DNA from: Piromyces finnis finn | Lineage: Eukaryota; Fungi; Neocallimastigomycota | Direction: 5' to 3' | Length of the DNA: 64,000 nt | Assembly (NCBI GenBank): GCA_002104945.1 | Contig: MCFH01000035.1 | Location: 248,001 to 312,000, forward strand | Shown: positions 1 to 64,000 of the stretch, in pieces | How positions within the stretch are numbered: the stretch's first letter is position 1 | Layout of the letters: each line of letters begins with the position of its first letter | Made by a program: the position numbers and the translations under genes | Notes under the pieces: generated by a model | The model's database searches: none | Told to the model about the DNA's origin: nothing | Seen by the model: the letters and a program-made list of their open reading frames with translations, nothing else

Positions 1-769
1 TACCATTAGGTTGAGCTGGACGATCAGACCATACTTGATCTACAAGATTTTCCTTGATATTAGTAACTAATTGAAGTTGTTTTGGAGATTCAGATAATTT
101 TTTACTAAGAGCTTCAGATTCAGATATAGAAATAAGTTTTGGGTCAATAGCAACCTTAGCCTTATTTGGTAGAGTATCAATAAGCCATTTTTCCTTAGTT
201 GGAACATCAGCAAGACCACTCTTCATTAATGTCCAATTCTTATCTAATTGCTTAGAAGCTTGTAAATGGTATCTACCATCAGTCCAAAGGCAAGCAAAAT
301 CACCAGCTTTACCTTGGGTAACGATAACTAAACCAGCGGAACCATTAAAGCCAGAAATGAATTCGCGACGTTTATCACAGTCAGAAATATATTCACTTTG
401 GTGGGCGTCTTCAGAAGGAATGATATAAGCCTGAATATCATGCTTTTTCATTAAATTCCTTAACTTTTGTAAGCGTTCAGTGGTATCAATTTGATTCATT
501 TTCTTATTAATTTTTATATTATTTTTTTTTTCAGTGGTATAGAATTTTTTACTTTGATATGGGGATACCAGATTTTTATTAATATAATTATTAAAACCAG
601 GAATGATACTTTTATTGAAAGAATTATACGTGAAAGTATTATTACTACAATCGGTTGGTAAAATAGGTGTTTGTAATAATTTGTATTTATAATAATTACT
701 TTCTTTAATTTTTTTATAAATAAAAATTGTAACCAAAAATAAAATAGATAAAATGAAAAATATATACAT
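1..769 (-). CDS. Xaa-Pro aminopeptidase P (M24B family), N-terminal part; 3' end runs off the window
   Basis: Not in the ORF track because there is no stop inside the window. The minus strand is open from ATG 769 to base 1. It reads MNQIDTTERLQKLRNLMKKHDIQAYIIPSEDAHQSEYISDCDKRREFISGFNGSAG...WTDGRYHLQASKQLD, the creatinase/aminopeptidase P N-domain signature. A second in-frame ATG is at 499. Confidence 0.93.
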   Translation of the reverse strand, partial: MYIFFILSILFLVTIFIYKKIKESNYYKYKLLQTPILPTDCSNNTFTYNSFNKSIIPGFNNYINKNLVSPYQSKKFYTTEKKNNIKINKKMNQIDTTERLQKLRNLMKKHDIQAYIIPSEDAHQSEYISDCDKRREFISGFNGSAGLVIVTQGKAGDFACLWTDGRYHLQASKQLDKNWTLMKSGLADVPTKEKWLIDTLPNKAKVAIDPKLISISESEALSKKLSESPKQLQLVTNIKENLVDQVWSDRPAQPNG

Positions 770-2635
770 TAATAAATTTTGATTATGTAAAAAAGATATG
801 ATAAAATAATAATTTTTATAATTATAATTATTGATTAATTGATATTATATGTGTATATGTTTTTTTTTTTTTTTTTTTATTATTGTTATTCTAATAATTT
901 TAACAATTTCTTTTTCTTCTCTCTCCCTCTCTCTCTCTTTTTTTTTTTTTTTTTTTTTATTAATTTTTATTTCTTATTTTATTATATTCTTTTAAAATAA
1001 ATTTAATTCTAAATTTCAAAATAATTCATATTTAACTATAAAACCAAAATTATATAATATAAAAAAAAGTCAATAAATAAAAATATTCAATAAATTATTT
1101 AAAAGTTTATTTAAAGTTTATTATTTTTTTTAAATTTATATATACTTTTATTATTTTTGTATTTAATAAATAATCTTTTCAAACTTTACTGTTCTTTATT
1201 TAATAAAATTATTTTAATATATACAATAAAATAATAAAATTGATAATTATTCATTTATTAAATATTATATAATTAATTTATATAATTAATATCCTATTAG
1301 TATCTAATATTTGCATTAAATAATTTTTATTAATTCTTTATTTTATTTCTATTTTTCATTTATTACTTTTTTGTAACTTTTATTTATATAATATAAAACT
1401 TCATTTAATAGTGTTTTATTTAAAAATACTCTAACTATCTAAAAATTGATGGTAAATCCATTTAATCAATTAAATCATACTTTGCCTTTTAATTATTATT
1501 TTAAAATCTGAAAATATTCAATTTAATTTATTATTTTAATAATTCCCACAATTTTTTTTTACTTAATTTTACCTTTTTTCCTTTTTTTTTACTTTTCTTT
1601 TTTTTTTTTTTCTTTATTATAAATATTATAATTATTATTATTAATTTTATAATTCTTTTTGGAAAATAAAAAAAAAGGTATAGAGTGACAATTTTTTTAA
1701 ATAAAAATTAATAAATTTTAAACATTTTTTTTACCTGATATATTTCTATTTATATTAATAAGCCTCAACAAAATTTTATTTGATAATAAGTTATTAGGAT
1801 TATTAAAATTTAATTTTGAATTTAATTGATTACAAGCCATATTAATTAGTACTTTCTTTTTAATAAATTTGAAATTTTTTAAAAAAAAAATAAAGAGGAA
1901 ATTGAAAAAATATTTTTTTATTTTGAAATTTTCTTATTATTAAATAGTTACGCAGATTAGATTGAAGGATATTTTATTTAAAAAAGAATTATAAAGTTTT
2001 TTTTTTATCAATAATAAAATATTAATGAAAATAAAAAGATTCAAAGAAACTATTAAAAATAGATTATTGTATTATTGTATTCCTAATAAAAAAATATGAA
2101 AATAAAATACAACAAATATAAAATAAAAATCCTTGTTTTTTTTAAAAAAAAAAAAAGTTTTTTAATATGTTTTTAATATTATATATACTACTAGTTTATT
2201 AATAAAAAAATATTTAAACTAAATAGTAATATAGAATGAAATTATTTATAATAGGTGAGCATTCCGAAAATAATTTTTTTTATAAAAACTTTATAAATTA
2301 TAAAAATAATGCATTACTTTGTGAATAGAAAAAATACATTCATTATTTCAATATTATAAAAAAATAATTATCAATTATATCATTATTTTTATATAGATTC
2401 TTTATGATATACTTTAATATTGTTATTAATGCTTTTTGAGAATAAATATTTAATTAATAATAATTTGAATAAAAAAAAATATAATATAAAATCAAATAAA
2501 CATAATCATTAATAAGATATTTTTTTTTATATATAATTTAAAAAATAAATTATCATTTAATTCAACATTTTTATTTTTTCTAATTTTTAAGAACTCAATG
2601 AATTATACATAGGATTATAGTTATAATGAGTATAA

Positions 2636-2715
2636 TTAGAGCTATGCAAGCAAACTCTTGTTAATTTAATTGTAATTATAATTAAACTAACAAAAGTTTG
2701 TTTACATAGCTCTAA
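2636..2715. repeat. Imperfect inverted repeat (36-bp arms, 8-nt loop)
   Basis: Left arm 2636-2671 ttagagctatgcaagcaaactcttgttaatttaatt matches the reverse complement of 2680-2715 at 32/36 positions. Confidence 0.9.
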
Positions 2716-2871
2716 CTGTAACATTATAATCTGAAGGATAACCAATAGAAGAATTTAAACTATCATATATTTTAATATCTTCACCATTTTTTTTTTTTGA
2801 AGAGCATTCACTTTTTGTTTCATATGGAACATCACTTGGTTTACCACTTAAGCGGAATCGTACAGCTAGGT

Positions 2872-3090
2872 TCAAAATTCAACTACAAGCTTTTTAGCTA
2901 CAACAACTTTAATATACGAAATTGCCGCGGTTGCTGGCACCAGACTTGCCCTCCAATTGTTCTTCGATAAGAGGTTTAAATTGTTCTCATTCAATTACAA
3001 GACTATAAAAACCCTGTATTATTATTTATTGTCACTACCTCCCTGTGTCATGATTGGATAATTTACGCACCTGCTTCCTTCCTTAGATGT
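2872..3090 (-). pseudogene. Degenerate 18S (SSU) rRNA fragment
   Basis: The minus strand contains gtgccagcaaccgcggcaatttcgtatattaaagttgttgtagctaaaaagcttgtagttgaa, a decayed copy of the universal SSU motif GTGCCAGCAGCCGCGGTAATTCCAGCTCCAATAGCGTATATTAAAGTTGTTGCAGTTAAAAAGCTCGTAGTTGAA. It also has aggaaggaagcaggtgcgtaaattatccaat and ggtagtgacaataaataa. About 12 nt are deleted and no other rDNA is nearby. Confidence 0.92.
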
Positions 3091-3135
3091 ACCGTCAAAC
3101 TATCTTTTTTGAAATAAGATAGTTTGACGGTACAT
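3087..3135. repeat. Perfect palindrome (20-bp arms, 9-nt spacer) abutting the 18S fragment
   Basis: atgtaccgtcaaactatctt (3087-3106), then ttttgaaat, then aagatagtttgacggtacat (3116-3135). Confidence 0.95.
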
Positions 3136-4408
3136 TTGTAATTCTATAAGAAAAAAAGTTTAAGAAAATACAGTTCAAATAATATTTTCTTTTCTATATA
3201 AAGAAAGAAAAAAATTTTTGCGGTAAAAAAGTAATAAACTTACATTAAAGAATCTTCTAAAAAAAAAGAAAATATTCGTTAAATCTGAACCAATGAATAT
3301 TTATTATTTTTTAGGTGTGAAAAAAAGAAAAAAAAAGAAATTACTATTATGATAATAAAGGAGATATATTAAGAAAATAATGTAAATTGAATACTAGGGT
3401 TGGGTTAAAAAGACTAAAAAAACCTTTGTAAGTGTAAAAATGATTAAAAATTCATATTATTTTTATTTCTTATGTATTTCTTTAAAAATCAATCATATAA
3501 AAGAAATATATTATAATTGTGAAAGAATATAATAATATCTTTTAATGGAATGAAAAAACTTTATAGTATCGTATTTATAAACATTTAAATGATACAATTC
3601 ATTAATTACATTAAGTATTAAGTATTTTTGTAATACGGTACAATTCACTAGTATATACAACACATATTACTTAATATTGAGCCATTTATAATTTAATTTT
3701 TGTTTAAATTAAAATCCATCCGCTTTATTATCTTTTATAATTAACTTTATCTTAAAAAAAACTGAACCTTATTTCAAATAATTTAATGATTTAATATTTT
3801 ATAAAAACAATTGTGAAATAAATAGTATGAGTGGATGATAAATATTTTTAAAGATAAATTAAAAATTAAATAGAAAATGAATAAGCAATTCATTAATTAT
3901 ATTAATTAATATATTTGACAAAATATTACTTTTGTATTTTATATACTAATGAATTGTTATATCTATACTTCTTATTTATTATGATTAAATTTACATATTA
4001 ACCATACAACTTTCCAATTTATATTACTGGTGTATTTTTAAGATTTTAGCCAAATAAATTAAAAAAAAAATTAATTGTTTTACTTTATTCTTTTAATTAA
4101 AAATTATTAATTACATTATAACCCTAATTGGTTTTTTTTTTTAGTTACACAAATTAAAAACTTAAAAATATTATTAAATCTTATTATATATATTTTTGGT
4201 ATTTTTTGTAATCAGAAATTTTCTTTATCCATATAAAATTTCATTATTTTTTCTTTTATTTTTTTTAAATAAATAAAAAATAATAAAAGTAATTATTACT
4301 TAAACAGTTTAATTACTAATATACAGGAAATTTTTAAAGTATCACTAAATATTTTAAATGTTCCTAATTACACAATAATCAAAATAAAATAATAATAAAA
4401 AAAAAAAA

Positions 4409-7400
4409 ATGAAATCAAATAAATCTGAAAAGGTCCATAATAAAAAGGAAAATAGGGGAAAAAAGGAAAAAAAAGAAAAAAAACCGATAATTTTCGGTGA
4501 TGAAGAAGTCCAAAATATTCCTTTTTCTCAAATTTTTAAATATTCTAATGGGAAAGAAAAATTAATGACCTTATTTGGTATTATAAGTTCCATCATTCAA
4601 GGTTGTGCTTTTCCATTAATGTAAGCTTATTTAAATATTCATTGATACAGGAGATAAATAAAATTTTCATTAATATTAAAAAATAATATTAATATTAATA
4701 TATTTATTTATCTAAAAAGAAAATTATGATACCTATATTAATAATTATCAATTCTAAAATAAAAAAAAAAATATGATACTAATTTACTCTTTTGTTACAG
4801 TATTTATAATTTAGGTGATATGACAGATTCTTTCATTTCTCTCGTTGTTAACTTAAAGTTAAAAAAAATTACAGGGATTGATAATGATAATGTTTTGCAA
4901 GACATAATGAGTGTGGTTAGTTCCGGTAATCTTACTAATGTTGTAAATCTCGAACAAAAATATCCCAATTATGATCTTCAAAACCTTTATAATAATTTTA
5001 GACAATCCGATTATGCTAGTTATGATTTTAATGCCACCAATGGATTTGAATTCAAAAAAGTTGACGATATTTTCCATGAATTATACAAATATTTTGTTTT
5101 ATTTGCTGTCATTGCCATAGTTTCCTTTATCACCACATTTATCTATAATGCCTTTTTAGATGTTTCAGCTCTTCGTCAATCAACTAAAATACGTTCTTTA
5201 GTCTTTAAATCTTTAATGAAACAAGATATTCCATGGCATGAAAAAGCCAATCCCGGAGAATTATCATCTAGAATAATTAGTGATACCTTATTAATTGAAG
5301 ATGGTATCGGTTCAAAAATTGGTATGTTATATCAAAATCTTACCACATTTGTTTTTTGCATGATAATTGCATTTATCAGCGGTTGGAAATTATCGTTATA
5401 CATGTCAGGAACTTTCATTTTAGTAACTATTGTAGTTATCATCATGAGTACTGTTTTAGCTAATATCACTAAAAAGGCTCAAGATTCCTATGCTACTGCT
5501 GGTGGTATTGCCCAAGAAACATTTTCTCAAGCTCGTACTGTTGTTTCATTCGGTAATGAGCAAAAAGAAAGTGATCGCTATACCCAAAAATTAATGCCAA
5601 CCTTAAAGTTAGGTATGAAAAAATCACATATTTTAGGTATCAGTATGGGTTTGATTTTTGGTGTTGCATACTTTTCCTACAGTATTGCATTTATTAAAGG
5701 TGGACAATTTGTTAATAAGGGAGAATTGATTGCTGGTGATGTTCTTAAGATTTTAATGAGTGTTATGTTTGGTGCTTCTTCCTTCGGTATGTGTGGTACT
5801 TCTTTCACAGCTATTAGCGCTGCTACTGGCGCTGCTGCTATTTTATTCCACATTATCCAAAGAGAACCAAAAATTAATAAAGAATCAGGAGAATGCCCAT
5901 CCCAACCTCTTAAAGGTCATATCGAATTCCGCGATGTCCATTTCACTTATCCTTCCAGACCGGATACCGAAATTTTAAAGGGCATTAATTTCAAATGTCT
6001 CCCGGGACAAACAATTGCCTTAGTAGGTGCTTCCGGTTCTGGTAAATCTACAATTGTTCAACTCTTGGAAAGATACTATGAAAAAAGCGATGGTCAAATT
6101 TTAATCGATGGTAAAGAAATTGAAGGCTATAACATTCCATGGTTACGCTCACAAATTGGATTAGTATCACAAGAACCAATCTTATTTGATGCTACTATTG
6201 CTGAAAACATTGCTATTACCTGCCCAGGTGCTACTCCAGAACAAATTGAAACAGCTGCCAAATTAGCTAATGCTCATGAATTTATTTCTAAATTAAGTCA
6301 TGGTTATCAAACAAAGACTGGAGAAAAGGGATTACAATTAAGTGGAGGACAAAAACAACGTATTTGTATAGCTCGTGCATTAATTTCCAATCCAAATATT
6401 TTGTTATTGGATGAAGCCACCTCAGCCTTAGATAATCAATCAGAAAAAATTATTCAAAAAGCTTTAGATTCTGTTTCGGTTGGAAGAACCACGATTGTTA
6501 TTGCCCATCGTCTTACAACAGTAAGAAATGCTCATTGCATTATCGTTATGAATAAGGGCACTATAGTTGAATGTGGTACTCATGAAGAATTAATGGCTAA
6601 GGGAAATACATACTATCATCTTGTCAAGAACCAAGAATTAAAGGCTGAAAATATTAAAGATTTAACCAATGAGATGACCGAAGAAATTAATGATGATTCT
6701 ATAAAATATTCCGATGCTAATGATAATTTTGAAAACATTGCCTCATCCAATTCTGAACTTATCGTTAAGCAAAAAGGCACAGGATCCGAAGCTCAATCAA
6801 CTTCTATAAATGAATCTAAAAATATTGACTGGCGTCGTCCTTACCTTGATTACAATAAACCTGTTTGGTTTAAAAATATCATCGGTATCATTGGATCATT
6901 ATTCAACGGTTGTATGCAACCTGTATGCGCCTACATTTACGCTTCTGCTATCAATGCCTTCAACAAACAAGGCAATGATTTATTAGACAGTACCAAATTC
7001 TGGGGTTTAATGTTTATGGTATTAGCACTTGCTAATTTCATTGCAGCTTACTTTAAGAATTATGGTTTCTCTTCTGCTGGTGAATATTTATTATATATTT
7101 TCCGTAAAGAAATGTATGATTCTATGATTAAACAAGATATTAGTTTCTTTGATACTGGCGATAAATTATTCGCCGATAGTAATAACAACTCCTCTACAAA
7201 TGTCAACTCCAATGATAGTAGTAATAATACTAGCGTCGGTACTTTAACGGCTAAACTTTCAACTGAAACAACTTTAGCTCAAGGTTTAAACCTTAACTTT
7301 GGAACCATTCTTGAAACTATCACTGGTGTTATTGTTTGTTTTGTCATTGCTTTCTGTCACGGATGGAAACTTTCATTAATTTTATTAGCCTTCACACCTT

Positions 7401-8641
7401 TCCTTTTCATCGGGGTCTACATCCAAATGAAGGAAATGGCAAGTAAGAATGATGAAAAACGTCGCATCTTTGAAAATAGTACAAAGATTGCAGTTGAAGC
7501 TATTCTTGGAGTTAAGACAGTCAATGCTCTTAACTTAGAAGATCGTTTCTCCACCCTATATGATAATAATTTGGTAGAGCCACAAAAACGCATTGAACAT
7601 AAGCATTATACATCTGGTCTTGGAATTGGTTTTGGTAACGCAATGAGTTTCATTTCCTATGGTGTTGGATTTTATTTTGGTTTTGTTTTCCTTAAGAACG
7701 GTGAATTAGATTTTGAAAGTATGTTTAGAGTCGTCATGGCTATTATTTTCACATCTAATACTATTGGACAAGCTAGTACTGCTGGTCCTGATTTTGTTAA
7801 AGCTGTAGATGCTTTCAAACGTATCCTTCGTATGATCAGTCGTCAACCAAAGATTGATGCAAGTGATCCAAAGGGTATTCAAAAAGAATCATTTAATGGT
7901 AAAGTTTCTTTCAATCAACTTCGTTTCTCATATCCATCTCGTCCAGATATTACTGTATTACGTATGGGAAGTGAAAATATTGAAATACAAAAAGGCAAGA
8001 CATTAGCTCTTGTTGGTGGATCTGGTTGTGGTAAAAGTACATTAATTGGTTTATTATTACGTTGGTATGACGCCCAATGTGGTGATATTAAAATTGACGG
8101 AGAGAAAAATACAAATTATAATATTAAATGGTTACGTCAACAGATTGGTATTGTAAGTCAAGAGCCATGTCTTTTCAATATTTCCATAAAGGATAATATT
8201 CGTTATGGTAAGGATGATGCTAGTGATGAAGAAATTCAAGAGGCTGCTAAAAAAGCCAATATTCATAACTTTATCATGTCCTTACCAGAAGGTTATGATA
8301 CTTTAGTAGGTGGAGAAGGTACATCCCAAATGAGTGGTGGACAAAAACAACGTATTGCCATTGCTCGTGCTATTATTCGTAGCCCAAAAATATTATTATT
8401 AGACGAAGCTACTTCCGCCTTAGATGCCGAATCCGAATTGGTTGTTCAAAACGCTTTAGAAGAAGCTTCCCAAGGACGTACTATTATTACCATTGCTCAT
8501 CGTTTATCCACTATTAAAAATGCTGATATTATTGTCGTTATGAGAGAAGGTAGAATTGTCGAAAAAGGTAATCACGAAGAATTATTAAAAAAGAAAGGTG
8601 ATTATTATGAAATGATTTTAGCCGGTGATAACGGAGTTTAA
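4409..8641 (+). CDS. ABCB (MDR/P-glycoprotein-like) full-size ABC transporter, 2 exons, ~1350 aa
   Basis: join(4409..4620,4801..8641). The intron has GTAAGC...TACTAAT...TTACAG and restores the frame FPLI-IYNLGDMTDSF. TMD-NBD-TMD-NBD architecture; Walker A GASGSGKS and GGSGCGKS, signatures LSGGQ and MSGGQ, Walker B ILLLDEATSALD twice. Confidence 0.97.
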
Positions 8642-8757
8642 CCTTAATACCAATATTTATAAAATCAAAAAAAAATTTAAATCCATCCTAATATATATCA
8701 ATATTTATTTTTTTTATCAAAAAACAAATAATTAATATTTTATTATAAAAAAATAAC

Positions 8758-8941
<184 letters not shown>

Positions 8942-10414
8942 GATAATAATAAGTAATAGTAATACATTAAGGATAAGGTAATAATAATTAATAAATATTA
9001 TTATATAAAAAATAATATTTATAAGAAAATTCTAATTATTTATTATCAAATTTATATATAAAAAGTAAAAAAAAAAAAAAGTTATTTATTAATTCATTAT
9101 AGAATGAAATGAACAATAATGATTAATGTTATAACAAAAATAATATAAAATCACATTAAAAACTAATAATATAATAAGTAAATAATTATAATTATTTAAT
9201 TTATTATAAAATTATAAATACAATTATTGAATAAATATATAAATTAATATAAAAAAAAAAAAAAAAAAAAAAAATTCTTCGTAGAAAAGAAATGTTTAAG
9301 TTAATTTATCTTGAATATTAATAAATAAATATTAATGTTTGTTAATGTGTTTAAATAAAAATATTATTTTATATTATTTTATTAAATAATGCTTAATTTA
9401 TTTTGGCTAAAACTAAAAACTACTTATTTTGTATGTTTCAGTTTTCTCTAAAATTTAATATAATTTTTTTTAATTTTTTATGTTTTATAACAATTAGAGT
9501 TTATATTTTAGATTCATTGGTGTTTCAGTGTTATGGAAATTTAATATATTTCTTATTCATAATATTTATTTTATTAGCATTTAAGGTTTTTAATATATTT
9601 GTCATTAAAAATTTAAATACGTGTAAAGTTATTTTCTTAAATATGATATGCTACTTTATTGTACAACAAATACAGGTTTTAATAATGTGATTAAATCAAA
9701 AATCTTAAATAATATTAAAATATATATATTTTTTTTTTATTTCTTTATCATCCATTAAAACAAATTAATTTTATTGTATTATATTGTATTATATGGTAAA
9801 AAATGATAATCCATACAAAACATATATATCTAAAAATTTTCTATTGTTTTTTTTGAAAAATGATACATTTTTTATAATTAATATGTAAAAAAAAAAAAAA
9901 AAAAAAAATTGAAGATGAATTATAAAATGAAAGAAAAAGTTTTCTATTTTTTTTATTTAATAAAAATACCAAAATAAATAAATTATAAAAAAAAAGTAAA
10001 TGTAAAATATTCATTATTAATATTATTTAAAATAATAAATTATACTATTTTTCATAAAATATATCATACTTAAAAAAACTATTCTATATATTATAAATAA
10101 CTAAACATATAAATATATAAACATATAGCATAAATTATCATATATTATCATTTATCTTTATTATATAAATTTTTAAAAAATAATTAAAAATTATAAATAT
10201 TTTTAGAATTATTTTTTTTTTCATTATATAAGTATTTAAATTTGTTTGTAAATATTTTAAATAAATTCTTTTATTGAATAAAAGGGAAATAAAAATATTA
10301 ATAATTTTATATTAATTATTTAAAAATATATCTATAATTAGTAATATTCAATATCATTAGATAAAATAAAAAATTATACTTTATATTTTTTTTTAAAAAA
10401 ATTAATAAAAAACA

Positions 10415-12489
10415 ATGCTTGATGTTAATACTATAAAAACTAAAATGTCAAAAGACAGTTTAGATGCAATAATTAAAAAATTAATGAAGAATTTCTTGGT
10501 GAAAAAAATAAAATTTCAAGATTATCTTCACAAAGTTCAAAGAAAAACTCTATTGATACTATAAAAATTAAAAAGGCAAGAGAAAGTTTAGATGCAATAC
10601 TTAAAAAATTTAATGAAGAATTTCTTGGTGAAAAAAATAAAATTTCAAGGTTATCCTCACATAGTTCAAAGAAAGCTTCTATTGATTTAGATGTGTCTTC
10701 TAAAAAAAAGAAACGTTGGGGACATATATTTTTACCAGAAGATATTTCCAATTTTCAAAAATTAAAAGAAATAGATTCTGAAAATAAGGAAAATAAGATA
10801 AAAAATGAATTAATAAAATGTCTAAGTTTATATATTGATAAATTAGATAAAGAAATTTTATATAAAGAAAGTGAAAAAGGACATTTATTTATAAATAAAA
10901 GTGTCTATAGAAAAGCGAATTCTAAAAAAAGGTTATTTTTTGGATGCATATGCATGAATCAAAAACTATCAAATTTTTCTGAAAAAAGAAAAGATAATTA
11001 TATTCACAAAAACATACTAACTGTTAAAGGTATAATAAATATTAATGATATTATAATTAATAATGTTTGTCTATCAACTATTATTAATGAGAAAGACATT
11101 ATTAATCATAAAGTTAATATGGAAAATGTTTTAATAGGATATATTGAAAATTTAGTTAATAATATAAAAATATTTATTATTAGTGGTTATCAACGTTCTT
11201 ATGTTAATATGGGAGAATATATAGAATTGATAGAAAAAATTATTAATACAATAAAGGTTTTAGTTCATAAAAGTATTTATTGGGATGTTTTAAAAACTTA
11301 CAGGAATATAATTAATTATTTATTGTGTATTATTAAGAATTCCTTGGATAATAATGAAGGTATAAATTCTAAAATAGATATGTTTACATATTTATTATTA
11401 AAACTTGCTAAAACAATTAGTAAATATAATGAAAAATGCCAAACTCAATATTCAGAGCTGATTGATAGCTTAAATAAAATTGTGGAATATAATCCTACTG
11501 TCAAATCATTAATTAATGATTTAAATGAAAATGATTCTTGTTTAACTAGTAATGAAATTATTGTATTAACTTTTGATAAGTTAGTTCAATTTATAGATGA
11601 AAGTTTAGATGATAAATTTAACCAATTAAAAATTGGAAATAGTGAGGATGATAATCAATGCAACAATTATAATGGAAATAAAAATGATCGTAACCTTAAT
11701 CAAATTATTAACCACAATAAAATCAAAAATTTAAGTATCAATAAAGATGATCAATTTAATGATGATAACAAATCTAATAATGAAAAATCTGAAGTTGAAG
11801 ATGAATCTAATATTGAAAAATCTGAAGTTGAAGATGAATCTAATATTGAAAAATCTGAAGTTGAAGATGAATCCAATATTGAAAAATATGAAGTTGAAGA
11901 TGAATCTAATAATGAAAAATCTGAAGTTGAAGATGAATCTAATATTGAAAAATCTGAAGTTGAAGATGAATCTAGTATTGAAAAATCTGAAGTTGAAGAT
12001 GAATCTAGTATTGAAAAATCTGAAGTTGAAGATGAATCTAGTATTGAAAAATCTGAAGTTGAAGATGAATCTAATAATGAAAAATCTGAAGTTGAAGATG
12101 AATCTAATAATGAAAAATCTGAAGTTGAAGATGAATCTAATATTGAAAAATCTGAAGTTGAAGATGAATCTAATATTGAAAAATCTGAAGTTGAAGATGA
12201 ATCTAATATTGAAAAATCTGAAGTTGAAGATGAATCTAGTATTGAAAAATCTGAAGTTGAAGATGAATCTAATATTGAAAAATCTGAAGTTGAAGATGAA
12301 TCTAATATTGAAAAATCTGAAGTTGAAGATGAATCCAATAATGAAAAATCTGAAGTTGAAGACGAATCTAATATTTCAATTAATGAAATAAGAAAAACCT
12401 TATTTATTTATGAATATAATATTACTAGTAAAAACAATTTACAATTCATTAATAATATTAATAATGTCAAAGTTTCTTCCGATGAATAA
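10415..12489 (+). CDS. Hypothetical protein with N-terminal 43-aa duplication and C-terminal acidic 11-aa tandem repeat; apparent 1-bp frameshift near 10481
   Basis: The ORF track starts at a GTG (10693). The reading frame extends upstream, and ATG 10415 joins it if one T is restored at 10481-10482, by comparison with the second copy of an internal repeat (10457 vs 10585). No family recognised. Confidence 0.65.
11776..12369 (+). repeat. 18 x 33-bp coding tandem repeat, (N/S)(N/I)EKSEVEDES
   Basis: Unit aatattgaaaaatctgaagttgaagatgaatct; 594 bp = 18 x 33, head to tail with no spacers. Confidence 0.97.
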
Positions 12490-13615
12490 TTTTATTCTTA
12501 AATCGAAAGTAATATTAATCGTCAAAATAATATTATGAACAAGTTTCTCACTCAATAAGTGTAGGTAATACAACTACAACTATTCAAATATTAAATAATT
12601 AATGATAAAAAAATTTATTTTTTTTATTATACTAGGTTTTTTTTTGTTCTGTTAAAATATTATTAAATATTATTATTACTTGAAAGACAATAATTATTTT
12701 TAATTTAATGGAACATTAAAATTATATTCTAGTTATTTTCTGGAAAATTGGATCTAGTGAATGATTTTAAAAAAAAAAATCATTTCTAATTTCTAATTTC
12801 AAAGGAAAAATTAGAAATTATAAATTAAAACCTATTAAAAATTCTAGTATTAGTAATATGTAATTTTAAAAACAATGAATATCTATTTTATAATCAAATG
12901 ATTAATATGAAAAATTATAAATTGAGGTGAAATTAAAAGTATATTTACACTATTTCAAAAAAAAAAAAAAAAAAAAAAACTTATATATATTTAAACGCAT
13001 AATTGCAATACAATGCCAATATTTTATTTAATTATATTTTACTTAAAATCATTTACTTAACAAATTATAAGCATATTTTATCATATCTTATCATATCTTA
13101 TTATATTATCATTATCATGACAGTTTAAAAAAAAAAACATATTTATATCATATTAGTATCATATTATATTTTTTTAATCATATATTATCAATATTATCAA
13201 TATTATCAAATTTATTTTTTTTTTTATGTAAATACATCATATTTTAAAAAACAACCAACCAACCAACCAAGCAAACAAAAACAAAAAAAAAACAAACATA
13301 AAAAACTAAAAATAAAAACAAAGTACATATTTATGAATGCTAATAAAGAGCATAAAATAAATATAATAAATGTTATTAAAAAAAAAAAAAATAAAAAAAA
13401 CATTAGTTATATAATATTATTATGTAGCTCTTGTTGTTTTTAAACAATATATATAAAAATAAATAAAAATTAAAAAACAAAACAAAACAAAACAAAATGA
13501 AATGTGTAAATTTATTAAAATAATTTTTAATATTTTAACATAAAATTTTTGGATAAAAAATTTTTTATTTGGTTATAATTTTTAATATAATTTATTGCTT
13601 TATTTTTATTTTATT

Positions 13616-16600
13616 TTAAATAGATTTTAAGGATGAAAAGAATTCTTTATTTCCATTGTTTATTGAAAATATATTATTTTCATTCATATATTCATCAAAT
13701 ATATTTGGATTGTATTTCATTAAAACTTTAATTAAATTATAATTATGATGATCAAATGAAACAGTAAGAGCTGAATCCTTACAACGATCCTGTATATTGA
13801 CGTTAGCTTCATGTTCTAACAGATAGCTTACAATATCAATATTTCCTTGTTCACATGCATAAATTAAGGGTGTATCATTAAATTTATTTTGATGATTTAC
13901 TTTTGCACCATGTTCGATGAAGTATTTAATTTTAAGTATATGTCCTTCTTCACAGGCTTTCATTAATGGAGTACTACCATATTCATTCTGAATATTAATT
14001 TCCGCGCCTTGATTAATTAAATCAACCAATAAGTTATAATAAATTGGTAAATCTTTAAAAATGTTCTTATTATTCATTTGTATCATAAATTGGTTTTTAT
14101 CCGCACCATGCTCTATAAGATAGTTAACAATAGAATATTGATTATTTTCATAGGCAATTATTAATGCTGAATGGCCGGATGAATTAATTTGATTGACATT
14201 GACTTTATGGTCTATTAAATATTTTACAATAGACATAAAACCAAATTTACAGGCCTTCATTAAAGCAGAATATTGACTTTTTGTCGAACTATTAACGTCA
14301 ACCCCATGATGGACCAAAAATTGAACAGTCTCAATATCACCTTTTTCACATGCCATTAGAAGTACCGACCTTCCATAGACATCCTTCTTATTGAGATCCA
14401 TTTGATCACAATAATCAAAACATTGGGTAATAAGACTAAAATACCCTTTTTTATAGGCATTAATAATGAATTGATCGTCTATACTTGAAACTAGTTCTTT
14501 TAAACTATAATTTTCAGGATCTTTGATCCATTTCTTTATATTCATCGTCTCTTTTGTAATATGAATTAATAGGATAATTCCATAGGTTTCCGATACAGTA
14601 ATGTCTTTGGCATATCTTATAATAAATTTACATAAATTGATATTAATAGAGGTCAATGGTATAATAAATACTTGTAATCCTTCATCAATTTCTTCCTCCT
14701 CCTCCTCCTCCTCTTCTTCTTCAATGTTTTCTTCTTCTTCTTCTTCTTCCATTGTCCTAATTAAATAATGAACAATGTCGTAATGAGCGTTTTTATAAGC
14801 ATAAATTACAGCTGAATCATCTTTAACATCACAAAAATCAATAAAAGCATTATTTTCTATTAAATATTTTACAATCCTTAAATTTCCTTGCTGACATGCT
14901 AGCATTAAGGAAGATTGACCTAAATCATTGGTAGTATTAATGTTTGCTTTTTTTTGAATTAAATATTGAACTCGAGATAATTGTCCACTTTTACATGCGT
15001 ACATAAGTGCTGTGAATCCATGTTTATCTTTTTGATTAATATCTAGCCCATGATCAATAACAATTTTAGCTATTTCAAAATCCTTTGTATATTGAGATGC
15101 AAATAAGCTTTGATAATTTGAATTCTTTAGGTTTGAAATGTCGATACCACATTCAATAAAATATTTTAAACCTTCTAAATGACGACTATTGAAAGATTGT
15201 ATTATGGCTTTGGTCCTATTGAAATTTCCAATATTGTTACCTTCCACTAAACGTTTTATCAATTTAAGATTGTTATTTTCACAAGCATATAATAATGCAG
15301 TATACTTATAATTATTGATTACTTCTGTTATGGCACCTTCATGAATTAAATAATTTGCAATTTCATAATTATTTTTTTGACATGAAATAATTAAAGCGGT
15401 ATTATCGTTTCCATCAACTGCATTAATATGAGCACCTCTTTCAACCAAATATTTTACAATTTCCAGACTATTGATATTACATGCAAACATTAATAAAGTT
15501 TTTCCAAAATGATTTGAGGAATTAAGATTAGCACCGTTTTCATTTAAATATCTAATAATTTCAAAAATATCATTTAACATTTTAGTATCTACACAATAAT
15601 TATTATTCTCTTCAAATGTGAAGCTAAGTAAATGATGTGCCGCATTACTATTAATATCGGTTCTGTTGACATCCGCATGATGTTCAACTAAATATTTCAC
15701 CATATTAACATTAATATTTTCACAAGCAAACATTAATGCTGTTTGTTTTGAACTATTGGTAACGTTGATGTTGGCACCATGTTCAACCAAATATTCTACC
15801 ATAGGTAAATCATTATTTTTACTAGCTATTAATAAACCTTCAACAATATAATTTGTATAATTTTTAACAATTAAATTATTTTGTATCAAGTATTGCATAG
15901 TTTCCGTATGATTATTTTCAAAAGCTAGGGTTAATGCGGATTTTTGAAAAACATCATAGGTATTAAGATTAGCTCCATGTTCAATCAAATATTTAGATAG
16001 CTTAAAATAATTATTTTTTAATGCTTTCATCAGGCCCGTTCTTCGCTTAATGTCACATTGATTTACATCAGCACCATGCTCTATTAAATATTTAACAATA
16101 TTATATTGGTTATGTTCACAAGCCATTATTAAAGCAGTCATTCCATCCTTTGCCCGATGATGAATATTTGCACCATGTTTAATTAAAAGTTCTATAACTT
16201 CAATATTATTATTTTTACATGCCAAAGTTAATGCCTGATATCCAAAATCATTTGAGTGGGTAACTTCTGAACCATGTTCAATTAAATAATGAACGATATC
16301 GTAATTTCCATTTTCACTAGCATACATTAATCCAGTATTTTTAACATTATCCATGGCATTGACATCAGAATGATATTGAATTAAATGCTTTACTATATTA
16401 AAGTTATTACTTTGACATCCTTTAATTAGTTCAGATTCACCATACTTTCCTTTCCTATTCATGATACTATTATTTTTTAATAATAATTCAACAATGGAAT
16501 CATTTCCACCTTCACAAGCACATAATAATGCCGTTAATCCGTATTTACTAATACTATTCATATCAGCATGATGGTCAATCAAATATTTTACAATTTTATA

Positions 16601-19600
16601 ATTACCATTTTTGCATGCGTACATTAATGCTGTTCTTTTTTTGATATCTTTTGAATTAACATTAGCCCCCATATCTATCAAAAATGAAGCTATTTCGTAA
16701 CAGCCTTGCTCACATGCCATCATTAATAGAGTCTTTTTAGAATAATCATGAATTGTTTCAATATCACCGCCACTATTTACTAGGCGTTTGAATAGCATTA
16801 CATTATTATTTTCGCATGCTTTTGTTAATGCTGTTATACCATACCTATTAAACATGTTAATATTTGCATTATTTTTAATTAAATAATCAACAATTTCTAT
16901 AGAATTATTTTCACAAGCAATAATTAAAGCTGTGTTGCTACTCTCATTATTCTTATTAACATCAGCACCATGATCAATTAAATACTTTACAATTTCAATT
17001 TGATTATTACTACAACATTTCATTAATAGAGTATTTTGGGTACGATCACAATGAATATTAACATTGGCACCATTATCAATTAATCGTCTTATTATTGCCA
17101 TATTATTATTTTTACAAGCTATATAAAGCGCACTATGGCGTTTATAATCATTAGTATTATAAATATTTACATTTCCACCATGATTTAATAAATAATTTAT
17201 CATTTCAATATTATTATTTTCACATGCCATGATTAATGCGGTATCTCCAATTTTATTTTGATAGTTAATATTCATTCCCATTTCAATCAAGTATTTCATT
17301 AATTCCATTTGATTGTTTTTACACGCCATAATTAGTGCATTATTATTTTGTATATGGTGGGCCCAAATATCTGGTTGCATTTCCATTAAATATTTTGTTA
17401 TCCTTATATTATTTTCTTGACATGCTATAAGAAGAGCCGAATTTTTTTTGAAAGTATTATATTTATTGATATTTGCGCCATGTTCTACTAAATATTTAAC
17501 CATTAGTAAATTATTATTTTGACATGCATAGAAAAGAGGTGTGAATCCTTCTTTATCTTCTTGATTTACATCAATTTTTTGTTCTACTAAATAATTAACA
17601 ATACTCATATTATTTGATTTGCATGCATAAATTAAATTGGTAGTACCATCATTTGTCACTGAATTTATATCTGCTCCATGCTCCACTAAATATTTTACTA
17701 CATCTATATCATTAGTTTGGCATGCCAATAAAAGGGCTGTGTATCCAGAACTACTACAACAATTAATATCAGCGCCATGATCCACTAAATATTTTACTAT
17801 TTTAATATTACTACTGCTTTTACATATGTACATCAATGCAGTAAAACCATGCTTATTCAATTTATTAATTTCTACATCATGCTCTACTAAATAAGAAATA
17901 ATATCAAAATTATTATTTTTACAAGCTAATATTAATTCAGTATCTTCAAAAGCGTTTTCATTATTTAAATTAGCATGATGATCAATTAAATATTTTGTAA
18001 CTTCAGTATCATTATTTTCGATAGCAAACATCAAGGCTGTATAATTTAAATTGTTTGATTTATTAATATCTGCGCCGTGATGGACAAGGTATTTTACAAT
18101 TTCAATATTTTTTTTGATACAAGCTTTCATTAGTGGAGTTGAGCCATGATCATCCACCTCATTGACATTATACCCATTTTTTACTAAAATATCCACTGAT
18201 TCAATATCATTTAATAAGCACTTATTTATTAACACGTTATTTCCTAGAGTGTACTCATTATGGACATTGAATTGTCTTTTTTTTTCAAAAAGATAAACTA
18301 TATCCCAATGACCATGGTCAAATGCCACCATTTGTGGTTGATTACTATAACTATTATACAATTCAATTTTAATATTTTTTTCTAACAGATATTGAACAAT
18401 ATCATAGTACCCCTTCTCACATGCAAATACAATTGGTGTTACACCATAATGATCTGCTTTATTAATATCTGCGCCATGATCTACCAAATATTTTACTAAT
18501 TCTAAGTCTGGAAAAGCTTTCATTAATGCAGTACCTTGGTAATACGAATGTTCATTTAAATCAGCATCATGTTCAACAAGATATTTAATCATTTTAAGAT
18601 CTTTTCTTTCACATGAAATCATTAATAAGGTATCTTCGTAATCTGGTTTTACGTTAGGATCTGCATTCTTCTCCATTAAATAATTTACTAAATCGTCGTT
18701 ATCATATTTATAGGCTAAATAAAGTAACGACTGATTATTAAAACCGAGTACATTAACTGTTCCAAATTTCTTAATAATAAATTTTATCATATCCATATCT
18801 CTTGAAACTACAAACTCTTCAATTGGAACACAAAAATCCTTTGGATTAACATAGGTACTATAATCTATAATAGTTTTACAAACGGATGGATATTTAATGT
18901 TTCTGCCAATTTCTTTATATATATTAATACCATATTCAATTAAATACTTATAAAATGTATGATCTTTTTTTTTAACATATTGTAAATTTAGATAGTAATC
19001 ATTGTATGAACTAACACCATGATTTAATAAAAATTTAATGGTATTGAGATCGGTAGAATTTCCATAATAATAATATTTATTTATTATATATGAAATACCA
19101 GATTCTCCATCAAAATTATTTTTTATAGATGTGTCAGCACCATGTAGAGTTAGATATTCAATAGATTTTGAATTTCCATTTCCACATTCATCTACAAAAA
19201 TAGTTTTTGAGTAATGATCGCTGGTATCATATTTATCGAGGTCTAAACCTTGTTCCATCATAAAGTCAGCTATTTCATAATCATTATTATAAAAGCATGA
19301 ACTTAACATATCTATATAATAAAAATGTCTATTGAATATATTAGGGTCGGCTTTAAAATTCCGCAAGGACTTCAAAACCTCGATAGAGCTGGTTTTCTTT
19401 ACATTTTTTGAAAAACTATTATAAAATATTTTGACACCCTTTTTTATATAATTATTTATATCCGTATCATGAGTTTTTTCCTTTACCATATCATAAAGAT
19501 AGTTAAATGGTATTTTTACGACACCAATTTCTGTATATTCCTTATGTATTTTATTTAATTGGGTATCGGACCATGCTATTTTATTTTTTGAATTTTGAAC

Positions 19601-20275
19601 TAATATCAAGGCATATTTTTCAATATTTTTATTATATTCCTTTATAGCTATGTTTAAATATTTATCAAAATTAGTTTTATTCTTTGATTTATTGCTTTCT
19701 GTAATTTCTTCTATTTCTCCTGTTTCTGTTTCTTCACTATCTAGTAAATTACCAGAAGCAGCATACAATCTTTCTAGAAAATAATTTATATTAACTTTTC
19801 TGTGATATAAAAATTTAAATATATAATCATTTAATAAATTATTATTATAAAGATATATCAATAAATTTTCTCCATATTTATTACAGAAATTAATATCAGC
19901 ACCATGTTCCTCCAATAAATTAAATATTTTTACGTATTGTTTTATTAAAAAAAAGGAAGTTGAGTTTTTCGGAATTGCTTTCTCAAAAGCGACAAATAAT
20001 GGCACCTCATTTTCTTTCGTTTCATAATTCAAACTTGTTTTATACTTTTTACAATTCTTTATTATATATTCAATAATATCGATTGAACCGTTATTATTTA
20101 TTGCATATACTAATAAATCAAAATCTTTGTTATTTATATCGTCAATTTTAAATATATCTTTATTTACTTCTAAAAATAATTGAAAATTGTTTAATACATT
20201 CTCTTCTTTTGAATTTAATATTTTTTTAATTTCAATTGTCTTGTCGTAATTATCATTATTATTATATAAATTCAT
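13616..20275 (-). CDS. Giant intronless ankyrin-repeat protein (2219 aa)
   Basis: One uninterrupted ORF with recurring G.TPL..AC..NN..IVKYLVEHGADIN units at ~33-aa spacing, roughly 45-50 repeats estimated from length. It has a degenerate N-terminal region and a poly-Glu interruption near 14690-14750. Confidence 0.95.
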   Translation of the reverse strand: MNLYNNNDNYDKTIEIKKILNSKEENVLNNFQLFLEVNKDIFKIDDINNKDFDLLVYAINNNGSIDIIEYIIKNCKKYKTSLNYETKENEVPLFVAFEKAIPKNSTSFFLIKQYVKIFNLLEEHGADINFCNKYGENLLIYLYNNNLLNDYIFKFLYHRKVNINYFLERLYAASGNLLDSEETETGEIEEITESNKSKNKTNFDKYLNIAIKEYNKNIEKYALILVQNSKNKIAWSDTQLNKIHKEYTEIGVVKIPFNYLYDMVKEKTHDTDINNYIKKGVKIFYNSFSKNVKKTSSIEVLKSLRNFKADPNIFNRHFYYIDMLSSCFYNNDYEIADFMMEQGLDLDKYDTSDHYSKTIFVDECGNGNSKSIEYLTLHGADTSIKNNFDGESGISYIINKYYYYGNSTDLNTIKFLLNHGVSSYNDYYLNLQYVKKKDHTFYKYLIEYGINIYKEIGRNIKYPSVCKTIIDYSTYVNPKDFCVPIEEFVVSRDMDMIKFIIKKFGTVNVLGFNNQSLLYLAYKYDNDDLVNYLMEKNADPNVKPDYEDTLLMISCERKDLKMIKYLVEHDADLNEHSYYQGTALMKAFPDLELVKYLVDHGADINKADHYGVTPIVFACEKGYYDIVQYLLEKNIKIELYNSYSNQPQMVAFDHGHWDIVYLFEKKRQFNVHNEYTLGNNVLINKCLLNDIESVDILVKNGYNVNEVDDHGSTPLMKACIKKNIEIVKYLVHHGADINKSNNLNYTALMFAIENNDTEVTKYLIDHHANLNNENAFEDTELILACKNNNFDIISYLVEHDVEINKLNKHGFTALMYICKSSSNIKIVKYLVDHGADINCCSSSGYTALLLACQTNDIDVVKYLVEHGADINSVTNDGTTNLIYACKSNNMSIVNYLVEQKIDVNQEDKEGFTPLFYACQNNNLLMVKYLVEHGANINKYNTFKKNSALLIACQENNIRITKYLMEMQPDIWAHHIQNNNALIMACKNNQMELMKYLIEMGMNINYQNKIGDTALIMACENNNIEMINYLLNHGGNVNIYNTNDYKRHSALYIACKNNNMAIIRRLIDNGANVNIHCDRTQNTLLMKCCSNNQIEIVKYLIDHGADVNKNNESSNTALIIACENNSIEIVDYLIKNNANINMFNRYGITALTKACENNNVMLFKRLVNSGGDIETIHDYSKKTLLMMACEQGCYEIASFLIDMGANVNSKDIKKRTALMYACKNGNYKIVKYLIDHHADMNSISKYGLTALLCACEGGNDSIVELLLKNNSIMNRKGKYGESELIKGCQSNNFNIVKHLIQYHSDVNAMDNVKNTGLMYASENGNYDIVHYLIEHGSEVTHSNDFGYQALTLACKNNNIEVIELLIKHGANIHHRAKDGMTALIMACEHNQYNIVKYLIEHGADVNQCDIKRRTGLMKALKNNYFKLSKYLIEHGANLNTYDVFQKSALTLAFENNHTETMQYLIQNNLIVKNYTNYIVEGLLIASKNNDLPMVEYLVEHGANINVTNSSKQTALMFACENINVNMVKYLVEHHADVNRTDINSNAAHHLLSFTFEENNNYCVDTKMLNDIFEIIRYLNENGANLNSSNHFGKTLLMFACNINSLEIVKYLVERGAHINAVDGNDNTALIISCQKNNYEIANYLIHEGAITEVINNYKYTALLYACENNNLKLIKRLVEGNNIGNFNRTKAIIQSFNSRHLEGLKYFIECGIDISNLKNSNYQSLFASQYTKDFEIAKIVIDHGLDINQKDKHGFTALMYACKSGQLSRVQYLIQKKANINTTNDLGQSSLMLACQQGNLRIVKYLIENNAFIDFCDVKDDSAVIYAYKNAHYDIVHYLIRTMEEEEEEENIEEEEEEEEEEEIDEGLQVFIIPLTSININLCKFIIRYAKDITVSETYGIILLIHITKETMNIKKWIKDPENYSLKELVSSIDDQFIINAYKKGYFSLITQCFDYCDQMDLNKKDVYGRSVLLMACEKGDIETVQFLVHHGVDVNSSTKSQYSALMKACKFGFMSIVKYLIDHKVNVNQINSSGHSALIIAYENNQYSIVNYLIEHGADKNQFMIQMNNKNIFKDLPIYYNLLVDLINQGAEINIQNEYGSTPLMKACEEGHILKIKYFIEHGAKVNHQNKFNDTPLIYACEQGNIDIVSYLLEHEANVNIQDRCKDSALTVSFDHHNYNLIKVLMKYNPNIFDEYMNENNIFSINNGNKEFFSSLKSI

Positions 20276-21085
20276 ATTTTATTACTTTTTAATAATATGA
20301 AAAGAAAAGAGAATGTTATATGTTATTATGAAAAAAATATGTAAAATATTCTCCTTTTCTTTATTTATAAATATTCCAAATTGAAAATTTACTGTCCTTT
20401 TATAATTCAATTATTTATTAATATGTTTGTTTTAATTTAGTTAATTAAAAAATCCAATTAATATTTAAAATTTTAAAAAAATATTGTAAATACATTAAAC
20501 GAATAATGTATACAAATGTATTAAACTAATGTATATTAAATATATAAACTTTAAATATCAGAAATATAAATAATACTTTATATACATTGCAAATATTACA
20601 GTTATATAATGATATGATATGTTAGGTCATGTAATCGTATTACTTTTTTTTTTTATTTAAAAAGAAAGAAAAGCATGAATTTAATAAAGAAAAATCAAAA
20701 AATTATAAATATTATTTTTTATTTTTTATAAAAAAATGAAATGTTTTTTTTTTTTATTATTAAATTTTATTTTATTTTATTTTATTTTACTTTTTATATA
20801 ATTATAAAGAATAGTCTTTTGTCAAATTTCAAGTAGATTATAATAAATGTATCGAGAATAAATAGAGTTTTGAAAATATATTACATACTTTTATATATTG
20901 GATTTTTTTTTTTTTTTTTGTTAATTTTACTTTTTGATAAAAAAAAATAAAAATAAAAAATATTCTGAATTAATGAATTAATATAATACTAAATTGAAAA
21001 TTATATATATAATATATATATATGATATATATGATATATACTATTTCTATTTATTATTATTTTGTATTTTGTATATATTATTGCT

Positions 21086-21117
<32 letters not shown>

Positions 21118-21303
21118 TATTCGTTCATTTTGTTTTTTAATTTTTTTTATTCTAAAATTTTACTTATACTTTAATTTTATTTATCGTTATTAAATGTGTG
21201 AAGATAATAATGAAAAATGAAAAAATGAAAAAAAAAAATTATATATTTATATATTATAAATATTATTAGCTATATATAATATATTATATATATTTAATAA
21301 TAC

Positions 21304-24300
21304 TTAATTAAGTCCTGGAGTGGTCCAAACAGAAATTCTTTTGTCACTCTTACGAGTCATATTAGTAGATGGGTATTTTTCGCTCATTAATTTAGAAACA
21401 ACTTGTTGGTGTTCAATCTTCATTCTCTTACCAACACGATCATATCTAACTAATGGATCAATTGAATAACGTTCTTGACGTTGAATATTATCACAGGTAC
21501 AACCTAATAATTGCCAGTACATCTTTTCATGTTTGGTAAGAACAGATGGTCCATCAATACCATCATTACTTTCAGCATACCAGTTTTCTGGTTCACCCAT
21601 CATTTGTAATACCCAAGCTAAATCCATAGCGGATAAAGTAGAGTAAGCTAAACCATTTCCTTGTTCCCAGAATGGTTCAACTAAGGCATCACCTATCATG
21701 GCAACAAATAAGGCCTTCTTTGGTGTGTTATCCTTATTTTCTTTTAATAATTTTTCATTCTTTGCAATTTCAGCTTCACGACGAAGACGAGCGGCTTCTT
21801 CTTCATCAATAGCCTTTTGCTTTTCTTTCTTTTTATTAAGTTCAAGAGCTTCTTTTTCAAATTCTTCTGGAAGAACCTTTACATGGTTTCTTTCTTCTTC
21901 TTCCTTTAAGAGTCTTAATCTTTCCTTTTCAGCTTCCTTTGCCTTTCTTTGTTCTTCAAGGGCTTCCTTAATTAAAATTTCATCTTCTTCTCTACCCTTT
22001 CTAAGGACTTCTTCCTTTCTTTTCTTTTCTTCTTCTTCCTTTTTCTTTAATTCCTTTTGCTTTTCACTCCATGTTGGTCCTGTTTGAACTGGTGCTGGAG
22101 CTGGATTTTCCTTTTTCTTTTCTTCTTCTTTTTGTTGAGCAAAAGCTTTTTGTCTTTCACTCCATGTTGGTCCAGTGCTCTTTGGAATCTTAAGATCCTT
22201 TTCCTTTGGCTTATCAGCGTTTGCAGTAATAGATTCCCATTTATTGACATTAATTTTTGAAACCTTCTTTACTAGTTCAGGCTTCTTAACATTATTGTCA
22301 TCAGAAACTTGAGCAAAGAAACTCATTCTTTTAGAAACTAAACCTGATAAGTTTTTAGATGGGAAATCTTTTGGCTTGCTGGAGAAACTCTTTTGTTGCT
22401 GTTGTTGTTGTTGCTGTTCGAAAGCACGAAGAGAATTTCTTGAAAGTGGTCTTGGAATTGGACTAGAAGAACCACCTCTTCTTCTTAATTCATTCATTAA
22501 TCTAGCATCTTCATCCATTTTTTTCTTAGCAAGAGCAGCTTCTTCCATTCTTCTTTTAGCATCTTCTTCAGCTCTCTTCTTTCTTGCTTCTTCTTCGGCC
22601 TTTCTCTTAGCTTCTTCTTCAGCTTTTCTCTTAGCTTCTTCTTCGGCCTTCTTTTTAGCTTCTTCTTCGACCTTCTTTCTAGCTTCTTCTTCGGCTTTTC
22701 TTCTGGCTTCTTCTTCTGCCTTTCTTCTAGCTTCTTCTTCTGCCTTTCTTCTGGCTTCTTCTTCCTTACGCTTTCTTTCAATTTCTAATTCCATTTCTCT
22801 TCTGCGCTTCATTCTATCATTATATATTTCTTCCTTTTCAATTCTTTCTTTATTTGGAATTCTCTTTATAATTTTTTGTGGTGGTTCAACCTTTGGTGGA
22901 GTATATTCAAATGGCTAAAAAAAAAATTTATAAAATAATTATATATCATAAGTATTATTATAAATTAATTTAAATAGAATACATTTATAGTTATTCTTGT
23001 GTTGCCTTTTTTTAAAATGACTTTTTAAAGTAAAAATCGAAAATAAATAAATAAAAAAAATATTTCTTATATTACCTCAACTAAGAATTTACTTGGTTTA
23101 TTAGAACAATGACGTTCTGAAATATTATAAATTCCAATGAATGGTTTATTAGATTTATTTGAAATAGATAAAAGACAGGTAGCTGGGATTTTACATTTAT
23201 CAGCAACTCTTCTAAGATAGGTTGCTAAAATGTCGTAATTTACATTTTCTGGTTCTAATAATTCATCTAAATCATCTCTATCTTCATTTAAAACACCAGT
23301 TTCTAATAAGTTTTCCTTACTAGGAGTGGTTAAAATGAAATGTGTTTCATCAGCATTGTAAATAATATTTGAAAATTGAACAGCACAAACACCATGTTTA
23401 AATGGAGCATATTTAGCTTTACTTAAATTTGAAATACTGTTATCAGTATCAAAATTTGCAGTTATAGCAATATCATGAAGACCAGGAATAACTTGTCTTT
23501 CAAAGTTAAATTCCTTCATTATATTTGTATTATGACCTGAAGCATCAACTAATACATTAAATTCATAATTTTTAAGTTCTTCATGTTCAGTTTCAAAAGT
23601 AGCAGTATAATATGGTGATTTTTTGTTATCGAAACGATTAACATATTTATATTCGGAATTTGGATAAACTATTTAATAGTGAGATGAAAAGTTTTTTTAA
23701 AGAAAACAGAAAATGAAAAGGATTATTTGAGTTATTTATAATATTTTATATAAAATTTTATAACAAAATATGGCAATATTAAAATAAAATATTATATATT
23801 AATAGTTAATTATAAATTTGTGTTTCTAAAATAATTACCTCTTACACCAAGAATAAGTGCAATTTTTAATAAGCAAAGTTGAAGTCTCTTTGTAGAGATT
23901 AAATCGTGTCCATGAACACCAAATTCTTTATAGAGATCTCGAACACCCAAATCACGAAGATCGATAAGATCGAAATCCCAAGCTTCTAAAATTTCAGTTC
24001 TATCAAAGAAATTCTTCTTTTCAGCAACAACGATATTATTGAATTTTAAAAAGGCAGCTTCAATAGCCATTCTAAGACCGGCTGGACCTGCCCCGATAAT
24101 AAGAATGTTTCTTTCTTGTGGATATATTTTTTTATTATCTTCACGATATTCTTCTCTTTTTCTTAAGAATTCTTCGTAAACTTTTGCACTTTTTTGGTAT
24201 TCTTGGGCTTCAAAATGATTATCTAAACCTTTCCATAGTGGACGTAAGTGTGGAATAGTACGGATACTTGCCTTTTTTAAATTGTTATAAACAATTTGTG

Positions 24301-24649
24301 GTTCTTTTGTTTTAACGCTGAAAGTATCATTTTTGACTATTTCTTCAATTTCAAGGAATTCTGGTAAATTTCTCCAAGATTCATCTTCTGGAACAGATAA
24401 ATCAATTGGTGTTGTATCTCTCTTTGGTTGTGGTTTTGATATTGGTTGAATGTTTCTATTGAAAATATTTGCTATTTCATTAGTATTACCACCACCTTCC
24501 TTCATTTTTTCTAATTTATCTACACAAGATTGTTTGTATTCTTGGAAAGCCTCTAAGGTTTCTTCTAAATCATCAGCTTCAACAAATTTTATTAAATTTT
24601 CTTTGACATTTGAAGTGTCAGTCTTTAAAGCAGTAATTCCACCCAACAT
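21304..24649 (-). CDS. MICAL-like FAD-dependent monooxygenase with a large internal charged insertion, 3 exons, ~1004 aa
   Basis: complement(join(21304..22914,23076..23668,23839..24649)); both introns GT-AG and phase-consistent. MICAL MO-domain motifs in order: FVEADDLEETLEAFQE, LWKGLD, ILIIGAGPAGLRMAIEAAFL, ISTKRLQLCLLKIALILGV, YEFNVLVDASG, AITANF, FSNIIY..DETHFILTTPSKENLLETGVL, MIGDALVEPFWEQGNG, SAMDLAW, YSIDPLVRY. No CH or LIM domain follows. Confidence 0.88.
22560..22775 (-). repeat. 24-bp coding repeat encoding (EEEARRKA)n single-alpha-helix type sequence
   Basis: Translation KEEEARRKAEEEARRKAEEEARRKAEEEARKKVEEEAKKKAEEEAKRKAEEEAKRKAEEEARKK inside exon 3 of the monooxygenase gene. Confidence 0.9.
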
Positions 24650-27565
24650 TTTTTTTTAATTTATTTATTTAATTAGAATGTACTGTATAATAATAAATTT
24701 GTTTTTATAATTATTTTATTTTTGAAATTTAGTTTTGTTTTTTGTTTGATAAATAATTACAATTAGTTTCTATTTGAATCGTTTTATTATTATTAATTGT
24801 TGGATAATATTATTTATTATATATTATATATAATATAAATTAGTGGTATTAATCCGAGGTGTTAATATTTTATAAATAGTGGTTTTCAGTGTCAAGAAAT
24901 TATAATTTAATATATAATAAATAACAATTAATCCTTTTAATTTTCTGTTATTAAAAGCATTCATAATTTAACATATATTTTTAATAATTATTTATACAAT
25001 ATATATACTTACTTCAAGATAGAAGAGTTAAAAATTTTCTTGATATGTGAAAAAAAAAAAAATACCTTTAAAATATTATCTTTATTAACAATTTTGATTA
25101 TTTATTATTAATAATACAAAATGAAAGCCTTTTTTCTCTCTTTTTTTTTTTTTTAATAATTTATATACACAAAAAGGATTATTATTATTTCTTGTTTCTA
25201 TAATATTTGTGTTTTTTTTTTTTCTTTCTTATATTATTTTTATATCTTCTTTCTTTTTATATTTTATACTATTAACCATTTATTTTAATATGTTATAAAT
25301 AGTTAATGGTATAAAATTGATATATTTATTGTTATATTAATAACTTTGTCTTTATACTTTAATTATTATTATTTTAAAATAAATGTTATGTTTTATCTTT
25401 TTTGTTTTTTATTATTGTTATTGTTATATTATTATTGTATTGACTTTTTTTTATATATTTTTAATGAAAGAAAGAAAAAAAGAAAAAATAGAAATAAAAA
25501 AAAAAAAAGTATTTTTTATTTCAATACATAATAAAACTTTATATGATAATAAATTCAAATCTCTAATTATAAGATTCTTAATTTATTAAAAAAATTTTTT
25601 ATTGAAAAAAAAAAAAAATGCAAAACAAGGTCAAAAGATAAAAAGTAATAAAAATGTTTAAAAGTATTGAATAATTATAAAATTAATTAATGATAAATAA
25701 AAAGTAATATTAATTATTTGTAAATGAATAGAAAAAGAGTTTTATATAAATCTCGTTTTTTTTTTCTTTTATTAATAGTAATGATTAAAAAAAGAAAAAG
25801 AGTAGTTATAATGAAGTTATATTTTTATTTAATAACTACAAATAAATTTAAAAATTTTGTTTTGTTTTTTTTATTTTATTTTATTAAAAATTAAATGACG
25901 GTCAATATAATTTTATATATAATTATTCTATATTATTGATTATATTGCAATATATTTATTTATATATTGCTAAATTAAATGTTCAATAAGATACTCTTTT
26001 TAGTAAAAAAAGAAATAAAACAAAAAAGGAAATTGTGTAATGTAAAACCAAAAAAATAATTTAATTAATAACATATATTAAAATCAATTGAAAATATATT
26101 AAAATAAATTTGTAATATATTTTATAAAGATATATAAAAAATTAATATTAATAGAATATATTAAATTTAATTTACTTTTCTATATATGATAATATATGAA
26201 ATAAATAATATTGGATTATTTGATATAATATATTACTACTAAATTAATTTAATTTAATATATTTAAAAATAGATAGATTAAAATTATATTGAATGATAGC
26301 TTTTGAAGTTTCAGTTTTTTTTTGTGTCATAAAGTAGATGAAGAAAAGAAACGTAACAAAAGAAAAGTTGACTATGAATTGTATGAATATGTGAATATTT
26401 TATTTTGTTTCTGTTATTAATTACTATAATTATTAATATCTAACATAAAGTGGTATATAAAATAATAATTAATTGTTTTCATTACTCTATAGAATAAAAA
26501 TTATTCATGACCATATATTTAATAAATTTTTATTTCAATAAATTAATAATATGCCTTTCATCATAAATCAATCTTTATAATTAATATTTTATAATAAATA
26601 GTATATTTCATTTTATATATATTAGAGAAGCTTTCATGCCACCTGTCATTTACTTTTATAAAGCTGAGAGATTAATGAATGTTTTACCATACTTCCTATT
26701 TAAAGTTTTTAAATATTTATTTAATTTAGAGAAATAATTGTAAAAAAAAATTACCTTATTTATATTAAATGAACTTAATACATGAAAATCTTGTATAAAA
26801 ACTTTATCTTTTTAGTTTATACAAAAAAAAAAAAAAAAAAAGAAATAATAAACGTGACATAAACCTATTTTTGACCTATTACTACTAATAATGGTAGTAT
26901 TTAATTATTTATTATTATATTATAATAATGATAATTAACAGTATTAATTATTTAGATTTTATTATAAAAAAAAGATCAATTAAAAATTTCTATAATTGGA
27001 TAAAGTAAATTAATTAAATTTTTTTTTTTTATTTTTTAAAAAAAAGAAATTAGATTATAATGGATTTGCCATTATTGAATTTAACATTTTATAAGAAATA
27101 TAGGAATATTTAATAATATTAATTAACAAACAAAACTTTTTTTTTTTTAATAATTCAGTATATAACAACGAATTTAATAATAAAATTTTGAAAACATAGT
27201 AACTATTTCTTTATAATAAAATAAAAATTATTCTAATGATTAAGTATATATCAATTATAATCAAAAGCATGTATATACATTTTTAGCATAATAAAAATTA
27301 TACATGTTAGTTGAAATTAAGATTTAAGATAGAATACATCTTTTCATTTTACACATGAAATATCAAAAGAAAGAACATTAGGAGTTCTATTAAATTAAAT
27401 AAAAATGATATGTAAATCATTTAAATTATTATAGTATTTATTTTTATTTAATTTTCTATGTAATATGAATTATATATTTTTATTTATTAATTTTTTTTTT
27501 ATAATTTTATTTTTTTTCTAATATAATATTTGGTGTGACTTATTTTTCTTTTTCTTTTAACTATT

Positions 27566-29327
<1,762 letters not shown>

Positions 29328-30300
29328 AATGTTATTATTTTCCTTCTTTTTTAAAGAAATATAAAAATAAAGTACAATAAAATAAGAAAGGAAATAAAGT
29401 TTTTATTAATGAATAATAAAAGATATTCAATAACAAAAATTCTGTCTATTAAATATCTTTTTTTTTTCGATTTGATGAATAAACTTTATTTTTTTTATTT
29501 AAAAATTTTAAAGATTTTTGGTAAAATGATTTCCAATCATATTTTGTTCTAATTAAAAAAATAAATACAATAATAATATATATTTTGTTAATAATAATCT
29601 TTATATAAAAAAAATAAATGTATTTTTATAATTCATAAAAATGATATTATAATTTAAAAAAATTAGATATAATACTTAGATATATAACAATAAGAATAAA
29701 CACTAATTCCATAAATATTAGTACTGGTATTATCATTATTATTTAATTGTTATTTATTTAATTATTATTTACTTTAAATATTTTCATTTTAATTACATTT
29801 TTTTACATTTATTTAATAATGTATTTGAAAATGTAATTTAATTTTTTTTTCTATTTCTCTCAATAATTTTTCTATTTTTATAATTAATAAAAATTATTTT
29901 TAATTATTAAATTTTTATAATTAATGTATATTTTATATTCAAAAAAAAAAAAAAAATAAAAATAAAAATAAAACAACTGTTAATTTATATTCTATGATAT
30001 TATAATATAATATCTAACAGTACACAATATACATTATTATTAATAATGAATATGTATACTTTTTTTTTACTTGTTATCATATCATATATCAAATTACTGA
30101 AATTTTAAAATTCAAATATTAAATGAACAAATATTATATTAATTAAATAAATTATCTATTAATAAATAAATTGATAAATAAATAAATTATTAATTAATAA
30201 TTAAAATTTTTTTATTCCATTAATAATCTTATTTAAATTGAAATTTTGAAATTCAATTTAATAAACAAAAAAATTAAATATAATAAAATTATTTAATTCA

Positions 30301-30337
<37 letters not shown>

Positions 30338-30807
30338 TTATTTTTTTTTATTTTTAAAAAACTATTCATATTTTTTAATTAAAATAGTTAAATTATTAAA
30401 TTGGCAAAAAAATAAAAAAACAAATAATATTGTAAAATAATACAATTTAAATAGAAAAGAGTTTTGCAATATTAATAGAAAGATAAAAGACTTTTTAAAG
30501 AAACTAAAAATTATTCAATTAAAAAATAAAAAGTACAAACTATTTTATTTGATTTTTTTTTTTTAAAAAAAAAAATCACAATATTAAATGATATAATTGT
30601 GACAATATTACTTTATATTCATAAATAAAAATAATATAAAAAGTAGTCTTGATTTTTATAGAAATAACATAAAATTATGTATTTTCAATTTACATTTTAT
30701 TTCATTATTATTACACATTGATATATTCTACTTTCAATCAAAACAAAAGAAAAGAAAAATAAAAGACTTTTAAAATAATTATATACTATTTAAAATCATA
30801 TTAAAAC

Positions 30808-33800
30808 ATGGATTCAAAAGCAGAATATCAATTATCGTAAGTATATTATGTAAGATTATTTTTATGATTAATTTTTCGAATTCTAATGCAATGTAATGAT
30901 TATAGTAATGCTTTAGAATTAGATAAGAAGTATAAAAAGTTGTTTATTGAAAAGGGGGCTTTTAATGAAGAAGTTGAAAAATGCAGAAATATGTAAGTAA
31001 AAAGAAAAAGAAAAATAGTCATGATAATCAAATTTTATAGCTAATTAAAAGAAATTATGATTTCACCAACAATCTTTAAAAAATATAAATATAATAGACT
31101 TCGTAATTCTTTTGAACAAATATTCTTAATTGATTTAAATTATGCTGTATCAAATGATATTGAATCTTCACTTTGGAGAAATATATTTTATTTAGTTATT
31201 GATGACTACAGAAAGAAAAATAAAGAAGTAATTATAAGGCCTTTTTTTCAATATAAATTTGTTTAATATTATATTTTAATTTTATTAATTGTTATAATAA
31301 CTTCATAATTGAAATTTTTGAATTGTGAAAAAAAAAAAAAAGTATAAACGAGCATACAGCACTTTAACTCCTGAAAGAAAATTTGAATTTAAAGTTTATT
31401 CTTCTTTATTCCATTCATTTATTAAAGAATCTATCAACTTTTACACTGATTTCATTCAAAAATTAACAAAATTGTATAGCTTATCTCAAGTTTCAAGAGT
31501 TTTTAAACCAATAGAATTAAGTTTGGTTGATGTAGATATTGGTAATATTTCAGTAAAAATATTAAAAAAAAAAACTAACAATAAATTTTTAAAGATTGTT
31601 AATTGATTTGTTTTAATAATAATAACAATAATAAAAATCAATAATTAGAACCATTGGAAACTTTACAAATTAATGAAAAAACAAAAGAAATCGCTATTAA
31701 AGTTTGTCATCAAACATTAATTTATCTTGGTGATTTAAGTAATATTATTAATCTTTTTTTTATAATTCATTGAAATGTATCATACATTTCAAAGTAATTT
31801 AATATAATATTGAAAAATTAACAATAATATTCCATAAATTAATTATAAAAATTTATTTTTAAATTAAAATTTATAGTAAGATACGCTGAAATGTATTCTG
31901 AAGTATCATATAAAAACTGGGGTATTGCTGAAAACTATTACCAAATGGCCATTCAATTAATTCCATTTAATGGTAATCCATTTAATCAATTAGCAGTCAT
32001 TGCTTCTTATGAATTAAAAAGTACCATTGCTATTGAAAATTATATGAGAAGGTAAAATTAAAAAATTTAATAGCATTTATTATTTATAATATATTTAAAT
32101 GAGCAAAATTATAATTTATAAATTTAAATCAATATATATATATTTTTTTTAAAAAAAAAAAAACTCTAAATAATACAAAAATATAATATCTATTTATTTA
32201 TCTATCTATCTATCTATCGATTTATTCATTAATTACATTATATACAAATAAAATGGATACTAATTTAAATAATGAAATAATAAAAAAATTAATCAATAAA
32301 TCCACATTATTCAATATCAATTCAAATCATAATAATATTAACAGTCTTGTTATCAAAGTACCATTTTCTACCTCAAGTGATAACTTGTATTTAGCAATTG
32401 AAAAAGTAAAATCTAAAAAGGATATATTAAAGGAAAAATTCAAAAATCGTCAATATCCAAATTCCTTCTCGAAAGCATATATTACTAGTTTAAAGGGTGA
32501 CTTTTTAAATGATTATGAACGACTAATTAGCTATACCTATGGAAATTCTAGAGAGTAATAAAAAAATTGCCTAAAATTATAAATTCTATATTATTTTCCA
32601 TATTTAATAATAAATTTTTATTAAATATTACATTTTAATTTATTTTATACATTACATATATTAATTTTTATATCTCTTTACCCCAATCATATATATATTT
32701 AAAGTATGAGCAAATTTTTGGAATTGAAAACTTATATTATTGATATTCTTCCAATTTTATTAGAAACAAAAATCCTTGATACTGATACATTAATTACTTT
32801 AACAACTATCAATATGGCACTTCATTATTTATTAATCAATAAACATTTAACAAAATTGTGTAAAATTAAAAAGGAAAATATCCCAAGCGATTTTGATGAG
32901 CCTCAACCTATGGATGATATGATGAAGGAGGAACTTTTAAAATTCAATATAGAATTTTTCAATACTATTTTAATAGTTGCTCTTCGCAAAGAAAACACCA
33001 TTACTGTCAATGGTTCTACATTTTCTTACGCAAATGCAGTATCCCAAGATGATCATAAAAAGAAACAAGTAAATGAAGAGGATAAAGAGATGACCTATAA
33101 AAATTTAATGGATTTAGTAGTAAATATTATTATTTATACTCAATGGTGTAAGGTAAAATTAAGTGAAGGATGTTCCATATTAATTGATAATAAGGAATGG
33201 ATGATAAATTTAAAAGAGGTATTAAAAATTGTAAATGATATTGCCCCAATAAAAGTTGAGACCTTAATTAATAATAAAAAGCAAGAATTATTTGTATCAG
33301 AAAATGGTTACTTCCTCTTCAAAAATGCAGTCTATTTGAGAGGTTTTATTCCATTACTTGATAATGATGCACATAATAATGAAAAAGTATTGGGTACCAG
33401 CTATTATAAAAATTTTGAAGATATTTTATCCAATACAAATGATGTAGTCAATAATCAAATTCAATATTTAATTAAATTAGCCTATGAATTATCAAGTATC
33501 TCAAATGGAAACCTTTTATTTTCACTTAAAGAAAATCCAATTAATCATAAAGTAAAATTAATTTTCACAAATTCAAAAGAAGAAGCACTTAAAATTAATG
33601 GTGTTAATGTTCTTACAGGAAAAACTTCGTATGAAAGTTTGTCAAATCTCAATGACGAAAATAATGACAATGATGATGATGATGATGACAGTATGACTGA
33701 AACTATTGTATTTACAGGAAGAAATAAAGGTAATAAAACACCACCAAATGAACCAAAAGCAGAAAACAAAGGTATTTTTTTTTCCTAAAATATAATTTGA

Positions 33801-36025
33801 TAATTTATAAAATATTTTATTGATGCCTTATAAATTATATTGTTTAATTTTCTCTGTAATTCGAATAACATATTAATTTAAATTAACTCAATCTTATATT
33901 TTATATATTTGTATGACATAAATTAATATGTTAAATTTAAATATATCAAAACTCTTTAAATAACATATTTCTTAATAAAGTTGTTGAACAAACCATTAAT
34001 AAAAATTCTGAACCTAGTAATCATGAATCTAATAAGGGTGACTCGGTTTCAGAAAAAATTCCAAAGCCATTAACAATAAATAAAATGACTGATTCTAATA
34101 AAGGTAAAAGTGATCTCCCAATAAAACGAATTATTGATGAAAAGGATGATGACCTTGATATAAGTATGGATATAAAAAATATTATTGGTGATACTTGTGA
34201 ACTTCCATCAGAACAAACAAACAATTACAGAAATGATACAAATGTCATGAATTTAATGGAGAATATCAATAACCAGACACCTTCTACTGCCTTTATTTCA
34301 AACACCACAACACCATCTGGACTCTTTTCACCTTTTGATTGGAATAAAGACTACGCCTATCCATTTACTAATTCCAGTTCAATCATTCCTGTACAAAATC
34401 CAAACAAGACAGGTAATGACCCATTAAATACGTCAAGAAAAGATTCTAGTCATGATAAATTAAAAGAAAAAGGAAATACACCTGTGGATTTCGGATATAA
34501 ATGGCTTCAAAATCAAAATATGTATGCTCAGCCTTCTAATTATATAGGTAATAAACATAAAAGTTACGATGAAAATACTTTAAATATGCCTAAAATAATG
34601 AATACCGAGGATCACCCATCTATTCCTCCTGGTTTAAGTGTTCAAACCAAAAATAAAGTTCCTCAAATGTTTAATAGTTCAGCTCCATCCTCAGCTAATT
34701 CAGACAATTTTGTCTCTGCCGATATATTTAATCGTATTGAAAATCAATCTAAATTGAACACGCCAATTACCTCCAATTCAAATTACAACATATCTAATAA
34801 GAATGATGATGGTAATACCATTTCCCCTAATGAATTTAATCCTTTGCAACCACCTACTCAAAAGGCATCTACCGTTCCAACTCAGTCCATTCCAAGTCAA
34901 TCTTCTTCATCCCAAAATCAGCCAACCTCAACCACGCCACACGCTCCACTTCAATCCCCACAATCTAATGTCCAACCTATTCAACCACCTACCCAAGATT
35001 TTTCCTCCTTAAACTCATCCAATCTTACCACTCCTATTGGTCTAACCGAATCACCAAGTCAAAACCTTTTAAATAATCCATTATTTATGCCACCAAAACC
35101 TCAAACTTCTTTAACCTTCCCACCCTTCCCAAATCCTCAAATTACACCTCAAAAACAAAATTTGTCTTCTCAACAATCCACGCCATCCCATCTTCAATCC
35201 CCATTATACTTACAAAACAACAGCTCTAGTATTAATTCACCGGTAACTCAAATATTCTTAACTAATCAAATTCCTCCCCCATTCCAATCTTTAGTTCAAA
35301 ACAGTAATATGAATAATTCTCCAGAACAACTTCAAACTACATCCGGTACTAAACCTCTACCAAATTCAACCCTACAAAATCCATTATTTTCTTTACCATA
35401 TACCTCACAGATTTATCCTCCTGGATTTAATCCATCCCTTCTTCAAGCTCAATCCCAATCCCAACCACCTTCCCAACCATTAACTTCTTTACCAAATAAT
35501 CTTACCGGAAATAATCTCGCAGGAAATATACCTAAAAATTTACCAGGAACTATGCCAGTAAATTCCAATATTCCTATGCCATTAGGGATGGGAACTATGA
35601 ATAATAATCTTTTTGGAAATGTTCCATTAGCGAACTTCCCAAATGTTGATCCAAGACTTATGGGTATGCCATCCAATCCAACAAATCTTAATCCTTTGAA
35701 CAATTTATTATTAAATCCAGCTGCTGCACTTCAATCCCTTGCTTCTTCAAATCATCAAGCCCCACCTAATTCGATGGTTCCACCTATGAATCTTCCTTTA
35801 GGAATGAATGTTAACCCACCTAATTCAACTCATCCAATATCTCAATCAAGTACATCTGTTTCCGATGGTAATGGCAATAGTAATGATAATGGCAATAACA
35901 ATGGCAATCCTCAAGCAGTCAATCCATTATTTTTTTTAAATAATCCACTTTCTTTTAACAGTGTAGGTAATGGTATGTTTTATGACGATAATACAACATC
36001 AACCAATAATTTAAAGCCAATTTAA
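30808..36025 (+). CDS. Est1/Ebs1/SMG7-like protein (14-3-3-like TPR domain plus long low-complexity C-terminus), multi-exon
   Basis: Spliced exons give LRNSFEQIFLIDLNYAVSNDIESSLWRNIFY, VCHQTLIYLGDLSRY and AENYYQMAIQLIPFNGNPFNQLAVIAS (Est1 DNA/RNA-binding domain motifs). The last exon 33981..36025 is in frame with the 34085 ORF and is P/Q/S/N-rich. No PIN domain seen. Some internal exon boundaries were not fully resolved. Confidence 0.85.
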
Positions 36026-36345
36026 TTTTCTTTTATTAAATAAAATGAAAAACAATGCCTATTACAATGTATAGGTATTTATTTATTTATTTATTTATAT
36101 ATTTATATATTTATTTATTTTTAATTTTTCATTTTAAAATTAATCCTTATATAACTTTATATCAAATAATCATCAATATCATAAAAAAAATTGTTTATAT
36201 AAAAATTATACAATTAATAATAATAATAATAATAATAATAACTTGATAAGCAATTTCAATTTTAAGGATTTTGTTAATAATTATTTTTAGTTTTTTTTTT
36301 TTTTTTTTAGAAAGTTCTTTATTTACTTTTTTTTCAGGTGATACA

Positions 36346-36378
<33 letters not shown>

Positions 36379-39085
36379 TTAAATTTTCAAACAAAATAAA
36401 AATGTATTTTATATTTTAAATTAAAGAAAAGATGATAACAGTATTAAATATTATAAAGCTTTAAATGACTTTGAGTTGTTTAATAAAGTTTTCCAACTCA
36501 ACAAAACAAATGTCTAAATTTTTTATATATGTGTAATGTATTAAATGGACAACACATTAACTAAAATAATTTCTACATTTTATGATAAAGTTTTTTTTAA
36601 AGTAATTATTATTTTTTTATAACATTATATATTTATTCTAAAATCATTTATATTTATGATCATGTTAATTTTAAAATATAAGGCATGTTTGTAAAAATAA
36701 ACATGAATAATGTGAATAAGAAAAAAGAAAAGTAAAATTAAAATAGTTATTAGTATAAACAATTAAAAAAATGATAAGAATTAACTTTTTAATAAATGAT
36801 ATTTCCTTCCTTTAATATATCATTCAATACCTGCATATTAAATGGTTTAAACTATTTTCAATTTTAGTATTATTTAAATTCAGGTTCTTTTAAAAATGTC
36901 TTTCTTATCCTTCTATTACTACACACTTTTTTTTTTTTTTTAATATTCTTTGTTTCTTTGGGCATGTTCATTCATCCTCCCTTTTTATTTCAACCTATCC
37001 GCAAATGAAAATTTTAAATTCTTAGTCATTTTTTTAAAATAAAAAAAGATATATTAAATCAGCAATTATTAAAAGTTTCATTTTTATCTAAAAGATTAAT
37101 AAATAAAGTTTCACTATTAAATTTAAATTAAGATGTTATATATTAAATTTATATATATTGTAATAAATTTTATTAAAGAAATATAACCTAACCCATATAA
37201 TAAAACTATATATTTAAATATATTAAATTAAACATTTTAATATATTAATTTATATATTATACATATAATTTATTAGTATTCTACACATAATGATATGAAA
37301 CATTAAATATTTTTTAATTTATTTTATAATAATATTTTCTAATAAAATGCATTTAATATTCACTGACTTATATATAAAACATTATATTGCAATATATTTT
37401 ATTTTGTATATCTAATTTAAATTGATAATTTTAGACTTTTTAATCAATTAAAATTAATTTTTAATTAAAATTTTCCATAATTAGCAAAATTTAGTTTATT
37501 ACTTTTATTTATATATTAAATATATTATAATATATTATTTAATTTAGATGGTATAAGAAACTCTTTTAACCTATACTATGCCAAAATTTATATGTATTTT
37601 GATAAGAAGAATCACTAAATACTATTATTAGTAATTCAAACTAGAAATAGAATATGATTTATTATGTTTATATTTATTAATAGTGGAAAGTGGTATAGAA
37701 TCATGGAATAAATAATAAATTCATAATATTTTTTACTAACTTTAATTGACAAAGATTACACCTGCATGTATGTAATGTGTGTAGCAATGTTGTTGCTATG
37801 CAGCAGTGCTTTTTTTTTTTGGTGAATAGTAATAAAGCTTATTTAATATTAAAATATAAATTTCATTTAAAATTAAAGAGTACAGAGTAACTCTAATTAA
37901 TAATATTTTTTATAAATTCACTAAATTGTACAACATAAAAAAGTGGAAAACTTTTAGAGTTTAAAAAGTTTAATTATTATAATTTTCTTTTTTTTTAATA
38001 AAAATTATGTCAAGTTTCTTTTAATATTCTTTTCATCCAATTTATTTTGTTCATATATTAAAATTAATATATTAAATATATTTCAAATATTTTTAAATTG
38101 TAAACATAATATATTAAAATTATATAGATTATATAGACACTATTAATAGTAGATTTTAGTTTTAATCGTATTAAATGATAATTAACAAAAGAAAAATAAA
38201 GATTTATTTATTAATTATAAAATTAAAAAAATACTTTTTTAAATATTATTATTTAGTTTAATAAAAAGAAAAAAAAACTTTTAAAAATTTTTACTTTTTA
38301 TTTTTTTTCTTTTCTTTTTTTTTTATATTTTTAAAATATTCTTATTTTAAAAATTATTTCTTTTTTTAGTTAGTTAATTGTGAATTATTATTATTTTATT
38401 CATAATCAATTTAACAAAAGAAGAAAATAATAATAATAAATAGATATTAATAATAATAATAAAAGGTTTCTTTATATATAAAAATATTTTAAATATTTTC
38501 ATAATACACATACCAACATTATTTTAATTACACAAAATTAAAATAATAAAATAAACATATAAAATCATTTAAATACACTTTTTATGTTTATTTTATTAAG
38601 AAAAGACTAGTTTTCTATTCTATTATAAAAGACTAATTATTTTTAGTTAATATATATAGAAAAATTAAAAGTAATTTTTATTTAAATTACTAATATTACA
38701 AGATATACACAGGTTGTAAGAAAAAAGAAATAAAGACAATATTCTTCTGAGAGGAAAATAAAATAAAATAAAATAGTCAATTATACAATTATCTATTAAT
38801 CTTTGATATTTTATTTTATTTTATTTTAATACTTGAAAATTAAAATCGTTTATAAACAATTTACTCCTATTTTTTTTATTAATAATTTACTATTCAACAA
38901 AATTATTAATATTATAATAATTTGTAAAGTAATAAACAGTAAAGAATAAAGTCGATTTATTATTGTAAATACTTTAGATAAAAACAAATAATTACATAGT
39001 CACACCCAATTTTGTTTATATAAATAACAAAAGTTTATAAAAATACCATATCATTCATATATATAATAGAAAAACAATAATAAAA

Positions 39086-42000
39086 ATGTCATTCGATATA
39101 AATAACAGTGGTCCAGGTGTTTCTGATTTCATTTTATTAAAAGATTTATCAGAAGATGGTTTATTAAAAAACATGAAAAAGAGATGGGAAGATGGATTTA
39201 TATATGTAAGTTTTATAACCATAGTAATAAAATAAATAATAAAAATAAATTAAATAATATGAGCTTTCGACTAATGCACTCTATTATAATGTAATTAAAG
39301 ACATATATTGGTAACGTTATTGTTTCTGTAAATCCATATAAACCAGTTAATTTATACAACAAGGATATAATAGAAGTATATAGAACAAATGACACTAGAG
39401 ACTTACCTCCACATATGTAAGCAATAGAAATGTTTAATTTTTTATAATAAAATATTTTGTAAAAGTTAATATAAATATTTTATTGTGAAACTAAACAAAA
39501 TGATTTACAAAATTTTATTGATATAGTTATTCACTTGCTGATATTACCCTTCGTACTATGAAATATGAAGCTCAAGATCAATGTATTATTATTAGTGGTG
39601 AAAGTGGTTCAGGTAAGACTGAAGCCTCAAAACTCATTATGGAATATATTGCCTCTATAGCAGGAAAGAATTCTAGACAAATTACCGTAGAACATGTTAA
39701 GGATCAATTATTAAATTCAAATCCAGTTTTAGAAGCTTTTGGTAACGCTAAAACTGTAAGAAACGATAATTCCTCTCGTTTTGGTAAATATATGGATCTT
39801 CAATTTGATAACAATGGAAATCCAAGTGGTGGTAAAATTAATACTTACCTTTTAGAAAAGTCTAGAGTTGTTACTCAACAACCAAATGAAAGAAACTTCC
39901 ATATATTTTATCAATTATTAAATGGTGTTGAACCAGAACTTAGAGGTAATTTATAAAAAATAATATAGGTGATAAAAAGATGTTATAAATTAACCATAAA
40001 CTATATCTTTATGCAAATATTTTATATATCCGTAAAATTAAAAATTTTTAGAACACCTTAAATTAAAGGAAAGTGCCAAGTATTATAAATATTTAAATGA
40101 AACCTCTGACGATGTTGATGATGTTAATATTGATAAGAATTCTTTAAATAAAATTATTAATACTATGAATTCTATTGGTATTAGCGATAGTGATCAACTT
40201 ACATTATTAGAAGGTATTGCTGCCATTCTTCACTTGGGTAATATTCAATTTGAACTTGTTGAAGGTGGAGCTAGTGGTAGTACCACACCAGGATCAAAAA
40301 TTACTAATATGGAAGGTAAAATTTAGACAAATAAAATAAAAAATAGAAATCTGTAAATAACAAGCTAAAACATTAAATCTTTTATTTCCCGTTGTAGAGG
40401 TTGAATATACTGCTGAATTATTAGGTGTTGATCCAAATGTACTTGCTACAGCTTTAATTTCAAGATCTATTAATGATTATGCTGGTAAGAGTAAAAAGAT
40501 TATTGTTCCATTGGATGTTGAAAAGGTATAATAAAATAAATTGATAATAAATATTATATAGTTAAATATCCTATATTGATATTAATAACTTTATAATTGT
40601 AGGCTGAATTCAGTAGAGATGCTTTAGCTAAGGCTTTATATAGTTATCTTTTCAACTTTTTAATTGAAAAGGTAAATGATCAAATTAATTCTAATGAAGC
40701 GGATGACTCTCAAAAGCATGTCATTGGTGTTCTTGATATTTACGGTTTTGAAATTTTCGAGGTAATTAGTTTTAAATATTTTTAGCTTTATATTATAAAC
40801 CTTTCAAATGATATTAATTGATGTTTATTGATATATATATAATCCAACAGAAAAACAGTTTCGAACAATTAATTATCAATACTTGTAACGAAAAATTACA
40901 TCAACACTTTATTAGTTACACTTTATTATCTGAACGTGAAGAATATAAGAGAGCTGTAAGCTTTATAATATCTCTTGATAATATTTATTAGAAATATTAT
41001 GTATTAACATGTTATTAAATTTGTTATAGGGTTATTCTTGGGATACCAACTTTTACTTTTCCAATCAACTTGAAAGATCCAAAGAAATGTTCCAACTTAT
41101 TGAATCCGTATGTTTTTTTTTTTTTTTTTTTAAAAAAATATTATTATTTAATATTATACTTTAAATAGATAGAATTTATACAAAATAAATTGAATATGAT
41201 ATACTTAATGAAAATTATAATTTATAATTTGTGAAAATTTAATAGAAGGACAAGGGTATTTTCGCATTATTAGATGAAGAATGTTTAATGCCAGTTCCAA
41301 GTACAACTTCATTCTTAAATAAATTAGATCACTATCATATTAATCACAAGTATTATGATAGTTGTAAAAAGACTAGAAGTAGACGTGTTAGTAAGCTTAG
41401 AACAAAGTCTTTCTCTAATGGTACTCGCCAAAGAAGATCTATTAAAGCTCCAATGCTTACTTCTAATAATACTCATGAATCTGAAGTTATAACTCATGAA
41501 GTTTTCTGGCTTAAGCATTATGCCGGAGAAGTTGATTATTCTATCGACGATTTTGTTGAAAAGAATAATGATACTTTACACAGTGATTTAGTTTTTGCTT
41601 TACATTCTTCTAATAAGGAAACCTTTAGAGATTTAATTCCAAAAACAAAGATCCAAAAAAGTAATAGAGTATCAAGAACTCCAGATACTTTGGGAATGCA
41701 ATTTAGAACTTCATTAGCTAGTTTAATGAAAAATGTTACTTCTAAGACTCCACACTATATTCGTTGTATTAAACCAAATACCACCAAGTCTTCTACTTAT
41801 TACGATGAATCTTTATGTTTAGCTCAATGTAGATACTTGGGTTTACTAGAAAACATTAGAGCTCGTCGTCAATTACCAAAATATGCCGTTCCAATTATCC
41901 AAAGAACTTGGAGAAGTTACAGAGCTCATCGTTTATTAAATGGTATGAAAAAATCTATTATTGAATCTGGAAATGATTGGATTAATATTAAATGGGAAAA

Positions 42001-43217
42001 AGAACCAGCTAATGATAAATTAAAGGAAGCTTTTAATAATTTGAAATACATTTACTATCGTGAAATGGTAAGAATAAAAAAGAAATACATAACGTATTTT
42101 TCTTTACTTCTTTTATTTACCTCTTTTTTTTTATTATTATTTTCGTTCATTTTTAATTCTAATTTTTTTTTACCTCATTTTTTTTTTTTTTATTCGTTCA
42201 TTTTTAATTCTAATTTTTTTTTTTAACTTTAAAAACTATAAATCCATAGGCCAGAAAATACAGACAAAATATTACACCTGAACGTAAGGCATTATTAGAT
42301 TGGAAATTATCAGCTAGTATGCTTTTCAAAAATAAAAAGAAGGGTTACAAGCAAAGTGTAAAGGAAAAATTTGTAAAATTCTCTTCAAATAGTGAATTAA
42401 AAACACCTTTAATAAATAAAAGTAAGTTTCAAATAAATTTTAATAACTAATAAACAAGGAATTTATTTTAAACTATTTTTTAAATATCTAATTATTAGGA
42501 GCTGTACAAATGACACTTCCAATTAACAAAATTCACCGTAGAAATACAAAGAAGCAAGTAGAAAGAAACTTTTTATTAACAAATAACTCTATTTATATTT
42601 TAAATAGTGATAATTCCAAGATAAAAGATATTATAAACTTATCAGATATTAGTACTATCAGTACTTCACCACTAAATGATAATATCATGATTCTTCATGT
42701 TAAGAATAGTTCAAAAGGTGACTTAATGTTAAGTACTGAAGAACGTAATTCTACCAAGGTAATATCAGTAATATCTTATATTTGGATGTTAGCAAGAAAG
42801 CGTGGAATTCAAATACCAATTAATGTATCAGATGAGTAAGTTACCTTAAAATTTATAGCATTTGCATGACTATACTATTTATAATATTATAGTTGATAAT
42901 CAAAGGAAATTAATAGTATAATTTATAAAGGATTTAAAATGTTTAAACCAATACTAATAAACTTTAATATAATATAATATAGAATCAATATGAAATGCTA
43001 TTCTCAAACTTGTAAATTTGTATTTAGAGAAGCCGATAAACTCAATGATGGTACACAATCTGACAATGAAACCGCAAAGATTAAACCAACTGAAGTTAAA
43101 GGTCGCAGAAGAGCAAAATCATTTGCTACAAATAAATTCGAAAATTCTTCCCATCATAAAAGAAATAACTCAGCACACTATAATAATTTTAATACTATTT
43201 CAAGAGTACAATCTTAA
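39086..43217 (+). CDS. Class I myosin heavy chain, short-tailed (motor, IQ, TH1), multi-exon
   Basis: N-terminus [38 protein letters not shown]. Motor motifs GESGSGKT (P-loop), [21 protein letters not shown] (switch I), DIYGFE (switch II), [26 protein letters not shown] motif [10 protein letters not shown]1-like tail with [22 protein letters not shown]. No SH3 domain seen. Confidence 0.92.
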
Positions 43218-45118
43218 AAAACTATCAAATATCACCAATAATATATATCAAATAAAAACAAAGATGACTCATTAATCTATAAATATTTCTAAAGAAAAAA
43301 AAATGTATAAAATAAAAAAAATAACAACTCTTTAATCTCTCTCACATTCTACCATATTATTCAGTATATTTAATTAAATTCTATTAGTACTTTCTTTTTT
43401 ATTGTTATTATAATTTTAAAACAAACAAGTAAAAAAAAATGAAAAAAAAAAAAAGAAATAAAAACAGGAAAACTCATCCATCCAAAGGATTCCTTTTTTT
43501 TTAAAAAAAAAAAAAGTTTCTCATTACTCTGATATATATAATATCAAAATAGGTAAAATAAAGAAAATAGTTCACCTTTTTAAATATTTTATTTGTATTA
43601 AATTACTAAAAATATATATTTATATTTTTATTTATTATAAAACCATTAAACAACAACAACTACAAAAAAAAAAAGAATAATTTAATAATTATAAACTACT
43701 TTTTTAAATAAGAAAATAATTTCATAAAAATAATCTTTTTTTTTACTTTTAAATATAAATTATATTTATATATATATTTATTTAAATAAAATAATCCATT
43801 AATTCTAAAAAATATATATATATATATTTTCAATTAAACTATTTACTTGACCTCTTTTTAAAACCTTTTTTTTTTTTTTTTATGTTTTTTCTTTTTTTAA
43901 TATGTAGGGGGGAATATAATAAATAAATTAGAATATGAATAAATATTTACCCATTATTATTTATTTATTTTTTTATTATATAAATATAATTATATATAAT
44001 AAATAATAAATAATAATAATAATAATTAAATAACCTTTTTTTATTTATTTTATCTATTCTTTTTAATAAAAAATAATAATTGACGATTTTTTAATCCCTT
44101 ATTTTTTTTTTTTTCAAAAAAAAAAAAAAAAATAAAATAAAATAAAAACATAACTTGGATAATTATTAGTTTATTTTAAAGTATTAAAAAAAAAAAAAAA
44201 AATTACTTTAAATAATAATAATTTTCTATCTTTGTATCAAAAATAAATGAATAATAAAAAAAAAAGAAAAAACAATTTTAGTTTTTAGTATATATATAAT
44301 ATATATTCATATGTAAATAGTATCAATAAAAAAAAAATAAAAGAAAAAAATACAAATAAAAAATTAAAAAAAATAAAAAATCTAAAAGTCACCATGATCA
44401 ATAATTTTAAAACTTTTCACACAAAAAAAACATAATGCCAACAACACTAATAATGGTAAAAAAAAAAAAAGTAATAATACTAATTACTTTATAAGAATGA
44501 TTTCAATAATACATTATTTGTATATAAAACCATAATAATAATAATAATAAATCTTATTAATGAGTCAATTCATTGATCCTTTGATTGAAAAAAAAATAAT
44601 AATAATAATAATAATAATAATATAAATAAATTATAGTAAAAATAAATAAAATAATTAAAAAGTTTATTTTGTGAATATGGGAATATGATATGTACCTAAA
44701 AAAATTTTCTTTTTTTTTTTTTTTTGTAATTAAAAAGAGAATACACTTTTTTTTGTATTTATTTGTGATATTACTTTATATTAAATGATAGTCCATATTA
44801 ATAAAAATAAATAATAAATAAAAATAATTCAATATATATATAAAAAAAAAATAGTTTAAATGAACTTTTGCAATTTGTGTACGGTGTGTGGGATCGATCC
44901 CTACCTAATAAATAAAATAAAAAATAAAAAAAGTAACATCGGATGTAATGATGTGGTTTTCATTCAAAGAAATACCAACATTGAACCCTTTGTACGAAAC
45001 ATAAGGAATGTTCCTTTGTCATATCGATACGACGACGGCGCCCTTTATAACCCTAGGATGTCTTACTAAACCTATCGAAAAGTAGCTCAATTGAGCTACT
45101 AATGATAAGGATTGTTTT

Positions 45119-45121
<3 letters not shown>

Positions 45122-45155
<34 letters not shown>

Positions 45156-48100
45156 GGCATCAAATATTTTAAACTTTATTATTAATTTAATTAAAATTAT
45201 AATACATGTAATATAAAAATTAAAATAAAATAAAAATAAAAAAAAAAAATATGTTTAAATAAACACAAATGAATAAAAATTGGGTATAATGTATTCTAGT
45301 AATTTTAATTAAAGTAAGAAAGCCACTTTGATTCTAAAGTATAATAATTGTATTTGACTTCCAATGGGACACCGAGCCAAAGATCAAAATTTTGTCATGG
45401 AACAAAATTATGATCTCCATTGGTTGCGCTGGCCCTCCTGGCCTGTCTTACTGTTTCTTCAGCATTGACGCTCTTGGATGTTGCTTCAAACCTTTTGAAC
45501 ATTGACCATTGCTGGCCAATAGCAAAAGGCATGATTTTGGTTAGAAGTTCCGCGGTTACCGTCAAGAATGGTGCTCCTTCATTAGTACCAGATTGAATCT
45601 GACGCTTACAAAGTTCTTTCCATTCCCTTGAATTGTAATTAATATTGTTAAAACTTCTTCCCCCAAGAAGGAATTTAAATATTTTACTGCACACACTAGA
45701 ATAATCATACACATTAATATTCACCGGATTATTAGAACTATTACTATCATTAACTAAATTACTATCTAAATTAGAATTATTATCTTCACTATTGCTATCA
45801 TTATTAATATTATTATTTCTATTACTACTATTGTTATTATTACTATTTCTATTATTACTATTACTACTATTGTTATTATTACTATTGTTATTATTATTAT
45901 TGTTACTATTACTATTACTGTTATTGCTATCTCTACTGACATTATCAATTTCATTATTATTGATAGGACTATTGGAATTACGTTGACTGAAAAAATTTAA
46001 TAGCTGGACTATGGAATCATAATGTTTAATACGGATATCTCTAAATGTTGGACAATCTAATAACCAATGTTTAATACTTTGAACACCACACTTGCAACAT
46101 GGACAGTAGTTAGGACAAATTGGATCAACAAATTTAGCAGCTTTGGCAACTCTAGCATCCAACTTATATCCGCTTCTTGCTTTCAATAGCCAGTAGAAGC
46201 CATAGGCAAACTCTGGGTACTCATAACATAATTTAATAAAATCTTTAGTTTCAATAAATTTATTATCATCATAATATTGCGCTTTGATTGAATTCCCTTT
46301 GAGATCTTTCCAATAAAAGTTTTTAACTGCTTTAACATCTCCATGCTTCTTTAGTTTTTTATCAAGTGTCCTACTTGATTTGCACCACGTGTATTTTCTA
46401 AATTTAGGAATGTAATTGACAAGGTGTGAGATAATACAATTTGAGTTTTTCCATTTGTTAAAACATCTAACCTGAGCTAACGCACATTTGGCTGACAATG
46501 GAGGAATATTCAAATCTTTTGAAATAGAGTATAAAGATATAAACGATACAGCTTTATGAACTCCGGCAACCCATCGTATTCCTTTGTTAACATGCTTCTG
46601 AGCAATCCTAGACCTAGCTTTGTTGGATCCAAGTAATGGTGCAAAGTATGAAACTCTGCTAATCACTTGAGAGTTAAGTACTAGTTTTTTGAAAGGAATA
46701 GGAATATTAGGATTTCTTAAGAATTTACTGACTGAGAAAAGTCCTTTCAAAACCTTGTTATTAAGAACTTTAATTACTGGTTTAAGGGACAAATTCTTAT
46801 CAAATGGAACACCAAGATAAGTGTAGCAGTCAGTAGTTGGAATGGGTTGTCCTGCTAAGTAAAATGTTGGATCTCTCTTGTTCTGATTTTCTATTGATTC
46901 AGGACGAATCACCATCGTTGAACATTTCTGGATACCAAATTCCATTTCATTATACAAGGCCCATTCATTAACTCTTCTAAGCATCTTTTTTAAGCATCCT
47001 CTTGTTGGAGCACAAATAACTATATCATCTGCAAAAAGTCCACCACAGCATCGAGTGTCACCTAAACTGACTCCGAGATCTTCACACTCTTTAAATATAT
47101 CATTAATAAAGAGATTAAAAAGAATAGGCGAAAGTGGGCAACCTTGACGGACTCCTTTCTTCACATCAAAAGATTTCGAGAATTGTCCATCTAATTTGAC
47201 ATTAGCCTTAGATGTTAAATATAAATTTTTGATGAATTGTAAACTCTTACCTCGGATTCCTAAACAATCTAATTTATGGAGAATATTACCGATTGGGACT
47301 GAATCGTATGCTTTCCTGAGATCTAAAAAGGCCAAATATGTCTCTTTATTATCTAATTGACGTCTACGGCATATTTCTTGGATTGAAATGAAAAGACTGA
47401 TACTTTCTTCCTTTTTTCGAAAACCAAATTGTTCAGGTCTAATGAAATTATTCTTTAGACCATATTCTGAAATTCTAGTGGTGACAATTTTGGAAATCAA
47501 CTTAATACCATTATTGATAAGTGATATACCTCGATAGTTATCACAATCTGTCAAATCTCCCTTCTTAGGAATAGAAACAATACTGGATTCATTCCATGAG
47601 TTGGGGAAATCTCCATCCCAAATACGGTTAAATAATTTAAGAATAAAATTTAAACCATGAGCATCATTATCTGAAGTAGTATTACCAGAAGAATTATTAT
47701 CTGTAGCATTATTAGAATCATTACTTGATGGAACTAATGCTTTGTAAAATTCAATTGGAATACCATCCGGACCTGATGCTTTATAATTTGGAGTAGTGAG
47801 GATAGCTGACTTGACTTCATCAATACTAATATCTTGGTTGATATCCCACTCATCAAGCATAGGAAGTGAAAAAACGTTTATTCGTTGGTTCTTCATACCA
47901 ATGCTCCAAATCAAGACTTACACCACTTGGGTCTGATGCAAGATTTTCGAAATGATCATGCCACACATCTAGTTGTTCTTCCGTAGCAACAACTAATTCT
48001 CCATTTTTATTTTTAATTGGTTGAGCAATAAAGAAAGAATCTTTTCCAATTTTTGCAGTTTTCTTGATCCATTTCCAGGCCTTCTTAGGATTATGACTCT

Positions 48101-50705
48101 TCATATACTCACATCCTGTTTTAATCCAATGAAGATATTCTTGCTTCCTAAATTCATTACATCTTTTGTGGATGTAATCAATGAGTTTACGGTAGATTTT
48201 AATTCTTTTAATAAATTCATCTATATCATAAATTCTTTCTTTTTTAAATCTCTTATACAACTTCATTTTGATTTTTTGAAGATTAAAAATTTGTTGTGAA
48301 ATATGAAATGAAGACTTTATAACATTATTTGCTGAAGTAATACTGAGCTCGTCTGCAATTGAAAAAGCAGTTGAAGTAAACTCTTTGGAAAGTTCATCTG
48401 TAGAAACATTAGGATCGTTGGATTTTGCTGAAAGTATTTGGAATTTATTATGACTGAGAATAGATTCCTTTTCCTCAATACATTTTAATCTATTCCATTT
48501 CAGAATTTTCTTAGGAACATTAAAGTCATTAGAAAAATCTTCCATAGGAATAATTTTACCATTAATAAGAAGTGGCTTATGGTCTGATACAGGATAAAAA
48601 TTATTTATAAATGATCCTGAGTGAATAAGATCTTTCATCTTAGAATTGATAAGAGCATGGTCAATGTCGGAAGATTGATCACCTCGAGTCCAAGAGATAG
48701 TAGACCCTCTAAGCGGAAGAATTTCCCAATCTCCTAATCCATTAGTTGATAACCAGTTGGATAATTTTACTTTAGACATATTAAAATCACCAACAAGAAT
48801 CGATGGATGGGATGAATGAGTTTGTAACCACAAGCGAACTTCTAACTTTGCATGATCAACATAGATGTTGTGATGACTATGAGGCATATAAACATTTCCA
48901 ATCGAGCATTTGAATCTATTCCAGAGACTAAAAGTATAAATAGAAATAATATACTTTCCAGAGAAGTTTTCAAGTGAGGCTTGACATGAATTGTGAAAAC
49001 CTAAATATAAACCTCTCATTCCCGGAACTGATTCGTCAGCTTTCTTGAAAAAGTGTCTATAGTTTCGCAAAGTAACACGACAAGGATAATCTGTATTCGA
49101 TCCAGAACCATTACCAGTTTCTTGGAAACATAAAAATAATGGTTTGAAAATAGCTGTGAAATAGCTAATACTATCTCTCTTTTCGTGATTCCACCCATTG
49201 GTGTTCCAACTAAGACAAAAAGAAAAGTTATCAGGCTTGTTGGATGAGGAAGAATCGTTGCTATTATTATTATTATTAAAGTCATCGTTATTAATGGATG
49301 ATGCATCAGAGGAATAAGTAGAACTATTACTAGATGGCTGTGAAACTGAAGAACTATCAACTATTGAACTGTTATCAGAGTTGATAGAGCTATTAGAATT
49401 AATTGTTGAATGTTGAGATTGAAATTGTGTTTGCTGTAGATCTGGAATATTTTCATGATTGGAAACTTGTTGAAGATCTTGTTGAAGATCTAGTTGAAGA
49501 TCGGATTGTTGATGAGATTGTTGAACTGATTGTTGAAATGATTGTTGAATAGAATGTTGATGTTTATTAGAAACTAAAATTTTACGTTTGAGAGTGGAAA
49601 AAGTGTATTTGTGATTCCTTCTACTACGAGCTGAAAAGGAAATTGAGGTAACTGAAAGTTTCTTCTTTAACATGTGTAAGATTTTAATACAATCTTTCGA
49701 TGAACCATGAACCTTGACTAAGAAAAAGTGATCATTGAAAGTCTGAAAATATTTAACACTAATAACTGAATTAAATTTATCTTCTAGAATAACCTCGAGT
49801 TTTTCCCATAGCATATTTACTGACCATGATCGAATACCACGGATAAAGAAGGAGCGAATATCATCTAAGGGGATACCATAAGACCGGGTACCACGTCTGA
49901 TATAATTCTTGTCTTTAATATAAAGGACTGACATGATAATAAATTCTAATTAAAAATATTGAATATAAAATAAATACTAATAAAAATTATAAATATAACG
50001 TATATGGAAAAAAAATCTGTCTCTCTCTCTCTTCTTAAAAGTACTGGATAGTACAAAAATTGTTACGATGCTTTGTTTAAAGTTTCTTTTTTTGAATTCT
50101 AGTTGTAAATTTTCTTTAAAAATTCTAGTTTTGGTTTGTTGTTAGTAAATTCGAATCGCTTTTTGACACTAAACTTGTTTGACTTTACTTTTCATTAAAT
50201 ATTTAAATTGGTAAAAAATTTGAATCAAGAATGTCGACACCAGAAAGCTTGTGAATAGTATTTTTACATGATGTAGAGTGAATCAGTCTCTTACAAGAAA
50301 CAATACAACAATAGCTACATGAATATAAAAATACAATGCAAATGCTAAAGTTGACTACATTGGATTCTTACAAGAGAAGAGTAGTACTACATGAATACAT
50401 GAATAAAAGAAAAAATACAGCAACAAAATGTATTACTCTTCTAATTAAATACTATACAAACTTACCTGAATATCAAACATTCAACTTATTCATCAAATAC
50501 TTAATTCGATGAATAAAATGTTTTTTAATCGCTCAGTACCATGAGCTTAGTCCTAATAATTTTCCCTTAAAGACTAACCAAGCATCCATTGCGCAATGCT
50601 TGGATTTAATTCTTTCTACTCTCTCAGTACCATGAGCATGAGTAGACCCCCTTGATAAACTCCATTATTAAATAAATGAAGGCACGTTCCTAAGAGGGCA
50701 CCAAG
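45122..50705 (-). mobile_element. Full-length non-LTR retrotransposon (APE endonuclease + RT + CCHC finger), ~5.58 kb
   Basis: A 13-bp direct repeat ggattgttttagt at 45109-45121 and 50706-50718 is the target-site duplication. The T run 45121-45152 is the poly(A) tail of the minus-strand element. 3' UTR about 45153-45394, coding 45395-49934, 5' UTR about 49935-50705. Clade not determined. Confidence 0.95.
45395..49934 (-). CDS. LINE polyprotein: N-terminal domain, APE endonuclease, reverse transcriptase, zinc finger; split by a 1-bp frameshift near 47870
   Basis: ORF 47853..49934 has APE motifs WNTNG, LCFQET, GDFN, SDIDH, SDHKPL. ORF 45395..47914 has KASGPDGIP, NYRGISL, QFGFR, FLDLRKAYDSV, GVRQGCPLSP, FADD and CPCC..QSIKHWLLDC. 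Removing one T from a T6 run joins them as ...EEPTNKR-FSLPMLDEW... Confidence 0.93.
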
Positions 50706-51383
50706 GGATTGTTTTAGTAAGAAAAGTCGTGAGACCCCGATGTAAAGTTGTTCATTCAAACATCTTTGTTCCGCCTTATCAATTGTTTGGTATATAAATA
50801 ATTTTAATTTGTTTTTCTTTTCTTTAGTATTGAAAATACCGACCTTCGTTGCTTTTGCTTTACTTATAGCAATCATGAATAAATACACTTTTTACAAGAT
50901 TTTTTTTTTTATGTTTTATGTCGTTTTTAGTAATTTTATTATATTTATATTTGGTTTTTTTAATATCTTGTATGATATTATATTAATTTACATTACTATA
51001 TAAAGTAATTTAGAACTTATATTAATTTAAAAATGTAATATTAAACTGTTTAAAAATAAATATTGAAAAATAAAAAATTAAATTATAAAATAGGTGAAAA
51101 TATTTTCCTTTTTTTTTTTTTTAAAATAAAAAATAAGAGATGAAATTAATAGATAATTAAGGATTAATTATCAAGTCTACTTGTAATATTTTTTTTTATA
51201 AAAAAAAAAGAAAATATTATTTGTCTATAAATTAATAAATTAACATCCTATATATAAATTAAAAATATATAAATTAAAATAATTATAATACATTAATATT
51301 TTATATGGATTTAAGCTTGAGTCATTTTTTACAACTATTTCACCATAAAAAAATTTCTATAATAAATATTTATATTAAATTAT

Positions 51384-52837
51384 TTAATTGCGATGTAATG
51401 GGTCTTGGTTATCATATACAGGAATACGTGGAATTTCATCTTCTTCAATAGTGGTAGTTTGCATGTAATTGTTAGTAGTTGGTAATGTAACAGATTGATT
51501 TTCATTAGACTTCTTAGAACGTCCAATACTAGATGCTCTACGTTTAACTGAATTGAAAGCTTCTGGGAACTTTTTCTTTAATTCATCATACTTTGTTGGA
51601 TTTTTCTTCTTTAATAAAAGTAAACCAGCACCACCGGCACCAATACATGAAATGGCTAAAACACTTAAAGCAGCACCACTGCTAGATGAATCATCACCTT
51701 CAACTAAATTAGCTTGAGCTACATTTTCACCTTCAGTAGATGGTTGATTAAGAACAATAGTTTCATCATAGTTAGCATTGTTACTCTTTGGAGAACCAAA
51801 GTCAGAACCAGCATCAGTACCATAGGTAATGGTATCTGGGGATTCACCATCAAATTCTAAATTTTTGGTATCCATATCAACTTCACCTTCTTGAGATTGG
51901 ACTTGAGAAATTGGAACTTCAATAGATTCTTCATTATTAGTATTTTGATTATCATTGTTGTTAGTTTCTTCTGGAGCAGTAGTTGGTTGGGCAGCATCAG
52001 TGCTAGTCTTTTTAATGAAAGTATTTTTACCACGAGTAACATTAAAAGTACCATAAGAAGAATTATTAGCAGCAATTCTTCCAGCAAGGACCTTGAAAGC
52101 AGCAATAAATGAATTGTTTGATAAATTGTATGATTCAGCAATAGCATCAACATTATTGTAGAATGGACCTTTAACTAAATTGCCACTTTCTGAGTAAATA
52201 CCCCAAATAATATCACTTCTACCTTCACTATCTTCAGTTAAAGTAGTGTAAGCTTTTCTTGATAAACTAACGTGATAAGTAGTGCAAGATTTACAATAAT
52301 CAACAATTTTTGCCTTGACTATTTATTGAAATATTTATTGGTTTAACAATTATTGATTTTTTTTTTATTATTATTATTTTATATATTTATTTTATTGCAT
52401 ATTAAAAATAAATAACAAAAATGTATTACATTATTATATATAAAAAATTAAGGATAAATTTGAACATTTATTAATAATAATTTTATTATATATTAATAAT
52501 GATATTTTTAAAATCTATATACCTAATACTTTAGCATTAGCCTTGGTTTCCATAACAACAACGTAATTATTGCAATAGCTTCCAATTTCAGAACTCTTTT
52601 ATTTTTTAATCATTAAATTTAGTTAGTTTATCATCTTTTTTTTTTTAATAATAAAGTTATTGTTACTACTATTTTTTTTTTAATTTAAATAATATTTACA
52701 ATTGCACAGTAGTATTCAGTATCAATATCAACATTGCAAGTTTGAACTTGACAATCATCTCCTTCACAATCAAGTGAATCAGCGAATACGCTGAGACTTA
52801 ATAATAAAACAGCGATAAATAAATTAAAAAATTTCAT
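51384..52837 (-). CDS. Type I membrane protein with RlpA-like double-psi beta-barrel (expansin/loosenin-related) domain, 3 exons, ~381 aa
   Basis: complement(join(51384..52318,52523..52595,52700..52837)). Signal peptide MKFFNLFIAVLLLSLSVFA. DPBB pattern TC...YCAISSEIGSYCNNYVVV...VKAKIVDYCKSCTTYHVSLSRKAYTTL...IIW. Acidic/Thr linker, TM helix AALSVLAISCIGAGGAGLLLL, basic tail KKKNPTKY. Confidence 0.8.
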
Positions 52838-55800
52838 CTTTTTTTATATACTATTATATCAAGTAATATGTCTATTCAGTTGTTTTTATATATATATATA
52901 TATATAATGGATATGTATTGTTTTATTTCTATTTATATTTCACTTTGTTTTCCTTTTTATTATGATTTCAAATTTTGATGGATTAAAGAATATATAAAAT
53001 GATAATAACTAGAAAAACAAACCAAAAGAAATTAAAAAGAAAAATAATAATTTTATAATTTTTGTATTCTTTCAATTTTATTATTATTATATATTAAATT
53101 AATAAAAAAAAAGTTATTTAAATTATAATATATACAAAAATTATATATAATTTTATTTTTAAGTATAGTATTCTGTATATTAAATTATATTTTAATATAC
53201 ATACTATTGTATATTAATTTTTTTTTATTTTGATGAAAAGAAATTAAAAAAAAATAGCTAAAAATGGCATAATTTTAATTTCTTATACACATTTATACAC
53301 ATTTATATTTAATATATTTTATATATATTATAAAATATACAATCTAATAAATAAATAATATATTATGATTATAAATAATTAATTTATTATCCATAAAAGA
53401 TTTTTATTAAAAAATAGTAAAAAAATAATAATTTTAAAAAAGTAAAAATAATAAAATCTAATAGAACATCCTATAAAATGACTTTCTAAAATAAAAGAAA
53501 CTTTATTTCTACTATAAAAATTTTTAGTTTGATATTATTTAGCTGACTTTTTTACTATCTTATTATTTAAGCTTCGAAATTAAAGTTACCTAATGCCGCC
53601 TTTTTTTTTAAAAAAAAAATAAAATAAAAATATTATAATTTGGATGAAAATTTTATCTATAACAATAAATACTATACAAATTTTATTTGTGGCGTATTAT
53701 CGATTTAATATATTCAAGCCATATAATTTAGAAATAACTATCTTTACGTATTTAAATAATGTTTTACCTTTTTAGAAAAAAAAATACGGCTTATAAAACC
53801 TAAATTATTAATTGTTATATATATTTTATATATTATAAATCAATTATCATATATAATAAAATAAAAACCTTATTTAAATAGTCATATAATTTTATTAATT
53901 ATCAATTTATAAATAATAATCAAAGTAATCAATTCTATATAAAATTAGCTATTTTCTTATATTTTTAACCAATGATATTTGAGTATAATATGAAACTGAT
54001 AATTTTATTTATTAATGTTTACATTTAAATTAAATATTTACATATATTAAAGTTTTTATTAAATAATTATAATTAATGGAAAACGGAATATCTTTATATT
54101 GGTAAATATATTAGAATTTATTAATAATATATTGGTTATCTTATTGATAAAGTTTATTCAAACAAAATGTTATTAAATAAAATTTTTAAAATTTAATTAT
54201 AATTTAAATTATACAGAAAAAGATTTAAAAATATAAAATTTTAAAAAAAACAATTACATTCTGTTGTTTATTAGGATGGATTTTATTTGATTTTTTGGTG
54301 GTGAGATTTTTTTTTTTGGTATAATTTTACCATAAAAAAGGTAAAGAAGAATAGGAACTTTTTTAAACTTTTATATAAGAAGAAGAAAAGATCTTAAAAA
54401 AAAAAGCATTACCTTGAAGAAAAAAAGAAATGCTTTTATGAATAGAACTATAAATTTATTCATGTAATTCAATCTCTGCATCATATCTTTTTTATCAAAT
54501 TAATCTGCATCTTTTTTTTTTTAGCAGCAAAATGATTGTATATAAAGGAAGTTTTGAAATTCATATGCTGTTATTACTTGATTTTATTAATACATCATCA
54601 ATGAATGAATGACAAATAATACTATGATAAATGAATGTTTAACAGTAAATAAATATTATGAATATTCACATTTACTGTTAATCAAATATTACAATAATGA
54701 TTTTATAGTTGTATAGTTTTATAGAAAAAGAATTATCATTATAATAAATGTTTATAATAATAGTTTTATAAATAAATAATAAAAAAAAAAAAAAAAGTGC
54801 TTCAATTACATTTTACAATGAATTCCATAAATATATATATAAATACCTTGTACATTCTATTACCAATATTCAAAGGAAAACTGAATGAATCTCAAAAAAA
54901 ATGTATTATTGAAACTATATTATTATTAATTACTATAATAATAAAAACACATTATGCAATTACCCTAAAATAAACTTTTAAACATTACATAAAATGCATA
55001 AAAAAAAACTTCTCCAATTTATATATGTATGGAGTTGAGAATGAATGAATAAATGAATATTAAAAAAGTAAAGGATTCTTTTAATTGCAATAAATAAGTA
55101 AAAATGAAAAAAGTTAATAGCAAAGCACTTTGACCATTTTACCTTTTAAAAAAACTTTCATTTTAAAAGAGAAAAAAAACATTCAAATATAAAAATTAAT
55201 TTAAAATTTTTAATTTTAAAAATAAAAATAAATTAATAAATTTAATTTTAAAAGTTACACAAAACAATTTAAAAATTTTTACTTTTTTAAAAGACAGCTG
55301 CCTTTTCCATGTTAAAGGAATATACAAAATAAAAGTAATACCATGATGAAAGAAATATATAAAATATTTTCTTAACATAAAAATAATATAATTATTGGGA
55401 TAATAATATCATAAATGATGTTGTTATCAATTATTATAACTATTATGAATATTATTTCCTTTTAAAAAACTACACCCATTTAATTAATGTTAATGAAATT
55501 AGCATTAATTAAATGAAAAAAGGTCCTTTATCATATATCTATATATATTATTATTACATAATTTTCCTCTTTTTTTTTTTTATTTAATTATTTATTATTT
55601 TCAATTTTCAATTATATTAATGTCTACTATTTAGATATGTTGTTAGTATCATTTTTATGGTATTTTTATGTATATTAAAAAGTATTCAGTTAACAAAAAA
55701 CGTTTTTATTTGGATTTTATAATGTTTTATTATAATTATAATTATTACAATCTTGGTTTTTACCCTTTTTTTTTTGTTATATCAAAGTAATAAAACTTTT

Positions 55801-56132
55801 GATATAATATTATACAAATTATAAATATCTTTTATTTGGCTATGCTAGAAAGAAATAATAATTAGTTATTAATAATTATTATCATTATTATTATGTATTT
55901 ATTCTTTTTTTCTTAAAAAAAAAAAAGGTTATTACGTTTTTATTATTATTTATTTATTTATTATATTTATATAATTTTATTTATATTTATATTAAATAGT
56001 ATTCTTTCACAAAATAATAATAATGATTATGTACTACTATACATTCAATGGGAATAGGGTAGTAAAATATTAATGAAATTATAATTAATATTATTAAAAA
56101 AAAAAAAGCTTTTTTTTTTTTTTTTTTTTTTT

Positions 56133-56678
56133 TTACACTATTTGAAGATGACCATAAGCACATGCAATTTCTTGATGATCTGGTTCCCAGGCATAGGCAT
56201 CAGCATTATAGGTACCACGTGGAATATAAGAATAAACACTAGCTTCATAAGTGGCGTAAAGTTCCCCAGGTTTTAATGGGCAAGATACAAGTTCACATAA
56301 ATCTAGTTCATCTCTATAGATCAAAAGTGAACCATATTTGATAGAAATTTTAATACGACTACCAACTTCAATATCACGAAGTAAGAAACCATAAAGTTCT
56401 ATTTTTACATTACTACCACGCTTTGGTGGATCTGGATGAACAAGAATTTCATCAATAATTAATATGCTATCCGATGATGAACAAGAATACCATTCCACAT
56501 TTTTTTCAGTACTTATTTCATTATCATGACCACTACTTATTATCTTTTTTTGGACTCTTTTATTGTAGGTATTTTCAGTTGATAAATCATCTTTGCTAAT
56601 AACAATTTGATTGGATATACTACTATTAACAATAGTAAATAAGAATAATAAACTGGCAATAAAATAGAATAGTTTCAT
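56133..56678 (-). CDS. Secreted ML-domain (NPC2 / PG-PI transfer protein-like) lipid-binding protein
   Basis: Signal peptide, then WYSC, PDPPKRG, IKYG, LDLCELVSCPLKPG, IPRGTY, EIAC: the Cys spacing and motifs of the MD-2-related lipid-recognition fold. Confidence 0.9.
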   Translation of the reverse strand: MKLFYFIASLLFLFTIVNSSISNQIVISKDDLSTENTYNKRVQKKIISSGHDNEISTEKNVEWYSCSSSDSILIIDEILVHPDPPKRGSNVKIELYGFLLRDIEVGSRIKISIKYGSLLIYRDELDLCELVSCPLKPGELYATYEASVYSYIPRGTYNADAYAWEPDHQEIACAYGHLQIV

Positions 56679-57550
56679 TTTGATTAACTTAAATAAAAAA
56701 TAATTTATGAAATGTCAAAAACGTCGTTTTCTAAATAATCAAATTAAAAAAAAAAAAGGTTGGATTATATATTTATAGATTTACAAAGAATTTCGCATTA
56801 TTATTTTGAAAAATTGTTGTATCAGATAGATATTGTTGCTTTTCAAAGTCAATAATATCCTGAAATTAAAAAATACTTTGTTTTATATTTTATAATTGGC
56901 TTCAATTTCTTTTTACTATTAACAATTTTTTAATTTATTTCTATTGTTTAACGAATAGTAAAAAAGTTTTTCTTTTTCTATATTTCCTAAAAAAAAAAAA
57001 GTTTTTTTTTCTTATTAAAATTATTGTTATTTTTTTTATAGTTTTATTATTTTATCGTTTTTTTTTTTTTTATCTTTCTTTTTATTTATTTCTCATCATA
57101 TATATTATTTTTTTATTAATTAATTATTTTGAAAAATTATTAATCCTGTAACAGTAAGATTGTTTATATATGAGGAAAAAAAAAAAAAAAAAAGTTAGTA
57201 CCTAAATTACATTTTAGAATTTATATTTTATGAAAATAAAAAGTATTAAAATATAAATATATATTATTATATTTTTAAAAAAAAAAGTGTAAATGGTTTA
57301 AATGTATATACATTGTTTTTAAAATTTTATATTTAAAAATTCAATTTCTATTTCAAAACTAAGAATGAAAGTTCTTTTCAAATTCAATAAATATACCTCT
57401 ACTTTATCTATACAATACATTATCTTTTGATATTATTTATTATTATAATATTATTATAATATTACATTAACTATTATTATTTATTATTATTAGTAGTAGT
57501 AGTACATTGTTTATTTGGTATAAAAAAAAGTTTATCTTGTTATATTTATA

Positions 57551-57600
<50 letters not shown>

Positions 57601-58408
57601 AATATAAAAAAGTTTAACCTAGGGGAATTTTTTTTTTTTATAAATTATTTTCATTATCAAAAACTTTAAATAATACTAAATGATTATTAAAAAAAAAAAA
57701 ACGCAGATATAAAATTAAAAATAGGAATTATTAATATCAATATAATAAGAATAAAAATATGTGTATGTATATACAAAGTAATTATTATTATAAATAAATA
57801 AACGGTTCAAAATAACAAACAAACAAGCAATAAATTTTTTATTTTGAATAATATATTTATTTTTAACTTTATATTATTAAATTGGTTTGATATTATATCA
57901 TTACTGTAGTATTATAGTATATATATATAGAAAAAGAAGTAATAAATGTTATAAAATGTTTTACGTGTTTTTGAATAATTAAAGGTATTAATTATAAATA
58001 TAATAATAATGAAAACTATTCATTTCAATAAATGAATAAATAAATTAATGTATGTATGTTAGTATCGTAAAATATATAATTTCCTTTTTTTTTTTTTTTT
58101 CTCAATGTAAAAAAGAGTATAAAATATAAAATTTAGAATAGTATTTTTGATATAATTAATAAAAATATATAAAAATTATAGAGAGATCAAAAAAAAAAAA
58201 TTTTTTTTCTATTTCTATATAAATTACATAAAAGAAAAAATTAATATTTTTTTCATATCCAATTTCAAATCCAAAATTGTTTATTATCTTCCAAAAGATG
58301 ATATGAAAAAAAAAAAAATATTATTATTATTTTGAAATAAATAAAAAAAAAAAGTGAAATTTATATTAATATAATTATTAAAAGTTTAAAAATTGATATG
58401 AATTTGAA

Positions 58409-64000
<5,592 letters not shown>

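What the first reader, a model, noticed from the sequence alone, without database searches (positions are those of the whole stretch)
21304..24649. MICAL-type actin-oxidising monooxygenase domain in a probable obligate anaerobic fungus
Seen: after splicing, every block of the MICAL MO domain is present in order, including the N-terminal helical bundle, GxGxxG (GAGPAG), the IS.R.LQL.LLK.AL.LGV helix, GD.LVEPFW with the flavin-stacking Trp, and the terminal Y..DP..RY. Known: animal MICALs use FAD, NADPH and O2 to oxidise actin Met44/Met47 and sever F-actin, and carry CH and LIM domains. I know of no characterised fungal MICAL. Inference: a stand-alone MICAL without CH/LIM in an anaerobe could act as an oxygen-triggered cytoskeletal switch (for example on air exposure between hosts), as an O2-consuming NADPH oxidase, or use another acceptor.
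Basis: partly seen in the sequence, partly recalled or inferred. Interest (0 to 1): 0.82.

Follow-up and report, generated by a model that had tools for sequence, protein, structure and literature searches.

The report
Divergent MICAL-type flavoenzyme in anaerobic fungus
An anaerobic gut fungus has a real, apparently transcribed relative of the animal actin-oxidising enzyme MICAL, but it lacks the animal targeting domains, carries a 400-residue charged rod inside the enzyme fold, and has replaced flavin-pocket residues that are almost invariant in the rest of the family, so it may not do the classical oxygen-dependent reaction.

Summary
A three-exon gene on the minus strand (24649..21304) encodes a 1004-aa protein. 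All of its pieces match the MICAL1/MICAL3 monooxygenase (MO) domain, in order, and no other solved flavoenzyme. Intron-free contigs from relatives skip both introns exactly. Orthologs occur in Anaeromyces robustus and Neocallimastix californiae. The protein has no CH, LIM or bMERB domain.

Three points change the reading.

1. MICAL-type MO domains are not limited to animals. They occur in many chytrids, Monoblepharomycota, Amoebozoa and oomycetes, and many are already auto-named "[F-actin]-monooxygenase". The anaerobic-fungus clade is sister to the Chytridiomycota sequences, so inheritance looks vertical.

2. The clade sits on a very long stem branch. It has replaced residues that are invariant or nearly so in 154 other family members: R116K, N123E (the flavin N5 hydrogen-bond partner), E282S, Y293F/Y, D360X, FDF364-366YNI, P401E and G403 variable. 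The FAD dinucleotide motifs and the stacking Trp are kept.

3. A roughly 400-aa insert before the GD motif (an ER/K helix, a conserved basic island, and more helices) is under purifying selection, as is the rest of the protein.

Canonical O2-driven actin oxidation is therefore unproven, and this evidence weakens it. I class it as a new variant of a known kind, of moderate interest.

The parts
23839..24649 (-). Exon 1 (aa 1-270 plus 1 base). Holds the N-terminal helices, an acidic or disordered extension (aa ~55-107), the GxGxxG strand and the helix ending ..ALILGVR.
   Evidence: ORF and splice model. PDB phmmer hit to MICAL3 at E 5e-19. Junction confirmed by L002 and L003.
23669..23838 (-). 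Intron 1, 170 nt, GT..AG, phase 1.
   Evidence: Contains stops and has GC of about 0.18-0.25. Skipped in L003 and L002. Present and longer in genomic L001.
23076..23668 (-). Exon 2 (aa 271-468), the substrate-side half of the MO domain, with ITANF and the Rossman_Mical region.
   Evidence: Pfam PF25413 at E 9e-15. PDB hit to MICAL3 at E 8e-12.
22915..23075 (-). Intron 2, 161 nt, GT..AG, phase 0.
   Evidence: Absent from genomic L001 and from L002 and L003, which read ..FLVE|PFEY.. without a break.
21304..22914 (-). Exon 3 (aa 469-1004 plus the stop). Holds most of the insertion, then the GD-motif strand, the stacking Trp and the C-terminal helices.
24077..24094 (-). GxGxxG dinucleotide-binding motif, GAGPAG (aa 186-191, equivalent to MICAL1 G91-G96).
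   Evidence: Invariant in all 10 anaerobic-fungus sequences.
23993..23995 (-). Codon for E219, at the position of MICAL1 Asn123, the flavin N5 hydrogen-bond partner.
   Evidence: This position is N in 153 of 154 other family members and E in 10 of 10 anaerobic-fungus sequences. The role of N123 is taken from PMC3645671.
21724..23084 (-). Lineage-specific insertion (aa ~466-865, interrupted by intron 2). It replaces a roughly 10-residue hairpin loop between MICAL1 residues ~375 and ~386, just before the GD-motif strand.
   Evidence: Alignment to chytrid and other MO domains. dN/dS is 0.15. It is present in the intron-free (transcript-like) contigs.
22483..22833 (-). ER/K-type charged helix (aa 496-612). 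It includes a 24-nt tandem array at 22551..22764 that encodes AEEEA[RK][RK]K units.
   Evidence: 70% of residues are E, D, K or R, and 11% are hydrophobic. TRF finds 8.8 copies. AlphaFold2 models one continuous helix, 488-607 in ortholog P0019.
22228..22386 (-). Conserved island in the otherwise disordered, basic middle of the insertion (aa ~645-697: SSKPKDFPSKNLSGLVSKRMSFFAQVSDD..KVSKINV.KWE).
   Evidence: Nearly invariant in 10 orthologs. Low pLDDT. No Pfam or Atlas match.
21724..22047 (-). Distal charged helices of the insertion (aa 758-865), which lead back into the MO fold.
   Evidence: AlphaFold2 helices 746-803 and 811-853 in P0019. 52% of positions are invariant among the orthologs.
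21667..21693 (-). GD motif and flavin-stacking Trp: GDALVEPFW (aa 876-884, equivalent to MICAL1 G392-W400). It is followed by EQGNG, where other members have P.G[TS]G.
21442..21468 (-). C-terminal MICAL signature Y..DP..RY (YSIDPLVRY, aa 951-959).

Best explanation
This is a vertically inherited gene of a Neocallimastigomycete for a MICAL-type FAD-binding monooxygenase-fold protein. It appears to be transcribed and is under purifying selection. It has no CH, LIM or bMERB domain. A roughly 400-aa insertion sprouts from a hairpin just before the GD motif: a long ER/K single helix going out, a basic disordered middle with a conserved ~50-aa island, and charged helices coming back. The ADP-binding half of the FAD site is intact (GxGxxG, the Glu that binds the ribose, R121, the GD motif, the stacking Trp), so it most likely still binds FAD and takes electrons from NAD(P)H (inferred). 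The isoalloxazine pocket was rebuilt on the stem of the anaerobic lineage: R116K, N123E with loss of its partner D360, E282S, Y293F/Y, FDF to YNI, P401E, and G403 variable. The MO core also turned acidic. I therefore read it as a flavoprotein whose oxygen chemistry was changed or weakened when the lineage became anaerobic. It is kept for a selected role, probably still on the cytoskeleton, and the inserted rod and its conserved basic island may take over the targeting or regulation that CH, LIM and bMERB provide in animals. Homology, gene model, transcript-like contigs, selection, phylogeny and the residue replacements are shown. Cofactor binding, substrate and oxygen dependence are inferred.
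For: Membership of the fold and family. Each exon piece hits only MICAL1/3 in the PDB. The fungal profile hits MICAL3 at 1e-100 and MICAL1 at 5e-90, and the next non-MICAL chain scores 0.015. Pfam PF25413 matches. An AlphaFold2 model of the 91%-identical ortholog has a core pLDDT of 80-97. Its ten best Foldseek matches are all MICAL MO structures (E 3e-25, 472 columns against 479-residue 2bry_A), and other class A monooxygenases start at 1e-9.

Transcription and gene model. Intron-free contigs L002 and L003 have AT-rich flanks resembling untranslated regions. Four runs hold 0.89-0.90 of the locus words, which equals the exonic fraction of 0.901; this is indirect.

Selection. dN/dS is 0.09 (MO N part), 0.15 (insert) and 0.13 (MO C part) at dS of about 0.8.

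Vertical descent. The clade has 100/100 support, is sister to the Chytridiomycota sequences (100/86), and lies within a zoosporic-fungal group (100/96). All CH/LIM proteins lie across a 99/96 split.

Remodelled pocket. The positions are invariant or nearly so in 154 other sequences and are replaced in 10 of 10 anaerobic-fungus sequences. Residue roles come from PMC3645671. The stem branch is 1.23 changes per site. The MO core net charge is -6 to -17, against a median of +4 in 148 others.

No eraser. Neocallimastigomycetes lack MsrA and MsrB (bioRxiv 10.1101/2021.02.26.433065).
Against: No biochemical data exist for any non-animal MICAL-type protein. W400, N243, T291, R121 and the GD motif are kept, which also fits a still-working monooxygenase. 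The replacements are not significantly concentrated in the three literature-defined flavin-surrounding segments (12 of 29 against 13 of 53 conserved columns, p = 0.14). They become significant only when the 360-366 strand is added post hoc (p = 0.0065). Some changes (R to K, G to N, D to N, P to E) run in the direction of the genome's AT bias. A link to the cytoskeleton rests on homology alone. The reads tool failed, so expression in this very strain is indirect.
Confidence: 0.45

Rival explanations
1. Canonical MICAL chemistry. The protein uses FAD, NADPH and O2 to oxidise actin Met44/Met47 and sever F-actin. Because the cell is normally anoxic, it acts as an oxygen-triggered cytoskeletal switch.
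For: The fold and all sequence blocks are MICAL-type. In animals the MO domain alone is fully active (PMC11315924). [quoted passage not shown] Strong purifying selection. W400, N243, T291, R121 and the GD motif are kept. With no autoinhibitory bMERB domain, oxygen supply could be the regulator.
Against: N123, D360, Y293, E282, F364-D365-F366, P401, G403 and R116 are invariant or nearly so in 154 other members, including aerobic chytrids, and are replaced here. Y293, D360, F399 and G403 even vary among the anaerobic fungi. The MO core is acidic rather than basic. MsrB, which reverses the mark, is absent from this phylum.
Confidence: 0.2
2. Pseudoenzyme. The MO fold survives as a structural or binding module, possibly still holding FAD as a structural cofactor, with no redox turnover. 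Function lies in the rod insertion and protein contacts.
For: Near-invariant pocket residues are lost, and several of these positions vary within the clade. The stem branch is very long. The insertion is conserved and carries an invariant island.
Against: The dinucleotide motifs, the stacking Trp and N243/T291 are invariant in all 10 sequences. The MO part has the lowest dN/dS (0.09) and the highest share of invariant positions (0.68) of any part, which fits a site still under cofactor-related constraint.
Confidence: 0.2
3. Oxygen scavenger. The protein is an uncoupled NAD(P)H oxidase that removes traces of O2 or makes H2O2 as a signal, with no protein substrate.
For: Animal MICAL MO domains have basal NADPH oxidase activity that produces H2O2 (PMC3645671, PMC10705957 abstract). 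An anaerobe benefits from removing O2.
Against: A 400-aa conserved rod with a binding-type island is hard to explain for a soluble scavenger. Making H2O2 is harmful to an anaerobe. The N5-side residues that normally tune oxygen reactivity are the ones changed.
Confidence: 0.1
4. Not a fungal gene: contamination or recent horizontal transfer from the animal host or a gut protist.
For: The literature describes MICAL as animal-specific (PMC3305314, PMC11853071, PMC10746283).
Against: The gene lies in a 64-kb fungal-type window with intergenic GC of 10-13% and short AT-rich GT-AG introns. Orthologs occur in at least two named genera of anaerobic fungi. The clade is sister to the Chytridiomycota sequences and is separated from all CH/LIM proteins by a 99/96 branch.
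Confidence: 0.01

Closest known systems
Animal MICAL1, MICAL2, MICAL3 and Drosophila Mical (MO-CH-LIM-bMERB F-actin monooxygenases; PDB 2BRY, 2C4C, 4TXI, 6ICI, 8Y6K, 9EWY)
   Same: The MO fold, including the N-terminal helices and the C-terminal Y..DP..RY segment. GxGxxG, the GD motif, the stacking Trp and ITANF. About 30% identity over the domain. These are the only significant PDB matches.
   Different: No CH, LIM or bMERB domain. A ~400-aa insertion before the GD motif. R116, N123, E282, Y293, D360, FDF364-366, P401 and G403 are replaced. The core is acidic. The host is an obligate anaerobe whose phylum lacks MsrB.
MICAL-type MO proteins of aerobic zoosporic fungi (Nowakowskiella, Phlyctochytrium, Borealophlyctis, Geranomyces, Powellomyces, Gaertneriomyces, Gonapodya, Hyaloraphidium). 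All are uncharacterised and some are auto-named '[F-actin]-monooxygenase mical1/2/3'.
   Same: They are the closest relatives in the tree (100/86 and 100/96). They also lack CH and LIM.
   Different: They keep the canonical flavin-pocket residues. They have only a short loop where the anaerobic fungi carry the 400-aa insertion. They sit on much shorter branches.
Amoebozoan and oomycete MICAL-type MO proteins (Balamuthia, Acanthamoeba ACA1_209420, Physarum, Arcella, Phytophthora), several fused to EF-hands
   Same: A MICAL-type MO domain without CH or LIM. They show that the domain predates animals.
   Different: Different accessory modules (EF-hands, or a transmembrane segment plus coiled coil). 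A canonical pocket. No ER/K insertion.
Class A flavoprotein monooxygenases (p-hydroxybenzoate hydroxylase type: aromatic hydroxylases, tetracycline destructases, halogenases)
   Same: The general two-domain FAD fold (Foldseek E of about 1e-9).
   Different: Sequence matches are limited to the GxGxxG strand (E 0.015 or worse). They lack the MICAL N-terminal helices and the C-terminal segment.
ER/K single alpha-helix (SAH) domains, as in myosin VI, myosin X and caldesmon (named from general knowledge)
   Same: A long run of E and K/R with i to i+4 opposite charges, few hydrophobic residues, and a model of one uninterrupted helix of about 120 residues.
   Different: Here it is inserted inside an enzyme fold and has to return to its starting point through further helices. 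Its SAH behaviour has not been measured.

Membership tests
MICAL-type monooxygenase domain (Pfam PF25413-bearing MO fold) | Sequence matches MICAL MO domains specifically, not other class A flavoenzymes | tested here: met
   PDB search with the profile gives MICAL3 at 1e-100, MICAL1 at 5e-90 and the next chain at 0.015. Single exon pieces score 5e-19, 8e-12 and 6e-11. PF25413 scores 9e-15, above its cut-off.
MICAL-type monooxygenase domain (Pfam PF25413-bearing MO fold) | Predicted fold superposes on solved MICAL MO over its whole length, including the N-terminal helices and the C-terminal segment | tested here: met
   Foldseek matches 2bry_A at E 3e-25 with TM(target) 0.68 and 472 aligned columns of 479 residues. 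The top 10 matches are all MICAL. The model is of ortholog P0019, which is 91% identical to the window protein.
MICAL-type monooxygenase domain (Pfam PF25413-bearing MO fold) | FAD dinucleotide motifs: GxGxxG, ribose-binding Glu (E114), R121, GD motif, stacking Trp400 | tested here: met
   All are present and invariant in 10 anaerobic-fungus sequences.
MICAL-type monooxygenase domain (Pfam PF25413-bearing MO fold) | Near-invariant isoalloxazine-pocket residues (R116, N123, E282, Y293, D360, F364-D365-F366, P401, G403) | tested here: not met
   Each position carries the family residue in at least 150 of the 151-154 other sequences that have a residue there. Here they are K, E, S, F/Y, F/S/N/C, Y-N-I, E and G/N/S. 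Roles of N123, D360 and Y293 come from PMC3645671.
MICAL protein family in the strict sense (MO-CH-LIM-bMERB) | Calponin-homology domain after the MO domain | tested here: not met
   No PF00307 hit in any exon piece or in ortholog P0019. No hit in an in-session jackhmmer search seeded with the MICAL1 CH region. The ORF ends 45 aa after the MO signature, and orthologous transcript-like contigs end at the same place.
MICAL protein family in the strict sense (MO-CH-LIM-bMERB) | LIM domain and C-terminal bMERB/DUF3585 Rab-binding domain | tested here: not met
   No PF00412 or PF12130 hit.
MICAL protein family in the strict sense (MO-CH-LIM-bMERB) | F-actin-stimulated NADPH consumption and stereospecific oxidation of actin Met44/Met47 | not testable with these tools
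   This needs purified protein and actin.
ER/K single alpha-helix domain | Dominant E and K/R content with i/i+4 opposite charges, no hydrophobic seam, and one long isolated helix | tested here: met
   For aa 496-612: 34% E+D, 36% K+R, 11% hydrophobic, and 31 plus 35 i/i+4 opposite-charge pairs in 117 residues. AlphaFold2 models a helix at 488-607 with pLDDT of about 75. Physical SAH behaviour was not measured.

The most novel reading that the evidence does not exclude
On becoming anaerobic, the gut fungi converted an ancestral MICAL-type monooxygenase into a flavoprotein that works without O2. It could be a reductase or dehydrogenase with another acceptor, or a redox-silent actin-binding module. 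A glutamate replaces the flavin N5 asparagine, and an inserted ~18-nm ER/K rod presents a conserved basic motif as a new targeting device. It would be the first MICAL-family member with oxygen-independent function, and a natural experiment on which residues make this fold react with oxygen.
Probability: 0.3. Interest if true: 0.75.

Novelty: new variant of a known kind. Interest (0 to 1): 0.55.

Why it matters
Reviews and primary papers state that MICAL enzymes are limited to animals and that fungi have no homologs (PMC3305314, PMC11853071, PMC10746283). The searches here show that the catalytic domain is much older. It is present in zoosporic fungi, Amoebozoa and oomycetes, and apparently absent from the fungi usually studied. 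Within that wider family, the anaerobic gut fungi are the one group in this sample that rewrote the otherwise near-invariant flavin pocket while keeping the gene under strong selection. They did so in a phylum that has also lost the methionine sulfoxide reductases that reverse MICAL's mark. That gives a concrete test case for two questions: which residues give this fold its oxygen reactivity, and what a 'monooxygenase' does in a cell that avoids oxygen. It also offers a natural example of an ER/K rod inserted inside an enzyme domain.

Tried and rejected
All later work used 21300 upward. Expression in this strain therefore rests on indirect evidence and on relatives' contigs.

2. Known domains in the insertion or the N-terminal extension. 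Pfam at E up to 10 gave nothing usable. The ESM Atlas feature search of the middle part gave nothing. A WH2-like reading of '...RMSFFAQV...LVKKV' was considered and has no support from any search.

3. Exact look-up of the window's own ORFs in the protein collection found nothing, so this strain's proteins are not in it.

4. Word search of earlier scan notes for MICAL found nothing.

5. Test for concentration of replacements in the three literature-defined flavin-surrounding segments was not significant (p = 0.14). It was significant only after adding strand 360-366 post hoc, so I do not claim enrichment. I claim only that specific near-invariant residues are changed.

6. Contamination or transfer from the animal host is rejected by the tree, the introns and the base composition.

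7. The idea that the insertion is an unspliced intron is rejected. The frame stays open, the insertion is present in the intron-free (transcript-like) contigs, and dN/dS is 0.15.
Full report
GENE MODEL AND OBSERVATION

The interval 21304..24649 holds three minus-strand open frames, separated by two short AT-rich stretches. Splicing at GTAATT...ATAG (23838..23669) and GTAATA...TTAG (23075..22915) gives a 3015-nt CDS and a 1004-aa protein with no internal stop.

Both junctions are confirmed independently:
- The Logan contig L002 (2935 nt, a 958-aa uninterrupted ORF, P0015) reads ..LGVRVY.. and ..IVEPYEY.. across them.
- The JGI contig L003 (88-90% nt identity, with AT-rich flanks resembling untranslated regions) aligns to the window in three blocks that end and start exactly at the predicted exon borders.
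- The genomic contig L001 from a relative keeps intron 1 but has no intron 2, and it reads straight through that junction.

Four public runs of one organism hold 0.89-0.90 of the sampled words of the locus. That equals the exonic fraction (3015/3346 = 0.901) and fits spliced mRNA, but this is indirect. Those places were not sent to any search tool afterwards.

ORGANISM

Orthologs of 81-91% identity include Anaeromyces robustus BCR32DRAFT_281367 (P0020) and a truncated Neocallimastix californiae model, ORY27525.1 (P0007). Intergenic GC is 10-13%.

FAMILY MEMBERSHIP

Each exon piece finds only MICAL1/MICAL3 MO domains in the PDB, in colinear order (E 5e-19, 8e-12, 6e-11). Pfam Rossman_Mical (PF25413) matches exon 2. 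A profile of fungal MO domains hits MICAL3 at 1e-100 and MICAL1 at 5e-90, and the best non-MICAL chain scores 0.015 on the GxGxxG strand only.

An AlphaFold2 model of P0019 (91% identical to the window protein) has a confident MO core. Its ten best Foldseek matches are all MICAL MO structures (E 3e-25, 472 aligned columns against 479-residue 2bry_A). Other class A monooxygenases follow at 1e-9.

No CH, LIM or bMERB domain is present. The ORF ends 45 residues after the MO signature, as in the orthologous transcript-like contigs.

DISTRIBUTION AND DESCENT

An exhaustive profile search found 2167 proteins at E up to 0.001, and 495 at E up to 1e-30. Named non-animal members include:
- Chytridiomycota: Nowakowskiella (two strains), Phlyctochytrium, Borealophlyctis, Geranomyces, Powellomyces, Gaertneriomyces, Thoreauomyces, Fimicolochytrium.
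- Monoblepharomycota: Gonapodya, Hyaloraphidium.
- Amoebozoa: Balamuthia, Acanthamoeba, Physarum, Arcella, Protostelium.
- Phytophthora species, and the green alga Cymbomonas.

Several carry automatic names such as '[F-actin]-monooxygenase mical1'. The UniRef name of the A. robustus protein also begins '[F-actin]-monooxygenase'. No Dikarya or Mucoromycota protein appeared in these lists. That is not proof of absence.

In a maximum-likelihood tree (92 rows, 402 columns, LG+C20+F+G4):
- The anaerobic fungi form a 100/100 clade.
- That clade is sister to the Chytridiomycota sequences (100/86).
- Both lie inside a group that also holds the Monoblepharomycota (100/96).
- Every CH/LIM-bearing protein lies across a 99/96 split.

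This grouping of the zoosporic fungal phyla argues for vertical inheritance and against transfer from the host.

The literature says otherwise about distribution. [quoted passage not shown]

WHAT IS SPECIAL ABOUT THE ANAEROBIC CLADE

1. Stem branch. It is 1.23 changes per site, against a median terminal branch of 0.48 and 0.04-0.14 within the clade.

2. Conserved columns. Of 82 alignment columns that are at least 90% conserved in about 150 non-fungal members, the window protein keeps 57. Among the 25 it changes are positions that are invariant or nearly so in 154 other sequences, including the aerobic chytrids:

| MICAL1 position | Other family members (with the residue / with any residue) | Anaerobic fungi |
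|---|---|---|
| R116 | 154/154 | K |
| N123 | 153/154 | E in 10/10 |
| E282 | 153/154 | S |
| Y293 | 153/154 | F or Y |
| D360 | 153/153 | F, S, N or C |
| F364-D365-F366 | 153/153, 151/153, 153/153 | Y-N-I |
| P401 | 150/151 | E |
| G403 | 151/151 | G, N or S |

According to the structural review PMC3645671:
- Asn123 hydrogen-bonds flavin N5 and is held in place by Asn243, Thr291 and Asp360.
- Tyr293 bonds flavin O4 and was proposed to trigger the out-to-in flavin switch.
- Segments 121-130, 278-300 and 390-405 surround the isoalloxazine ring.

The residues kept in all ten sequences are GxGxxG, E114, R121, N243, T291, the GD motif, W400 and G405. The ADP-binding half of the cofactor site is therefore intact, while the N5/C4a side, where oxygen chemistry happens, has been rebuilt.

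The replacements are not significantly enriched in the three literature segments (p = 0.14). They are enriched only if strand 360-366 is added post hoc (p = 0.0065). Some also follow the AT bias of the genome. I claim specific changed residues, not a statistical concentration.

3. Charge. The MO core has a net charge of -6 to -17, against a median of +4 (5th to 95th percentile -5 to +12) in 148 others. The canonical domain has a basic face (PMC3645671).

4. Reversal enzymes. Neocallimastigomycetes lack MsrA and MsrB (bioRxiv 10.1101/2021.02.26.433065). The reductase that reverses MICAL's actin mark in animals is therefore missing.

THE INSERTION

Aerobic relatives have a loop of about 10 residues between the strand ending near MICAL1 residue 375 and the strand leading into the GD motif. 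The anaerobic fungi have about 400 residues there (aa 466-865). It has four parts:
- A conserved entry segment (aa 469-495).
- An ER/K run (aa 496-612). It is 70% charged and 11% hydrophobic, and includes a 24-nt tandem array of 8.8 units encoding AEEEA[RK][RK]K. AlphaFold2 models it as one 120-residue helix.
- A basic (+14), low-confidence middle part (aa 613-757). It holds an almost invariant island at about aa 645-697 and two copies of a TGPTWSE[RK]QK motif.
- Two further charged helices that return to the fold.

dN/dS of the insertion is 0.15, against 0.09 and 0.13 for the two MO parts (dS of about 0.8). No known domain was found in it. The repeat number differs between orthologs. I confirm its presence and add its anatomy and its selective constraint.

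INTERPRETATION

Shown:
- Homology to the MICAL MO fold.
- The gene model, and intron-free (transcript-like) contigs in close relatives.
- Purifying selection.
- Vertical descent within the zoosporic fungi.
- Absence of CH, LIM and bMERB domains.
- The insertion.
- Lineage-specific replacement of otherwise near-invariant pocket residues.

Inferred:
- The protein still binds FAD and is reduced by NAD(P)H.
- Its oxygen-dependent chemistry was altered or weakened.
- Its role is still on the cytoskeleton.
- The rod and its island provide targeting or regulation.

In animals the MO domain alone is fully active (PMC11315924), and actin Met44 is conserved in fungi (PMC10746283). But it has to explain why residues that tolerate almost no change in 154 other sequences were replaced, and why some of them now vary within the clade. 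Pseudoenzyme and oxygen-scavenger readings are the other rivals. Only biochemistry can decide between them.

VERDICT

This is a genuine gene and a member of the MICAL-type MO domain family. It is not a MICAL protein in the strict multidomain sense. It is a new variant of a known kind. The mere existence of fungal homologs is already visible in databases, although the literature denies it. The new content is the remodelled flavin pocket, the acidic core and the in-fold ER/K rod in an obligate anaerobe.

Noticed in passing
window 13616..20275 (-): A single uninterrupted 2219-aa ORF made of ankyrin-like repeats, with an acidic E-rich stretch, lies directly downstream of the MICAL-type gene.
   Followed up: no
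window 22915..23075 versus L001:1814-1828: Intron 2 is present in the window but absent from the orthologous genomic contig of a related anaerobic fungus. Intron 1 is present in both and is longer there. This is an intron presence/absence difference between close relatives.
   Followed up: partly
window 22551..22764: The 24-nt tandem array encoding AEEEA[RK][RK]K varies in copy number among orthologs. For example, P0001 (656 aa) and P0013 (688 aa), from the same 90% cluster, differ by 32 residues, which is four units.
   Followed up: partly
P0136, P0149, P0309 (Balamuthia), P0316 (Acanthamoeba): Amoebozoan MICAL-type MO domains are fused to N-terminal EF-hands, which suggests calcium-regulated relatives of MICAL. 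P0073 instead has a transmembrane segment plus coiled coil in front of the MO domain.
   Followed up: partly
P0326, P0328, P0329, P0332 (Phytophthora spp.) and P0266 (Cymbomonas): MICAL-type MO domains also occur in oomycetes and in a green alga, so the domain may be older than Amorphea, or it may have moved between lineages.
   Followed up: no
P0140 (labelled Protostelium nocturnum) and P0208 (Gonapodya): A transcript labelled as an amoebozoan groups with a monoblepharid fungus at 100/98 support. This could be contamination, gene transfer or a deep-branch artefact.
   Followed up: no
   Followed up: no

Follow-up and report, generated by a model that had tools for sequence, protein, structure and literature searches.

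On the minus strand of the 64,000-nucleotide stretch of Piromyces finnis DNA analyzed here (the window; contig MCFH01000035.1, positions 248,001 to 312,000) lies a gene of three exons, separated by two introns of the form GTAAT..AG. The spliced product is identical to the public P. finnis model ORX46412.1 (BCR36DRAFT_405693; P0176) and aligns end to end with orthologues of 956 to 1006 aa. Sequence searches were queried with single exons, with this identical public protein, or with the orthologue P0009. The initial annotation of the locus, made from the letters alone, had described a charged insertion inside a monooxygenase fold, and an open, coding insertion of 400 residues within a MICAL fold is indeed present. 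Its limits had been placed exactly (1,200 nt, 400 codons, open, on the minus strand), as had the phase-0 intron that abuts its 5' edge. An intron occurs at the matching junction in A. robustus; none was found at the insertion site in the three chytrid homologues examined at the DNA level.

Table 1. Positions of the gene and its features in the window, with the corresponding residues of the protein
Feature	Position	Strand	Protein residues	Remarks
Whole gene	21304..24649	-		3 exons, 1004 aa
Exon 1	23839..24649	-	1-270 and one base of codon 271	N-terminal helical region; GAGPAG
Exon 2	23076..23668	-	271-468	Central monooxygenase domain; last residues ...SKFLVE
Phase-0 intron	22915..23075	-		GTAATA..AG; exactly at 5' edge of insertion
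Exon 3	21304..22914	-		Insertion, then C-terminal monooxygenase part
Insertion	21715..22914	-	469-868	400 residues in frame
Pro-rich linker	22849..22914	-	469-490	Low pLDDT
Long ER/K helix (predicted)	22483..22848	-	491-612	About 18 nm if helical; 70% charged
24-nt tandem repeat	22551..22764	-		8.8 copies; eight or nine EEEA[RK][RK]KA units
Basic middle segment	22072..22482	-	613-749	Mostly predicted disordered; S/P patch, poly-Gln, conserved short helices
Near-invariant motif LSGLVSKRMSFFAQVSDD	22297..22350	-	657-674	Short helix predicted in insertion-only model
Conserved motif PELVKKVSKINV(N/K)KWESIT	22225..22281	-	680-698	Core resembles Lifeact KKFESIS
GPTWSE(R/K)QK, two copies	22048..22173	-	716-726 and 747-757	
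Two E/K-rich helices (predicted)	21727..22071	-	750-814 and 818-864	About 17 nm; 8-residue linker into GD strand
C-terminal monooxygenase part	21304..21714	-	869-1004	GDALVEPFW from residue 876; stop codon at end

A MICAL-type monooxygenase interrupted in one loop

By sequence criteria, exons 1 and 2 together with the last 136 residues identify the gene product as a MICAL-type FAD monooxygenase. MICALs oxidize Met44 and Met47 in the D-loop of actin in a reaction that depends on NADPH and O2. The GAGPAG at residues 185 to 190 represents the dinucleotide-binding motif GxGxxG, whose columns are invariant in a 45-sequence family alignment, and the G, D, P, and W of the GD/EPFW segment are invariant in the family alignment as well. 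The Pfam profile PF25413 (Rossman_Mical) matched with 51 to 55 bits against a cut-off of 27 (exon 2 alone, 55 bits), over profile positions 40 to 106 of 130. On the far side of the insertion, GDALVEPFW aligns from residue 385 of MICAL1 and residue 426 of MICAL3 (E values of 4e-10 to 3e-8). An AF2 model of P0009, an orthologue of 92% identity, predicts a single MICAL fold built from both enzyme halves, as the initial annotation had anticipated: the model matches 6ici, 2bry, and 2c4c with Z scores of 42 to 43 and root mean square deviations of 2.1 to 2.2 Å (2.0 to 2.2 Å over all MICAL monooxygenase-domain structures matched) over 448 to 449 aligned residues, and the structural alignment spans about residues 12 to 963 of the model.

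The monooxygenase domains of MICAL1 and MICAL3 (2bry, 2c4c, 4txi, 6ici, 9ewy, and 8y6k) share the GxGxxG motif, the PF25413 region, and the GD/EPFW segment with the P. finnis protein at 28 to 32% identity. The P. finnis protein differs from them in an N-terminal region that is longer by about 90 residues, in reading EPFWEQGNG where they have EPFWPxGTG, and in carrying 400 residues where MICAL1 has only a few (about 380 to 385). Unlike animal MICAL1-3, it lacks CH, LIM, and C-terminal coiled-coil domains: Pfam searches returned FAD/Rossmann families only, with no CH, LIM, or C-terminal coiled-coil (bMERB) match, in keeping with the absence of CH and LIM claimed at the outset.

The insertion occupies the loop just ahead of the GD-motif strand. 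Exon 2 closes with ...SKFLVE, and residue 401 of exon 3 is the first of the strand itself, ALFVAMIGDALVEPFW. Alignments to PDB entries place residue 157 of exon 2 opposite residue 340 of MICAL1, and residue 401 of exon 3 opposite residue 385. MICAL1 has only a handful of residues at this loop, and these alignments agree with the claim that the insert interrupts the monooxygenase fold where the animal enzyme has a short loop. Because the loop precedes a parallel Rossmann strand, we infer that the arm leaves the sheet at its edge, away from the FAD site, and that the enzyme would therefore tolerate the insertion.

At this loop, more than 140 other MICAL-family representatives have approximately 4 to 19 extra residues, with three exceptions of 41, 58, and 101; a 400-residue layout was not found among these sequences. 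In P0057 and P0148 the loop shows plain low-complexity expansion, in lineages other than the one studied here. The closest relatives outside Neocallimastigomycota, at 32 to 43% identity, are MICAL-like proteins of Amoebozoa and chytrids (Protostelium P0016, Balamuthia P0018, Nowakowskiella P0019, Phlyctochytrium P0022, P0148). All five are monooxygenase-only or otherwise simple and also lack CH and LIM domains; four of them have 4 to 17 extra residues at the loop, and that of P. planicorne has 58 residues rich in S, P, and T. The insert had been proposed as a replacement for missing CH and LIM modules. Since its closest relatives have neither those modules nor such an insertion, we do not regard it as an evolutionary replacement. 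A literature search on MICAL in Neocallimastigomycota, chytrids, and Amoebozoa returned nothing relevant to this gene.

Composition of the insertion

The elements originally listed for the insertion (a Pro-rich start, EEEARRKA repeats, an S/R/P patch, poly-Gln, and E/K/R-rich blocks) are all there, but their arrangement is that of a composite arm and not of a single 400-aa rod: by prediction, one continuous ER/K helix (about 122 aa) and the further charged helices (about 115 aa) flank some 137 aa of basic disorder.

ER/K repeats occur as single alpha-helix (SAH) domains in myosin VI/X and caldesmon. Such domains are predicted as long helices without interruption, contain more than 70% E/K/R, pair E at position i with K/R at i+4, and have no hydrophobic seam. 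The first helix of the insertion has a high density of i-to-i+4 ion pairs and nearly no a/d hydrophobic seam; residues 517 to 584 are 76% charged, with 0.54 to 0.59 ion pairs per residue and an a/d hydrophobic occupancy of at most 0.12. AF2 predicted a continuous helix of 124 to 125 residues both in the full-length model (H488-611) and in the insertion-only model (H22-146, pLDDT 85 to 89; pTM of this model, 0.22). The ER/K single-helix signature first proposed for the insert thus holds, in charge pattern and helix prediction, for this helix and not for the whole, and residues 491 to 612 probably behave as a single helix. SAH domains act as levers or spacers between separate domains, whereas the predicted P. 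finnis helix lies within a catalytic-domain loop, to which the chain must return. The copy number of the underlying 24-nt repeat differs among orthologues.

The middle of the arm (residues 613 to 750) has a net charge of +14, and its conserved motifs have low pLDDT in both models. GPTWSE(R/K)QK is present in one copy in Anaeromyces and Neocallimastix. Pfam searches with the three sub-parts of the insertion (E up to 5) gave only sub-threshold, compositional matches (Cornifin and RisS_PPD), and in a PDB sequence search the charged repeat alone accounted for matches to troponin T and a Legionella effector. In the ESM Atlas the insertion yielded only a 0.79 lead, a word search with residues 613 to 760 recovered orthologues only, and the conserved motifs matched neither a Pfam family nor other MICAL proteins significantly.

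The last charged helices could be imagined as an oligomerization element, with residues 750 to 864 forming an intermolecular coiled coil that dimerizes the enzyme. They contain 17 to 18% hydrophobic residues and reach an a/d occupancy of 0.5, more than the first helix does. That occupancy, however, is not above that of an ordinary globular-domain helix taken as a control, and the region is 60 to 68% charged and broken by a proline at residue 817, so that dimerization through it seems very unlikely.

Retention in transcripts and purifying selection

Two intron-less transcript contigs from relatives of P. finnis, one from A. robustus (L003) and one Piromyces-like from JGI (L001; 89% nucleotide identity to the window), match the gene in three blocks that fall on the exon boundaries. 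In both, the third exon is uninterrupted and the whole insertion is kept in frame between the two enzyme halves. The single insert-retaining transcript that the initial annotation implied is therefore seen in these relatives.

These contigs bear on whether the insertion might be a gene-model artefact, that is, an unspliced intron or a junction between two separate genes. The N. californiae and Pecoramyces models do break off after 464 aa, immediately ahead of the insertion, and to that extent the forecast that annotation would miss the domain or split the gene was right; it did not hold for the P. finnis, A. robustus, and N. lanati models, which are full length. The 464-aa models terminate where exon 2 does, as is typical of truncated gene calls, neither half alone is a complete FAD fold, and selection at the codon level is purifying. 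Together with the in-frame contigs, these points make an artefact extremely unlikely.

Site and length proved stable in the orthologues. All 15 of the full-length Neocallimastigomycota proteins measured have an insertion of 355 to 409 residues, and none has fewer than 300 residues between the flanks. For the three sub-parts of the insertion, dN/dS ranged from 0.07 to 0.18 at dS values of approximately 0.3 to 0.8, compared with a dN/dS of 0.07 to 0.22 for the flanking enzyme segments. Invariant non-repetitive blocks are common to Piromyces, Anaeromyces, and Neocallimastix, with the best-conserved short motifs in the basic middle; the orthologues are all fairly close (80 to 92% identity), which bounds what conservation can show. 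The insertion is thus retained in the mRNA of relatives, conserved, and constrained, in an enzyme whose fold is intact in the model. Chance does not account for it, because an identical protein is public, orthologues align from end to end, and dN/dS within the insertion is 0.07 to 0.18.

The same measurements weigh on the view that the arm is a largely neutral low-complexity expansion, harmless and without specific function, in a loop that permits it and a genome that is AT-rich and prone to repeats. A 24-nt tandem repeat of variable copy number among orthologues makes up the ER/K block, no known domain lies in the insertion, and in other lineages the loop is S/P/N-rich and longer, by 101, 58, and 41 residues. 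Against this stand the low dN/dS in all three sub-parts at a dS of approximately 0.3 to 0.8, the long invariant non-repetitive blocks shared by the three genera, and a length kept within 355 to 409 residues in every full-length sequence measured. We consider this neutral reading unlikely. The low-complexity expansions of the loop in other lineages indicate that part of the insertion length could be tolerated rather than used.

Possible roles of the arm

We think it probable that the hairpin loop ahead of the GD-motif strand of this MICAL-type FAD monooxygenase has expanded into a lineage-specific, translated, and constrained composite arm of about 400 residues, most likely as a spacer with a docking function. 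The FAD-binding-domain loop would have grown into a flexible Pro-rich linker, an ER/K helix of about 122 residues extended in part by expansion of the 24-nt repeat, some 137 basic, disordered residues that include invariant short amphipathic helices, and about 115 residues of charged helices leading back into the core, with the two enzyme halves still assembling as one MICAL fold. With the stiff helices as spacers, the conserved basic motifs would sit some 15 to 18 nm from the catalytic domain, where they may bind a partner, F-actin being the leading candidate. The arm may in this way do for targeting what domains placed after the catalytic domain do in animal MICALs.

A more specific version, which we hold only tentatively and judge unlikely, is that the insertion is an internal substrate-docking arm whose stiff ER/K helices would offer a Lifeact-like amphipathic helix (KINVKKWESIT in orthologues, NKWESIT here) and the neighboring LVSKRMSFFAQV to F-actin near the D-loop methionines. 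In Lifeact, the first 17 residues of yeast Abp140, KKFESIS resembles the KKWE(S/T)I(T/S) core of the orthologues and the NKWESIT of the P. finnis protein. Lifeact has a leucine and an isoleucine ahead of KKFE that are, however, not conserved in the insertion, and the likeness is one of short motifs only. Related KxFE motifs lie outside the catalytic domain in fly Micals, as GVQNILKRFESMSS, and in a beetle Mical, as the shorter MLRKFET. Profile searches with the motif region gave no significant match (E values above 0.1), although the set searched was small (174 MICAL-family proteins from outside Neocallimastigomycota), and a literature search on Lifeact-like sequences turned up nothing related.

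The arm might instead regulate the enzyme. Animal MICAL1 is autoinhibited by its C-terminal coiled-coil region and, by analogy, the charged helices or the basic middle could bend back onto the monooxygenase domain and control the access of NADPH or substrate. The last helices join the core through only about 8 residues and would thus be held close to the catalytic domain, structures of autoinhibited MICAL1 have been solved (8y6k), and no other domain is appended through which the enzyme might be regulated. The insertion nevertheless has no Pfam match to bMERB or another family, helix pLDDT is equal with and without the catalytic domain, giving no sign of a packing interface, and the first helix lacks a hydrophobic face. 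Autoinhibition by the arm is conceivable but, on this evidence, rather doubtful.

MICALs are the best-known redox regulators of actin, and to our knowledge the targeting and restraint of their catalytic domain have been studied almost only in animals. Here, a fungal lineage keeps the complete MICAL catalytic fold and carries some 400 conserved residues in one loop instead of appended domains. Even if the arm were only tolerated low complexity, the loop would still be marked as a permissive insertion site in the fold. Should the arm serve in targeting or regulation, nature would have provided a case of function housed in a Rossmann-fold loop, and with it a compact handle on how MICALs recognize their substrate. 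The hosts are gut fungi, which are obligate anaerobes. Neocallimastigomycota reportedly have neither MsrA nor MsrB, which would undo methionine oxidation, and this raises the question of what role an O2-dependent methionine oxidase has in them. Should the docking arm prove true, targeting would be built inside the catalytic fold itself, in a strictly anaerobic lineage reported to be without either reductase.

A MICAL-type monooxygenase gene interrupted by 400 residues

The region is very AT-rich, with a GC content of 9 to 16% between genes and 20 to 40% in exons. Both introns of the MICAL-type gene read GTAAT..AG, and splicing of its three exons yields a 1,004-residue product that is 100% identical to the public Piromyces finnis protein P0176 (ORX46412.1; BCR36DRAFT_405693; UniRef A0A1Y1V5F7; contig MCFH01000035.1, GCA_002104945.1); the insertion is therefore already in the public gene model. 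As search queries served the single exons, P0176, or the orthologue P0009. When compared with solved structures, exon-2 residues 29 to 157 pair with MICAL1 204 to 340 and MICAL3 245 to 383, and the last 40 residues of that exon cover MICAL1 ∼341 to 380. Exon-3 residues 401 to 500 pair with MICAL1 from 385 and MICAL3 from 426, starting at the strand that precedes the GD motif. Since the flanks thus reach MICAL1 ∼380 and 385, exon-3 residues 1 to 400 (22914 to 21715; protein 469 to 868) have no MICAL1 counterpart, exactly as the initial annotation claimed.

Features of the MICAL-type gene, its insertion, and related family proteins (window coordinates for exons and intron)
Feature	Position	Strand	Remarks
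Exon 1	24649-23839	minus	carries GAGPAG motif
Exon 2	23668-23076	minus	Pfam PF25413 (Rossman_Mical), 55 bits vs cut-off 27
Second intron	23075-22915	minus	GTAAT..AG, phase 0
Exon 3	22914-21304	minus	residues 1-400 are the insertion, then GD-strand half
Pro-rich linker	residues 469-490		low pLDDT
ER/K helix	residues 491-612		predicted continuous helix of ∼122-125 residues, ∼18 nm
Basic middle	residues 613-749		largely disordered in model; net charge of 613-750, +14
E/K-rich helices	residues 750-814, 818-864		∼17 nm, pLDDT 74-90, some hydrophobic residues
Loop exception, ENA eukaryote protein	P0057:395-505		101 extra residues, S/P/N/D-rich, low complexity
Loop exception, Phlyctochytrium planicorne	P0148:720-785		58 extra residues, S/P/T-rich, low complexity
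Loop exception, mite	P0159:515-555		41 extra residues, low complexity
KFE-type motif sites in fly and beetle Micals and one further sequence	P0104:1655-1680, P0112:1610-1640, P0120:1890-1920, P0086:1595-1620, P0059:1515-1545

Two further features of this locus were observed. The GxGxxG motif lies ∼90 residues later than in MICAL1, and the N-terminal helical region contains a second, smaller lineage-specific stretch (24323 to 24475; protein ∼59 to 109), ∼50 residues of which have a pLDDT below 50. The neighboring gene (13616 to 20275, minus strand), also present in the public record, is a single uninterrupted open reading frame of 2,219 amino acids with an acidic poly-Glu stretch and, by eye, many tandem ankyrin-like repeats.

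One rival explanation of the insertion is a gene-model artifact; the indirect evidence that the insertion is expressed and translated is strong. The Anaeromyces robustus orthologue is encoded uninterrupted on L003, a Logan contig assembled from SRR9694920. Aligned with the genome of that species, this contig splits into three blocks with two introns between them, and the third, of 1,578 nt, spans the entire insertion. L001, from JGI sample 3300030700, shares 84 to 90% DNA identity with the window over the three exons and maps as three blocks ending on exon boundaries (23839, 23668 to 23076, and 22914), with the insertion retained. Because both contigs lack the genomic introns, they must come from spliced RNA. 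Both enzyme halves were present in all 19 full-length Neocallimastigomycota proteins retrieved, a set that takes in Piromyces, Anaeromyces, and two Neocallimastix paralogues; in the 15 that could be measured the insertion spans 355 to 409 residues, and in none were there fewer than 300 residues between the flanks. The initial annotation suspected that motif-based annotation would miss the domain or split the gene. The public P. finnis model is intact, but the 464-residue models P0209 and P0211 (Neocallimastix californiae and Pecoramyces) end at ...SKFLAE(V), the exon-2 boundary, and look truncated, having lost the insertion and the GD-motif half. In some cases, then, automated gene calling does drop this part of the protein, as suspected.

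When codons of the window were compared with those of L001 and L003, dN/dS was 0.07 to 0.18 for the insertion, 0.04 to 0.29 for its three subparts, and 0.07 to 0.22 for the flanking enzyme segments, with dS at ∼0.2 to 0.8. Given these ratios and the retention of the insertion in orthologues and intronless contigs, we conclude that it is under purifying selection as protein.

Fold of the enzyme and tolerance of the insertion site

An AlphaFold2 model of P0009, an orthologue 92% identical to the window protein, was built with a 45-sequence family alignment. Its catalytic parts have a pLDDT of ∼90, and VIA-align placed model residues 12 to 960 onto residues 7 to 473 of a MICAL monooxygenase-domain chain (448 to 449 residues aligned; Z, 42 to 43; root mean square deviation, 2.0 to 2.2 Å), with other PHBH-type flavoenzymes next at Z of ∼21 to 23. 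The two halves are thus predicted to form one MICAL fold. The insertion exits after strand 462 to 466 and reenters at strand 862 to 867, a parallel Rossmann strand with the FAD-binding GD motif on its C-terminal end, so, judging from the fold, the loop should lie on the sheet edge opposite the cofactor.

An exhaustive HMMER search with the preinsertion part of P0009 returned 791 relatives. All Neocallimastigomycota proteins fell in a single 50%-identity cluster, and the next matches, at 32 to 43% identity, were from Amoebozoa (Protostelium and Balamuthia) and chytrids (Nowakowskiella and Phlyctochytrium). Loop length, taken from the end of the N-terminal match to the start of the GD-strand match in the best 150 representatives, was ∼4 to 5 extra residues in almost all and up to 19 in a few, apart from three exceptions listed in the table. 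The loop is evidently a permissive site, and insertions seem to favor it as a hot spot. Neutral low complexity at such a site is a rival explanation of the 400-residue insertion; the low-complexity exceptions speak for it, and the purifying selection on the insertion speaks against it. Its size and composition are, among the sequences compared, specific to the Neocallimastigomycota lineage.

In P. finnis the 5′ edge of the insertion coincides exactly with an intron, and A. robustus has an intron at the equivalent junction; none was found at the insertion site in three chytrid homologues (L005, L006, and L007). Two other, unusual domain combinations were seen in the family: P0028 combines EF-hands with a MICAL domain, and the P. 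planicorne model P0148 (L006), possibly the result of fused gene calls, has a short-chain dehydrogenase domain next to its MICAL domain.

Anatomy and candidate function of the insertion

A 24-nt tandem repeat (8.8 copies; 22551 to 22764) accounts for the core of the first helix, a run of EEEA[RK][RK]KA units; strict octad matches vary from 2 to 7 per sequence compared. Of the helix residues, 70 to 76% are charged; E-to-K/R pairs at i-to-i+4 spacing are dense, and a/d hydrophobic occupancy does not exceed 0.12. Residues 491 to 612 thus bear the signature of an ER/K single alpha-helix, as initially proposed, and not that of a coiled coil. The basic middle contains an S/P patch, poly-Gln, GPTWSE(R/K)QK present once or twice, and the near-invariant blocks LSGLVSKRMSFFAQVSDD and PELVKKVSKINV(N/K)KWESIT. 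In an insertion-only model, the conserved blocks form short helices of low confidence, and a pTM of 0.22 indicates no confident tertiary packing. The two E/K-rich helices reach the GD strand via an 8-residue linker; as a rival reading, this region would form a dimerizing coiled coil. The description as a 400-residue rod was therefore oversimplified: ∼60% of the insertion is modeled as rod-like helix, and the flexible middle holds the best-conserved nonrepetitive sequence.

Domain, sequence, and word searches matched the insertion to no known domain. We favor, with some reserve, a spacer-plus-docking arm whose conserved basic motifs would be held out for a partner to bind; an autoinhibitory module is a further rival reading. 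For actin specifically as the putative partner, our confidence is clearly lower. The orthologue core KKWE(S/T)I(T/S), NKWESIT in the window protein, resembles Lifeact KKFESIS, a string checked against the literature. Profile searches with the motif region gave no significant match, and the resemblance is thus a lead, not a result. Far outside the catalytic domain, fly Micals carry GVQNILKRFESMSS, and a shorter ML(R/K)KFE(T/S) occurs in one beetle Mical (Diorhabda) and one further sequence. As a separate observation, SGVQNILKRFESMSS of fly Micals (Glossina, Drosophila virilis, and D. takahashii) is close to Lifeact GVADLIKKFESIS; a limited search of the open literature gave no description of the fly and beetle motifs.

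A MICAL variant in anaerobic fungi

The insertion was initially proposed to replace missing CH and LIM modules. Both domains are also absent from the closest relatives outside Neocallimastigomycota, so it did not replace lost modules, and the lineage probably never had accessory domains of the animal type. The initial observation is confirmed, and its interpretation is partly supported.

The gene (21304 to 24649), whose product is predicted to depend on O2 and NADPH, occurs in an obligately anaerobic fungus. Neocallimastigomycetes are reported to lack MsrA and MsrB (preprint, bioRxiv 10.1101/2021.02.26.433065), which would leave protein methionine sulfoxide produced by an enzyme of this kind without a known reductase in the lineage.

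No description of this gene or its insertion was found in the searchable literature. Selection on this unusual architecture is clear, and the protein, already in public protein sets, is a new variant of the MICAL enzyme family.
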